Assembly: GCA_030390025.1 (NCBI GenBank)
Contig: CM059432.1
Coordinates: 10,230,001-10,294,000, forward strand
Source: Squalus acanthias
Taxonomy: Eukaryota
Length of the DNA stretch: 64,000 bases
Reading direction: 5' to 3'
Position numbers and translations under genes: made by a program. Position 1 is the stretch's first letter. Each line of letters begins with the position of its first letter. Below the pieces are notes generated by a model that saw nothing but the letters and a program-made list of their open reading frames with translations, did no database searches and had not been told where the DNA came from. Positions 1 to 64,000 of the stretch are shown here, in pieces.

Positions 1-515
1 GAAGAGTGGCGGAGACAGGGGAGGAGGGCCCAAGAGGGGTAAAAAGAAGAGAAAGACAAAGGGAGAGTGAAGCAATGGGCTCGGGTCCAGAGCGGCAGCC
101 AAAATGCGCACGCGAATGGGCACAGAGGAAGATCAAGCATGGCAAAGATTGGGATAGATATAGCCTGGTATAAATGGAGAATAGGGAGGAGACAATAAGA
201 GAGAGTTAAATGTTAAAGTTAGAGGTCCCGTGGTAGAATGAAGTTAACTTGTGGATAGGGTGGAGTCAGCTTGGAGCATCGACGAACGGACGCCCAGGTT
301 CGGAGATGGGGGTGGAGGGCGAGTGAGCCCAGGAGCTCTTTGAGGGGAAGAATATCAGTGGGCGCACTGCTGGAGGTTTCCCCATGCAAATGTGGAGAAT
401 CGATCATGAGCCAGTATTAGGTTGATCCAGGGGTCCAGCGGAGATATGTAGAGGCCCCAGCGATTAGTAGTTCACACCAGCGGATCCCGTATACCAGCGG
501 AGGGATGAATGGTGT

Positions 516-893
516 CACCGTGGCTGCAGTGTGTACCATCTACAAGATGCACTGCAGCAACTCGCCAAGGCTTCTTCAGCAGCACCTCCCAAACCCACGA
601 TCTCTTCCACCTAGAAGGACAAGGGCAGCAGGCGCATGGGAACACCACCACCTCCAAGTTCCCCTCCAAGTCACACACCATCCTGACTTGGAAATATATC
701 GCCGATCCTTCATCATCGCTGGGTCAAAATCCTGGAACTCCCTCCCTAACAGCACTGTGGGAGTACCTTCACCACACGGACTGCAGCGGTTCAAGAAGGC
801 GGCTCACCACCACCTTCTCAAGGCAAATTAGGGATGGGCAATAAATGCTGGCCTTGCCAGCGACGCCCAGATCCTACGAACGAATTTAAAAAA
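516..893 (+). mobile_element. LINE-A (CR1-group LINE) 3' end, 5'-truncated
   Basis: C-terminal ORF ..RSFIIAGSKSWNSLP..LQRFKKAAHHHLLKAN*, then 3' stem-loop GGGATGGGC-AATAAAT-GCTGGC-CTT-GCCAGC-GAC-GCCC..ATCC and A-rich tail. The same end recurs several times in the window. Confidence 0.85.
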
Positions 894-1516
894 GCAACAA
901 TGGGAAGCAGACGGAAACCAGCAGAAAAGGTCATGTGGCACAGGTGGAGCTGGAGGGGAAACAGCAGGAACAGATCAGAGTTTGCTCAGCGTAGAGTAAA
1001 AATATTCCTGGCAGAGGAGCAGAAAAACTGAGGATGCAGCAACGGATCAGGTACGAGGATTGAGGCGGCCTAGCAGAGAATACAGACTCGGTGGGAAACG
1101 GCGGCCAAGTTGGAGGTCGCTAGAAGGGCCAGAAGTCAGCGGAGAGATGGACTTCGGCCCAGGAGAAAGTAGATGTCTGTCCAGGACCCACACAGCAGCA
1201 AAATAAAGCTGAGAAACCCAACAGTGCATTGAAGTACAGTCAGAAGCTCAGCAGGTAACAGCAGCTGGTGGGAGGTGGGCTGTTGGCTAGAAAACCTTAA
1301 AACTCGAAGCGAGTGAGCACCAGAGCAGCAGAGCCTTGCAGTGTAGTCGAGTAGAGCGGCCTAGTCCTGTTGGGAGAGGAATCCAGGATTTGGGAAGTCA
1401 AATTTGAGCATGGTTCCAGCCGTTGAAGAGAGCACAGTGAAATTGAAAAACAAGGAGGGTCACGGGATGGGCAGTGGCCTCTGCACAGGTAGTGGAAGAG
1501 AGGAGATTGGATGGAG

Positions 1517-2311
1517 TTATAAACATACAAACAATGACGGACAGGTAAAGACCATCTGGTCCATCCAGCCTGTCCCACACAATAGTGATACCTTGTGTGT
1601 CACAATATATACTCCCCACCCCACCCATGTGATGTCCTGGGAGAGGCGAAAAACCCAGATAAAAACCCAGGCCAATTTGGGGGGGAAATCTGGGGAATTC
1701 CTCTCCGACCCATCTAGGCGATCGAAACTAGTCCAGGAGATCGCTCTGGTCATGAATTCCCTGCAGTACCTACCTTCTGTAAGAGGTGATCTCCGCCCCA
1801 GCCAGAAACAGGTCCAGCTCTCGCTTGAAGGAATTCAGCGAATCAGCATCCTCCACACGAGACGGCAGCCTGTTCCAGAGGTCCACTATTCTCTGGGAAA
1901 AGAACCACCTCCTGACATCTAACCTAGCTCTGGCCTTACACAACTTAGAATTGTGACCCCTGGTCCTCCCTCACCTATTTATTGGAACAAACTGTCAACT
2001 GGAACACAATCTATTCCCTCCATTATCTTATAAACCTCAATCAGATCAACTCTAAGTCTACGCTTCTCTAAAGTGTAGAGTCCCAACTCTTTTAGCCTCT
2101 CTTGATAAATGAGATGCTTTAAACTGGGAATTAGGCTAGTGGCCCTCTTCTGTACCATTTCCAAAGCCTCAATATCACCCACCATGTGAGGAGACCAAAA
2201 CTGGACACAGTATTCCAAGTGAGGCTTGACCAAGGTCTTGTACAAGGACAAAATAGTAAGCCTCGTCTTATGATCAATTGTCCTATGAATGCACCCCAAC
2301 ACCCTATTCTC
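1517..2311 (-). mobile_element. CR1 LINE 3' part with long 3' UTR
   Basis: ORF 1979-2302 LYKTLVKPHLEYCVQFWSPH..LEKRRLRVDLIEVYKI (CR1 ORF2 C-terminus); terminal GGATGGACCAGATGGTCTT hairpin and TGTT/TATG-type tail. Confidence 0.85.
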
Positions 2312-2524
2312 TCTAGAGTTGAAGAGGAGAGGAGTTCAGTAAGGAGCTGTCAGCCCAGGAGCCATCAGTAACCCGCCTGATTTTCATTCCATTGGATTCT
2401 ATAAAGGATGGGGCGATCCGCTCCGCCAGATTGTCACCCAGAGGGTGTGGATGAAAATCTACCCCAGTATGTGTGAACAGGAAGAGGCTGAGCTGTGATG
2501 TCCTCCCCAGTCTAGCCTGCTGAT

Positions 2525-2951
2525 ATAGAAACATAGAATCTAGGAGCAGGAGTAGGCCATTCGGCCCATCGAGCCTGCTCCACCATTCAATACGATCATG
2601 GCTGATCATCCAAATCCAGTACCCTGTCCCTGCTTTAATCCCCACAGTACACATATCCCACCCTACCCCTGTAACCCCACGTATTTAAGTTCCCCTAACA
2701 TATCCCATCCTATCCCCATAACCCCACATATTTAACCCCCCCCTAACACTAAGGGTCAATTTATCATAGCCAAATCAACCTAACCCGCACATTTTTGGAC
2801 TGTGGGAGGAAACCGGAGCACCCGGAGGAAACCCACGCAGACACGGGGAGAATGTGCAAACTCCACACAGACAGTCACCCGAGGTCAGATTCGAACCTGG
2901 GTCCCTGGCGCTGTGAGGCACCAGTGCTAACCACTATGCCACCGATATGCC
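2525..2951 (-). mobile_element. HE1-type tRNA-derived V-SINE
   Basis: A box TGGCATAGTGG, B box GGTTCGAATC, V-domain GTGGAGTTTGCACATTCTCCCCGTGTCTGCGTGGGTTTCCTCCGG, and HER1/CR1 tail ..GGCCTACTCCTGCTCCT..TTCTATGTTTCTAT. Confidence 0.9.
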
Positions 2952-3029
2952 TTGCCTGGGCTCATGGATGAAGAACAGCTACTTAGGGCGAGGTACTGTA
3001 GGGCTGTGGAACTATAGCCCAGCAAGAAC

Positions 3030-3890
3030 GTTACATAGAATTACATAGAATTTACAGCACAGAAACAGACCAGTCTATGCCGGTGTTTATGCTCCACTCG
3101 AGCCTCCTCCCACTCTATTTACTTCTTCTCACTCTGTCGACATATCCTTCTATTCCTTTCTCCCTCATATACTTACCTAGTGTCTCCTTAAATACATCTA
3201 TGCCAATCACCTCAACCACTCCATGTGGGAGCGAGTTCCACATTCGCACCATTCTCCTGGTAACAACAACAACTTGTATTTATAGAGCGCCTTTAACATA
3301 GTAAAACACCTCAAGGTGCTTCACAGGAGCGATTATCAAACAAAATTTCACACCGAGCCACAAATAGGAGATGTTAGGGCAGATGGCCATAAGCTTGGTC
3401 AAAGAGGTAGGTTTTGAGGAGCGTCTTAAAGGAGGAAAGAGAGGCAGAGAGGCTTAGGGAGGGAATTCCAGAGCTTAGGGCCCAGGCAGCTGAAGGCACG
3501 GCCGCCAATGGTTGAGCGATTATAATCAGGGATGTTCAAGAGGCCTGAATTAGAGGAGCGCAGATATCTCGGGGGGGGGGGGGGGGGTTGTGGGGCTGAA
3601 GGAGATTGCAGAGATAGGGAGGGCCGAGGCCATGGAGGGATTTGAAAACATGGATGAGAATTTTGAAATCGAGGCGTTGCTTAACCGGGAGCCAATGTAG
3701 GCCAGCAAGCACAGGGGTGATGGGTGAACGGGACTTGGTGCGAGTTAGTTGTTGTTACGGAACCAAGGCAAGTAGATGGAGTTAAGATACGGCTGAAGGC
3801 ACAGCCTCCAATGGTTGAGCAATTAAATTTTCTCCTGAATTCCTTATTGGATTTATTGGTGACCATCTTATATTTATGGTCCCTAGTTTT
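3030..3890 (-). mobile_element. CR1 LINE 3' end interrupted by an L2 insertion
   Basis: (AATTCTATGT)n tail at 3030-3055; CR1 3' sequence 3055-3262 resumes at about 3826 (TTCTCCTGAATTCCTTATTGG), collinear with the copy at 18488-19135. Confidence 0.75.
3262..3750 (-). mobile_element. L2 LINE 3' end
   Basis: Minus strand encodes LHWLP..FKIL..GGRAFSCLGPKLWNSLP..FKTLLKT and ends GGCGCTCTATAAATACAAGTTGTTGTTG. Confidence 0.85.
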
Positions 3891-4186
3891 GCCCCATGAC
3901 CAGTGCCTTTAGGAGAGATAAGGGAGAAAATAGGGAGAAGGGGAATGTTTGTTGTTATTTCAACTGAAGAGCTTTCAGCTCTTGTTCATGTATCCATATT
4001 TAACAATGTATTGCATTCATCTGGAAAACAAAATTAATCATTCTCATAAAAATTATGCAAAAATTAATTACAGTTACAAAAAAGAGAAATTGCTAACAAA
4101 ATTCGATTAACAAAGTGAAAATGGCTTAAATGCGGGTGGTCCTGCCCTTCCAGCGCTGTGGATGTCATATTTGTTGAACATTAAAA

Positions 4187-4578
4187 AGAAAAAAAAGACT
4201 TGCATTTATATAGCGCCTTTCACAACCGCAGGACGTCCCAAAGCGCTTCACAGCCAATGAAGTACTTTTGAAGTGTAGTCACTGTTGTAATGTAGGAAAT
4301 GCGGCAGCCAATTTGCACACAGCAAGATCCCACAAACAGCAATGTGATAAATGACCAGATAATCTGTTTTTGTTATGTTGGTTGAGGGATAAATATTGGC
4401 CAGGACACCAGGGATAACTCCCCTGCTCTTCTTCGAAATAGTGCCGCGGGATCTTTTACATCCACCTGAGAGAGCAGACGGGGCCTCGGTTTAACGTCTC
4501 ATCCGAAAGACGGCACCTCCAACAGTGCAGCCCTGGGAGTGTCAGCCTAGATTTTTGTGCTCAAGTCTCTGGAGTGGG
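4187..4578 (-). mobile_element. SacSINE1-type DeuSINE, head missing
   Basis: Deu-domain GTGCCGTCTTTCGGATGAGACGTTAAACCGAGG..AAAGATCCC..GGTGTCCTGGCCAA and L2-like tail GGCGCTATATAAATGCAAGTCTTT. Confidence 0.85.
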
Positions 4579-5564
4579 TAAAACAGTGAGGTCAATGATG
4601 GCCATGCCATGGTAAACTTTGGTACCTTTACACATGACGGTGGTACCGCAGATTGCTGAATGTGATCAATGATTTAAAAACCCGACACCACCCCTCCCCC
4701 TCCCACCCACCCCCCCGCCAAACTCAGAAATGGACATATTTCAAGTGGCAAACATTGTTAATCAGTGTCAGGGAAACACATGCAACACAGGGGCTGTCAG
4801 AAGCATAATAATTCACCAGAACTCTGCAGCTTCACCTCCTCATTGGCAATAAACAAAGACTAATTTACCCTGAGGGACCCTAACCAGGTTCCTTTAATAA
4901 GAGTTATGGATCCTAAACGGTACATAAAAGAAGGAGATGATAGCTCCGTCGGACAGGACGCGATTCTCCGGTGAGAAATTGTTGTCTTATTGCTCATAGA
5001 AGCAAAACATGTGGATAATGTCATCTGCTGGAAAAATGGTATTTAGGTAACCTTGGAAGTTTAAAAAAACTGGTCACAAAGCAATCATTTTTCGTAATGT
5101 GTGACCATAACCGTGGAGCGTCTTGCGGAAATGGGACATGTTTATCTGTTAGCACTTGGAGGTATGCCAGGGGCAGAGAGATGGAATGTTGTGTCTCATT
5201 CCGCATCATGCATGTTCCCCAAGATGTGCAAGGGTCATTCCAGGTGGATTTCCTCCCTGCCCCCAGTTTTTCTGACCTGAGAATTGTGTGGAAAATATCC
5301 TGGGAGACTCATACTTCAATTTTTACTTCCCTCTCACTGGAAAATTATTTGTCTGATACACTCGGGATTAGGAAATGACTGGAGTGGGAAATTACTGGCA
5401 TCAGTCTGCTAGATGGCCGAAGGACATTGCCATGAAGTGGGACTACAGACACAAAAGAAACAATGTTTTCCCTCTCTTGCTTATTGAATCATGGCTTATC
5501 CACTGTTCTTCAACTCTCACATTGGTCAGGTGCTCGATATATATATATATATATACTGAGATAT

Positions 5565-5728
5565 GATATTTTAAAATTCTCATCCTGGTGTTCAAATCAC
5601 TCCATGGCCTCGTCTTTCCCTATCTCTGTAACCTCCTTCAGCCCTACAACCCTCCGAGATCTCTGCGCTCCTCCAATTCTGGTCTCATGTGCATCCCCCG
5701 ATTTTCATCGCTCCACCACTGGCGGCCG
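5565..5728 (+). mobile_element. L2 LINE fragment
   Basis: FKILILVFKSLHGLVFPYLCNLLQPYNPPRSLRSSNSGL. Confidence 0.8.
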
Positions 5729-5751
5729 TTGTGGTTTCATCACTGCTTCGT

Positions 5752-6121
5752 AAAAAGAAAGACTCGCATTTCTATAGCGCCTTTCACGACCTCAGGACGT
5801 CCCAAGGCGCTTTACAGTCAATTAAGTACTTTTGAAGTGTAGTCACTGTTGTAATGTAGGAAAACGCAGCAGCCAATTTGCACACAGCAAGGTCCCACAA
5901 ACAGCAATGTGATAATGACCAGATAATCTGTTTTTAGTGATGTGGATTGAGGGATGAATATTGGCCAGGACACCGGGGATAACTCCCCATCTCTTCGAAA
6001 TAGTGCCATGGGAACTTTTACATCCACCTGAGAGAGCAGACGGGGCCTTGGTTTAACGTCTCATCCGAAAGACGGCACCTCTGACAGTGCAGCACTCCCT
6101 CAGCACTGCACTGAAGTGTCA
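5752..6121 (-). mobile_element. SacSINE1-type DeuSINE, 5'-truncated
   Basis: Same Deu-domain and tail as the other copies. Confidence 0.85.
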
Positions 6122-6474
6122 TGCCTCTTCCCAACAGTACATCCTCTCACCCAGCATGAGCAATGCCATGGGAGATCTGCTTGTACTAAGAGAAGACGTT
6201 CACTATTTTCCTTACAGCAGCTGCCACTGTCTTTCTGACATTAGGACAGGTAGCATGTCAATATTTACGAGCCTGTCAATATTTGCCACTGACCCCCTGA
6301 GATTGTGTCAATAGTTGCAAGGGGATTCTTGACATGGAAAAGTTTAAAGAATTAATTTAGTTAGTAGGAGTCTGAATTTTCAATCTGTAATTTAGCCCAG
6401 CTGTAGTGAATTTCTGAAGATGGCATACAAACCAATTAAGCTGATTATTTGGAGAGCGGATGATAAAAGAAGAA

Positions 6475-7062
6475 GGGCTGGATTTTCATTGACCCGTGGA
6501 GGCGGGATTGGAGGCGTGTGGGGGGTTAAAATTGCGAAAAATGGCGGGCGGGCACAAGCCCGCCTCCACGCAATTTTCATTAAATCGTGTCTGCTGGTCC
6601 CGACTCCATCCTGCCTCTAAGAGGCGGGATAGGCTGTTAAGGCCCTTAACAAGCACTAAATTGCCTCTATAATGCCATTTTGAAAGGCCTTTGTGATTTT
6701 AACCCTTGTTCTAGGTGAAGCACGCTGGCTGGCTATGGGGATGGATGTATATATGGATGGAGAGGAGACATATCTGGGAGTGGTGGTGTAAAAATATCTG
6801 GGAGCAGACTTAGGACTGCTGCTGCTCATTTTGCAGGTCCTCTCACAGCAAAGGCCAGGCAGTCTTTGAAGACCTTCAATGCAGCAGCAATGATGACATC
6901 ATCAGAGGCGACTTTCAGACTGAAAACACTAATTGGTTCATGGGTTCCCACATGCTGGAACTCAATTGCCCAATTAGGTGAAAATTGAATCAATCTCCCA
7001 CATCCAATTGCAGTCGGGTGGAGGACACGACCCCAACCCGCCCCAGTATCAAAATCCAGCCC
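6475..7062. mobile_element. Non-autonomous DNA transposon (PIF/Harbinger-type MITE)
   Basis: Perfect 12-bp TIRs GGGCTGGATTTT (6475-6486) / AAAATCCAGCCC (7051-7062); GAA directly on both flanks (3-bp TSD, within a GAAGAA context). Confidence 0.8.
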
Positions 7063-7080
7063 GAAGAATTGGTTTTCGAA

Positions 7081-7379
7081 TACATTTACATCGAATTTAC
7101 AGCACAGAACCAGACCATTCGGCCCAACTGGTCTATGCCTCGTCTATGCTCCACACAAGCTCCTCCCACCCTACTCCATCTAACTCTATCAGCATAACGT
7201 ATTCCTTTCTCCCTCATCTAGCATCCCCTTAAATGCATCTATGCTATTCGCCTCAACCACTCCCTGTGGTAGTGAGTTCCTCATTCTAACCACTCTCTGG
7301 GTAAAGAGGTTCCTCCTGAATTCCTGATTGGATTTATCCAGAGAGTGGTTCGAATGTGAAACTTGCTACCACAGGGAGT
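7081..7379 (-). mobile_element. CR1 LINE 3' end with an inverted duplication at its 5' junction
   Basis: Same subfamily as 3030 and 18488; 7333-7379 is the reverse complement of about 7259-7306. Confidence 0.75.
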
Positions 7380-8173
7380 CCCTGCATATTATTCTTGTGT
7401 TGGGGATGTGAGCTGTGCTCAATAACTTAGACTTTCATACTATCAGGCTTAATGCCTTCATCAGTGATTATATCACTAGCAAATGCCATCTCAGTGACTC
7501 CAAATTCACGTTTCCAATTATTCCGTTGCTAGTTAATTCTTCAAGTAACTTTAGGCACCTTCAAAATTCTGATGTTTTTTTAACGTGTTTTTTTTTATTG
7601 GATTCTCAAGAAGCTACATTCACATAAATATTTTATAATAGTTGGAGAGTCCTGGCTTCTATTTCAACTCTCCAGGCTACAGTCACATGGGTCTGGACTG
7701 CCAAGTGGCTGAAAGGTGGGAAACCAAGACTAGATCCCCACCCTCCACCCCATCCCTTGTTTTAGAAGGAGTTTGAGGCATATTTGTAGCTTTTTGTCCA
7801 GTCAGAGGAACTTGGAGATGCGACTGTCCAAGGCTGCAGAATTGCAGTGTTGGTAACCTTGACAGGCTGTAGCTGAAGTAGGTAGAGGATGCGGAGGGGG
7901 GGGAGAATATTCATCTTTATGGTATTCACGCTACCCAAGTGTGATATTTACGGTTATTTCACCTGGTTGGGTCGATGTGTATGCTGGTTAGGAGGGGCGG
8001 AGTTTCTTCTTTACAGTTTCTGTGTGGCACCAAGGAATCCAAGAGTGGGCCTTGACCATCCAGCCAGGCAGGATTCCCCAGATTTGTTTTGTGGCCGTCC
8101 TTTGTGACGGGACAGCTCCCTGAATTAGAGAAATTAAATTTCTAACTGAAGTGTCACTCAAGTTCTTTGATTA

Positions 8174-8592
8174 GGGGATACGGTAGCATAGTGGTTATGT
8201 TACTGGATTAGTAATCCAGAGGCCCTGGACTAGTGATCCGGAGACGTGCGTTCACAATCTCACCACGGCAGCTGGGAGAATTTAAATTCAATTAATTAAA
8301 TAAACCTGGAATAAAAAGCTAGCATCAGTAATCATGACCATGAAACTACCGGATTGTCGTAAAAACCCATCTGGTTCACTAATATCCTTCAGGGAAGGAG
8401 ATCTGCCGTCCTTACTCGATCTGGCCTATATGTGACTCCAGACCCACAGCAATGTGACTGACGCTTAACTGCCCTCTGGAATGCCACTTATTCAAGAAGG
8501 TAGCTCACCACCACCTTCTCGAGGGAAATTAGGGATGGGCAATAAATGCTGGCCTTGCCAGCGACTCCCACATTCCGTGTATGGATAAAAAA
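8174..8592 (+). mobile_element. tRNA-headed element with LINE-A tail (SINE or internally deleted LINE), copy 1
   Basis: A box TAGCATAGTGG, duplicated anticodon-like arm CTGGATTAGTAATCCAG / CTGGACTAGTGATCCGG, degenerate B box, body shared with 13525 and 56395, and about 100 bp of LINE-A 3' end from about 8491. Confidence 0.85.
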
Positions 8593-8694
8593 TATATATT
8601 TTGAAAGGTGCCGGGGATAAAGTGCTTGGGTTGATTATGTTTGGCAGCATGCCATCAGCACACAGGGATCTTGTGATATATTTCTAGAGCTAAA

Positions 8695-9203
8695 GTAAAC
8701 TTGAGCTCATCCAAAACTCTGCCGCCCTACCCTAACTCGCTCCAAGTCCTGTTCACCCATCACCCCTGTGCTCGCTGACCTACACTGGCTCCCAGTCTGG
8801 CAACACCTTGATTTTAAAATTCTCATCCTTGTTTTCAAATCTCTCCATGGCCTCTCCCCCTCCCTATCTCTGTAACCTCCTCCAGCCCCACAACCCTCAG
8901 AGATCTCTGCGCTCCTCCAATTCTGGCCTCTTGCGCATTCCCGATTTTAATCACTCCACCATTGGCGGCCGTGCCTTCAGCTGCTTTGGCCCGAAGCTCT
9001 GGAATTCCCTCCCTAAACCGCTCCTCCTCTCCACCTCTCTCTCCTCCTTTAAGACGCTTCTTAAAACCTACCACTTTGACCAAGCTTTAAGTCATCTGTC
9101 CTAATATCTCCTTATGTGGCTCGGTGTCAAATTTTGTTTGATAACGCTCCTGTGAAGCACCTTGGGACGTGAAAGACGCTATATAAATACAAGTTGTTAT
9201 TGT
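8695..9203 (+). mobile_element. L2 LINE 3' end
   Basis: ..PYLCNLLQPHNPQRSLRSSNSGLLRIP..GGRAFSCFGPKLWNSLP..FKTLLKTYHFDQA; tail CGCTATATAAATACAAGTTGTT. Confidence 0.9.
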
Positions 9204-9559
9204 TTCTGTTGTCGAAATGCTGAGAGGAAACAATAAGAATCTGTACTTTCCATTAGCAGTACTGAATGTGCATAACTTGGAACTTAATTCATTCAGTTCC
9301 TGCTGCCAGGCCCTTGAAAATGCATTTAAATTGCTAAATATTTTGCAGGATCAAACTTTCCCATGATTTCCCGTTGAGTTAGAAGTTTGAAATGTTTGCT
9401 TCTTAAAGTGCTTTTTTGTTTAGGTTTCTAAGATGCAACCAAAGTTATAATTTGCTACACCGTGCCTTTTGTCAACACTTACTCATGAGTTCATTGTATT
9501 GGTTTGCGTATTTTCGTTATCGCCTTTAAATCCTCCACGGTGGATCGATGGGGTAATTT

Positions 9560-10420
9560 GTTTATCAATCTAATCCAACGTTCCCCCCCGCCCCGGCAGA
9601 CAGTCCAGTCCTTGAAACAGGTCCTTGTAGTCCTGTGTGAGTGTTCCGCATTCTGTGTCAGTTTGGGCCTTCACTGCGCAGGTTATTTTGACCAGTTCAA
9701 GTCCCTCAGCTAAAACTGTCTGTACATCTTTTCTTCTTCTTAGGCAGTCCCTCAGAACCGAGGATGACTTGCTTCCACATTAAAAATGAGTTCTCAGGTG
9801 ACTGATGAGTCCAATGCGGGACCTACAGTCTCTGTCACAAGGTGGGACAGACGGTGGTTGAAGGGGCGGGTGGGTGGGGTGCTTGGGTTGACGTGCGCTG
9901 TTTGCGCTTGGCTTCCCGCTTGCTCCCGGCGAAGAGACTCGAGGTGTTCGGTACCTTCGCCGGATTCTTCTCCTCCACTTTGAGCAGTCTTGGGCCAGGG
10001 ATTCCCAGGTGTCGGTGGGGATGTTGCACTTTTTGGACATCTTTTGGAACCTCTACAAATGACCACTGGTATTTGGTGCCCTCCTATGTGATGCTGGCAA
10101 CTGTCACTCCATGTCTACTCCTAATTGTCCTGTCACTTTCACCCTAAGACTGCTGTAATTAAAGCCTTTAGTCTCTTGCAATCTTGCTCAGGTATTACAT
10201 TCAATTATGTTCCTGTATCGAGTTTTAATCATATGACTGTTTCAAACACCACCAACAGTAGCATCCTATCTCTATCATTTGCTTATATCCATAAATAATT
10301 CTTCAAATAGCTTTTCTTCTAAAGTTCGCACTTAATTTTGCTTCTTTTGTGACTTGTAAAATCATGCGTAATGAATATTTTTTTGTCACATTTCATGTAT
10401 GCGTTCCCAAAGCAGCCTTT
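9560..10420 (-). mobile_element. Decayed Ty3/Gypsy gag-protease-RT junction fossil
   Basis: Manual minus-strand translation, with stops and frameshifts: knuckle remnant FGNAYMKCDKK-HYA, acidic linker VRTLEEKLFEELFMDI, protease KLDTGT*LNVIPEQDCKRLK, KYQWSFVEVPK|DVQTVL across the RTE insertion, then YKDLFQGLDCLPG..IDKQITP. Confidence 0.75.
9733..10036 (-). mobile_element. RTE-clade LINE 3' end with 9-bp TSD
   Basis: C-terminus WESLAQDCSKWRR..CDRDCRSRIGLISHLRTHF*, tail GGGACTGCCTAAGAAGAAG; ACATCTTTT at 9724-9732 and 10037-10045. Confidence 0.9.
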
Positions 10421-11099
10421 CACTCAGCGAATGATCTGATATCTTACAAATTATTCTGACCTTGATCAATGATTCTGTTAGTTCAACAAATTGACAAGTC
10501 TTGCTGTGAGTTGTTTAATGTAGTTACACATGTTGATATAATAAGGGGAGAAATTAAACAATCCTTTTCGCATGATTCTGGCAGAATCCTGGCAGCTGGT
10601 CAGAACATGCGGCGGAGCCAGGTTCTGCCAGGTGCTGTTCCGCCCCTTCTGAATGGCGCAACAAATTGGGCGGGCACTTCTCCCGTCTGCCCTTCACACC
10701 CTGGCAGCAGGTTCGGGGCACGTCCGAGAACATTCTTGGGCTGTCCCGGGAATCCTTCCAGACACACAATACCAATTGGCCCAGTGGAACGTATTGTCTG
10801 CTGAGTGACTCAATCTTGGGCTTCTGGTTGGTGCCACAGTTACCAAAGCAAATTGCAACGGATCCACGAGGGATCACTTTACATCGAAAGAAAGGTCTGA
10901 CGTCGCTGGAGATCGGCAAGTTAAAAAAAAAACTCTTGCCTTACCTTCTTCGGCCCAAGCAGCCTCTCAGAGCGGCAGGGTCTCCAAGCAGAAGATGACC
11001 AGAAAGACATGTGAGCCTAGATGTTCTGCCCCTACGCTGCTGGTTTTTCACTGACAATGGAATGATCCTGGGTGGGAAATGGGTTGGTGCTCCCTATCT

Positions 11100-11286
11100 C
11101 TGTAACTTTCCCTTTATTCTTGCCTACTCCCCTTCCCTTCCTTTTCCCTGCACCTGTACTTGCTTAAAACCTGTTACATCTGTAGCTTTTTCCAGTACTG
11201 ACGAAGGGTCATCGACCTGAAACGTTAACTCTGTTTCTCTCTCCACAGATGCTGCCTGACCTGCTGAGTATTTCCAGCATTTTCTG
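11100..11286 (+). mobile_element. Penelope-like element terminal fragment
   Basis: Homologous to 31440-31590, which follows a GIY-YIG-type C-terminus. Confidence 0.75.
11193..11230 (+). ncRNA. Minimal type I hammerhead ribozyme motif (PLE-associated)
   Basis: CTGACGA (11198-11204), stem II AGGGTC-ATC-GACCT, GAA-ACGT-T, AACT; stem I has a mismatch next to the core. Confidence 0.6.
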
Positions 11287-11846
11287 GTCATAAATATAAG
11301 AGAGTCACTAACAAATCCAATTGGGAATTCAGCAGAAACTTCTTTGCTCAGAGAGTGGTGAGAACGTGGAACTCGCTACCACAAGGAGTAGTTGAGGCGA
11401 ATAGCATAGATGCATTTAATGGGTAGCCAGATAAACACATGAGGGAGAAAGGAATAGAAGGATATGGTGATAGGGTGAGATGAAGTAGGGTGGGAGGAGG
11501 CTCGTGTGGAGCACCTCCCAAACCCCCGGCCTCTTCCACCCAGAAGGACAAGGGCAGCAGGCGCATGGGAACTCCACCACCTCTGAGTTCCCCTCCAAGT
11601 CACACACCATCCTGACTTGGAAGTATATCGCCGATCCTTCATCGTCGCTGGGTCAAAATCCTGGAACTCCCTCCCTAACAGCACTGTGGGAGTACCTTCA
11701 CCACACGGACTGCAGCGGTTCAAGAAGGTGACTCACCACCACCTCCTCAAGGGCAATTAGGGATGGGCTATAAATGCTGGCCTTGCCAGCGATGCCCACA
11801 TCCCATCAACGAATAAAAAAAAGCATAAATACCGGCATGGACCAGT
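11287..11846 (+). mobile_element. CR1 LINE 3' end interrupted by LINE-A
   Basis: ..FSRNFFAQRVVRTWNSLPQGVVEA..; breaks at GTGTGGAGCA (about 11512) and resumes AGCATAAATACCGGCATGG (11822). Confidence 0.8.
11510..11821 (+). mobile_element. LINE-A 3' end
   Basis: Same ORF end, stem-loop and A tail as 516-893. Confidence 0.85.
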
Positions 11847-11847
11847 T

Positions 11848-12324
11848 AAAGAAAAGAAGAAAGACTTGCATTTATATAGCGCCTTTCATGACCACCGGAC
11901 GTCTCAAAGCACTTTACAGCCAATGAAGTACTATTTGAAGTGGTGTCACTGTTGTAATGTGGGAAACGCGGCAGCCAATTTGCACACAGCAAGCTCCCAC
12001 AAACAGCAATGTGATAATGACCAGATAATCTGTTTTTGTTATGTTGGTTGAGGGATAAATATTGACCAGGACCCGGGGATAACTCCGCTGCTCTTCTTCG
12101 AAATAGCGGCTGTGGGATCTTTTACATCCACCTGAGAGAGCAGACGGGGCCTCAGTTTAACGTCTCATCCGAAAAGACGGCACCTCTGACAGTGCAGCAC
12201 TCCCTCAGCACTGCACTGGAGTGTCAGCCTAGATTTAGGTGCTCAAGTTCCCTGGAGTGGGACTTGAACCCACAACCTCCTGACTCAGAGGCGAGTGTGC
12301 TGCCCACTGAGCCACAGCTGACAC
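11848..12324 (-). mobile_element. SacSINE1-type DeuSINE, full length
   Basis: Head GTCAGCTGTGGCTCAGTGGG (A box)..GGGTTCAAGTCC (B box), Deu-domain, tail GGCGCTATATAAATGCAAGTCTTT. Confidence 0.9.
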
Positions 12325-12725
12325 TTGAGCTGAATGGCATGTTTCCATGCTGTAAATTCTATGTAATCCACACTCCACATTTAATTCTTGTTCTGTTCTG
12401 AAATCTATTGGAGTCAAACGACTTGTGAGTTGCTTCAAAACCATAAAAGTATCGTTATAGCAGCTCTATTATAATTGACTGGTGCTTTATCATCATTGGT
12501 GCTCATGAATTTACATTTTTCAGATTGCTGCTGGGTCACACGGTACGCTTTAGGCGATTTTATGAGCAGGCCCATTTAAGGAACCAAAACCATATTTTAC
12601 TCCTGTTTCTTAAGAGCCGAGGATTGTCATTTATAATCTGCACGTCAGTCAAATGAGCTGTCATTGTGTGGTTGGAAACATGATTTGACTGGTTTCAATA
12701 TATTCCTTGATCTCTTCTTTTCTTT

Positions 12726-13735
12726 ACAACAACTTGCATTTATGTATTTTTTCATTCATTTGTGGGATGTGGGCGTCGCTGGCAAGGCCAGCATTTATTG
12801 CCCATCCCTAATTGCCCTTGAGAAGGTGGTGGTGAGCCGCCTTCTTGAACCGCTGCAGTCCGTGTGGTGAAGGTACTCCCACAGTGCTGTTTGGGAGGGA
12901 GTTCCAGGACTTTGTCCCAGCGACGATGAAGGAACAGCGATATATTTCCAAGTCAGGATGGTGTGTGACTTGGAGGGGATGGAGTTCCTATGTGCCTGTT
13001 GCCCTTGTCCTTCCAGGTGGTAGAGGTCGTGGGTTTGGGAGGTGCTGCTGAAGAAGATGACTCGTCTGTGGGACAGCTCTCCCAATTTTGGCACGTAGTC
13101 CCCAGATGTTGGTGAGGAGGAGTTTGCAGGTTCGAATGGGCTGGTTGTGCCTTTGCCGTGTCCGTAGCCGGTGCCGAGTGGTCCGTCCGGTTTATTCTTA
13201 CTGTTTTTCACAGCGGCTTTTTTACAACTGAGTGACTTGCTAGGCCATTTCAGAGGGCAGTTAAGAGTCGACCACATTGCTGTGGGTCTGGAGTCACATA
13301 TAGGCCAGACCGGGTAAGGATGGTAGATTTCCTTCCCTAAAGGGCATTAGTGAACCAGATGGGTTTTTACAACAATCCGATAGTTTCATGGACTGATACT
13401 AGCTTTTCATTCCAGATTTCTTTAATTAAATGAATTTAAATTCCCCCGCAGCCTGTGAGTGGGATTTGAACTCACGTCTACTGGATTAGCTAGGATCCAG
13501 TAACATAACCACAATGCTACCGCTCCTTTAATGGAGTGAAACGTTCCAAGGCACTTCAGAGGACCGTAATCAACCAAAATTTGACACTGAGCCACATAAG
13601 GAGATATTAGGACAGGTGACCAAAAGCCTGGTCAAAGAGACAGGTTTCAAGGAGCGTCTGAAAGGAGGAGAGAGAGAGGTGGAGAGGCGGAGAGGTCTCA
13701 ATATATATCCCTGGCAGCTATGAAGGCGGAGGTCT
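12726..13735 (-). mobile_element. L2 3' end interrupted by a tRNA-headed element
   Basis: ACAACAACTTGCATTTAT at 12726-12743 resumes as CCTTTAA..CAAAATTTGACACTGAGCC at about 13525. Confidence 0.7.
12746..13525 (-). mobile_element. tRNA-headed element with endonuclease-like ORF start and LINE-A tail, copy 2
   Basis: A box TAGCATTGTGG, B box GTTCAAATCC, shared body, then KLLLTNIWGL/VPKLGELSHRRV (about 13125-13059) fused to about 310 bp of LINE-A 3' end. Confidence 0.85.
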
Positions 13736-14282
13736 ACTCCATCACTCGCAGTGTTGGCACATTCTACATCGTTTGAATTGGCTGTTCTGTGTTTTTGATA
13801 TCTGGCTGACTTAATCTGCCTCATTGCTGCTTGTATGTTTCAAAAAGAAGTAACATTTTGATTTTCTCTCTTTTTCCTAATGAGCTCTTTCAATTTCTCC
13901 ACGGTATGACTGTCACATCGACTTAGCAAAGCCTTGTCCGTGTCTGTTCTCTGCGGTGATTCTTTAGCCATGTTCGTTTTGGTCTCATTGATTGATCGCC
14001 CTTGATGTTTTTTAGCAAAGTTGGGTTGTCAACCTACATGAATTTTATGTCTTTCACAAGTGATGACATGAAAAAGAAAATGAGACTAACTGACAGCTTA
14101 GCTTCATGTTATTGTCTTTATAACGGTAACCATTAGGAAAAAATGAGTGATCAGCTTTACAGTTTCCAGTTTTCAACTTCCGCAAGTGTTAAATTTAGAT
14201 TTGTGTAAAATCCAGAGAAAAAAAACCTCAACCAATAGATTACACGCAAAAAAATCCCACAAGAAACATCAAGGACTATAAT

Positions 14283-14910
14283 TAGGGTTGTATTCCCTAG
14301 AATGATCTGATCGAAGTTTTCAGGATATTAAGGGGAACAGATAGGGTAGAGGGTACTGCGAGCAGTTCTGGGCACCACACCTTAGGAAGGATATATTGGC
14401 CTTGGAGGGAGTGCAGCGTAGGTTTACCAGAATGATACCTGGACTCCAAGGGTTAAATTACGAGGAGAGATTACACAAACTAGGGTTGTATTCCCAGGAA
14501 TTTAAAATGTTAAGAGGTGATCTGATCAAAGTTTTCAGGATATTAAGGGGAACAGATAGGGTGGATAGAGAGAAACTATTTCCGCTGGTTGGGGATTCTA
14601 GGACTAGGGGGCATAGTCTAAAAATTAGAGCCAGACCTTTCAGGAGCGAAATTAGGAAACACTTCTACACACAAAGGGTGGTAGAAGTTTGGAACTCTCT
14701 TCCGCAAACGGCAATTGATGCGAGATCAGTTGTTAATTTTAAATCGGAGATTGATAGCTTTTTGTTAACCAAAGGTATTAAAGGATATGGGCCAAAGGCG
14801 GAGTTAAGTTGCCTAATATGGAGTTAGGTCGCAGATCAGCCATGATCTCACTGAATGATGGAACAGGCTCGCGGGGCCGAATGGCCGACTCCTGTTCCTA
14901 TGTTCTTATG
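14283..14910 (+). mobile_element. CR1/HER1 LINE 3' part
   Basis: ORF 14396-14827 ALEGVQRRFTRMIPG..TRGHSLKI..FYTQRVVEVWNSLP; tail CCTGTTCCTATGTTCTTATG. Confidence 0.9.
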
Positions 14911-15217
14911 GATTCAGCCCAGTTGGCTGATGGAGATACCAGTCCCTCAATCCCAGATCAAATGTCCGGAGGTTCGGAGGACATTTTTCTCACATCAAGA
15001 GCAGTTGAGGCTGAATCACTTAACTCCATCAAAAAGGAGCTGGAGAGAAACTTGTAGTTATATGGGATTTTGTAAGATTAAAAAGCTAGAAACACTGAAC
15101 AGTAGGATGCAGACTTGGTTCTGCAATGCCCTGTATAGTGAGTTCCCATTCTCAATTGTGTCATTATAGGGAACTGTTGAGTGGAGCACAGGTACTCAAA
15201 ATCAAAATCACGTCACC

Positions 15218-15513
15218 AATTAAAGGTGATTGTCAGAAGAACCAAAGGCGACATGAGGAAAAACTTTTTTACGCAGCGAGTGGTTAGGATCTGGAATGCA
15301 CTGCCTGAAAGGGTGGTGGAGGCAGATTCAATCGTGGCTTTCAAAAGGGAGTTGGATAAGTACCTGAAGAAAATAAATTTGAAGGGCTACGGGGAAAGGG
15401 CGGGGGAGTGGGACTAGCTGAAGTGCTCTTACAGAGAGCTGACACGGGCTCGACGGGCCGAATGGCCTCCTTCTGTACTGTAACCAATCTATGATTCTAT
15501 GATTTCTATGATT
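15218..15513 (+). mobile_element. CR1 LINE 3' end
   Basis: MRKNFFTQRVVRIWNALPERVVEA; (ATTCTATG)n tail. Confidence 0.9.
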
Positions 15514-15592
15514 CAGTCACCCTGGACTAAGCTTGTGCGCTTCTCAGTGTATGGGAATAGATCAGTATTGGTGGAGATCTGGCAGAAGATCA

Positions 15593-15711
15593 GCAACACA
15601 ACCACAACTTGCGTTTCTTTATCGCCTTTAAAGTAGTAAAACGTCCCAGGGCGCTTCACAGGAGCAAAACTTTATCAAGCAAAATTTGACACCAAGCCAC
15701 ATAAGGAGATA
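15593..15711 (-). mobile_element. L2 3' tail fragment
   Basis: Matches the L2 terminal 120 bp seen elsewhere in the window. Confidence 0.7.
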
Positions 15712-15712
15712 A

Positions 15713-16454
15713 TGGTGCAGAAATTCTGATCCCTACGGGTGGGTACGCGCTGTGTACTCACTCGTAGGGACATCGGAAATGCCGGTTTCAGGCATGCACA
15801 GCGCATGCGTTGGAAACTGGCATTTCCGATCTGTCAAGAATGGTCTTGACAGATCCTCCGGCTGCCCGGGAGCAGCGCCTCTGCGGGCGGATAGTTCCGC
15901 TTTTTGGAGACTCTCCACCCGCGGAAAACACTTACAATTCTTGCGCCTGGTAAAAGCGTAAGGCCTGCTTTTACCAGGATAAGAGTTGAAAAACGTTTTT
16001 TTTAAAATGTTCCACTGATTTATCATTTAAAAATACTTCAAAGAAAGGTAAGTTTATTTTTAGCCCCGTTAAAAACTTTAATTACTTTTTTCAAAAAATA
16101 ACATTTTTGTTTAAAATACTTAATTTATTGTAATTTAAAGTCATTTTAAAAATGTGATTTTTTAAAAAAATGTATTTAAAGTTTTACTATGTTTTGGGGG
16201 TGATCTCCATTCATATATTTGACAGGTCTTCCTATCAAATGTATGAAGGGAGATTCCCTTCTCTGATTGGCTCCCCATGGCCCACGTGATCCCAGGGACG
16301 CTGCGAACCGCCTGTGCCTCTGGGATACGTGGACCCTGCGCACTTGGAGTTTGGTGAGGCCCAGCAACGGAACTCTGCGCCTCCCGGGAGCCCTCCGGTC
16401 CAGGCGCAGATTTTTCCAGATCGCAGCCCTCCGCCCGCGGGACTTTCTGGGCCA
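15713..16454. mobile_element. Hairpin-rich MITE (Harbinger-like termini)
   Basis: Imperfect TIRs TGGTGCAGAAATTC / GACTTTCTGGGCCA, TAA and TTA flanks, four successive stem-loops in 15730-15984, AT-rich middle. Confidence 0.6.
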
Positions 16455-16794
16455 TTAGATATTTTAACCTGACAATGGAAAACAACAGCCATAAAGAAAA
16501 ACCTAATTCCAGGGGTAACGGCTCACTGTTAGATGTGTCCCACATGACAAGTTAGTTTTAGTGTTAATTTATTTTGATAGTTTTCTTTTTAACCTTGGCA
16601 CTTGCCAATACAAGAACACAGACAAAAACGACTGTTGCGGCTAGCCAGCAATAAAGCCACCATTCAGACTTCTGTGACGGGGGAATGGATGAAAGCAGGG
16701 TTCCTAAGCTTCATACTTTCGCTTTATCTGAACGGGTAAGCAAGACCCTTGACCCTTTCACAGTTGGAAGTCATTTGGAAACAAATTCTAAGTT

Positions 16795-17256
16795 AAAGAA
16801 AGACTTGCATTTATATAGCGCCTTTCACGACCACCGGACGTCCCAAAGCGCTTTACAGCCAACGAAGTACTTTTTTTGGAGTGTAGTCACTGTTGTAATG
16901 TAGGAAACGCGGCAGCCAACTTGCGCACAGCAAGCTCCCACAAACAGCAATGTGATAATGACCAGATAATCTGTTTTAGTGATGTTGATTGTGGGATAAA
17001 TATTGTCCAGGACACCAGGGATAACTCCCCTGCTCTTTGAACAGTGCCACGGGAACGTTTACATCCACCTGAGAGGTAGACGGGACCTCGGTTTAACGTC
17101 TCATCTGAAAGACGGCACCTCCGACAGTGCAGCGCTCCCTCAGACACTGCACTGGAGTGTCAGCCTAGATTTTTGTGCTCAAGTCTCTGGAACAGGACTT
17201 GAATCCACGACCTTCTGACTCAGAGGTGAGAGTACTACCCACTGAGCCACGGCTGA
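16795..17256 (-). mobile_element. SacSINE1-type DeuSINE, full length
   Basis: tRNA head, Deu-domain, L2-like tail. Confidence 0.9.
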
Positions 17257-17518
17257 AAACAAACTAGCGGCATAACATTGTGTGCTTTGCCACCAAAAAT
17301 AGTCTAAATTGCGTCGTTACAAAATCATTCTCACAACATCTCCAATGGTGGAAGATACCCGTTATGCACAGAGCACCTTTTCTAAAATATTCTCTTATTT
17401 ACCTCTGTTGATATAAAAATCTCGTTTGTGCAAGGTAAGGAGGTGAAAATCACAAGTGTAGAGACACAATGAAATGAAAATCCGGCCCATTTGACCATGA
17501 CTATCTTGCTGTTTGCTT

Positions 17519-17975
17519 TGTCAGCCAGTGGCTCAGTTGGTACCACTCTCGCTTCTGAGTCATGAAGGTTGTGGGTTCAAGTCCCACTCCAGAAACTTTG
17601 AGCACAAAAATCTAGGCTGACACTCCCAGTGCAGTGCTGAGGGAGTGCTGCACTGTCAGAGGTGCTGTCTTCCGTCTGCTCTCTCAGGGTGTAAGATCCC
17701 CAGGCACTATTTTGAAGAAGAGCAGGGGGAGTTCTCCCCGGTGTTCTTGGCCAATATTTATCCCTCAATCAACATCACTAAAACAGATTATCTGGTCATT
17801 ATCACATTGCTGTTTGTGGGAACCTCGCTGTGTGCAAAAAGGCTGCCGCATTTCCTACATTACAACAGTGACTACACTTCAAAACAGTACTTCATTGGCT
17901 GTAAAGCGCTTTGGGACGTCCGGTGGTCGTGAAAGGCGCTACAGAAATGCAAGTCTTTCTTTTTTTCTTTTTTTT
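17519..17975 (+). mobile_element. SacSINE1-type DeuSINE, full length with small internal deletion
   Basis: GTCAGCCAGTGGCTCAGTTGG..GGGTTCAAGTCC, Deu-domain, tail. Confidence 0.9.
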
Positions 17976-18192
17976 CCTTGGATGGAGTCTGTCAGCGACT
18001 GTCATCTGCACTTTCCCGTCTCCTGATAGAGCGGTGTACTGCAGAATCTTGCAGACCAACACCAGCTCTCATTGGTTATCTTTTGACAGAATGATAAAAG
18101 AGTTCTTTACACCGAAATGCTTCTTAATACAACTCTGCAGTCAAAGGGTTTTACGGTGCTACCTTCAGCCACAGTGACCTCCACGAGTTTAT

Positions 18193-18378
18193 GGGCTTCA
18201 TTTTCTCACTCCTGGCTGCCCGCCTGGCCACTGAGAACGCGCATCAGAAATTGTGCGCTGCGCATAATTATGCAAGCACTTAAAATAATAACACGCTAAA
18301 TTGCGCTCCTGAACTTCCAGTACCCATTTCGGGCGAGCAAGGCTTCTCGCCACAGGCAGGAAGTCAGAAAATTACCCC
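18193..18378. mobile_element. Short MITE (Harbinger-like termini)
   Basis: Imperfect TIRs GGGCTTCATTTTCTCACTCCTG / CAGGAAGTCAGAAAATTACCCC. Confidence 0.55.
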
Positions 18379-18487
18379 TTAAATATTGGTGCTTTACTAG
18401 CAACTTGTTGGACTGAGAAATAACCTTGTTCTTTTAGAATGTTTTTTTCCATTACAAAGAGCAGCCTTCCTTTGCAATATTGTAATA

Positions 18488-19135
18488 ATTACATAGAATG
18501 TACAACACAGAAACAGGCCATTCGGCCCAACTGGTCCATGCCGGTGTTTATGCTCCACACGAGCCTCCTCCCACCGCTCTTCATCTCACCCTATCAGCAT
18601 AACCCTCTATTCTTCTCGCCCTCTAGCTTCCCCTTAAATGTCTCTACGCTATTCGCCTCAACCACTCCCTGTGGTGGCGCGTTCCACATTCTCACCACTC
18701 TCCGGGTAAAGATGTTCCTCCTGAATTCCTTATTGGATTTATTAGTGACTGTCTTATATTTATGGCCCCTTAGTTTTGGATTCCCGCCCAAGTGGAAACA
18801 TCTTCTCTACGTCTACCCTATCAGATCCTTTCATTATTTTAAAGACCTCTATCAGTTCACCGGTCAGCCTTCTCTTTTCCAGGGAAAAGAGCCACAGCCT
18901 GTTCGATCTTTCCTGATAGTTAGAACCTCTCAGTTCTGGTATCATCCTTGTAAATCTTTTTTGTATCTTCTCCAGTGCCTCTATATCCTTTTCATAATAT
19001 GGAGTCCAGAGCTGTGCACTATACTCCAAGTGTGCTCTAACCAAGGTCCTATACAAGGTTAACATAAATTCTCCACTTTTCAGTTCTATTCCTCTAGAGC
19101 TGAACCCTAGAGCTGTGTTTGCATTTTCTTATGGC
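18488..19135 (-). mobile_element. CR1 LINE 3' part
   Basis: ORFs 18760-19065 and 18594-18791: LYRTLVRAHLEYSAQLWTP..LEKRRLTGELIEVFKI / RGHKYK..FTRRVVRMWNAPP. Confidence 0.9.
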
Positions 19136-19334
19136 TTGTGGAGTGAGCTCAGCTCTGATGCCTGCTTCTAATCCATATTTCCTTCATGTCCTTATCTAGC
19201 TTCCCCTTAAATTCATCTTGAAGAGGAAGCTAAATAATGCATCGTGAGGTTTAAACCTTTATCGGCTAAACCCTCTCTTGTAATCACCGCGGTGATTGGA
19301 ACAAGCTGCAAATCTGAGCACCTAACAACAAAAA

Positions 19335-20128
19335 CGTCTTCTGTTCCGAGATGGAACTGCAGCAGAAGATTAGCTTCCAAGGCCCACCTGGGCGAGGAAC
19401 CAGACTCCAGACCTACCAATCGGGCTGAACCAGACCGTTCACAACCTTGGTGTCGTACTTGACCCTGAGCTGAGCTTCCCACCACATATCCGCAGCATCA
19501 CCAAGACCACCTACTTCCACCTCAGGAACATCGCCCGACTCCGGCCCTGCCTCAGTTCATCTGCTGCTGGAACCCTCAGCCAAACCTTTGTTACCTCTAG
19601 GCTCGATTATTCCAATGCCCACCTGGCCGGCTTCCCATCTTCCACCTTCCGTAAACTTAAGCTCATCTAAAACTCTGCTGCCTGTGCTCCAAGTCCCGTT
19701 CACCCTTCTCACTGTGGTGCTCACTGATCTACGCTGGCTCCCAGTCCAGCAATTCCTCGATTTTAAAATTCTCATCCGTGTTTTCAAATCCCTCCCTATC
19801 TCTGTAGCCTCCTCCAACCCTACAACCTCCCCGAGATCTCTGCACTCCCAGATTTGCTTCACTCCACCATTGGCGGCCGTGCCTTCAGCTGCCAAGGCCC
19901 CAAACTCTGGAATTCCCTCCCTAAACCTCGCCGCCTCTCTACCTCTCTTTCCTCCTTTAAGAAGCTCCTTAAAACCTACCTCTTTGACCAAGCTTTTGGT
20001 CATCTGTCCTAATATCTCCTTATATGGCTCGGTGTCAAATTTTGTTTGATAACGTTCCTGTGAAGTGTCTTGGGACGTTCTTGCTACGTTAAAGGTGCTT
20101 TATAAATGCGAGTGGTTGTTGTTGTTGA
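19335..20128 (+). mobile_element. L2 LINE 3' part
   Basis: NLGVVLDPELSF..YFHLRNIARLRP..FVTSRLDYSNA..LRWLPVQQFLDFKIL; (TTG)n tail. Confidence 0.9.
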
Positions 20129-20771
20129 TGTAATTCACAGCAGCTAAGATGCTTTGAGATGTTTCTGATGGCGTCAGTTAAAACCTGGCTCTCCTTCAGC
20201 TAATTCCGACTAATATTAAAGGTCTAACAATGACACGGATGAGGCAAACAAAACATTTGCTCACACCTGGCCTGAGGGAAGGTTATTTGCCCAAGTACGG
20301 TAGGTACCAGGTCAGGAGGATGTATCGGTAACCAGACTCATCAATAATGAGCTGGAGCAGGCGCACAGGCCCATCAGCAAGCATTCAGTGAGGGGATTCT
20401 ACTTTGTCAGCCCCCGAAAGCAGTGATTTTCCGACTTTGCCCTCCCTGCGAGGGCGTATTGTTAACTCAGAGCATCCGGCACAGGATGTTACAGCTTCAC
20501 TAGCCTGGCAAATGGCAGAAAGTGGGGCAATTCATTTGAAAGCTACATGTAAAATGCTGAGTTTCGGAGCACTTTGGTGAAAGAAAGGATTCTCAAACCC
20601 TTATAAGTTAAAAGGCAGATTCCTAATCTTACACTTCAAAACTGGTTTTATCCGCTGTGATGGAGCTGTGTAATTAGTATTTGTGCACTGCTACAGTGAC
20701 AGCCACTTATACTCAAGCCACCTTTGTCTGTTACATCAATTATACAGAAGTATCAAAGTCTGGATTATATA

Positions 20772-20862
20772 ATAACAACAACTTGTATTTATAGAGCGCC
20801 TTTAAAGCAGTAAAACATCCTCAGGCGCTTCACAGGAGCGTTATCAAACAAAATTTGACACC
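20772..20862 (-). mobile_element. L2 3' tail fragment
   Basis: ACAACAACTTGTATTTATAGAGCGCC..CAAAATTTGACACCGA. Confidence 0.75.
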
Positions 20863-20935
20863 GATGATTTAATTGCTTTAAATAGCCAGATTGCCAATGG
20901 CTTAATTGGCGTAAGTAGCCAGATTTCCGATGATT

Positions 20936-21034
20936 CCTGAAATAAAAAAACAGAAAATGCTGGAAACACTCAGCAGCATCGGCGGAGAGAGAAACAGAGT
21001 TAACGTTTCAGGCCGATGACCTTTGGTCAGAACG
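20936..21034 (-). mobile_element. 99-bp Penelope-like terminal insertion with 10-bp TSD
   Basis: Homologous to 31497-31600; TCCGATGATT at 20926-20935 and 21035-21044; hammerhead core mutated to CTGACCA. Confidence 0.8.
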
Positions 21035-21534
21035 TCCGATGATTTACTTGCCTTAAGTAGCCAGAACAAGCGCGTTCGCATCTTCTCGCTCCCTGCCCGT
21101 GCACAATAACACCAGTAGGAGCCCATCATTCCCATAGCCTGCAACCCAAAGCACCGATCACTGTAACCTGTCACATTTTTAACTTACGTCCACATTTCCT
21201 CGGCTGCTCTCTTGCTCCAGGGGGAAGAGAAACTTATTTCAGTTCTGTTATTGGCGCCTGTGAGCAAGTGCGATCATTGCTTTCTTCACATGGCTGTTGA
21301 TAATGGAATTATCTCACCGTTGGAAACCCATAATCATTCCTTATTATGTAAGGAGCAAAACTAGGATTTGGTAACAATTTGCATTTATATAACATTGCTA
21401 GAAATTTGCTTACCTAATGATTCTTCCAATTAGGCGATTCTGACTGAGATACTAAATAGTTTTAATAGATGCGTCATTAAAAATAGCACTGTAATGTTAT
21501 CCCAAAATATGCTACCGAAGAGTCCCGAAAGTGT

Positions 21535-21990
21535 CAGTACCCTCGCCTCTGAGTCAGAAGGTTGTGGGTTGAAGTCCCACTCCAGAGGCTTGAGCACAAA
21601 AAGCTCGGCTGACACTCCAGCGCAGTACTGAGGGAATGCTGCACTGTCGGAGGTGCCGTCTTTCGGATGAGACGTTAAACCGAGGCCCCGTCTGCTCTCT
21701 CAGGTGGACGTAAAAGATCCCGCGGCCACTATTTCAAAGAAAAGCAGGGGAATTATCCCCGGTGTCCTGGCTAATATTTATCCCTCAACTAACATCACTA
21801 AAAAAAAATAGGCTATCTAGTTATTATCACATTGTTGCTTGTGGGAGCTTGCTGTGCGCAAATTGGCTGTCGCGTTTGCTACTTTACAACAGTGACTACA
21901 CTTCAAAAGCGCTTCATTGGCTGTCAAGCGCTTTGGGACGTCCTGAGGTCATGAAAGCCGCAATATAAATACAAGCTTGTTCCTTCTTTC
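21535..21990 (+). mobile_element. SacSINE1-type DeuSINE
   Basis: Partial head, Deu-domain, tail. Confidence 0.85.
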
Positions 21991-23224
21991 TTTCCTTTTT
22001 TTCTTTCTAGTAAGTAAAACCCAGCAGGACAAGGCAGTCTATTTTTAAGCCTTCATGGCAGAGCCCATCACCTCCTCAGTGTCCATCACTCAATACCACG
22101 GGATTATTTTTTTAATGTTCTGTTTCTCACAAAAATTAAAAAACACAACGGTCTTTGTTGTTCTATGTAAAAGCCAGGTGCGTCTGAGCATTGAAGTGTC
22201 CCAATTAGGCCAAGTCTGGCTATTCAGTAAATTAATCAGAACTGGCCTAATTCAGATCGTTCTGTTTTAATAATGTGATGCTCAATCCCCACAATATCAT
22301 GCCGTTGTTAAGCCTTAGTGTAAAAATTACGCATTTTTATATTATTCTCTTTTGTCTATTTATAAATTGGTAGCTTCACCATAATTTACGATTATCAATT
22401 ACTAAACTTTTCCACTGAAAGCCCAAACTAATGAATCTACACGCAGCTGTACAAAGCTTCCTCCCTCAGCAAAGGTCACCCACTGCTCTCCTTTGGATAT
22501 TCTCAACGGTCATTCCCAGTTAAACGCCGCAAAAAGCCGCAGAGCACGTCAATTGTGCCAGACGCCAGCTGAAGCCAGTGTCTCACACAGGGTTCCAAAC
22601 TCTGGCTGGAAATATCCCTGGAGGGTTCTGCACATGACCTCCCGCCTCCGACCGTCCGCAGGCGTCTGTGATTCCACGCTGCCGGGCCGCAACGACGGGA
22701 AGTGGGCGCCAAACAAGCTGCTGGTCTGCGGAAATTTGGGGCCGACCTTTGCCCAGCCCAGCCGCTGGCACTGACCGGGGATCTGGCGGGTGCCCGTTTG
22801 CCTCCTGACCCCAGCGGGTAAATCGCCTACATGCTTTTAACTACCAACCCCGGCCCCGTTGCCACCAGGCGGCTAGAGTTAACATCAACCCCTTAGAAGC
22901 AGAATCAAGTTTGGTTGGGCTGTTGATGGAATAAATGACCACAATCTCCTCACAACAAAAGGAATTCAGTCCGACGCATGAAAAGTACTTCCTACGCTAT
23001 TTATATTTCGCTGGCTGCAAGCAGTAAGCAACTCAATCGGTTCTAGGCTTAATGGTAAGCAATCTGATCATTGATTTACTTTTATGATCAGCTTCCCTGC
23101 CATCAGCGCATTCATAGCTTCACTTGTCATGAGATGTAGACGGGGGCAAATTCTTCTTTCAATTTGATGTTGATTGGTAATCATTCGCGAATTCATTAGT
23201 CTGACAAGTGGAGAGATCTTTTTA

Positions 23225-23430
23225 AGTCGTTAGAAAATCTGGAACGCATCGCCCGGAAGGGCGGTGGAAACAGATTCAATAGTAACTTTCAAAAGGGAAT
23301 TGGATATAGACTTGAAAAGGAGAAATTTGCAGGGCTATGGGGGAAAGAGCAAGGAGAGTGGGACTAATTGGAGATCTCTTTCAGAGAGCCGATGGGCCGA
23401 ATGGCCTCCTTCTGTGTTGCGTAATTCTAT
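23225..23430 (+). mobile_element. CR1 LINE 3' end, decayed
   Basis: ..TCTGGAACGCATCGCC..TTTCAAAAGGGAATTGGAT..GATGGGCCGAATGGCCTCCTTCTGTG. Confidence 0.75.
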
Positions 23431-23473
23431 ATATTTTTAATATCAATGCACGAGATCCTTGGAATCACTTCTA

Positions 23474-24060
23474 ACTGCAGTTGTACAGGGCCTTGGTGAG
23501 ACCACATCTTGAGTATTGTGTGTAGTTTTGGTCGCCTTATCTGAGGAAGGATGTTCTTGCCATGGAAGGAGTTCAGCGAAGATTCACCAGGCTGATACCT
23601 GGGATGGCAGGAATGACGTATGAGGAGAGATTGGGTCGATTGGGCTTATACTCGCTGGAGTTTAGAAGAATGAGAGGGGATCTCATTGAAACTTACAAAA
23701 TTCTGAAAGGACTGGACAGACTAGATGCAGGAAGGATGTTCCCGATGGCGGGGGAGTCCAGAACCAGGGGTCACAGTCTAAGGATAAGGGGTAAGCCATT
23801 TAGGACAGAAATGAGGAGGAATTTCTTCACCCAGAGAGTGGTGAACCTGTGGAATTCTCTACCACAGAAGACAGTAGAGGCCAATTCATTAAATATATTC
23901 AAGAAGGAGTTGGATATATTTCTTAAGGCTAAAGGGATCAAGGGATATGGGGAGAAAGCAGGGACAGGGTACTGAGTTTGGATGATCAGCCATGATCTCA
24001 TTGAATGGCGGAGCAGGCTAGAGGGGCCGAATGGCCTACTCCTGCTCCTATCTTCTATGT
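23474..24060 (+). mobile_element. HER1-type CR1 LINE 3' part (young subfamily, partner of HE1)
   Basis: ORF 23562-23975, nearly identical to 50071-50829; 3' end AAAGCAGGGACAGGGTACTG..GATCAGCCATGAT..GGCCTACTCCTGCTCCT is shared with the HE1 SINEs. Confidence 0.92.
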
Positions 24061-24381
24061 AACCTTCTTTACGGCAGTAGTCTGTCTGTCTAGAGCATAA
24101 GTAACAACAGTAAATTGCACCTCTAGAGCATTCTGATGCAAAACTTAGAGCTTGATTACAAAGTAAGTAGAAACTGTTTAATACAAACCGCTTGCTTCTT
24201 CCTCAGAAAGTATGTGTAAGTAGATGCATCGGCTTTACGAGTAGTATCTGTCAGAGCTTCAGGAAGCCAGCACTTTTGGGATTTGCAAAAGACACCCTTT
24301 TGATTTCCTCTGACCCAGTTTGAATTTCAAAGTGAACAGGAGGTATTTCCCTCCCAGCCCTTCAGCTTTCCTGGGCCCCAT

Positions 24382-26058
24382 CAACAACAACAACTTGCAT
24401 TTATACAACGCCTTTAACGTACTAAAACGACCCAAGGAGCCTCAGCAGAGCGTTATCAAACAAAACCGAGCCACATAAGGAGATGTTAGGACAGGTCACC
24501 AAAAAGCTATGTCAAAGAGGTAGCTTCAAGGAGAAAGAGAGAGGTAAAGAGGCGGAGAGTTTTAGGGAGGGAATTCCAGAGCTTAGGGCCTACACAGCCG
24601 AAGGCAGGGCCACCAATGGCTGAGCGAAGAAATTCGGGTTCGGGGATGTGGAAGAGGCCAGAATTGGAGGAGCGCAGAGATATCAGAGATTTGTAGTGCT
24701 GGAGGTGGTTACGGACATAGGGAGGGGCGAGGCCATGGAGGGATTTGAAAACAAGGATGGGAATTTTAAGATGCGCTGCCGGACAGGGAGCCAATGTAGG
24801 TCAGCGAGCGATGGGTGAAGGGGTCTTGGTGCGAGTTAGGACAGGAGCAGCAGAGTTTTGGAGAAGCTCAAGTTTATGGAGGGTGGTATGTGGGAGGCCG
24901 GCCAGGTGAACATTGGAAAAGTCAAGTCTAGAGGTAACAAATGCATAAGAACATAACATAAGCGGGTGCATGAACAGAGAGACCTCGAGGTATATGTGCA
25001 CAAATCGTTGAAGGTGGCAGGGCAGGTTGAGAAAGCGGTTAAAAAAGTATACGGGATTCTGGGCTTCATAAATAAAGTACAAAAGCAAGGAAGTTACGAT
25101 GAACATTTATAAAACACTGGTTCGGCCTCAACTGGAGTATTGTGTCCAATTCTGGGCACCGCACTTTAGGAAGGATGTGAAGGCCTTAGAGAGGGTGCAG
25201 AAAAGATTTACAAGAATGGTTCCGGGGATGAGGGGCTTCAGTTACGTGGATAGACTGGAGAAGCTGGGGTTGTTCTCCTTAGAGCAGAGAAGGTTGAGAG
25301 GAGATTTGATAGAGGTGTTCAAAATCATGAGGGGTCTGGACAGAGTAGATAGAGAGAAACTGTTCCCATTGGCGAAGGGTCGAGAACCAGAGGACACAGA
25401 TTAAGGTGATTGGCAAAAGAACCAAAGGCGACATGAGGAAATACTTTTTTACACAGCGAGTGGTTAGGATCTGGAATGCACTGCTTGAGAGGGTGGTGGA
25501 GGCAGAGTCAATCACGGCTTTCAAAAGGGAATTTGATAAGTAATTGAATAAAATTTGCAGGGCTACGGGGAAAGGGCGGGGGGAGTGGGACCAGCTGAAG
25601 TGCTCTTGCAGAGAGCCGGCACGGGCTCGATGGGCCGAATGGCCTCCTTCTGTGCTGTAACCACTCTATGATTCTATGAAAAGAAATAGGAGCAGGAGTA
25701 GGCCATACGGCCCATCGAGCCTGCTCCGCCATTCAGTAAGATCATGGCTGAACTTCGACATCAACTCCAATTTCCCGACCTATCCCCATATCCTTTGATT
25801 CCCTTCGTGCCCAAAAATCTATCATGGATGAGGTTTTCCGCAGCAGGTGAGCTGAGGTAGGGGTAGAGACGGGCAATGTTACGGAGATAGAAGTAGGCGG
25901 TCTTGGTGATGGAGCGGAATCTCACCTCGGTTTTAAATATGACGCCAAGGTTGCGAACAGTCTGGTTCAGCCTCAGACAGTGGCCAGGGAGAGGGATGGA
26001 ATCGCTGGCAAGGGAACGGAGTTTGTGGCGGGGACCGAAGACAATGGCTTCAGTCTTA
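24382..26058 (-). mobile_element. L2 LINE 3' part containing nested CR1 insertions
   Basis: L2 at 24382-24946 and 25824-26058 is collinear with the uninterrupted copy at 61710-62490; a short minus-strand CR1 tail (24945-24960 plus 25679-25823) lies within it. Confidence 0.85.
24961..25678 (+). mobile_element. CR1 LINE 3' part
   Basis: ORF 25099-25404 IYKTLVRPQLEYCVQFWAPH..LEQRRLRGDLIEVFKI; CTCTATGATTCTATG tail. Confidence 0.9.
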
Positions 26059-26330
26059 GGAAGGTTAGTGAAGTGTCACGTATTTTATTATTTTTGTAGC
26101 CGAAGAGGTATAAGTTAAAAGTACTGTAATCAAATAAAACTGGATGCAGTTGGGACGTTTTACTACGTTAAAGGCGCTATATATATCCAAGTTGTTATTG
26201 TTGTTGTTGTTTCCTCTCTGCTACTGAATAATTTTTACTTTTAATAAACCTGATTTGTAGCTTTCTAACACAATCTGATAGAGTGGTTATTCTTCTGCTA
26301 TCCAAATAGTAGAAAAAGAAGAGAGGTATA

Positions 26331-26891
26331 TTGCCCAGAAATTCGATGGCGTTGCGCCTGTTTAGGCGCAAAAACAAGGGCCGAAGCATCCAATATGGCG
26401 GACGTGGGCGTGCGCGCTCATTACGTGCCGGAAGTGCGTCCTCAAGCAACGCTTTGCTGCCCGGTCTGCTCGGGAGGAGCTTCGCAGTACGCCCCTGACC
26501 GGGCATCCAGATTTGTGGCTGTCTGCTGCATTCTCTATAACTCTGCCACGAGGGACCAGACCTCACCGCAATCTGTCTCCGTGCTCTGCCTGAAGCCTTG
26601 GCACAAGTTGGAATTGGACACCCTCAGGCTCTGTGGCATTGCGCACAAGCTCGCTGCCAGGCTGCCCAGTGCCCCTGGCATTCCCTGGTGCACGCCTATC
26701 GGCCTTCTTCGGTAGCCTGGGCCCTCGCAGCCAGCATCTGAGTCCTCTGCAGCAGAGCTAGTATATGGTCTCACCCTCCGGCCAGCTGGCACCTGTGGAG
26801 TCCTATCCCCCTGCCCGAGCTCCTGCACGCTTGTGCCCGGTGATTCACCACGCGATGGCCCTGCCTCAGGCACGATCGAATTTCTAGGCCC
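26331..26891. mobile_element. GC-rich MITE (Harbinger-like termini)
   Basis: TIRs GCCCAGAAATTCGAT (26333-26347) / ATCGAATTTCTAGGC (26875-26889), 14 of 15 matching. Confidence 0.7.
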
Positions 26892-27239
26892 CCTGTTTTA
26901 ATTCCAATGAGCAAAGCACAATTGCCAATGTTTTCTGTTTGATGCCTGGGCATTACCACATCAGGTCACACTTCAGTTCATAGGGAGCAAGGACTCACTT
27001 ACAAGAACAGTCCTTAACGCTAAGTAAGAGAGAGGTATATGGCAAAGCTCTAAAAATGGATCAATTACATTGGGAAATTTCCATATCAGCAGAACCTCTT
27101 TATCCAATAGAATCCACCCCGACTGCTAAATGAAAGCTTGTGCCATATCCACAGAACAATTTTCTGGTATGCCATGTTCTAGCATGAGATATTAATGTCC
27201 CTCTGTTACCCACTTCTCCTTATCAGATCTAAATCATTC

Positions 27240-27562
27240 CTTTTCGGATGAAACGTTAAACCGAGGCCCCGTCTGCTCTCTCAGGTGGACGTAAAAGATC
27301 CCATGGCATTATTTTAATAAAGACTTGGGGAGTTATCCCCGGTGTCCTGGCCAATATTTATCCCTCAACCAACATCACTAAAAACAGATTATCTGGTCAT
27401 CATCACATTGCTGTTTGTGGGAGCTTGCTGTGCGCAAACTCGCTGCCGCGTTTCCTACATTACAACAGTGACCACAGTTCGAAAAGTACTTCATTGGCTG
27501 TAAAGCGCTTTGAGACGTCCGGTGGTCGTGAAAGGCGCTATATAAATGCAAGTCTTTCTTTT
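27240..27562 (+). mobile_element. SacSINE1-type DeuSINE, 5'-truncated
   Basis: Deu-domain and tail. Confidence 0.85.
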
Positions 27563-28304
27563 ATTTTTCCTTCTTTTAATAGCAGGCCCTGCCCGTATAT
27601 TGCTTCCATAATTCCCACAAGCCCTCTGCCCATTGTGGTGCCAGTAAATCGAAGGCCTATTGAAATACTGGCAATTCCACACATTCCTATTATGCATCAT
27701 CTATATTCATGTTTCACTATTTGTGCCTCAGGATTTTGTTCTAGCCTACAAACCAGTCCGGCTAACCAACTAAGGAGACATTATATGTACAAACTCAAGA
27801 TTGCTGAGGAACATACAGAAGATGTGTAGTACTTTTCAGAAAATAAGGAAAATTAATTAAATTACTGCCTCAGTCCATCACTTTAAAAGCTGGCACAGAA
27901 TTATAAATTTATTCTAGTCCAAGTATTTAAAAGTCAGTTTTAATAACTATTGAGCCATACCTTCAGTACTACACCTGATATATTACATTCCAAATGAAAC
28001 ATTGGGAAGACCAAGGACATTGCCTCCAGGGCCCCAGCAGAAACTCCGCATCCTCGCTAAAAAAATCCATTCCCCCTCCTTGGCTCCAGGCCACTTTCTC
28101 AGGCTTAGCAAGACTGTTCACAACCCCGGCATCCTATTCGACTCTGAGCTGACTTTCCGACCTCATGTTCCATTCAACGCAAAGACCACCTACTTCCGCC
28201 TCGGTAACATCACCCGCCTCCACCTCCAGCTTAGCCCATCTGCTGCTGAAACTCCAGTGTTCTCCTGGCCTCTCCATCCTTCACCCTTCAGAACGTACAG
28301 CTGA

Positions 28305-29499
28305 ATTCCAGAGGTGAGGTGAGAGCGACTGCCCTTGACATCAAGGTAGCATTTGACCGAGTGTGGCATCAAGGAGCCCTAGTAAAACTGAAATCAATGG
28401 GAATCAGGGGGAAAAACTCTCCACTGGCTGGAGTCATACCTAGCACAAAGGAAGATGGTTGTGGTTATTGGAGGCCAATCATCTCAGCCCCAGGACATCG
28501 CTGCAGGAGTTCCTCGGGGCAGTGTCCTAGGCCCAACCATCTTCAGCTGCTTCATCAATGACCTTCCCTCCATGATAAGGTCAGAAGTGGGGATGTTCGC
28601 TGATGACTGCACAGTGTTCAGTTCCATTCGCAACTCCTCAGATAATGAAGCAGTCTATGCCCGCATGCAGCAAGACCTGGACGACATTAGGCTTGGGCTG
28701 ATAAGTGGCAAGTAACATTTGTGCCACACAAGTGCCAGGCAATGGCTATTTCCAACGAGAGAGAGTCTAACCACCGTCCCTTGACATTCAACGGCATTAC
28801 CATCGCCGAATCCCCCAACATCAACATCCTGGGGGTCACCATTGAACAGAAACTTAACTGGACCAGCCACATAAATACTGTGGCTACAAGAGCAGGTCAG
28901 AGGTTGGGTATTCTGTGCCGAGTGTCTCACCTCCTGACTCCCCAAAGCCTTTCCACCATCTACAAGGCACAAGTCAGGAGTGTGATGGAATACTCTCCAC
29001 TTGTCTGGGTGAGTGCAGCTCCAACAACACTCAAGAAGCTCGACACCATCCAGGACAAAGCAACCCGCTTGATTGGCACCCCATCCACCACCTTAAACAT
29101 TCACTCCTCCACCACCGGCGTACCGTGGCTGCAGTGTGTACCATCTAAAAGATGCACTGCAGCAACTCACCAAGACTTCTTCGACAGCACCTCCCAAACC
29201 CACGACCTCTTCCACCTAGAAGGACAAGGGCAGCAGGCGCATGGGAACACCATCACCTCCAAGTTCCCCTCCAAATCACACACCATCCTGACTTGGAAGT
29301 ATATCGCCGTTCCTTCATCGTCGCTGGGTCAAAATCCTGGAACTCCCTCCCTGACAGCACTGTGGGAGCACCTTCACCACACGGACTGCAGCGGTTCAAG
29401 CCAGCGGCTCACCACCACCTTCTCGAGGGCAACTAGGGATGGGCAATAAATGCTGGCCTTGCCAGTGACGCGCACATCCCAGGAATGAATTAAAAAAAA
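28305..29499 (+). mobile_element. LINE-A RT domain and 3' end (1.2 kb, frameshifted)
   Basis: ALDIKVAFDRVWH, GVPRGSVLGPTIFSCFINDL, MFADD, ILGVTIEQKLNW, YKAQVRSVMEYS; stem-loop tail. Confidence 0.92.
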
Positions 29500-29831
29500 C
29501 AAAGTTCCGCTAACATATCTTATCCCACACCACATTCTGCTAGCCAATCACTCGTCCTCGTTGACCTACATTGACCTCTGGTCACCCAGAGCCTCAGATT
29601 AAAATTCTGATCAATCCCTTTATGGCCTTGTTCCTGCCTATCTCTATAACCTCCTCTAGCCGTACAACTCCACTCTCCAATTCCCCATTCCTATGACTCA
29701 GGGCTCTTGAGCCTCTGCCCCCCCCCCCCCACCCCCACCCCCACTTCATCCCATCATTGGGCGGCTGTACTTTCAGCCCCCTAGGAACCATGCTCTGGAA
29801 TTTCCTCCCTAAACCCCTCCAATTCTCCATC

Positions 29832-30250
29832 ATAGAAACATAGAAACATAGAATCTAGGAGCAGGAGTAGGCCATTCGGCCCGTCGAGCCTGCTCCACCA
29901 TTCAATACGATCATGGCTGATCATCCAAATCCAATTCCCTGCCCCTGCTTTAATCCCCACAGTACACATATCCCACCCTACCCCCGTAACCCCACGTATT
30001 TAATTCCCCCTAACATATCCCATCCTATCCTCATAACCCCACATATTTAATCCCCCCCTAACACTAAGGGTCAATTTATCATAGCCAAATCAACCTAACC
30101 CGCACATTTTTGGACTGTGGGAGGAAACCGGAGCACCCGGAGGAAACCCACGCAGACACGGGGAGAATGTGCAAACTCCACACAGACAGTCACCCGAGGT
30201 CAGATTCGAACCCGGGTCCCTGGCGCTGTGAGGCACCAGTGCTAACCACT
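29832..30250 (-). mobile_element. HE1-type V-SINE
   Basis: Near-identical to 2525-2951 and 38666-39089; (CATAGAAA)2 tail; first bases of the head missing. Confidence 0.9.
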
Positions 30251-30315
30251 CTCCTCCTTTAAGACCTCCCCCTTAAAACCCACTGCTTTGATTAAGCTTT
30301 AGGTCAGCGACCTCA

Positions 30316-30577
30316 TGAAGGACAAGGGCAGCAGGTGCATAGGAACACCACCGCCTCCAAGTTCCCCTCCAAGTCACACACCATCCTGACTTGGTTCCTT
30401 CATCGTCGCTGGGTCAAAATCCTGGAACTTCCTCCTTAACAGCACTGTGGGAGTACCTTCACCACACGGACTGCAGCGGTTCAAGCAAGCAGCTCACCAC
30501 CACCTTCCCAAAGGCAATTAGGGATGGGCAATAAATGCCGGCCTCGCCAGCGACGCCCACATCCCGAGAATAAAAAA
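30316..30577 (+). mobile_element. LINE-A 3' end
   Basis: Same ORF end and stem-loop as the other copies. Confidence 0.85.
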
Positions 30578-31156
30578 CCCTCCTAATATCTCCTTTTCTG
30601 GCTAAATGTCCATTTTTTTTCTTTCAGCTCTGTGCAGTGTGTTGGAATTATTTTTCTATATTAAAGGTGCTATATAAATGCCAGTTGTTAATCGGTTTTT
30701 CACTGCATTCTCTGCGTTCCCAATGTTTTGACAAAAATGTATTTATAATGCAGTACAGTTCATGTCATATGCCCGGATACATCAGGTTGTCTTTAATCGT
30801 TGCTGTAATTTCCTTTGTGAAATTAATATTTATGAATCTACCTGTTTACAGCTCAGTAGCGTCAAGACACTTAGATTTACTGCTGGAAGTTGAAAGTAAT
30901 TTTTTTCACATGCATGAATTAGCACGTTATAGAAAATAATCTCACAGGATAACCTTCTCCCTCACTTCCCTCACAGCAATAATGGCAGCTTGTTTCTTGT
31001 TGGTCGCCCCATCTCATTAACTGTGCTGTGCAATAGATTCTAATAAATGATTTAAACTTGGTCCCAAGGTCTTAATAGAGCGAGGCTAGGTACTCACTGG
31101 TAGTGCGAGCTTCCCTTTTAGATTTACGGTGGACTTGATTGAATAGCAATAGTAAT

Positions 31157-31630
31157 AAGCTCGAGGAACAGCCCCTCATCTTTCGATTAGGCACTTCCGG
31201 ACTCAACATCGAGTTCAACAACTTCAGATCATAACCTCAGCCCCCATTTTTTCAGACGGCAGCTGTTGCTGATGATTCTGCCATTCCCATTTACAGCTCC
31301 TCTAGACTCACCTTTTGTTTCTTTACTTGTCCCATTACCATCTCCTTTTGCCTCGCACCATCATCCCTTTTGTCATTTAATCTCTCCTGCCTCCCATCCG
31401 ATCACAGACCTTCCCTTTTGTTCTTTCCTCCACCACCCCCCCCCTCTCCCTGCCCCTGACTTGCTTAAAAACCTGTTCCATCTCCAACTTTTTACAGTTC
31501 TGACGAAGGGTCGCCGACCTGAAACGTTAACTCTGTTTCTCTCTCCACAGATGCTGCCTGACCTGCTGAGTATCTCCAGCATTTTCTGTTTTTATTTCAA
31601 ATTTCCAGCATCCGCAGTATATTACTTTTT
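31157..31630 (+). mobile_element. Penelope-like element 3' end (GIY-YIG C-terminus plus pseudo-LTR)
   Basis: KLEEQPLIFRLGT-/-GLNIEFNNFRS* (stop at 31232-31234), pyrimidine-rich UTR, hammerhead motif. Confidence 0.85.
31494..31536 (+). ncRNA. Minimal type I hammerhead ribozyme motif (PLE-associated)
   Basis: Stem I AGTT/AACT, core CTGACGA (31500-31506), stem II AGGGTC-GCC-GACCT, GAA, palindromic helix III ACGT, predicted GUU cleavage after 31528. Confidence 0.75.
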
Positions 31631-32334
31631 AATTTTTATTCAATGGTTGCTGGTTTAACAAAAATCTGATGAATTAAGAACCACTTCTACATTAACTTCT
31701 GTGCTTTCATCTGCGGTTGTCATGTGCTGCCTACACCCAGTTTCCCTTGAGAATGCATATTATTCACACCCTTTATTATTTGCCCCTTATAACAAGCGAT
31801 CTTCAAACACTGTTCACACAAGAGATTTCGTACAATTCACTTGGCTATGCCTCTGTGTAGCTGGTAAGTGTAAAAGAGGTTACCTTATTCAAAAAAAAAA
31901 GTTTTTTCTGAAATTCCCCCAGCATGAATAATACACTTTGAAGTTGTTTATTCTTGTCTAGCGCTGCCTCTTATTTTAAACATCACAGAGATACTTCCTT
32001 GTAGGAATGCACACAAGTCTGCCTTTATGCAACTTGATTAAAGCAACTATTAGGAAATGTAAATAATTAGTTGATCATGGATGCCTCTGATGTATTTCCT
32101 TTCAAGTTTCAAATTCTTTTCAAAGTATTCATGTTCACATGAAATTATTTATAAAAAGGGAAGTGAGAAGAATCGGTGATTCCATTCTCTTTGGAGAAAT
32201 TGTTTTGTCTTCAGACTTAACTCCTTTGCGAGATCCTCTACATGTGTTGTAGGCGAGCTAAATATTAGATGAACTGCAACAGTTTGACTAAAGATTATCT
32301 ACAGTCATCGAGCTCACAGCACGTGTGCGAGCTG

Positions 32335-32603
32335 GAACCAGAGGCCACATGAGGGAAAACTTTTTTAAGCAACGAGTGGTTAGGATTTGGAATGCGCTGC
32401 CTGATCGGGTGGTGGATACTGATTCAATAGTAGCCTCCAAAAGGGAATTGGATAAATACTCATAGGAGAAAAATTGCAGGGATATGGGGAAAGAGCCGGG
32501 GGGGTGGGGGAGTGGGACGAACTGGATTGCTCTTCGAAAGAGCCGGCGCAGACTCGATGGGCCGAATGGCCTCCTTCTGTGCGGTACTATTCTATGATTC
32601 TAT
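32335..32603 (+). mobile_element. CR1 LINE 3' end
   Basis: MRENFFKQRVVRIWNALP; ATTCTATGATTCTATG tail. Confidence 0.85.
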
Positions 32604-32896
32604 GGGGGAGAAATTCGGTATAGGCCCGTTTGGGGCGCTAAAACTTTGAAAGTTGAAGAATTAGCGCCAGGCGCTAATCATTGTCGACTCCCGCGAAATT
32701 TCATTGTTCGTGCTCCAAGAGGGAAGTGGAGCGCTGAATCAAGCACGACACTCCTAACTTAGGGCGCCAACCTCTGAGAGCGGTGCGCTACTGGCAGAGC
32801 GATATAGAAGGTCATGCTCAGTCCAAACGGCATTCTTTAATCACACAGGTTGCTTCCATCTCTTAAAGGGAGGGGCCAATCACGCTGTATAACCTC

Positions 32897-33750
32897 ATGA
32901 TGTTCGGGGAGGAGGGATGGTGTTCGGGGGGGGGAGATGGTGTTCGGGGGGGAGAGATGGTGTCCGGGGGGGGGGAGATGGTGTTCAGGGGGGGAGAGAT
33001 GGTGTCCGGGGGGGGGGAGATGGTGTTCGGGGGGGGAGATGGTGTTCGGGGGGGGGGGGGGGGGGAGATGGTGTTCGGGGGGGCAGATGGTGTTCGGGGG
33101 GGGGAGATGGTGTTCGGGGGGGGAGATGGTGTTCGGGGTGGGGAAGATGGTGTTCGGGGGGGGAGATGGTGTTCGGGGGGGGAGATGGTGTTCGGGGGGG
33201 GGGAGATGGTGTTCGGGGGGAGATGGTGTTCGGGGGGGGGGGAAGATGGTGTTCGGGGTGGGGGAGATGGTGTTCGGGGGGGGAGATGGTGTTTGGGGGG
33301 GGGGAGATGGTGTTCGGGGGGAGATGGTGTTCGGGGGGGGGGGGAAGATGGTGTTCGGGGTGGGGGAGATGGTGTTCGGGGGGGGGAGATGGTGTTCGGG
33401 GGGGGGAGATGGTGTTCGGGGGGGGGGAAGATGGTGTTCGGGGGGGGGGAGATGGTGTTCGGGGGGAGATGGTGTTCGGGGGGGGGAGATGGTGTTCGGG
33501 GGGGGGGAGATGGTGTTCGGGGGGGGAGATGGTGTTCGGGGGGGGAGATGGTGTTCGGGGGGGGAGATGGTGTTTGGGGGGGGGGGAGATGGTGTTCGGT
33601 GGGGGGAGAGATGGTGTTCGGGGGGGAGATGGTGTTCGGGCGGGGTGAGTTGGTGTTCGGGGGGGGAGAGACTGTGTTCGGGGGGGAGATGGTGTTCGGG
33701 CGGGGTGAGTTGGTGTTCGGGGGGGAGAGACTGTGTTCGGGGGGGAGATC
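32897..33750. repeat. G-rich minisatellite, unit AGATGGTGTTC plus a variable G run (about 17-27 bp), roughly 40 copies
   Basis: Directly visible tandem array; units diverge at the right edge. Confidence 0.97.
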
Positions 33751-34244
33751 GCTGCAGTTGGGCAATCTGCGATCGCGGGGAGTGATGCAGGTTAGCTTGT
33801 TGGGCCTGGAGGAAACACTTCTGCTCCTCCTGGCCCACGCGCAGTGCTGCAAAGACACTTAACTCATGGATCCAGCCCTTATCACCTCCTTTTCCGGGAA
33901 ACCCGCCCGACATTAATTAAAAATAAAAAGCTTGTAAAAATGGAGCACGAACCTCCTTAAAAGCTGTTACCGACTTACCCGCCTCCTGAGAGCAGATCGG
34001 TCGCATGCCTCGCATCGTGCCTCCGTTGAAACCGGGACTGAGTGTGTTTGAGATGAATTGGGGCCAGGTTATTCTCACCTGACCCAAACCTACACCTGTT
34101 TTGGGGGTTAAAATGACCCCCTGTGTGTTGCATCTGTACTTCAGCAGGTTACTCAACGCCTCTGGAGTTGACCGCAAGTAATCTAAGTAATGATCCATCT
34201 AGTGATGTTTAGTTTTTATCTGTTATGGTTACTGATTAAGCAAT

Positions 34245-34655
34245 GCCTTAATTTTAAAATTCGCTTCCTTGTTTTCAAACCCCCATTGGCCTCGCCCCTC
34301 CCTGTCTCTGTAATTTCCTACAACCTCACAACCCCCTGAGATATCTGCGCTCCTTTAATTCTGGCCTCCAGCATCCCTGATTATAATCGCTCCACTATTG
34401 GTGGCCGTGCCTTCAGCTGCCTCGGCCCTCAGCTCTGGAATTCCCTCCCTAAACCTCTCCGTCTCTCTACCTCCCTCTCCTCCTTTAAGACGCTCCTTAA
34501 AACCTACCCCTTTGACCAAGCTTTTGGTCACCTGCCCTAATTTCTCCTTATGTGGCTCGGTGTCAAATTTTGTCTGATAATCGCTCCTGTGAAGCGCCTT
34601 GGGACATTTTACTACGTTAAAGGTGCTCTATAAATGCAAGTTGTTGTTGTTATTG
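34245..34655 (+). mobile_element. L2 LINE 3' end
   Basis: GGRAFSCLGPQLWNSLP..FKTLLKT; GGTGCTCTATAAATGCAAGTTGTTGTTG tail. Confidence 0.9.
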
Positions 34656-35077
34656 TTGCTCTCTAGTCACCTTTTATAGTACTTGGGAAGTTAGCGAATA
34701 TTCAGTCCATATCTTTGGCAGCTTCTCTCACAAATTGTACCACATGTGTTGCAATCAGATGTTTTAAATTGTATTGTTCATTCCCCAATTACCACTACAG
34801 AAAACTAAATTATCTTTTGTTCTGCCGATGGGATTAAGGTCTCCTTTACGTTATTGGGTTATGCTATCTGACAGAACGAGCTATGTGGTAAAACTTAAAT
34901 TAAGCCCATTCTGTGCCAGGACTTTCAATTGGTGCCTCCAATTAAATTGCTCGAATACAGAGGTGTGGAGGATGTGTTACAGTTATACAGAGCTCTGCTC
35001 AGACGCCATCTGGAGTAGTGCGTTCAGTTCTGGGCATCGCACCTCAGGAAGGGTTAAATTATCAGGATGGGTTGCAG

Positions 35078-37364
35078 AGCAGTGCCTAGGCCCAGCCATC
35101 TTCAGCTGCTTCATCAATGACCTTCCCTCCATCATAAGGTCTGAAATGGGGATGTTCGCTGATGACTGCACAGTGTTCAGTTCCATTCACAACTCCTCAG
35201 ATAATGAAGCAGTCTATGCCCGCATGCAGCAAGACCTGGACGACATTCAGGCTTGGGCTGATAAGTGGCAAGTAACATTCGTGCCACACAAGTGCCAGGC
35301 AATGACTATCTCCAACAAGCGGCAGTCTAACCACCACCCCTTGACATTCAATGGCATTACCATCGCTGAATCCCCCACCATCAACATCTTGGGGGTCACC
35401 ATTGTGTAAGGTTCCCAAAATTTGCAGATCCCCAAAAACCTAAGGAAAAAGGACTTTGGAACTACCTCAGAGTGATAAAAATGCATTTGGGCCTACCCTC
35501 AGGAATTTAAGACCAAAAACCAAGTTTTGGCATTTTAAAAACTATGTCTGGGCCTGTAAAGAGACAAGGAGGTGGATCGACCTCTGTAAAAGCAGTTTTG
35601 GCTATTGCAGTTAATTACACTGTCTGGGGAACCAGGATGACCTCACTCAAGCCCCAGCAGACATTAACATTTGAACAATAGACCCTGGGAGAAGACAGTC
35701 CCACCCAAAGACAGGCCCCATCAAGACCGATTACAGGGCCCATCAGAAACATGCATAATAAAACCCACTCAGGACCATTCTATAGAAAGACCGAGTCCAG
35801 CCTAGAAAACCAAACACAAAACCAATCAACTGTAATCAACCAAGGAGATCGACAGGACGCAAGCCATCCCAAAAAACAGTTAACACGCTAGTAAAGTCGT
35901 TCCTGTTAACGAGGCCTCCAAAATCTTACAATGACCGGGATTTGATTTGGTTTTGATAAGGAAGCTTCAATTAGTATAATTGAAAGGCTGTTTTCTCAAG
36001 AAGTCAGTTCTCCAGTAAAACAGTTCAAGTTCAACAGAAGGCAGTTCTGCAGTTTCGAGTTCAATTGAAAGCCTGTTTTCAGCAGAAGTGAGGGCTGGAG
36101 TTACAGAGTTCAGGAGAAGCTAAGAGAAGACAGTTCCACAGTTCTGCAAGAAGACAGTTACAGTTCTGCAAGAAGGCAGTTCCACAGCTCGGAAGAAGAC
36201 AGTTTAAACAGAGACAGAGTTCAACAGAAAGAAGTTCAACAAAGAAGGCCAACAGCTCCAGAAGCAGGCCGACACGCAAGAAGAGACCAGAGCGACCGCC
36301 TCAGTGACCATCAGACACCTCGCGGCAACAAGGGCCTGACAAAACTTTTTACTCAAAAGACTCTAAACCCTAACTCTCAACTGTCAAGGATTCATTTGGT
36401 GAGCATTATCCCTGGTTCTCCAGAGACCAACCTAGCTAGTGAAGTGGGATTGGGAGGGGTGAAGTATTCTTTTAATGTTATTTCCCTCGCTTGTACCGAA
36501 GTGTTCCCCACCATTAGAGTGTTCAGAGTGTTTGTGTTGTGTTTTACTTTCTTAAATAAAGATCAAAGTTCTTGCATCAAACCCAGTTGTCTGCTGCACT
36601 TTTCATCACAACCCCCAAATAAGTCCAGGGTCTAGAACCAAGGGTGTGGGAGCGATTCGAACCACTCAGAAGTCAGAGGTGAAGTTGACACAAACCACCA
36701 CCCCCTACAATTGACCAGAAACTGGACCAGCCACATAAAATACTGTGGCCACAAGAGCAGGTCAGAGGCTGGGTATTCTGCGGCGAGTGTCTCACCTCCT
36801 GACTCCCCAAAGCCTTTCCACTATCTACAAGGCGCAAGTCAGGAGTGTGCTGGAATACTCTCCACTTGCCTGCATCAGTGCAGTTCCAACAACACTCAAG
36901 AAGCTCGACAACATCCAGGACAAAGCAGCCCGCTTGATTGGCACCCCATCCACCACCTTAAACATTCACTCCCTCCACCATTGGCGTACCATGGCTGCAG
37001 TGTGCTCCATCTACAAGATGCACTGCAGCAACTCGCCAAGGCTACTTCGACAATGCCTCCCAAACCCACGATCTCTAGCACCTAGAAGGACAAGGGCAGC
37101 AGGCGCATGGGAACACCATCACCTCCAAGTTTACCTCCAAGTCACACACCATCCTGACTTGGAAGTATATCGCCGATCCTTCATCGTCGCTGGGTGAAAA
37201 TCTTGGAACTCCCTACCTAACAGCACTGTGGGAGTACCTTCACCACACGGACTGCAGCGGTTCAAGAAGGCATCTCACCACCACCTTCTCAAGGGCAATT
37301 AGGGATGGGCAATAAATGCTGGCCTTGCCAGTGACGTGCACATCCTAGGAATGAATTTAAAAAA
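35078..37364 (+). mobile_element. LINE-A RT domain and 3' end interrupted by a solo LTR
   Basis: LGPAIFSCFINDL..MFADD..ILGVTI (to 35404) resumes at 36710 (ATTGACCAGAAA..); collinear with 28305-29499. Confidence 0.9.
35405..36709 (+). mobile_element. Solo LTR, 1305 bp (ERV class I- or Gypsy-type)
   Basis: TG..CA termini with short inverted repeats TGTAAGG/CCCTACA; perfect 4-bp TSD ATTG (35401-35404, 36710-36713); TATA-like TAGTATAAT at about 35972 and AATAAA at about 36555 give the orientation; no ORF. Confidence 0.9.
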
Positions 37365-38429
37365 AGAGACTAGGCTTGTATTTTTTTGGGTATGCTGGGC
37401 AAAACTTGTAACTACACTTAATGACTGAACTGGAAAGTTAATGTGGATTTCCAGGAACTAGTTGGCATAAGCTTGGTCTTGACTTTAACGGTAAACTTGG
37501 GCACATTGCTTGGCTGGAACATGTGTCCTCCAAACCGAATGCCCAATTGTGTAGCATACCAATCTTAATCGCCTTGGCCATTAGCCGCTCCTCCCGTGGG
37601 CACCGCCATTGTCACTGCAGTGACAGCAATCAAGTTCACAGATGGAAAACACAGCTTTTATTTCACTTTTTCCAACTTAACAACGCTCTGTTTCTCACAA
37701 GTCCCTGATGGCACTCTCAGAAACCACATTGGGATGTCTCTGTATCTCTGTTTTAATAGAAAATGCTGCTAGATCTCTGATAGCACTGGTCTTGTGGACT
37801 TAAAGTATTAATTGCCAATTCTGGTTCTTCATTGGATTTCTCAAGATCAATAATCTTACTGCTGTGTCTTTGCCCTGACCTCAGTAACAAGCATATGTTC
37901 ATATTCCACTGGGGGGAAGCCAGTATTCCATTACAGTCTTTAGTAAATCTGAAGGAACAGCCAACTTTCTATCTTCTGTACTCATTGGCATGGTTCACCT
38001 TTTAAGCCTCCAACCAGTATTTCAAAAGACAGCTCATCATACGGCTTCGCTATCTACATTCGGTTATAGGTTCCAGAGAAGGCTGAAGATAGTCACAGCA
38101 TAATTAGCCTGATTCTAATCTGACTGTCAGTTGCGAGCATGAAAATCAGTTTTGGGAACAGGTGATTTCACCCATGGATTGAATCTCTCCCTCAGTGCCT
38201 TCAGCAGCGAAGAGGGATTGCAACTGGTATCTCTGGAGATGCTGAATAGCTTCATAGAGCTTTATGATGCGATAGCTTCAGAAAGAATATTAATTCCGAC
38301 AACTTGGGTAGGAAAGGCGCCATATGGCAATTCCTGGCAACTCATCTTGCATGGCCATTTCTGGCTGAAATTTATGATTGGCAAATATTGACTTATCATT
38401 AATCAGTGGGCTGCACCAAGAGTGCTTGC

Positions 38430-39495
38430 ACACCTCATCAACTTGGCATGGAGGGTGTTGCACGGGGCAGTCCCGTGCAATATGGTTTTAAGTCGGTTCA
38501 CGGACTCCCAGGCCGCCTGCCTTTTCTGCCATCCTGGAGGAGTCCGTGTTCCATGTGTACGTCGAGGGCGAGAGGTTGCAGCCCCTCTTCCACTATCTGG
38601 TGTTGTGCGACTTCTCATTTTTGTCCACCCCAGTCCAACACTGGCATCTCCGCATCATGGCCACTGGGCAACACGGTGGCATAGTGGTTAGCACTGGTGC
38701 CTCACAGCGCCAGGGACCCGGGTTCGAATCTGACCTCGGGTGACTGTCTGTGTGGAGTTTGCACATTCTCCCCGTGTCTGCGTGGGTTTCCTCCGCGTGC
38801 TCCGGTTTCCTCCCACAGTCCAAAAATGTGCGGGTTAGGTTGATTTGGCTATGATAAATTGACCCTTAGTGTTAGGGGGGTATTAAATATGTGGGGTTAT
38901 GGGGATAGGATGGGATATGTTAGGGGGAATTAAATATGTGGGGTTACGGGGGTAGGGTGGGATATGTGTACTGTGGGGATTAAAGCAGGGACAGGGTACT
39001 GGATTTGGATGATCAGCCATGATCGTATTGAATGGTGGAGCAGGCTCGATGGGCCGAATGGCCTACTCCTGCTCCTCGATTCTATGTTTCTATCTGAAGG
39101 GGCTGCGCCTCAATTTGTGGCTGCTCTTCAGTCTCACGCTCCTGATCTTTGGTCACCCGGTGCGGAGGGGATCGGGCAGGTCGGGGAACCTCCTTACAGG
39201 ACTGCTCCTGGGCCTAGCCAAGGCGGCCGTCGACAGGTCCAGGCAGCGGGTGGTCGAGGGGGTCGTTCGGCCCGACTGCCCGCCTCTCTCCCACGGCCAC
39301 GTTCGCGTCCAGGCGGCCCTGGAGATGGAGCACGTGGTGTCCGCCGGCACGCTCGAGGCCTTCCACGACCGATGGACACTGGAGTGCTTCATCACCCCCC
39401 CAAAACAGACTTTTGATTTAATCTGTTAAGTTTCCTTTAATTTTTATTTAAGTTACAGTTTTATTGGTTGTGCCCCTTTAAGAAGGGGGCACATG
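38430..39495 (+). mobile_element. Tx1/L1-clade LINE 3' end interrupted by a SINE
   Basis: zf-RVT-like LAWRVLHGAVPCN..ACLFC..ESVFHVYVEGERLQPLFHYL|KGL..LLIFGHP..LLLGLAKAAV..; T-rich UTR with hairpin GTGCCCC-TTTAAGAAG-GGGGCAC. Confidence 0.8.
38666..39089 (+). mobile_element. HE1-type V-SINE, full length
   Basis: GGGCAACACGGTGGCATAGTGG..GGTTCGAATC, V-domain, internal tandem duplication, HER1 tail. Confidence 0.92.
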
Positions 39496-39834
39496 CTGCC
39501 CCCCTAATTGGTGATGGCACCAGCCATCAATTAAGTTTTAAACCACATAGAGGTTGCACAGCTGACTGCAATGTAAAAGGCTGAGTTTCACGCATGCACA
39601 TAGAATCCACAACACAGAGACAGGCTATTCAGCCCAAACTGGAGTTCTTGGGCGCCGTGCAGCCAGATTTATAGATGCTACCCGAGATCAGTTGAAGCAA
39701 AGGAGAGCTACTCTTTTTGACACTTATGGGCTACCTCCTCCCCAGAAAAGCATTGGCCATACCACCTGGCAGGAGATAGGTGACAGGGTGAATGCTGCCA
39801 GGATCTGTCTACTAATGAAGAACGACATGATGGG

Positions 39835-40320
39835 AGGGGGATTTTAACATGGGGGAGCGGGTCAGAGTGGGTGAAATGGGCAAAAATTCCGAGCGCCTCT
39901 GGAAGCCGGCTCCGACCCGCTGACTTCCGGGTTTTACTGAGGCGGGACAAGGGGCGGGCAGCCAACCCGCTCCCGGGAGGCGGGGTGGTATTTTTACTCA
40001 GTCAATGAGGCCGGAATGCTCTGATTTTAACCTGCTGTGCAGGTTTTACTGTGGCCGGCCTAGTTTCCCAGGCCTCTGGAAACCCGGCAGCTGCAGCAAG
40101 GCGAGGACAGCCTCAGGAAGAAGGTAAGTGGGCCAGGAGGAGCAGGAGTGCTCCCCGCCCGAGTGGAAGCCAAGCCTGCCAATCAGGCTGACTTCCAGGC
40201 GGGGAACCGGTCAGGGCCAAGAGTCACACGCTGTGGAGTTAAATCTCCACAGCGTGAGGGGAAACCCAGACTTCCTGGGTTCCCGTCCGAATCGCCACCC
40301 ACCCCAGTAAATATGCAGCC
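39835..40320. mobile_element. Probable MITE, GC-rich with internal ATTTTAAC motifs
   Basis: Starts GGGGGATTTTAAC like the 42578/46683 family; right end GTAAATATGCAGCC is only weakly complementary. Confidence 0.4.
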
Positions 40321-40439
40321 TGATAGATCCAAGGAAGACTCCAAGGCAAGCTTCTCCAATGGTTTCCGACACCAGTTTTCCAGAGCTGAGCCAAGTATGC
40401 GTGTCCCAAATTGTTTGGTTATAACCTTTTTGACCGACT

Positions 40440-40760
40440 CTTATCTCATTCTCCAGCCACTTGCTCAGGCCAGCAGATCATGCAAAGTGTTGGTGTCCTC
40501 TTTGACTCTCACGTGAGCCCACATCCTATCCATCACCGAGTCTACTTATCTCCACCTCGGCAACATTGCCCACCTCCACTGCACCACCTGATTCCCCTCC
40601 ACACGTTTTTCACCACGAATTTCGATCTTCTTCTCGGTGGCTTCCCATCCCCTGTCCTCCATAAACTCTAACTGTCCCAAAACTCAGCTGCCCAAGTACT
40701 TCCCTGCACTAATTACCACTCGCCCATTGTCCTCACTGTTGCTCACCTATATTGGCTCCA
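40440..40760 (+). mobile_element. Old L2 fragment
   Basis: Decayed VGVLFDS..YLSPPRQHCPP / HKL*LSQNSAA..HLYWL, collinear with the other L2 copies. Confidence 0.6.
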
Positions 40761-40789
40761 TTTTCTCTTAACTCAGCAAATCAGTAGCA

Positions 40790-42560
40790 TAGCAAATCAA
40801 ATATCAATATCTTAAGTCAGATATCCAGGCCAGAGCTTCCTGTGTAACAGCCTGGATATCTTGTAGGCTGCCTGTGAATTTCCTCTGAGGGCAGTGCTCA
40901 ATGATGTGCTCCAGGGTCTGACCAGGAGCTCCACAGTCTCATGAAGGGGTTGCTTTAATCTTCCATCTATGGAGAAGGTGGCAGCATCTACCGTGACCAG
41001 TTCTGAGGTGGTTGATGGTTGTCCACTGTTTGTGAGGAAGGTTTGATCCTTCAGGTTGTACTGTGGGGTCCTCTATAAGGAATCCATTCCGTATGTCGCA
41101 GTTCTTCCAAGCATTTCACCATCGGTCATCAAGACTGAGGGGAGATCGCTGAAGGGCTTCGGCGACGGTCCAAAATGGCCGTCTAGATTTGAGAGGGATT
41201 GGTGGTACGTTGGTCAAGTCGGTCTGGATCGGCATGTCTTTGCTGGTGTCGCGGTTGTATTCTCTGGAGATTGCATATTCATGGCGTAGGTGTGGTGGTG
41301 CGATGTTTTCAAGCGCGGGCAGCCAAGGTGTTGGTGTCAATAAAAGCGTACCGGTGATAATTCTCATAGTAGAATTCAGCTGGACATCAACGGATTTGAC
41401 ATGCGGACTCAATAGCCATGCCGGAGAGCAGTGCTCCGCTGTAGAGTACACCAGGGCGAGTGCTGCCGTACGGAGGGTTTGAGCGTCTGCTCCCCATGTG
41501 GATCCGGCCAGTTTCTGGATCAAGTTGACCCTACTCTTTAGTTTCTTCCCAAGGTTCTGGAGATGTTGTCTATAGGACAGGGTGTTGTCGAGCGTGACTC
41601 CTGAATAGGAGGTTTTTTTTGGCATGGTTTACCTCTACGCCACAAAAGGAGACTTTCAAAGTTTGGTTTGCTTGATGGGTGTTGAGGTGGAATGTTGAGG
41701 CGACGGTCTTTTGCGGGTTGGCCAAAGTCGCCATCGGCGGAAGTAGGTCTTCCTCCTCTGTAAATTACTGGTCAGGGTCTCCTTGGTGATGGACAGATTC
41801 ATGTTTTGCGTGGCCAAGGCAATGTCATCAGTGTATACGAACTTGTGGGACTCTGTTTCGGGCAGGTCACTGGTGTAAACGTTGAATAACATGGGTGCCA
41901 GGACAGAATCTTGTGGAAGTCGATTGGTCAATGTCTTATATCTGCTCTTCTGGGTGCCGGAGTACACACGGAAGCGATGGTTTCTAAGCATGGAGTTGAG
42001 AAGATGGATCATGGTTCGGCAGGGTTGGTGGTAGGTTGTTCAAGTCGGCCTGGATCGGCATGTGCTGGTGTAGCGAGTGTACTTTCTGGAGACTGCATAT
42101 TCGTGGCATAGTTCCCCTCCAAGTCACACACCATCCTGACTTGGCAGTATATCGCCAATTCTTCATCGTCGCCGGGTCAAAATCCTGGAACTCCCTCCCT
42201 AACAGCACTGTGGGAGCACCTTCACCACACGGACTGCAGCGGTTCAAGAAGGCAGCTCACCACCAGCTTCTCAAGGGGCAATTAGGGATGGGCAATAAAT
42301 GCTGGCCTTGCCAGCGATGCCCACATCCCATAAACGAATAAAAATAAAAAATGGTGGAGAGCTTCAAAAGCAGTCCATGCTTCCATACTGTGTCATAGGC
42401 CGCTGACAGGTCCACGACTGCTACGGCGGTCTTGAGCTGGCGCTGGAAGCCTGCTTCGATGTGCGATGTTAAAGCTACCACTTGGTCACAGCAGTTACTC
42501 CCGCTCCGGAAGCCCGCTTGCTACTTAAGAATGTTTGGCTCGATGATGGGAGCTAGTCTT
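40790..42560 (-). mobile_element. Vingi/Ingi-like LINE, RT plus C-terminal zinc knuckle (degenerate)
   Basis: AGFRSGSNCCDQVVALTSHIEAGFQ..VDLSAAYDTVW; LPQDSVLAPMLFNVYTSDLP..FVYTDD; GVTLDNTLSY..KLAGSTWGADAQTLRTAALALVYSTAE..IAPP..LKSRRPFW; LRTGHGRC..QTLEHIIEHCP. Confidence 0.8.
42110..42350 (+). mobile_element. LINE-A 3' end inserted in the Vingi-like element
   Basis: ORF end, stem-loop and AATAAAAATAAAA tail. Confidence 0.85.
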
Positions 42561-42577
42561 TGGAGGGCCTTGCCCCA

Positions 42578-42827
42578 GGGGGGTATTATAACCCTACTCG
42601 CTCAGCAGAAACCTGGTTAAAATCGCCCTGGCTCTTACCTGTCTGAAAGCCTCCATGATCACAACCTCTGCAATTTTAACCTGCTCTCCTGAGCAGGCAG
42701 CAAGAACAGGCGCCCGGAGCCAACAGGGCCCCTCTTTACATATGGATGCTGCGGCCTGATGACATCATTGAGACCCGACTGTCATTTTAACTGAGCGAGG
42801 AAGCCACCTGGAGTTAAAATCGGGGCC
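42578..42827. mobile_element. 250-bp MITE, copy 1
   Basis: Ends GGGGGGTATTATAAC / GTTAAAATCGGGGCC; reverse complement of 46683-46944. Confidence 0.75.
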
Positions 42828-42829
42828 GT

Positions 42830-43145
42830 TCCTCCAGCCTTATGTCCGCTCCTTCACCCTTTGATCCTCCAACTCTGGCATCCCCTCTCCCACTTCACCG
42901 TGAGCCTTGGCCCCATTTTCTGGAACTCCCTCTCTAAACCCTTCCAAATCTCCTCTTCTCTCTCCACCTTCAAAATCTATTTGAAACCCATTTCTTTTAA
43001 ACGGATTTTTTGGTCTCCTGCTGCTGATTTCTCCTTCCCTGGTTCAGCACTTGTATTCTTATCAATTTCTATTTCTATTTTCCTCCCTCTCGGTACAGTG
43101 GATTGGGACTTTTTCAACCTTAAAGGCACTTTATAAATGCTAGGT
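42830..43145 (+). mobile_element. Old L2 3' end
   Basis: LGPIFWNSLSKP..STFKIYLK; TTAAAGGCACTTTATAAATGC. Confidence 0.65.
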
Positions 43146-43289
43146 GAAACCCTGCCAAGGGGAGGCAGTAAATGCAGTTTCCATAGCTTCTAATTGAATG
43201 GCAAAAAAAATGGGCAATGAAGCTTTGAGGATTCCTTCCTGACAAGCCACAGTCTTACAGGCCTTTAACGTCCATTTTTTTTAAATGGA

Positions 43290-43758
43290 GAAAGAAAGAA
43301 AGACTTTGCATTCATATAGCGCCTTTCACGACCACCGGACCTCCCAAAGCGCTTTACAGCCAATGAAGTAGTTTTTGAGTGTAGTCACTGTTGTAGTGTA
43401 GGAAACGCAGCAGCCAATTTGTGCACAGCAAGATCCCACAAACAGCAATGTGATAATGACCAGATAATCTGTTTTTATTTAGTGATGTTGATTGAGGGAT
43501 AAATATTGGCCCCAGGACACCGCGAATAACTCCCCTGCTCCTCTTCAAAATAGTTCCATGGGATCTTTTACATCCGCTGGAGAGAGCAGACGGGGCCGCG
43601 GTTTAACGTCTCATCCGAAAGACGGCACCTCCAACAGTGCGGCACTCCACTGGAGCATCAACCTAGATTTTTGTGCTGATGTCTTATGGAGTGGGACTTG
43701 AACCCACAACCCTCTGACTTGGAAGGCAAGGATGCTACCCACTGAGCCACAGCTATCA
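43290..43758 (-). mobile_element. SacSINE1-type DeuSINE, full length
   Basis: Head, Deu-domain, tail. Confidence 0.9.
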
Positions 43759-43924
43759 CTGCCTAGCGTGCTGCATGATCGGAATAAGAGAAAGGGATTT
43801 ATAACGGCTGCCCTGTGTTCTACTTATTTGTTTTGTATTTGACATGAACTGATGCTTTCGCACATTCTGTATGAGAAAGAACACCACTGACAGGCAACCA
43901 GGTAAGGGAGGTCACACAATGCAC

Positions 43925-44448
43925 AGAACGCACCAAGTCCCGCTCACCCATCACCCCTGTGCTCGCTGACCTACATTGGCTGCTGGTCCGGCAACGCCTC
44001 GATTTTAAAATTCTCATCCTTGTTTTTAAATTCCTCCATGGCCTCACCCCCTCCCCATCATCTTGTATTTATCCAGTGCCTTTAATGTAGTAAAACGTCT
44101 CAGGGCGCTTCACAGGAGCGTTATCAAAACAAAACATGACACCGAGCCACAAATAGGAGATATTAGAACAGGTGAGGTAGGTTTTAAAGAGAGTCTTAAA
44201 GGAGGAAAGAGGGGTCGAGAGGCGGCGAGGTTTAGGGAGGGAATTCCAGAGCTTAGGGCCTCGGCAGCTGAAGGCACGGCCACCAAAGGTTGAGCGATTA
44301 TAATCAGGGATGCTCAAGAGGGCAGAATTAGAGGAGTGCAGATGTCTCGGGGGGGGGGGGGTTGTGGGGTTGAAGGAGATTACAGAGATAGGGAGGGGCG
44401 AGGCCATGGAGGGATTTGAAAACAAGGATGAGAATTTTGAAATCGAGC
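43925..44448. mobile_element. Two L2 pieces in opposite orientation
   Basis: 43925-44056 is on plus (LADLHWLLVRQRLDFKIL); 44061-44448 is on minus (3' end with tail). Confidence 0.8.
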
Positions 44449-44864
44449 CTCAGCCCTTTCTGGACGTCTGAAATTTCTCTTGTGTCTCGTCGGGGCAGCA
44501 CGCTCTTTCCTGCTGCTGTGACTCAGTTGCCTGCCGTGCAATACTGTACCTAAAGCTGTAGAACTGCGGGAGGCTGTGAACTCTGAAGGTTCAATGCTTC
44601 AGGAAGCCTTGAGGTGACCTTTTCATTCCCAATGATTGAAAAGAGCTGTCTCTCCTGTCAAGTCTTTTCAGCCATTGCGAATTCCAAACAGTCGAGGTCA
44701 ATGAGCAGTGTTCTACGCATGGGTCCCATGCCAAGTACATGGACTTCTGCCATTTCCTCATTCCACAGCAATGCAAGTGGCCCGCAGTAGCACACCACAC
44801 ATTCGGATCATTTTAGAAATCCACCCAACATGGCACCGCTTGTACTATAACTTCATATATTCAG

Positions 44865-45190
44865 GAGTGAGGCCGAGGCCCAGGGGTGGGGACGGGACCC
44901 AGGGGCAAGGACGGGGCCCAGGGGCAAGGACGGGGCCCAGGAGCGAGGACGGGGCCCAGGGGCAAGGACAGGGCCCAGGAGCGAGGACAAGGCCCAGGAG
45001 CGAGGATGAGGCCCAGGGGCGAGGTCGGGACCCAGGAGCGAGGACAAGGCCCAGGAGCGAGGATGAGGCCCAGGGGCGAGTACAAGGCCCAGGAGCGAGG
45101 ACGAGCCCAGCAGCGAGGTCGAGGCCCAGGAGTGAGGATGTGGCCCAGGAGCGAGGACGAGGCCCAGGAGCGAGGTCGAGGCCCAGGAGT
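44865..45190. repeat. 19-bp GC-rich minisatellite GGCCCAGG(A/G)GCGAGGACNN, about 17 copies
   Basis: Directly visible tandem array. Confidence 0.95.
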
Positions 45191-45502
45191 GGCGCAGCAT
45201 GGACCAGCAGCGGGGTCGGGAGGACCACACTGCAGCCTATGAAACCCAGGCAGAGAGGACCTGCGGGAAGGAGGGAGGAGGACAGTAGCAGTATGTTTGT
45301 GTGTGTGTGCTAGGCCGATATGGCAGAGCCTGGTCTCCAATCGTCTTGGATCCCCTTGCCATTGGACCAAGACCTTGCTCTGTCAAGCCCGTGTGGTAGC
45401 TGGTGTGCAACGGCCACCCCACGTTAAAAGAATTCACGCACAGGCATCTTCCACCCTTTAAAGTCATCCTCGGTTCCGAGGGACTGCCTAAGAAGAAGAA
45501 GA
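44865..45502 (+). mobile_element. Non-autonomous RTE derivative (probable 5' UTR fused to 3' tail)
   Basis: Ends AAGTCATCCTCGGTTCCGAGGGACTGCCTAAGAAGAAGAAG, nearly the same as the RTE tail at 9733-9770, but is preceded by non-coding, hairpin-rich sequence instead of the ORF end. The left boundary is uncertain. Confidence 0.65.
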
Positions 45503-45504
45503 GA

Positions 45505-45810
45505 ACTTCATAGAAATCATTGAATCTTACAGCACAGAAGGAGGCCATTCGGCCCGTCGTGCCCTGTGCCACCTCTTTGAAAGAGCAGGCGTCCCACATC
45601 CCCGCTTTTGTCCGTAACCCTGTAAGTTCCTCATCCTCAAGGACCTGTCCAACTTCCTTTTACAATTAGTTACGGAATAATCATTTCACGTCGAGCGTTC
45701 CAGATCCCGACAACTCTCTGAGCGAGGAAAATGTCTCCTCATCTCCCCTTTAGATCTTTTGCCGATGATGTTAAATCTATGACCTCTGGTTATGGACCCG
45801 CTTGCCAGTT
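45505..45810 (-). mobile_element. CR1 LINE 3' end, decayed
   Basis: CATAGAA..ACAGCACAGAAGGAGGCCATTCGGCCC tail; RGHRFNII..MRRHFPRSESCRDLER. Confidence 0.7.
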
Positions 45811-46049
45811 AACTTACCAATTACTCCAGAACTATCGCTCATACAGTCTGCTTCTCCATCTATCTGTTGTAGCTTGCAGCAAGATATTAGTTTGCTTTCA
45901 TAACCATTACACACACGTTCACAGTTTGCAGCAATTTCCACCGTGGAAATGAACGTATGCTTCCAGAATACAATCTTCTAGAAATATGATAGCGAATCAA
46001 CGATTATGGCAACTGCAAATTTCAATTTATGATCAAATACACTTATTCC

Positions 46050-46150
46050 GAAATAAAACCCAAAATGCTGGAAATACACAAAAAGGTCAATCAGCGTCTG
46101 TGACGAGAAAAGACAGGTTAACATTTCGAATGTAAGGCCCTCATCAACAC
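46050..46150 (-). mobile_element. Decayed Penelope-like terminal fragment
   Basis: Minus strand TTGATGA-GGGCCTTACATTC-GAAATGTTAAC..TTTCCAGCATTTT resembles 31497-31600. Confidence 0.55.
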
Positions 46151-46682
46151 TCACTGAGTAGCTAATAGTCATTTTAAGTTTCTCTTCATTAAGTCTTTAT
46201 TAAAATGCAGGGGAGCATCTCTAATATAGTACAGCGTAGTTTGAGGCCAATGAAGAAATGATGTAAATCGCGACTTGAATATTTCCTGAGCAGCGATGAT
46301 TAGGCTAAGCTGCGTTGGATATTATGGGCTGGATATTTTCCATTTAAAACTGTTTCATAAATTGCCACGGAAGTGTGAGATATGCACACGTTTGAACTTT
46401 CAATCATTGGTGAGATTTTTCCGACAGAGTTTGTATCCCATAGACTCCGTCTACCAGTGTTAGAATATCTGACAATGCAATATCTCGATTTAAACCCTGC
46501 AATCAATGAAAGGTTGCAGATGGATTTATTGTGACTGAAGCAAGGTTCAGATTGAGAAAACAATTTGTGAGCCTTCTGTTTTTAGCAACTCTCCAAGGCA
46601 GTATGTAGGTCTCTATTCTATATAATCACAGCGTATATCTGTCAATTGAAGTACTTTATGCAACTTACAGAACATCTGAAAA

Positions 46683-46944
46683 GTCCCTGATTTTAACTTC
46701 AGGCGGATTCCCCGCTCAGGCCAGAGTTAAAATTAGAGGCGGGTCTCATTGATGTCACCGGGCCGCAACATGCATATGTAAAGAAGGACCCCGTTGGCTC
46801 CGGGCATGAGTCTGCTCAGGAGAGCAGGTTAAAATTGAAGATGTTGGAATCATGCCGGCTTTCGGGCAGGTAAGAGCCAGGGCGATTTTAACTGCACACC
46901 CGCCAGGTTTCTGCTGAGCGAGTAGGGTTAAAATCGCGCCCCCC
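46683..46944. mobile_element. 250-bp MITE, copy 2
   Basis: Ends GTCCCTGATTTTAAC / GTTAAAATCGCGCCCC; inverted homolog of 42578-42827. Confidence 0.75.
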
Positions 46945-46959
46945 TCCGGTTCTGATTCA

Positions 46960-48708
46960 GAGGCTGGGATATTACTAACCTCGGCGGGTCCATGGCGGGT
47001 GACGTCGGTGGTGGGTCCCGACCCTGCTGCTGGCTCCAGCCAGCTCTGTGAAATGAATTTCCCTTGATTGGGCTTGTTAAGCCCGCCCAGCGCGTTTCCC
47101 AGCCAATTAGAGGAAGTGGGTCTGGTGACGTCATTTGATGACGCGTCATCAGCCGGTTTCCTTAAAGGGGCCATGTCCAAATTTATTGTGACATTTATGC
47201 TGTCAGTATTTTCCAGCATTGAGGTGCGGCAAACACTGACAAGCACCGCACAGAGGCACAGGGCTGCACCCAGGCTCTCCCATGACACCCCCCATATGCT
47301 TATGGAGGGAGTCACAGCACACAGGAAGGTACTCTTCCCTTCCAATGGGCAGAAGACAGGAGATCAACAAAGCCTGGTTGCACATTGCACAGGAGGGCAC
47401 AAGCAGGGATGTCGTCAGGAGGACCAGGCTGCAGTGCCGCAAACGTTTCAATGATCTCAGTAGACCTTGAAACGTTAGTACAAAGCCACAATTAACCTCA
47501 TCCTGCTGTGCCTCTCAACATATCCCCATCACTCTCCCTTCCCTACCCTATTCCTGCACATCCTTACTCACACCAACTTACCTTGCACCTTCACCCATCC
47601 CTCTCTATCTATATTATCACAACCCCATCTCACTAGCCACTGCTCACAGTCATCCTCATCCTAGTCCAATCATACCAACTAACAACACACAGGGTAGGCA
47701 CTTGGGTGTTTTATGCAATGTTCATGTAAAGTTTCTGTTAATGTGATGTCAAACATTGAAACCTTTATTTTCAACACTTTGCTTTCTTGGACAGATTTGT
47801 GTGCAAATTTGGAAGTGGCTTAGTGAGTTGCAGTGAATGGTGAGACATAACGGGTACCCCCCGCAATGGTGATGAGTGTGAAAGGAATGGCTTGTGCATT
47901 GTAGGGATGCTTTATGGTGCTGGTGTGGGGATGGTGCCAACCTGGCACATCATGTGGCAGCCAGGGTGTGCAGCGTCAAGTGAAGTAAATCTGGCCATGG
48001 TGAGGCCATCCCGGGCAGCAGTGTAGTCGGGTGCTGATGCCCTCTGTCCTGTGCAACATCAGTTGATTGCGATGAAGGTTGGTGATGTTGTTGTTTGTGC
48101 TGCTGGTGTGCCTGGTGCTGCTGGTGTTGGGGCTGATTGTGGTGGGATTCTGAGACCAAGGTGAGAGAGTATAAACCGTACCCATGCTGATGAAATAGAT
48201 GGCAGGTGAAGGTGAGATGACAGAAGCAAATCTGTCAATGCTGGGAGAGGTTGTTCCAATGAGGTGGCACTAGATAGAGAGTTGGCTCCAAACACTTGCA
48301 AGCTGCATAAAGCTCAATCTGTCTTCCAAATGCAGTAAGCAACAGCTTCTGAGCTTGGAAAGTGAACAGCTGTGAGGTGGGAGCTTTTATACAACTTTTG
48401 CAGCTGTCAGGTCATGAGATAATTCAATGCTGAATCCACTCACGACATACTGAGCTGACATGATCCCCGAGCAGCGTGTAACCCATTGGGGAACACGTAA
48501 AATTGAAAGGTCAGCTTAAAATACTATTTAAGTGCCTCTTAATAATCTCTCTAATTGGCCGCTTGGTGTCGGGTCTGTTCAGCGATGACAGACCCGACAT
48601 CTGGGAGACTAGTGCGGAGGCAGCTTAACAGCAGGTTCCCTACCCCGTCAAAAAAAAACATTTTCCCACCCAACCCACCACCAAGCTGGCCCCCCGAAAA
48701 ATTCCCCC
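46960..48708. mobile_element. Internally deleted PIF/Harbinger element (Myb/SANT exon on plus, transposase termini on minus)
   Basis: See the Myb/SANT feature. The minus strand has an ATG at 48185, a Q/H-rich N-terminus and an AARDGLTMARFT motif at about 47981-48030. Right end is GAAAAATTCCCCC; the left TIR is unresolved. Confidence 0.6.
47245..47473 (+). pseudogene. Myb/SANT-like (trihelix, NAIF1/MSANTD-type) DNA-binding domain exon, frameshifted
   Basis: RAAPRLSHDTPHMLMEGVTAHRKVLFPSNGQK / EINKAWLHIAQEGTSRDVVRRTRLQCRKRFNDL, followed by a GTTAGT donor-like site at 47474. Confidence 0.8.
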
Positions 48709-48711
48709 CAT

Positions 48712-48903
48712 ACGTTCTTAGGTCCAAAGTGGATGACCTCACACTTCCCTCCACTGAACTCCAGCTGCCACAGTTTTGTCCACTCACTTAATCTATCAAT
48801 GTCCCTTTGCAACTTTCTGCTCCCATCGACACTATTTGCCGTGCCAACTAACTTGGTGTCATCAGCAAACCTGGATACACGACTCTCTATTCCTTCATTT
48901 GCT
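48712..48903 (-). mobile_element. CR1 RT fragment
   Basis: VSRFADDTKLVG..LQRDIDRLSEWTKLWQLEFSGGKCEVIHFG. Confidence 0.85.
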
Positions 48904-49344
48904 GAGACCCTGCAATAGTACAAAGCCTTGCACACCAGGAGGCTTGTTGTAAAATCGCAGGTGAACTGCCTATGATTTTTCATCCATTGATTTCACGATG
49001 AGTCCACCTGCGATTTCTCAATAAGCTGCACGCAAGGAACTACCGGTGGCGGGAGGTCACTGAAAAATGTAGTCTGGATTTTCCACTTCCATTGGTGAGT
49101 CCCAGCTTCCTATCCCTCTGAGAGTGTCTTCTCTAGTCTTGCGCTTTCAGAAATGTGCCCAGAAAAACCTCAACGTTGATTATTTTTAGCTATTAGAATT
49201 ATCCTATGCCTCCCTGGGATCATTCAACCGTTTTCGATAATCACTGGAGCATCGCCACCTCAGAGCAAAGTTTAATTCATTTTACAAATGATGAAGAAGT
49301 GAAAAACTTTAAAAGGTAGCGATCTGATGCTAATCGATACAAAG

Positions 49345-49776
49345 ATAGCGCCTTTCACGACCTCAGGACATCTCAAAGTGCTTTACAGCCACTTAAGTAC
49401 TTTTTGAAGTGTAGTCACTGTTGTATTGTAGGAAATGCAGCAGCTAATTTGCGCACAGCAAGCTCCCACAAATAGCAATGTGATAATGACCAGATCATCT
49501 TTTTTAGTGATGTTGGTTGAGGAATAAATATTGGCCAGGACACCCGGGGAGAACTCCCCTGCTCTTCTTCGAAATAGTGGCCGTGGGATCTTTTATATCC
49601 ACCTGAGGGGGCAGATGGAGCCTTGGTTTAACGTCTCATCTGAAAAACTGCACCTCCATCAGTGCAGCACTGAAGCATCAGCCTGGATTATGTGCTCAGG
49701 TCCCTGGAGTGGGACTAAGAACCCACAACCTTCTGACGCAGAGGCAGGATGTGGACCCACTGAGCCACAGTTGACA
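49345..49776 (-). mobile_element. SacSINE1-type DeuSINE
   Basis: Head, Deu-domain, truncated tail. Confidence 0.85.
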
Positions 49777-49834
49777 CAATGCAGCGATTCTTTTCCGGTG
49801 TCACAAGGCGGAGAAACAATAAATGACAAGTAAA

Positions 49835-49937
49835 AGAAAAACACTGCAGAAATCTGAAATAAAAAACAGAAAATACTGGCAATGCACAGCACATCTGTCA
49901 CGAGAATAGAGAGTTTCAGGTGGAGACATTGTCAGAA
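49835..49937 (-). mobile_element. Decayed Penelope-like terminal fragment
   Basis: Minus strand TTCTGACAATGTCTCCACCTGAAAC..TTTTCTGTTTTTTATTTCAGATTTCTGCAGT resembles 31497-31620. Confidence 0.5.
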
Positions 49938-49982
49938 ATGAGAATATAAAGATGAGGGAGCCTTTTAATGAAAACGAACACA

Positions 49983-50840
49983 GAAACATAGAAGATAGAA
50001 GCAGGAGTAGGCCATTCGGCCCCTCGAGCCTGTTCCGCCATTCGATGAGATCATGGCTGATCATCCAAATTCAGTACTCTGTCCCTGCCTTCTCCCCATA
50101 TCCCTTGATACCTTTAGCCTTAAGAAATATATCTAACTCCTTTTTGAATATATTTACTGACTTGGCCTCAACTGCCTTCTGTGGTAGAGAATTCCACAGG
50201 TTCACCACTCTCTGGGTGAAGAAATGCCTCCTCATCTCAGTCCTAAATGGCTTACCCCTTATCTTTAGACTGTGACCTCTTGTTCTGGACTCCCCGACCA
50301 TCGGGAACATCCTTCCTGCATCCAGTCTGTCTAGCCCTGTTAGAATTTTATAAGTTTCAATGAGATCTCCTCTCATTCTTCTAAACTCCAGCGAGTATAA
50401 GCCCAATCGACCCAATCTCTCCTCGTACGTCATTCCTGCCATCCCAGGTATCAGTCTGGTGAATCTTCGCTGCACTCCCTCCATGGCAAGAACATCCTTC
50501 CTCAGATAAGGCGACCAAAACTGCACACAATACTCAAGGTGTGGTCTCACCAAGGCCTTGTACAACTGCAGCAAGACATCCTTGCTCCTATACTCAAACC
50601 CTCTCGCTACGAAGGCCAACATACCATTTGCCTTCTTAACCGCCTGCTGTACCTGCATGCTTACCTTCAGCGACTGGTGCACAAGGACACCCAGGTCTCG
50701 TTGCACTTCCCCTTCTCCCAATCTATTGCCGTTCAGATAATAATCTGCCTTTCTGATTTTTGCCACCAAAGTGAATAACCTCGCATTTATCCACGTTATA
50801 TTGCATCTGCCATGCTTCTGCCCAATCACCCAACCTGTCC
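49983..50840 (-). mobile_element. HER1-type CR1 LINE 3' part
   Basis: ORF 50071-50829 QRDLGVLVH..LYKALVRPHLEYCVQFWSP..WNSLPQ; HE1-shared tail. Confidence 0.92.
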
Positions 50841-51128
50841 AAAGGGAGAGGTTGGAAGAGAGGTAAGGTAGAATGCCCCAGCACTATGTTTTTGAAAAGA
50901 GATCGGGGTAGATATTGGTCATTGTTGCACCTTGTTTTCCCAGACGGAAAAGGCGGGCAGAAATGACAAATTTCGCAGGGCGCTTCGCCCTGCTCCTCAA
51001 GAACGCCTGAAAAACGTCCAATGCCTTTTCCGTCCACCTGAGAAGGTAGACGAGGCATCGGTTTCAACGTCTCATCCGAAAGGCTGCATCTTATACAAGG
51101 CAGCATTCCCTCGGTATTGCGCTCAAAT

Positions 51129-53104
51129 TAGGGTTGCCAACTGTGATTCGGCATATTCCTGGAGGTTTTATCACATGACCTCCTGCCACCAACCGCCCCG
51201 CCCCCACATTCATACCATTGGTCACCCGACAATTCCATCCTCACACCAATTGGAAAGTCTCATTACCCCGATTGGATGCCTTTTTTCTTTATCTCCAATA
51301 TTTTTTATTTAATAAATAAGTGTTCAAAGAAAATTAGAAAAAACACACATTTCTTTTAAATGTCCCTATGACTTTTCTCCTGAGCTGTTGCAGCAGTGTC
51401 CGAGAGATTAATCTTTAATTCCCGGAGACAGGACCGGAACCAATATCCTCGCATAGGGGGAGGGTTTGCTAGTGCTGTTGGGGAGGGTTTAAAGTAGCTT
51501 GGCAGGGGGATAGGAACCTGAGATTGGATTCAGAAGGGAGAGAAGCAAAGCTGGAAATGGAAGGTAGAAAATTGGTAGGCAGAGGAAACAAAGGCTAGAA
51601 AATAGACAACAGGGGAGTTTGGCAGTGTTAAATGGTATATACTTCAACGCAAGGAGTCTAGTGAATAAAGCAGATGAGCTGAGGGCACAGATAGACACGT
51701 GGGAGTATCATATTTTAGCTATTACTGAGACATGGCTGAAAGAAGGGCAGGAATGGCAGCTCAACATTCCTGGTTACAGGGTTTTCAGACGAGATAGAGA
51801 GGGGGATAAAAAAGGAGGGGGGGTCGCAATATTGATTAAAGAATCAATTACGGCTCTGAGGAGGGAGGATATCTTAGAAGGATCATCAAATGAGGCCATA
51901 TGGGTTGAACTGAAAAACAAAAAAGGGGCAATCACACTGCTGGGAATGTACTATAGACCTCTGAACAGTCAGAGGGAGATAGAAGAGCAAATAAGTAGTC
52001 AAATTTCTGAGACGTGCAAAAATAGGACAGTAATAGTAGGGGATTTCAACTTCCCTAATATTAACTGGGATAAAATTAGATTGAAAGGCAGAGAGGGAGC
52101 AGAATTCTTAACACGCATTCAGGACAACTTTTTTAACCAGTACGTAGCAAACCCAACAAGAGAGGGGGCGGATCTGGACCTAGTTTTAGGGAATGAAGCT
52201 GGGCAGGTGGAAAGGTTATCAGTGGAAGAGCATATTGGTGGTAGTGATCATAATTCAGTTAGATTTAGGGTAGTTCTGGAAAAGGACAAGGATAGACCAG
52301 GAATAAAAGTTCTCAATTAGGGAAAAGCTAATTTTACTAAGCTGAGAGGTGATTTAGCCAAAGTGGACTGGAGACAGAAACTCGAAGGTAAATCAGTGTC
52401 AGAGCAGTGAGAGGCATTCAAGGAGGAGATAGTGAGGGTTCAGAGCAAGTATGTTCCCTTAAAGAAAAAGGGTGGGACTAACAAATCTAGAGCTCCCTGG
52501 ATGTCAAGGGGCATACAGGGTAGGATGAAGAAAAAAAGGGAAGCTTATGACAGGTACCGAGAACTCAATACTGCAGAAAGCTGAGAGGAGTATAGAAAGT
52601 GCAGGGGTGAAATTAAAAAGGAAATTAGGAAAGCAAAGAGAGGGCATGAAAAAATATTGGCAAGTAAAATCCAGGAAAACCCAAAGATGTTTTATAAATA
52701 CATTAAGAGCAAAAGGATAACTAAAGTAAGAGTAGGGCCTATTAGGGACCACAAAGGTGTGTGGAAGCGGAAGACATGGGTATGGTTCTTAATGAATACT
52801 TTGCGTCTGTTTGGTCGGAGGTTTAGAGGGGATTTGAGGAGAACTTTTTTCACCCAGAGGGTGGTGGGGGTCTGGAACTCACTGCCTGAAAGGGTGGTAG
52901 AGGCAGAGACCCTCATCGCATTTAAAAAGTGCTTGGATATGCACTTGAAGTGCCGTCACCTACAGGGCTACGGACCAAGTGCTGGAAAGTGGGATTAGGG
53001 TGGATTGCTCTTTGTCGGCCGGCACAGACACGATGGGCCGAATGGCCTCCTTCTGTGCTGTAAATTTCTATGATTCTATGAATCCTGCAGGGTTGGTAAC
53101 CCTA
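51129..53104. mobile_element. hAT-type MITE (about 330 bp) containing a CR1 insertion
   Basis: TIRs TAGGGTTGCCAAC (51129) / GTTGGTAACCCTA (53092-53104), 12 of 13 matching; the flanking 8-mers GCTCAAAT and ACGGAGGT both align loosely to the same SINE position (degenerate 8-bp TSD). Confidence 0.65.
51430..53080 (+). mobile_element. CR1 LINE: ORF1 end, APE endonuclease, RT deleted, 3' end
   Basis: ORF1 end RFASAVGEGLK*; ORF 51619-52320 YFNARSL..ITETW..FRRDR..GGGV..YYRP..VGDFN..LDLVL..SDH; VLNEYFASVF joined at about 52812 to GRRFRGDLRRTFFTQRVV; ATTCTATG tail. Confidence 0.92.
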
Positions 53105-53344
53105 ACGGAGGTGTCAGCCTAGGTTATGTGCTTAAGTCTCTGGATTGGGCCTTGAACCCATGAACTATCCGACACAGAGGTGGGAGTGCTACGGACTGAC
53201 CCACAGCTGACATCGAAACATAACATAGATACATACATGGATATATATTTTGTGTGTGTGTAAAGAATGTCCAAAGTCAAGTGCTCCTTCTTTCCTTTCT
53301 GTCTTTGAAATTCTACGGTTAAATAAAATCACTCTTAATCACTG

Positions 53345-53806
53345 GTTCGGCCTCAGCTGGAGTGTTGTGAGCAGGCTGGGCCTATACCCATTGGAGTTTA
53401 GAAGAATGAGAGGTGATCTTATTGAAACATATAAGATTCTGAGGGGGCTCGACAAGGTAGATGCAGAGAGGATGTTTCCCCTCGTGGGGAAATCTAGAAC
53501 TCGGGGGCATAGTTTCAGAATAAAGGGTCACCCTTTTAGAACTGAGATGAGGAGGAATTTCTTCTCTCAGAGGGTCGTAAATCTGTGGAATTCTCTGCCC
53601 CAGAGAGCCGTGGAGGCTGGGTCATTAAATACATTTCAGGTGGAGATAGACAGATTTTTGCAAGATAAGGGAGTGAAGGGTTATGGGGAGCGGGCGGGGA
53701 AGTGGCTTTGAGCCCAAGATCAGATCAGCCATGATCTTATTGAATGGCGGAGCAGGCTTGAGGGGCCAAATGGCCGACTCCTGCTCCTATTTCTTATGTT
53801 CTTATG
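53345..53806 (+). mobile_element. CR1/HER1 LINE 3' part
   Basis: LGLYPLEFRRMRGDLIETYKI..WNSLPQ; near-identical to 57725-58170; TTCTTATG tail. Confidence 0.9.
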
Positions 53807-54290
53807 TTCTGGGTGCCCCACTTCAGGAAAGATGCAAAGGTCTTAGAAAGGGTGTGGAGGAGGTTCACCAGGATGTTACCAGGGATGGCGGGCTTCAGTT
53901 ATGAGGAGGGGTTGGAAAAGTTAGGACTGTTCTCCTCGGAACAGAGAAGGTTAAGAGGTGACCTAATGGAGGTTTTCAAGATGGCGAGGGTTTTGAGAGA
54001 GGAGAGAGAGAGAAAAACTTTCCATTCTGGCAAGTGGGTCAATAACCAAAGGTCATAGATTTAAATTCATTGTCAAAAGATCAAGAGGGGAGATGAGGGA
54101 GAAATGCTTTCACTCAGGGAGTTGTCGGGGATCTGGAACGCTCGACCCGAACAGGTGGTGGAAGCTGATTCCATCAATAATTTTAAAAGGGAGTTCGACA
54201 GGTACTGGAGGATGAGGAGCTCACAGGGTTACGGACAATAAGCGGGGGTATAACAGGCCAAATGGCCTCCTTCTATGATTCTATGATTCT
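53807..54290 (+). mobile_element. CR1 LINE 3' part
   Basis: FWVPHFRKDAKVLERVWRRFTRML..RRLRGDLMEVFK; ATTCTATG tail. Confidence 0.85.
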
Positions 54291-55917
54291 AGCCATGCCC
54301 AGTTTAATGAGAACACCCACCTCGTGTATAATTGTGGTACATTTAAAAGGGTCTCAGAAACAGTGAGTTTCCCCTCGAGTCCAGCAGGGAAGCATCAATT
54401 GTCTTTTATTTTCACAGCTTCATTGCCCGCGAGGTTCCTTAGCGTTCTGTGTGATCAGCCAACTGCACATTTCATTTTAAATTGTTGATTTTTTTTTCTT
54501 AGTTTTATATTCACGTGTCATTGCACAATTTATCAATTACAAGATTTTTCGGCCAAAAAAAAAAATCAGCGGAACCCAAAGGAATCTCAAAGAGACAGAA
54601 ACTGCCTCCTGTCTAAAAGTGCGACGAAAAAAAGATTAAATAATTCTGCCCTGGTTTTAATAAAACTAAGGGGCCGCCTGCCCTTTCTCACATCGGTTGA
54701 GACATAAACAAAAAAAGTAACCATCATTTATGCTGGAGATTGAATTCCATAGAATCGTCTGCAGATAATTTATTGATAAACCTGCAGTAAGGCGCTGCGA
54801 TCATTAATCCTCTGGGGTAAAAGTCATTAAGCATCAAAGCATCAGTTGCTGCCAGCACAGAGAGAGTGACCAAAATGCAGAAAGTGAAACTGAAGCAACA
54901 TAAATTCTAAAGGACAACAGATACCAGGTAATGATTTAGCCTAATCTCAGAGTCCAGCTGATAGTTCACTCAAATCCCACTTCAGTGATTTACGATATTG
55001 CCTCAACTCTGAGATTAGATGGTTAATTTCCAATGAATTGTAAAGTGATCGCTGTTCTCTATGCGATGGAGTAAGCGACCTTATAGCTTAGCCACAATGA
55101 CAGGCAAGAGGAGGTTGGCATCTTCCTGAACCGTACCAGTAAATGTCTGAGATTCTTCACTCGGATGCCGATGCTTTACTTAGGCAAGTTTACTTCATAC
55201 TTGCTAAAGTCTTTAACTGACAAAACTATCCATCTAATTGTGTTAGACTACAGTATTCACTTAGAATCAGCTCTTTTCCCCCCAAAGTCCAATTATCCTT
55301 CACTTCCAGTCAAATGCAGCCAGTTCATCAAAAATCATCAACTTTTTTCCAACATTTATTTTAAAAGCTGTGGTGGATTACAATGCTGTCTCTCCACTCC
55401 AAAGCTTTTTTAGCCTCAAAGGTTCTCACAGAATAATGCAATCACGGTCTAAGCACGCACCCTTGGTCAGTGGATGGCACTGTGCTGTGCATGTAAAATG
55501 CAGCAGCACAAAATTCTACACGATCAAAAGCAGATGAATATTAATAAGAATTTTAATTGTATAATGTAATTTGTTCTGAACATACTGTGATAGAATCGGA
55601 GATTCATTAATAAGACTGGTAAGAGCTCACTACTTGAAAGCCACATCTGTTTGTGGGGCCTGATTAATGCAGGCTGGAAGCTTTTACTCTCCTTATGAAG
55701 GACTGTAAAAGACTTATGAAGGCGGGGTAGGCTATTTTGGGAGAAATAAAAACTACAGGACTATTTCATGAACTAAAATAGTAAAAAAACATCTGATCCT
55801 AGTTAGATAAGACTATTGTTTCCTCGGTCGTGTCCCTGTTTGCACCGTGTTATGCCACATGTCATACTTACCTACGAATGACTGCCCACTCAAGCCCTGT
55901 TAACAAATCAAATAACT

Positions 55918-56395
55918 ATTTTTTATTTATTCATTCATGTAGGCGTTGCTGGCAAGGCCAGCAGTTATGGCCCATCCATAATTGCCCTTGAGAAGGTGGT
56001 GATGAGTCGCCTTCTTGAACCACTGCAGTCTGTGTGGCTTAGTATAGTTCTTTGTAGCGGTTTCGTACAACTGAGTGTCTTGCTGGGCCATTTCAGAGGG
56101 CAGTTAAAAGTCAACCACATTGCTGTGGGTCTGGAGTCACATATAGGCCAGACCGGGTGAGGACGGCAGATTTCCTTCCCTAAAGGACATTAGTGAACCA
56201 GGTGGGTTTTTACGACAATCCGATAGTTTCATGGTCACCATTACTGACACTAGCCTTTTATTCTGGATTTATTTAATTAACTGAATTTAGATTCCCCAGC
56301 TGCCATAGTGGGATTTGAACTCATGTCACCCGCATCATTCGTCGAGGCCTCTGGATCACTAGTCCAGTAACATAACCACTATGCTACTGTCCCCG
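55918..56395 (-). mobile_element. tRNA-headed element with LINE-A tail, copy 3
   Basis: GGGGACAGTAGCATAGTGG..GAGTTCAAATCC, shared body, junction at about 56037 to about 120 bp of LINE-A 3' end. Confidence 0.85.
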
Positions 56396-56709
56396 ATCTA
56401 TCAATATGTGCAAACAATTTCTTGACATTTTTCTTCAAATATGAAATAAAATCGAGAACAAGTTGAAACCTGGGGGCCAATGGCAAGTTATTTCCAGAAT
56501 TAGAGCGGAATAGATGGAAGTGCCAAAGAAATTTGGAGAAAGAGGGGAACAGTAACATCTATAATCTGGCCACTTCAATTAGAATCATATATCGGAAAAG
56601 CAATTCAGGCCATCTGTAAACAAAATGCGCTATCGAGGGACAAACAGTGGCAAATGAAACTCAATATCGGTAAAGGCAAAATACATTGGAAGAAAAATTG
56701 GGTGACATA

Positions 56710-57200
56710 TAACAGCAGCAACCTGCATTTCTGTAGCACCTTTAACATAGAACAAGGTTCAAAGGTGCATCACAGAAGCATAAGGAAAAAATGAATAGCG
56801 AGCCACAGAAGTGACCAAAATCTTGGTTGAAGAGGTAGGATTTAGGAAGGGTCTTAAAGGAGGAGAGCGATGGAGAGGTTGGGGGGGGGGATGGGGGGGA
56901 AGGAATTCTAAGGCCCCTGAAGACAAGACTGCTAATGGTGGGACGAAGGGAGGAGAGGAGCACAAGAGGCCAGAGTCAGAGGAATGGATCGTTTGGATGA
57001 TGTCGCCAAGGAGTTCTTACCAGTCCTATTAATGTGCTTGTAGTTTAGGAAAGGAGGGGGGGTTAAGAATAGTCCTTGGGGGACTCTGGAGGTAACTGTG
57101 CAGGGATAGGAAGAGAAGCCATTGCTGGAGATACTGTGGCTACGATCGGCTAGGTATGAGTGGGACCAAGCGATGGTAGTCTCACTGAGCTGGACAACGG
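56710..57200 (-). mobile_element. Old L2 fragments (3' end plus RT piece)
   Basis: AWSHSYLADRSHSISSNGFSS..VTSRVPQG; SSFKTLPKSYLFNQDF; decayed tail. Confidence 0.65.
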
Positions 57201-57405
57201 GACACAAAAGGCGCCAACTTTGAAAATCTTGTGAGGTAATCAAAAAACTGGATCCAAAGGTACCCAGTCAGACCAGAATCTGAAAGGAATCCCCGGAGTT
57301 GTCTCATTCCCATTTTCCCATGTGGATAATAAGAAAAATGAAACAGCGGGCAAAATTGCAGCTCTGATCACAATAATTACCACCGCATCGTAGTCATATC
57401 ATTAA

Positions 57406-59927
57406 TGGCCCAGATTTTGCATTAATGATAACGGTGAGGCTGTCAGCACTCACCGGTATTCAGGAGTAAATCGGACAGCAACTTCTGGAGTACGCACGTG
57501 CACAGTTAATCACAGAAATCCGGAGGTTCCTGTCAGGGACACCCTGCTCCTCCATAGGGTGAGCTGTAACAATACCTCACCAATAGACTTGGCACTGAAA
57601 CCAATGCAATGACATGAAGTTGCTGTACTTGCCCACTCGTTCCCCACTAAAGACGCCAGAAAAAGTTAGGGCTGGTACATTCAGGAGTAAGTGATTTTTT
57701 AACGGCGTGATAAGTGATAATAAGATCATAAGCAAGATCATAAGAAATAGGAGCAGGAATAGGCCACTTGGCCCCTCGAGCCTGCTCCGCCATTCAATAA
57801 GATCATGGCTGATCTCGGGCTCAAAGCCACTTCCCAGCCCGCTCCCCATAACCCTTCACTCCCTTATCTTGCAAAAATTTGTCTATCTCCACCTTAAATG
57901 TATTTAATGACCCAGCCTCCACAGCTCTCTGGGGCAGAGAATTCCACAAATTTACGACCCTCTGAGAGAAGAAGTTCCTCCTCATCTCAGTTCTAAAAGG
58001 CCGACCCTTTATTCTGAAACTGTGCCCCCGAGTTCTAGATTTCCCCACGAGGGGAAACATCCTCTCTGCATCTGCCCTGTCGCGCCCCCTCAGTATCTTA
58101 TATGTTTCGATACGATCACCTCTCATTCTTCTAAATTCCAATGAGTATAGGCCCAGCCTGCTCAACCTTTCCTCATAAGTCAAACCCCTCATCTCTGGAA
58201 TTAACCTAGTGAATCGTCTCTGAACTGCCTCCAATGCAAGTATATCCTTCCTTAAATAAGGAGACCAAAACTGTACGCAGTCCTCAAGGTGTGGTCTCAC
58301 CAATACCTTGTACAGTTGTAGCAGGACTTCCCTGCTTTTATACTCCAACCCCCTTGAAATAAAGGCCAACATTCCATTTGCTTTTTTGATTACTTGCTGT
58401 ACCTGCATGCTAACTTTTTGTGTTTCATGCACAAGAACCCCCAGATCCCTCTGAACTGTAGCATTTTGTAATCTCTCTCCATTTAAATAATAGTTTGCTT
58501 TTTTATTTTTCCTGCCAAAGTGGATAACCTCGCACTTTCCCACATTATACTCCATCTGCCAAATGTTTGCCCACTCTCCTAGCCTGTCTATATCCCTTTG
58601 CAGATTCTTTGAGTCCTCTGCACAACTTGCTTTCCCACCCATCTTTATATCATCTGCAAACTTGGCTACATTACACTCGATCCCTTCATCCAAGAATAGA
58701 TTGTAAATAGTTGGGGCCCCAGCACCGATCCTTGTGGCACCCCACTAGTTACCGTTTGCCAACTGGAAAATTACCCATTTATCCCGACTCTCTGCTTTCT
58801 GTTAGTTAGCCAATTCTCTATCCATGCTAATATATTACCCCCAACTCCGTGAGCTCTTATCTTATGCAGTAACCTTTTATGTGGCACCTTATCGAATGCC
58901 TTCTGGAAATCCAAATACACCACATCCACTGGCTCACCCTTGTCCACCCTGCTTGTCACATCCTCAAAGAACTCCAGCAAATTTGTTAAACATGATTTCC
59001 TTTTCCTAAAACCATGCTGACTCTGTTTGACTGCAGTATGTTTTTCTAAATGTCCTGCTACTGCTTCCTTAATGAAGGACTCCAGCATTTTCCCAACGAT
59101 AGATTTTAGGCTAACTGGTCTATAGTTTCCTGCTTTCTGTCTCCCTCCTTTCTTAAATAGGGGTGTTACATTTGCGGTTTTCCAATCCGCTGGGACCTCT
59201 CCAGAGTCAGGGAATTTTGGTATATTGCAACCAATGCATCCACTATCTCTGCAGCCACTTCTTTTAAGACCCTGGGATGCAGGCCATCTGGTCATGGGGA
59301 CTTGTCGTCTTTTAGTCCCATTATTTTACCAAGTACTTTTTCCTTAGTGATAGTGATTGTCTTTAGCTCCCCCCTCCCTGTGGCCTCTTAATTATCCATT
59401 ATTGGGATGTTGTTTGTGTCTTCTGCCGTGAAGACAGATGCAAAATATTTGTCCAAGTGAAGACAGATGCAAAATATTTGTTCAGTGAAGACAGATGCAA
59501 AATATTTGTTCAGTTCCAAACAGCCTCTCTGGCACTGAAAATTGTATTTTACAAGTGTGGAGTCTCATTCCTTCAGAATTTAATTAGTGTTGGAGATTTT
59601 AATAAAAAAAATGTTTACTTTTTCTGTCTGTCTCTTTTATCTCTCTCTCCTAATCCCATTTGTCTTTCTTAATCTTTATTCCGCTTTCTGTACATGATTT
59701 AAATCTAATTTATGCTTCCTGCTTTATACTTCCTGGTTTAGACTCTGCATGGCTCAGTGAGGATTCTTCAATCTGATTGGTTGCAGAGCCTCACCATTTC
59801 TTGCCCTGTCCACAGATGCCCTATAGAGGGCACCGCACTAGATCAGACGCCAGATTAGAGCAAGTCTCCACTCAACAGGTGAACGGCAAGCGTCGTTCCT
59901 TCGCCGCTGACTGCAAAATCCAGACCA
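57406..59927. mobile_element. Hairpin-rich MITE containing a CR1 insertion
   Basis: TIRs TGGCCCAGATTTTGCA (57406-57421) / TGCAAAATCCAGACCA (59912-59927); architecture similar to 15713-16454. Confidence 0.6.
57720..59513 (-). mobile_element. CR1/HER1 LINE, RT domain and 3' end (1.8 kb)
   Basis: ORFs 58771-59295 (WKTANVTPLFKKG..NYRPVSL..QHGF..YLDFQKAFDKVPH) and 57821-58693 (KFADD..LYKVLVRPHLE..WNSLPQ). Confidence 0.95.
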
Positions 59928-60659
59928 CGATCACACAGTCACAGCTTCCTGATGTACAATGAAGAACAGCAAAATGCAGTCTTCTGCTGTACGTACAGTC
60001 TTAGTGTAGCCGGCGTCAGGATAATGCGAGAGCGGAGAACAAAGTTAAGATAGGATTTGGCACTTCCAACAATCGTAGAAAATTCAAAACAGGGAACCTT
60101 GGCATTTGCGACAAGGAATGACTTTTTTTTAATCTTTAGCTTCGCAACCTCGGCATTGAGAATTGAGATTCGTATTCTGTTCCCTTGAAACTTGGATATT
60201 TTAAATGTGGAGTCGAAACTGAATTGTTTCATAAACAGGAAGATTGTCCCTTGGAATTCCAGCGAAATTGAACATGTAAAAGACCAGTAAAGTACCAGTC
60301 ATCTGACACCAGAACGACTTAAATCACCAAGCAAATGGGCACAGACCCCTGACGCATCTACTGAAATACCACAAAAAGAAAGAAATATGTGACACTAAAC
60401 CACCACGCAAGTCTTTTACCACACGAGTCAATGGAGCCACTTATCAGAAAGAGCATTTATCAAGTTTATAATCCAGCCTGCAAGGAATCACCAAGAGGCT
60501 GTCGCTTTTGCATTACTGCAGAAATGGCTGGATAATTCCAAAATTAGGTTATCAATCTGTCCCCGTAGTGCATTTCAGCATGAGGAGTAAAACTAAACTT
60601 CTAGGGGTCAGGGTTTGCCCAACATTCACCCTAACTGCTCAATTTCCCTTTACGTGCGC

Positions 60660-61200
60660 TTCCCCTAACTTTCTCACTCCCTAAAGCTAATGCTGCAAAC
60701 CTCCTCCCTACCCTCATTTGTCCATTTCCCCTACTCTCCCCCAGCAAGCCTCCCCCTGATCTAGCGATCGTCCCCAACCCCCTTGCTCTTCAAAATGTTT
60801 TCTGTCTCTTAGACAAGCTCCTTCCCATCCATGACTCCTCCAGTTCCTTCTCCACATGCAGACACATCACCCTACTCCATCCCTCCCCCCACCTCTGCTT
60901 CAAGATCATCTTCATCTACTGCCCTCAGTTCCCTAGGTGCTTTCCTTACTGAATTCCCCTCCTTCCTATATCTTCACCAAGAAACTTCTCATCCTCAGTA
61001 TTTTCAAGCTCAATCTGAACTCATCCTCTCTCACCACAGCTGATTTTTCATGCATTCCTCCCCTCCCTTAAACTCAGCTTCCACATTGACTATCCCAAGC
61101 ACACACATTGCCATCTCCTTGACCTTCTTATCCTGCATGGCCTTGAGACATTTCAAGTGTCTATCATTAACAAGTGCCTATCATTTCCTTTCTCCTAACA
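60660..61200 (+). mobile_element. Old L2 endonuclease-region fragment
   Basis: Decayed ANAANLLP..LQNV, FKIIFIYCP..FLTEF, LLIL, PKHTHCHLLDL. Confidence 0.55.
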
Positions 61201-61204
61201 TTGA

Positions 61205-61670
61205 TTTCTGGGATGAGAGGATTATCCTATGAGGAGAAATTGAGTGGATTGGGCCTATAATCTCTGAAGTTTAGAAGAATGAGAGGTGAACTCATTGAAA
61301 CTTAGAAGATTCTGAGGGAAATTGACAGGGTAGTTGTGGAAAGGTTGTTTCCCCTGGGCTGGAGAGTCTAGAACTAGGGGTCACAGTCTCAGGATAAGGG
61401 GTTGGCCATTTAAGACCGAGATGAGGAGGAATTTCTTCAGTCAGAGGGTTGTGAATCTTTGGAATTCTCTGCCCCAAAGGGCTGTGGATGTTCAGTCATT
61501 GAGTATATTCAAGGCTGAGATCTATAAAATTTGGGACTCTAGGGGAATCAAGGGATATGGGGATAGGGCGGGTAAGTGGAGTTGAGGTCGAAGATCAGCC
61601 ATGATATTATTGAATGGTGGGGCAGGCTCGAGGGGCCAAATGGCCTATTCCTGCTCCTATTTCTTATGTT
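61205..61670 (+). mobile_element. CR1/HER1 LINE 3' part
   Basis: ESRTRGHSLRIRGWPFKTEMRRNFFSQRVVNLWNSLPQ; tail. Confidence 0.9.
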
Positions 61671-61709
61671 ATCTGGTTCTTCTATAACTGACTATAGACA
61701 GCATGGGAC

Positions 61710-62490
61710 TACAACAACAACAACTTGCATTTATATAGCACCTTTAACATAGTAGAATGCCCCAGGGCGTTTCATAGGAGCGTTATCAAACAAAATTTGA
61801 CAGCGACTCACATAAAGAGATATTGGGACACAAAGAGGTAGGTTTTAAGGAGCACCTTAAAGGAGGAGAGAGAGGTAGAGAGGCAGAGAGGTTTAGGGAG
61901 GGAATTCCAGAGCTGAGGGCAGAGGAAGCTGAAGGCACGGCTGCCAGTGGTGGAGCGATGAAAATCAGGGATGCTCAAGAGGCCAGGATTGGAGGAGCGC
62001 AGAGATCTCAGAAGGTTGTCGGGCTGGAGGAGGTTACAGAGATAGAGAGGGGGCGAGGCCATGGATGGATTTGAACACAACGATGAGAATTTTAAAATCG
62101 AGGCGTTGCCGGACCAGGAGCCAATGTAGGTCAGTGAGCACAGGGGTGATGGGTGAACGGGACTCGGTGCGATTTAGGATATGGGCAGCAGAGTGTTGGA
62201 TGAGCTCAGGTTTACAGAGGGTGTAAGGTGGGAGGCCGGTCAGGAGTGTGTTGGAACAGTCGAGTCTAGAGGTAACGAAGGCATGGATGAAGGTTTCAGC
62301 AGCAGATGAGCTGAGGCAAGGGCGGAGACGGGCGATGTTACAGAGGTGGAAATAGGCAGTCTTGGTGATGGAGAGGATATGCGGTCGGAAGCTCAGCTCA
62401 GGGTTAAATAAGATGCCAAGGTTGCAAGCGGTCTGGTTCAGCTTCAGACAGTGGCCAGGGAAAGAGACGGAGTTGGTGGCTAGAGAACGT
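61710..62490 (-). mobile_element. L2 LINE 3' part
   Basis: YFHLCNIARLRP..FVTSRLD..LHWL..LWNSLP; (TTG)n tail. Confidence 0.9.
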
Positions 62491-62542
62491 AGAGTGATTC
62501 ATTATCCTTGTTTCTGATATGGAGTAATGCAGCAAGAAGTTT

Positions 62543-63352
62543 TATTTTTTTTATTCGTTTATGGGATGTGGGCGTCGCTGGCAAGGCCAGCATTTATTGC
62601 CCATCCCTAATTGCCCTCCAGAAGACGGTAGTGAGCCGCCTTCTTGAACCGTTGCAGTCCGTGTGGTGAAGGTACTCCCACAGTGCTGTTAGGTAGGGAG
62701 TTCCAGGATTTTGACCCAGCGATGATGAAGGATCGACAATATACTTCTAAGTCAGGATGGTGTGTAACTTGGAGGGGAACTTGGAGGTGGTGGTATTCCC
62801 ATGCACCTGCTGCCCTTGTCCTTCTAGGTGGAAGAGGTCGCGGGTTTGAGAGGTGCTGCCGAAGAAGCCTTGGCGAGTTGCTGCAGTGCATCTTGTAGAT
62901 GGTACACACTGCAGCCACGGTACGCCGGTGGTGGAGGGAGTGAATGTTTAAGGCGGTGGATGGGGTGCCAATCAAACGGGCTGCTTTGTCCTGGATGGTG
63001 TCGAGCTTCTTGAGTGTTGTTGGAGCTGCACTCATCTAGGCAAGTGGAGAGTATTCCATCACACTCCTTACTTGTGCCTTGTAGATGGTGGAAAGGCTTT
63101 GGGGAGTCAGGAGGTGAGTCACTCGCCGCAGAATACCCAGCCTCTGACCTGCTCTTGTTGCCCCAGTATTTATGTGGCTGGTCCAGTTAAGTTTCTGGTC
63201 AATGGTGACCCCCAGGATGTTGATGGTGGGGGATTCGGCGATGGTAATGCCGTTGAATGTCAAGGGGAGGTGGTTAGACTCTCGCTTGTTGGAAATAGTC
63301 ATTGACTGGCACTTCTGTGGCGCGAATGTTACCTGTCACTTATCAGCCCAAC
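62543..63352 (-). mobile_element. LINE-A 3' part
   Basis: ORFs 63036-63302 and 62607-63035 match the other LINE-A copies; stem-loop tail. Confidence 0.9.
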
Positions 63353-63639
63353 TTATCTTACATATGATATTGAATTTCTGCCCATTATCGGGTGACCAAC
63401 AACTTGCAGTTGGGTGGGACTTAGTGGCAGGAAGTTCTCACTGAAAATCGCGAGAGCTTCCTATAAATATTACAACTATATTGAAATGAATGCACGCACA
63501 AGCTCCTGTCATCCAGCCATAAATTCAACGGAGGTTCAAGCACTCACAGAAAATATATTTAAAAAGTTGGCCGCTAATAACTTCCTGTCATCGGGTAACC
63601 TAACGACCTGAAACGCCCATTTTACAAAGTATTTACGCA

Positions 63640-63935
63640 CCATATCTTATGTATAAATATAAGATAGTCACTAATAAATCCAATAGGGGATTCGGGAGAA
63701 ATTTCTTTACCCAGAGAATGGCGAGAATGTGGAACTAGCTACTACAGGGAGTAATTGAGGCAAATAGCAGAGATATATTTAAGGGAAGCTAGGTAAGCAC
63801 GTGAAGGGGAAAGGAATAGAAGGATATGTCGATGGGTTAGATGAAGAAGGGTGAGAGGAGGCTTGAGTGGAGCATAAAGACCGGCATGGACCTGTTGGGC
63901 CGAATGGCCTGTTTCTGTCCTGTTAATACTTTGTA
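63640..63935 (+). mobile_element. CR1 LINE 3' end between inverted repeats
   Basis: FGRNFFTQRMARMWN*LLQGVIEA; GGGCCGAATGGCCTGTTTCTG terminal hairpin. Confidence 0.8.
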
Positions 63936-64000
63936 ATACTTTGTAAAATGGGTGTTTCAGGTCGTTAGGTTACCCACTGACAGAACGTTATCAATAGGAA

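Follow-up and report, generated by a model that had tools for sequence, protein, structure and literature searches.

Textbook accounts separate LINEs, which are expressed as polymerase II (Pol II) mRNAs, from SINEs, which are short polymerase III (Pol III) RNAs, and Kojima 2024 describes LINEs as using Pol II and SINE length as limited by Pol III processivity (PMC10886601). An autonomous LINE with a SINE-type promoter would collapse this split. The nearest described systems each resemble in part the element analyzed here, a Zenon LINE of the CR1 group whose autonomous form already carries a tRNA-derived head. [quoted passage not shown] The bipartite-LINE SINEs Bov-tA, CoeSINE4, and SINE1-1_EBu combine a tRNA head, a LINE 5' part, and a LINE 3' tail through internal deletion, yet unlike Zenon they gain the head after the deletion (Kojima 2018, PMC5786205; Kojima 2020), and in the passages of PMC5786205 covered such derivatives are reported only from RTE, Ingi, Vingi, and R2. 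T+ SINEs such as B2 and Ere end a tRNA-headed element with AATAAA, a T run, and an A tail and, like Zenon, show shortened T runs in daughter copies; they are short, non-coding, and reported from placentals only (PMC11240701), whereas most Zenon tails have a single T, with AATAAA ~40 nt upstream. Among non-SINE retroelements, TRIMp3 (Cassandra, Helenus, and Ajax) has small-RNA-derived Pol III promoters comparable to the Zenon head, but its members are of LTR type, at most 1.3 kb long, and non-autonomous (PMC10886601).

The window, a 64,000-nucleotide stretch of the spiny dogfish (Squalus acanthias) genome, contains on its minus strand (13527-12747) a single internally deleted copy of a ~3.28-kb LINE. 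The LINE in question is an autonomous elasmobranch Zenon element with a single ORF. The A box, B box, and NIWGL motif with one frameshift, and the fusion to the final ~310 bp of the element, are all present where the initial annotation had placed them. The tRNA-derived head (13455-13527) best matches tRNA-Thr(AGT) among the 3 isotypes tested, retains a duplicated anticodon arm only in part, and contains an A box (TAGCATTGTGG, 13509-13519; one change relative to the family sequence TAGCRTAGTGG) and a B box (GTTCAAATCC, 13462-13471). Downstream of the 5' untranslated region (UTR), the start of the APE endonuclease (EN) with motif I, N-I-W-G-L (13058-13128), opens with Cys-Lys (13128-13123) and carries a 1-nt insertion that places the frameshift between LLTNIWGL and VPKLGELSHR. 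Other copies have the same motif inside a complete APE domain, which bears out its earlier reading as APE motif I.

The deletion junction (13056-13058) has no microhomology and marks the absence of ~2.49 kb of EN and reverse transcriptase (RT) sequence, corresponding to positions 499 to 2994 of a full-length copy (L088). Among 60 loci compared, this exact junction was found at the window locus only. Past the junction (13058/13056) lie the last ~310 bp of the LINE, which are common to eight other tail copies in the window: the 3' end of the ORF with its C-terminal ~80 codons (12808-13056), the stop codon TAG (12810-12808), a 3' UTR stem-loop with AATAAA (12764-12808; fold z of -2.8) that is likely the RT recognition site, and a GAAT repeat with an A tail (12747-12763). 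The copy interrupts an L2-like repeat at its 3' end (family D16; minus-strand flanks 13522-13700 and 12746-12726), and this repeat gives a view of the empty site; ~3 target bases were lost and no target site duplication (TSD) was formed. The expectation that copies would lie inside one TSD pair did not hold, either here or for the family, whose copies are not flanked by TSDs.

A head/UTR query on the source genome gave 5,500 first-look candidates, of which 40 were scored and 39 non-self matches were extended to 7 kb; this query contained an ORF-proximal stub and was thus biased toward LINEs. All 39 head-anchored copies entered EN. Twenty-five were full-length (head, EN, RT, and the same tail, ~3.1 to 3.4 kb), 2 were nearly so, 5 were internally deleted, and 7 broke off; the idea in the initial annotation that head copies would continue through EN-RT to the same tail was thus borne out in 25 of 39. 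With a body-only query (30 of 40 matches fetched), 15 loci ran into the ORF, 5 were internally deleted (the window copy included), and 10 were SINE-sized. In the reverse direction, all 30 EN-anchored loci (30 of 40 matches fetched, query copy included) led upstream into the same UTR, 19 of them reaching its first 16 bases and 11 being truncated inside it, and no alternative common sequence was found upstream of EN in these 30. As had been proposed, the head is therefore the constant 5' terminus of an autonomous LINE that has a single ORF and lacks ORF1; full-length copies showed neither a non-tRNA 5' UTR nor an ORF1. Chance adjacent insertion at one locus, the outcome that the initial annotation had allowed for, is ruled out, since the head is a high-copy repeat and the full-length copies are colinear. 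In an older LINE subfamily (~70%), every one of 16 extended loci was 5'-truncated short of the UTR, and heads of older lineages were recovered by motif search. Assembled contigs of 4 runs, consulted for RNA-level evidence, showed only the same element boundaries and SINE-type joins.

Pfam searches on the family returned PF14529, PF03372, and PF00078, that is, APE and RT in one ORF, and the catalytic motifs are kept in 26 to 34 of 40 copies. The column majority of 40 full copies gives a single frame that stays open for 937 codons between the endonuclease Cys and the stop, preceded by ~330 nt of UTR with no ORF1 and followed by a 3' UTR of 44 nt. In these 40 copies, non-CpG variants present in at least 4 copies comprise 58 synonymous and 46 nonsynonymous changes and 0 stops, compared with 420 synonymous changes, 1,110 nonsynonymous changes, and 86 stops among singletons (46:58 versus 1110:420; Fisher p = 6e-10, singleton stops counted). 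Because the shared variants are so poor in nonsynonymous changes and so free of stops relative to singletons, the headed lineages must have evolved under selection for the protein. At 3.28 kb and with a selected ORF, the full-length element does not belong to the SINE class, whose members are non-autonomous, under ~700 bp, and non-coding; all three properties apply to its short derivatives.

These derivatives are abundant. The source genome holds at least 1,691 exact pattern matches in which the UTR core is joined to the tail within 60 nt, at many different junctions, and the window itself contains two SINE-sized copies, one with the head, the UTR core, and the last ~100 bp (8175-8600, plus strand) and one with the head, the UTR, an ORF-start stub, and the last ~120 bp (55910-56394, minus strand). 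An older head variant (~81%) occurs mostly in SINE-sized copies, often with an ORF-start stub, and in other copies this stub leads into EN. Because the older SINE-sized copies keep this stub, short elements appear to derive from headed LINEs, and to have done so repeatedly. The alternative offered by the initial annotation, a SINE carrying both LINE ends, thus holds insofar as the window locus, like thousands of SINE-sized copies, is a non-autonomous deletion derivative of the LINE.

The abundance of head-plus-tail copies (including the 10 of 30 body-anchored loci), together with the lack of a wholly open ORF in any individual copy among the 39 extended loci, would also suit a scenario in which a differently headed master moves the headed full-length copies, these being mere passengers in the form of SINE-LINE chimeras or of non-autonomous bipartite elements. 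We regard this as highly improbable and already largely refuted: the EN-anchored loci offered no such master's 5' end, the headed lineages bear the mark of purifying selection, the same head begins the published consensus in five species (PMC13343379), and the stub in older SINE-sized copies points to descent from the LINE. Three loci (L288, L292, and L298; around 1460-1800) have an old head/UTR followed by a different shared downstream sequence in place of the Zenon tail, possibly by a tail swap or by insertion into another SINE. Known SINE bodies were also compared by weak tests: the 66-bp Meta-domain that directly follows the tRNA-Thr head of MetaSINE showed no likeness by eye to the bivalve alignments, and four 10-mers were absent from the supplement; the Deu and UCON3 bodies gave no match by short motifs or by eye.

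Whether the family had already been described, a question raised by the initial annotation, can be answered in the affirmative. A 2026 survey (GBE) names elasmobranch Zenon elements of 2.9 to 3.3 kb without ORF1 and with poly(A) tails, which it gives as typical of all Zenons, and its related consensuses come from white shark (CarCar), whale shark (RhiTyp), catshark (ScyCan), dogfish (SquAca), and stingray (HypSab_Zenon-1) (PMC13343379). Three exact window motifs are present in Supplementary Table 2 of that survey, in the SquAca_Zenon-1/2/3 rows, and by eye the first 400 nt of the window family match the published consensuses. In the portions covered, the main text does not use the terms tRNA, polymerase, promoter, or Pol III, the supplement text does not use tRNA, and there is no account of the head, T-run depletion, AUG-less start, or SINE derivatives. 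Judged against these passages, what is new here is the reading of the head as tRNA derived, the loss of T runs, the AUG-less start, and the SINE derivatives. Our literature search, which had Repbase, Dfam, and most subscription journals outside its scope, returned no description of a Pol III-driven or tRNA-headed autonomous LINE, of a tRNA-headed Zenon, or of a retrotransposon's internal ribosome entry site (IRES), and the architecture is not described in the sections covered of Kojima 2024, Luchetti 2017, Nishihara 2016, Kojima 2020, Martelossi 2024, and Luke 2013.

In a quick tree that held no named Zenon references, the element fell outside the CR1-like clade of the same genome and beside invertebrate-type single-ORF relatives. 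The best database relatives (metagenomic, non-shark) are 46% identical over the RT region, and protein fragments of close similarity are found in Heptranchias, Heterodontus, and Cetorhinus. Zenon fragments P0230 and P0237 are annotated within host-gene isoforms, a basking shark MyoD family inhibitor domain protein and a sevengill shark proteasome assembly chaperone 2, which reflects either exonisation or mis-annotation.

The 5' boundary of the family is sharp at GGGAAC, which is the tRNA +1 position. Rfam scored the head as tRNA in 6 of 6 copies at 21 to 25 bits, below the gathering score of 29 and hence as a degenerate tRNA; an ARAGORN search of the window found no tRNA gene, and the head fold has a z of -1.05. 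Against tRNA genes of the source genome, with Thr, Lys, and Cys compared, head copies with one anticodon arm match Thr(AGT) best (z of 7.7 and 5.0), and Cys scores equal to Thr in two copies with a duplicated arm. The promoter boxes lie just inside the 5' end at tRNA-like spacing, with an exact B box in 30 of 40 copies and an A box with at most 2 mismatches in 29 of 40. By eye, in their first 400 nt, all five published shark and ray consensuses open with the two promoter boxes, TRGCNTAGTGG (A) and GTTCRAATCC (B; the ray consensus is one base short here), and both boxes are kept across species while the spacer between them diverges (PMC13343379). The same kind of inspection of two hagfish and one coelacanth Zenon found no A or B boxes in the first 400 nt, where T4 is present, and upstream of metagenome relatives the B-box motif was found at 0 of 25 loci and a tRNA match at 0 of 18 loci scanned. 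Since the non-shark relatives have neither a B box nor a tRNA match, the head was probably acquired in elasmobranchs. As a separate observation, a tRNA-Thr(AGT)-type motif occurs in long tandem arrays of ~2.06 kb in the source genome (C26, C27, C319, C460, C603, C959, and C1017; 126 exact matches).

A sharp end at tRNA +1 would also be expected if the head acted at the RNA level, with read-through from host promoters and an RNase P-like cleavage setting the 5' end. Self-cleaving ribozymes at the 5' end offer a precedent in other clades such as R2/RTE (Kojima 2018, PMC5786205), and the uncapped product would likewise need AUG-less, cap-independent translation. This route is nevertheless very unlikely: the cloverleaf is broken by each of the three measures above (ARAGORN, Rfam, and fold z), it is the promoter boxes rather than the stems that are kept across species by eye (PMC13343379), and processing would leave the depletion of T runs without an explanation.

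That depletion bears directly on which polymerase reads the element, as vertebrate Pol III halts at runs of four or more T (PMC11240701). On the sense strand, the column majority of the 40 full copies has 0 T4 runs versus 4.0 expected (p = 0.012) and 7 T3 runs versus 19.9 expected (p = 0.002), whereas A4, G4, and C4 (14, 9, and 11) are all at expectation. The 54 T4 runs in these 40 copies are mostly private, each being common to at most 3 copies. T4 density is 0.14 per kb in 122 ORF pieces of the element (natural open stretches from copies that descend from few masters, so that pooled counts are not independent), compared with 3.2 per kb in 22 CR1 pieces of the same genome and 4.6 per kb in 27 ORFs of headless metagenome relatives, in which T4 is at chance level. 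Older copies (65 to 79% identity) have 17 T4 runs versus 43 expected. Codon choice follows the same direction, with a TTT:TTC ratio of 98:408 in the element versus 117:105 in the comparison set (p = 0.06 against the nearest relative), and Phe makes up 1.9% of the protein versus 3.0 to 4.6% in 13 of 14 protein relatives. Under codon-aware nulls at the family level, only 1.9 T4 runs are expected (p = 0.11 to 0.13), so the T4 test alone is not significant; codon-aware T3 counts in the ORF are 5 versus 11.3 (p = 0.006) and versus 15.4. The T4 content of the published consensuses, like their cross-species covariation, was judged by eye in the first 400 nt. One distant Zenon-like relative (P0022; 972 aa on a 3,487-nt contig) is likewise Phe-poor at 1.6% and may be an independent T-avoiding lineage.

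Together, the head and the T-run statistics suggest that Pol III probably transcribes the full-length element. The chief competing account gives the captured tRNA/SINE head the role of Pol II promoter, enhancer, or TFIIIC site, with the RNA being a capped, polyadenylated LINE mRNA on which translation reinitiates, or uses a near-cognate start, after an ATG-GCC-TAG mini-ORF. It sits well with the AATAAA that lies in the 3' UTR and recurs at the majority of tail ends, with the poly(A) tails reported as typical of Zenons (PMC13343379), with the nonsignificant T4 absence under codon-aware nulls, and with the good context of the ATG-GCC-TAG and its conservation in all five species by eye (PMC13343379). 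We consider it unlikely, because it does not predict the strand-specific loss of T3 and T4, the avoidance of TTT, and the low Phe content, none of which is shown by headless relatives or CR1, nor does it predict A and B boxes kept at tRNA spacing with a SINE-like +1.

The 3' ends fit either polymerase. Of 158 ends, 130 have a tail of the form GAA(T)n(A)n, where n is 1, 2, 3, 4, 5, and 6 or more in 79, 20, 12, 7, 6, and 6 of the 130. At least four T are thus present in 19 tails, and the single T of the commonest class gives AATAAA plus poly(A). In 7 cases in which the element had inserted into another repeat, the empty site lacks the (T)n(A)n tail, which hence derives from the element, and all 7 insertions are within 4 nt of blunt. 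A TSD search found exact duplications of at least 6 nt in 2 of 60 elements, equal to shuffled pairs. This tail pattern is consistent with termination at a T run followed by adenylation, and the common single-T end fits Pol II equally.

The UTR offers no in-frame ATG fit to serve as a start of translation. Near the ORF there is only one ATG in frame, which in 23 of 38 copies runs into GCC TAG and later into TAA, and both stops are absent in at most 3 of 38; with TAG and/or TAA blocking most copies, this upstream ATG was rejected as a start. An ACG was set aside since, by eye, the other published species do not conserve it, as was a -1 frameshift out of an overlapping frame, whose slippery A run is not conserved. 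The frame resumes at a GCT 30 codons upstream of the endonuclease Cys, and GCT or ACT is in frame in 60 of 79 copies. By eye, ~150 nt ahead of this GCT are almost invariant from ray to sharks, while the linker just before it is A-rich and variable, being 1 nt shorter in whale shark with the GCT frame still kept (PMC13343379).

In the window copy, this candidate cap-independent initiation element occupies 13212-13359 (minus strand, ~150 nt) and is predicted to form a long irregular hairpin (13359-13287), a small hairpin, and an anticodon-like hairpin. The last of these (13228-13253) has a 7-nt loop, C-T-AGC-A-A, and holds the only in-frame ATG, with TAG one codon later. Its loop AGC is complementary to the conserved GCT (13212-13214), which marks the first sense codon region past the in-frame TAA (13224-13222); in the window copy, the frame started at GCT is broken. 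Loop AGC occurs together with the downstream GCT in 58 of 76 copies, and 9 others are explained by CpG decay to ACT. The second loop base varies among lineages (T in 64, C in 11, and G in 10), and one stem base of the hairpin varies between G-C (45) and G-U (36 of 85).

The fold as a whole has modest support. In the UTR core, 91.5% of cells pair, and only one well-populated pair is compensatory, being U-A in the young and A-U in the old subfamilies (26 and 17 copies), probably through a single event. Covarying pairs do not exceed in number what shuffles give (429 of 500), no compensatory change was seen in the AGC:GCT pairing, RNAalifold prefers another weak structure for the core, and the single-sequence fold has a z of -0.15. 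An alternative in which GGTTG pairs with the triplet that precedes GCT was discarded for want of an enclosing stem. The sequence GGCAG right after the head (~13455-13445) can form 6 to 7 bp with an apical loop CTGCC of the core (~13325-13315) in all five published species by eye (PMC13343379), covariation at this pairing being confounded by CpG decay.

The arrangement recalls the type 6 (intergenic region) IRESs of dicistroviruses, in which pseudoknot PKI imitates the pairing of an anticodon loop with a codon and translation starts at GCU or ACN without initiator tRNA, and of which types 6c to 6e measure 126 to 168 nt (PMC10516663, PMC10275262, and PMC12221177). Like these, and types 6c to 6e especially, the UTR core has ~150 nt, a long irregular 5' hairpin, an A-rich variable linker, a 3' anticodon-like hairpin with a complementary triplet, and a non-AUG frame at or after GCU. 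Its loops read UAAUG and GCCUA, a partial match to the L1.1 motifs U[G/A]A[U/C]C and UGCUA. Unlike type 6 IRESs, the core has a loop-codon pairing of only 3 to 4 bp without covariation, no PKII or PKIII partner was found in it, and Rfam returned no match in the UTR to a known IRES or to an HDV-like ribozyme. In the passages covered, type 6 IRESs are reported from RNA viruses only, and the string "retrotranspos" is absent from the part of PMC12221177 covered. On these grounds, we treat a type 6-like IRES in the UTR core as a lead and not as membership in that class.

A model built from these sequence comparisons would run as follows. TFIIIC would bind the head, and Pol III would, with good probability, read all 3.3 kb, the reading frame, which is also Phe-poor, having been cleared of T runs to escape termination. 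The RNA would end within a T run, either of the tail or of the flank, and then receive a short A tail. Given Pol III synthesis, the uncapped RNA would quite probably be translated by way of the structured UTR core; that the hairpin base-pairs through its AGC loop with the downstream GCT as in type 6 PKI and sets the frame without initiator tRNA is a possibility we hold tentatively. As established LINE biology would suggest, the protein would bind the 3' stem-loop, and insertion would proceed by target-primed reverse transcription. Because promoter and tail share the same RNA, any internal deletion would yield a ready-made SINE. We judge it likely that the window holds a deleted Zenon whose full-length RNA is Pol III made and is translated without cap or AUG. 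The full version, in which Zenon left the Pol II/cap/AUG route through a Pol III promoter, a terminator-free 3-kb frame, and a counterpart of a tRNA-mimicking IRES, is doubtful.

Should Pol III drive Zenon, the element would be a natural long protein-coding Pol III transcript (a gene of ~970 aa) in a vertebrate, kept since the shark-ray split and seeding SINEs by simple deletion. Such a gene would make testable the reach of Pol III for coding RNA and the way in which protein is made from it. In the conserved 150-nt core one would have a candidate for a compact cap-independent initiation element of non-viral origin. Deletion, as opposed to template switching, would provide a direct route of SINE birth, which bears on the origin of SINE bodies (PMC5786205).

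Elsewhere in the window, 5'-truncated Zenon copies that are 84 to 93% alike lie on the plus strand at 517-897, 11510-11830, 28519-29507, 30317-30577, 35079-35404, 36707-37365, and 42113-42353 and on the minus strand at 62536-63351. Another tRNA-headed SINE, which we take to resemble SacSINE1/Deu-SINE, lies at 11846-12330 (minus strand) with about ten similar copies and has no similarity to the Zenon head at an E value of 0.01. Open fragments of other LINEs, presumably CR1-like, L2-like, and in one case RTE/Vingi-like by their motifs, are present at 50071-50883, 51568-52320, 57821-59325, 62034-62498, and 41116-41628 and served as T4 controls. GC-rich tandem arrays with units of 19 to 21 nt occupy 32897-33745 and 44862-45189.
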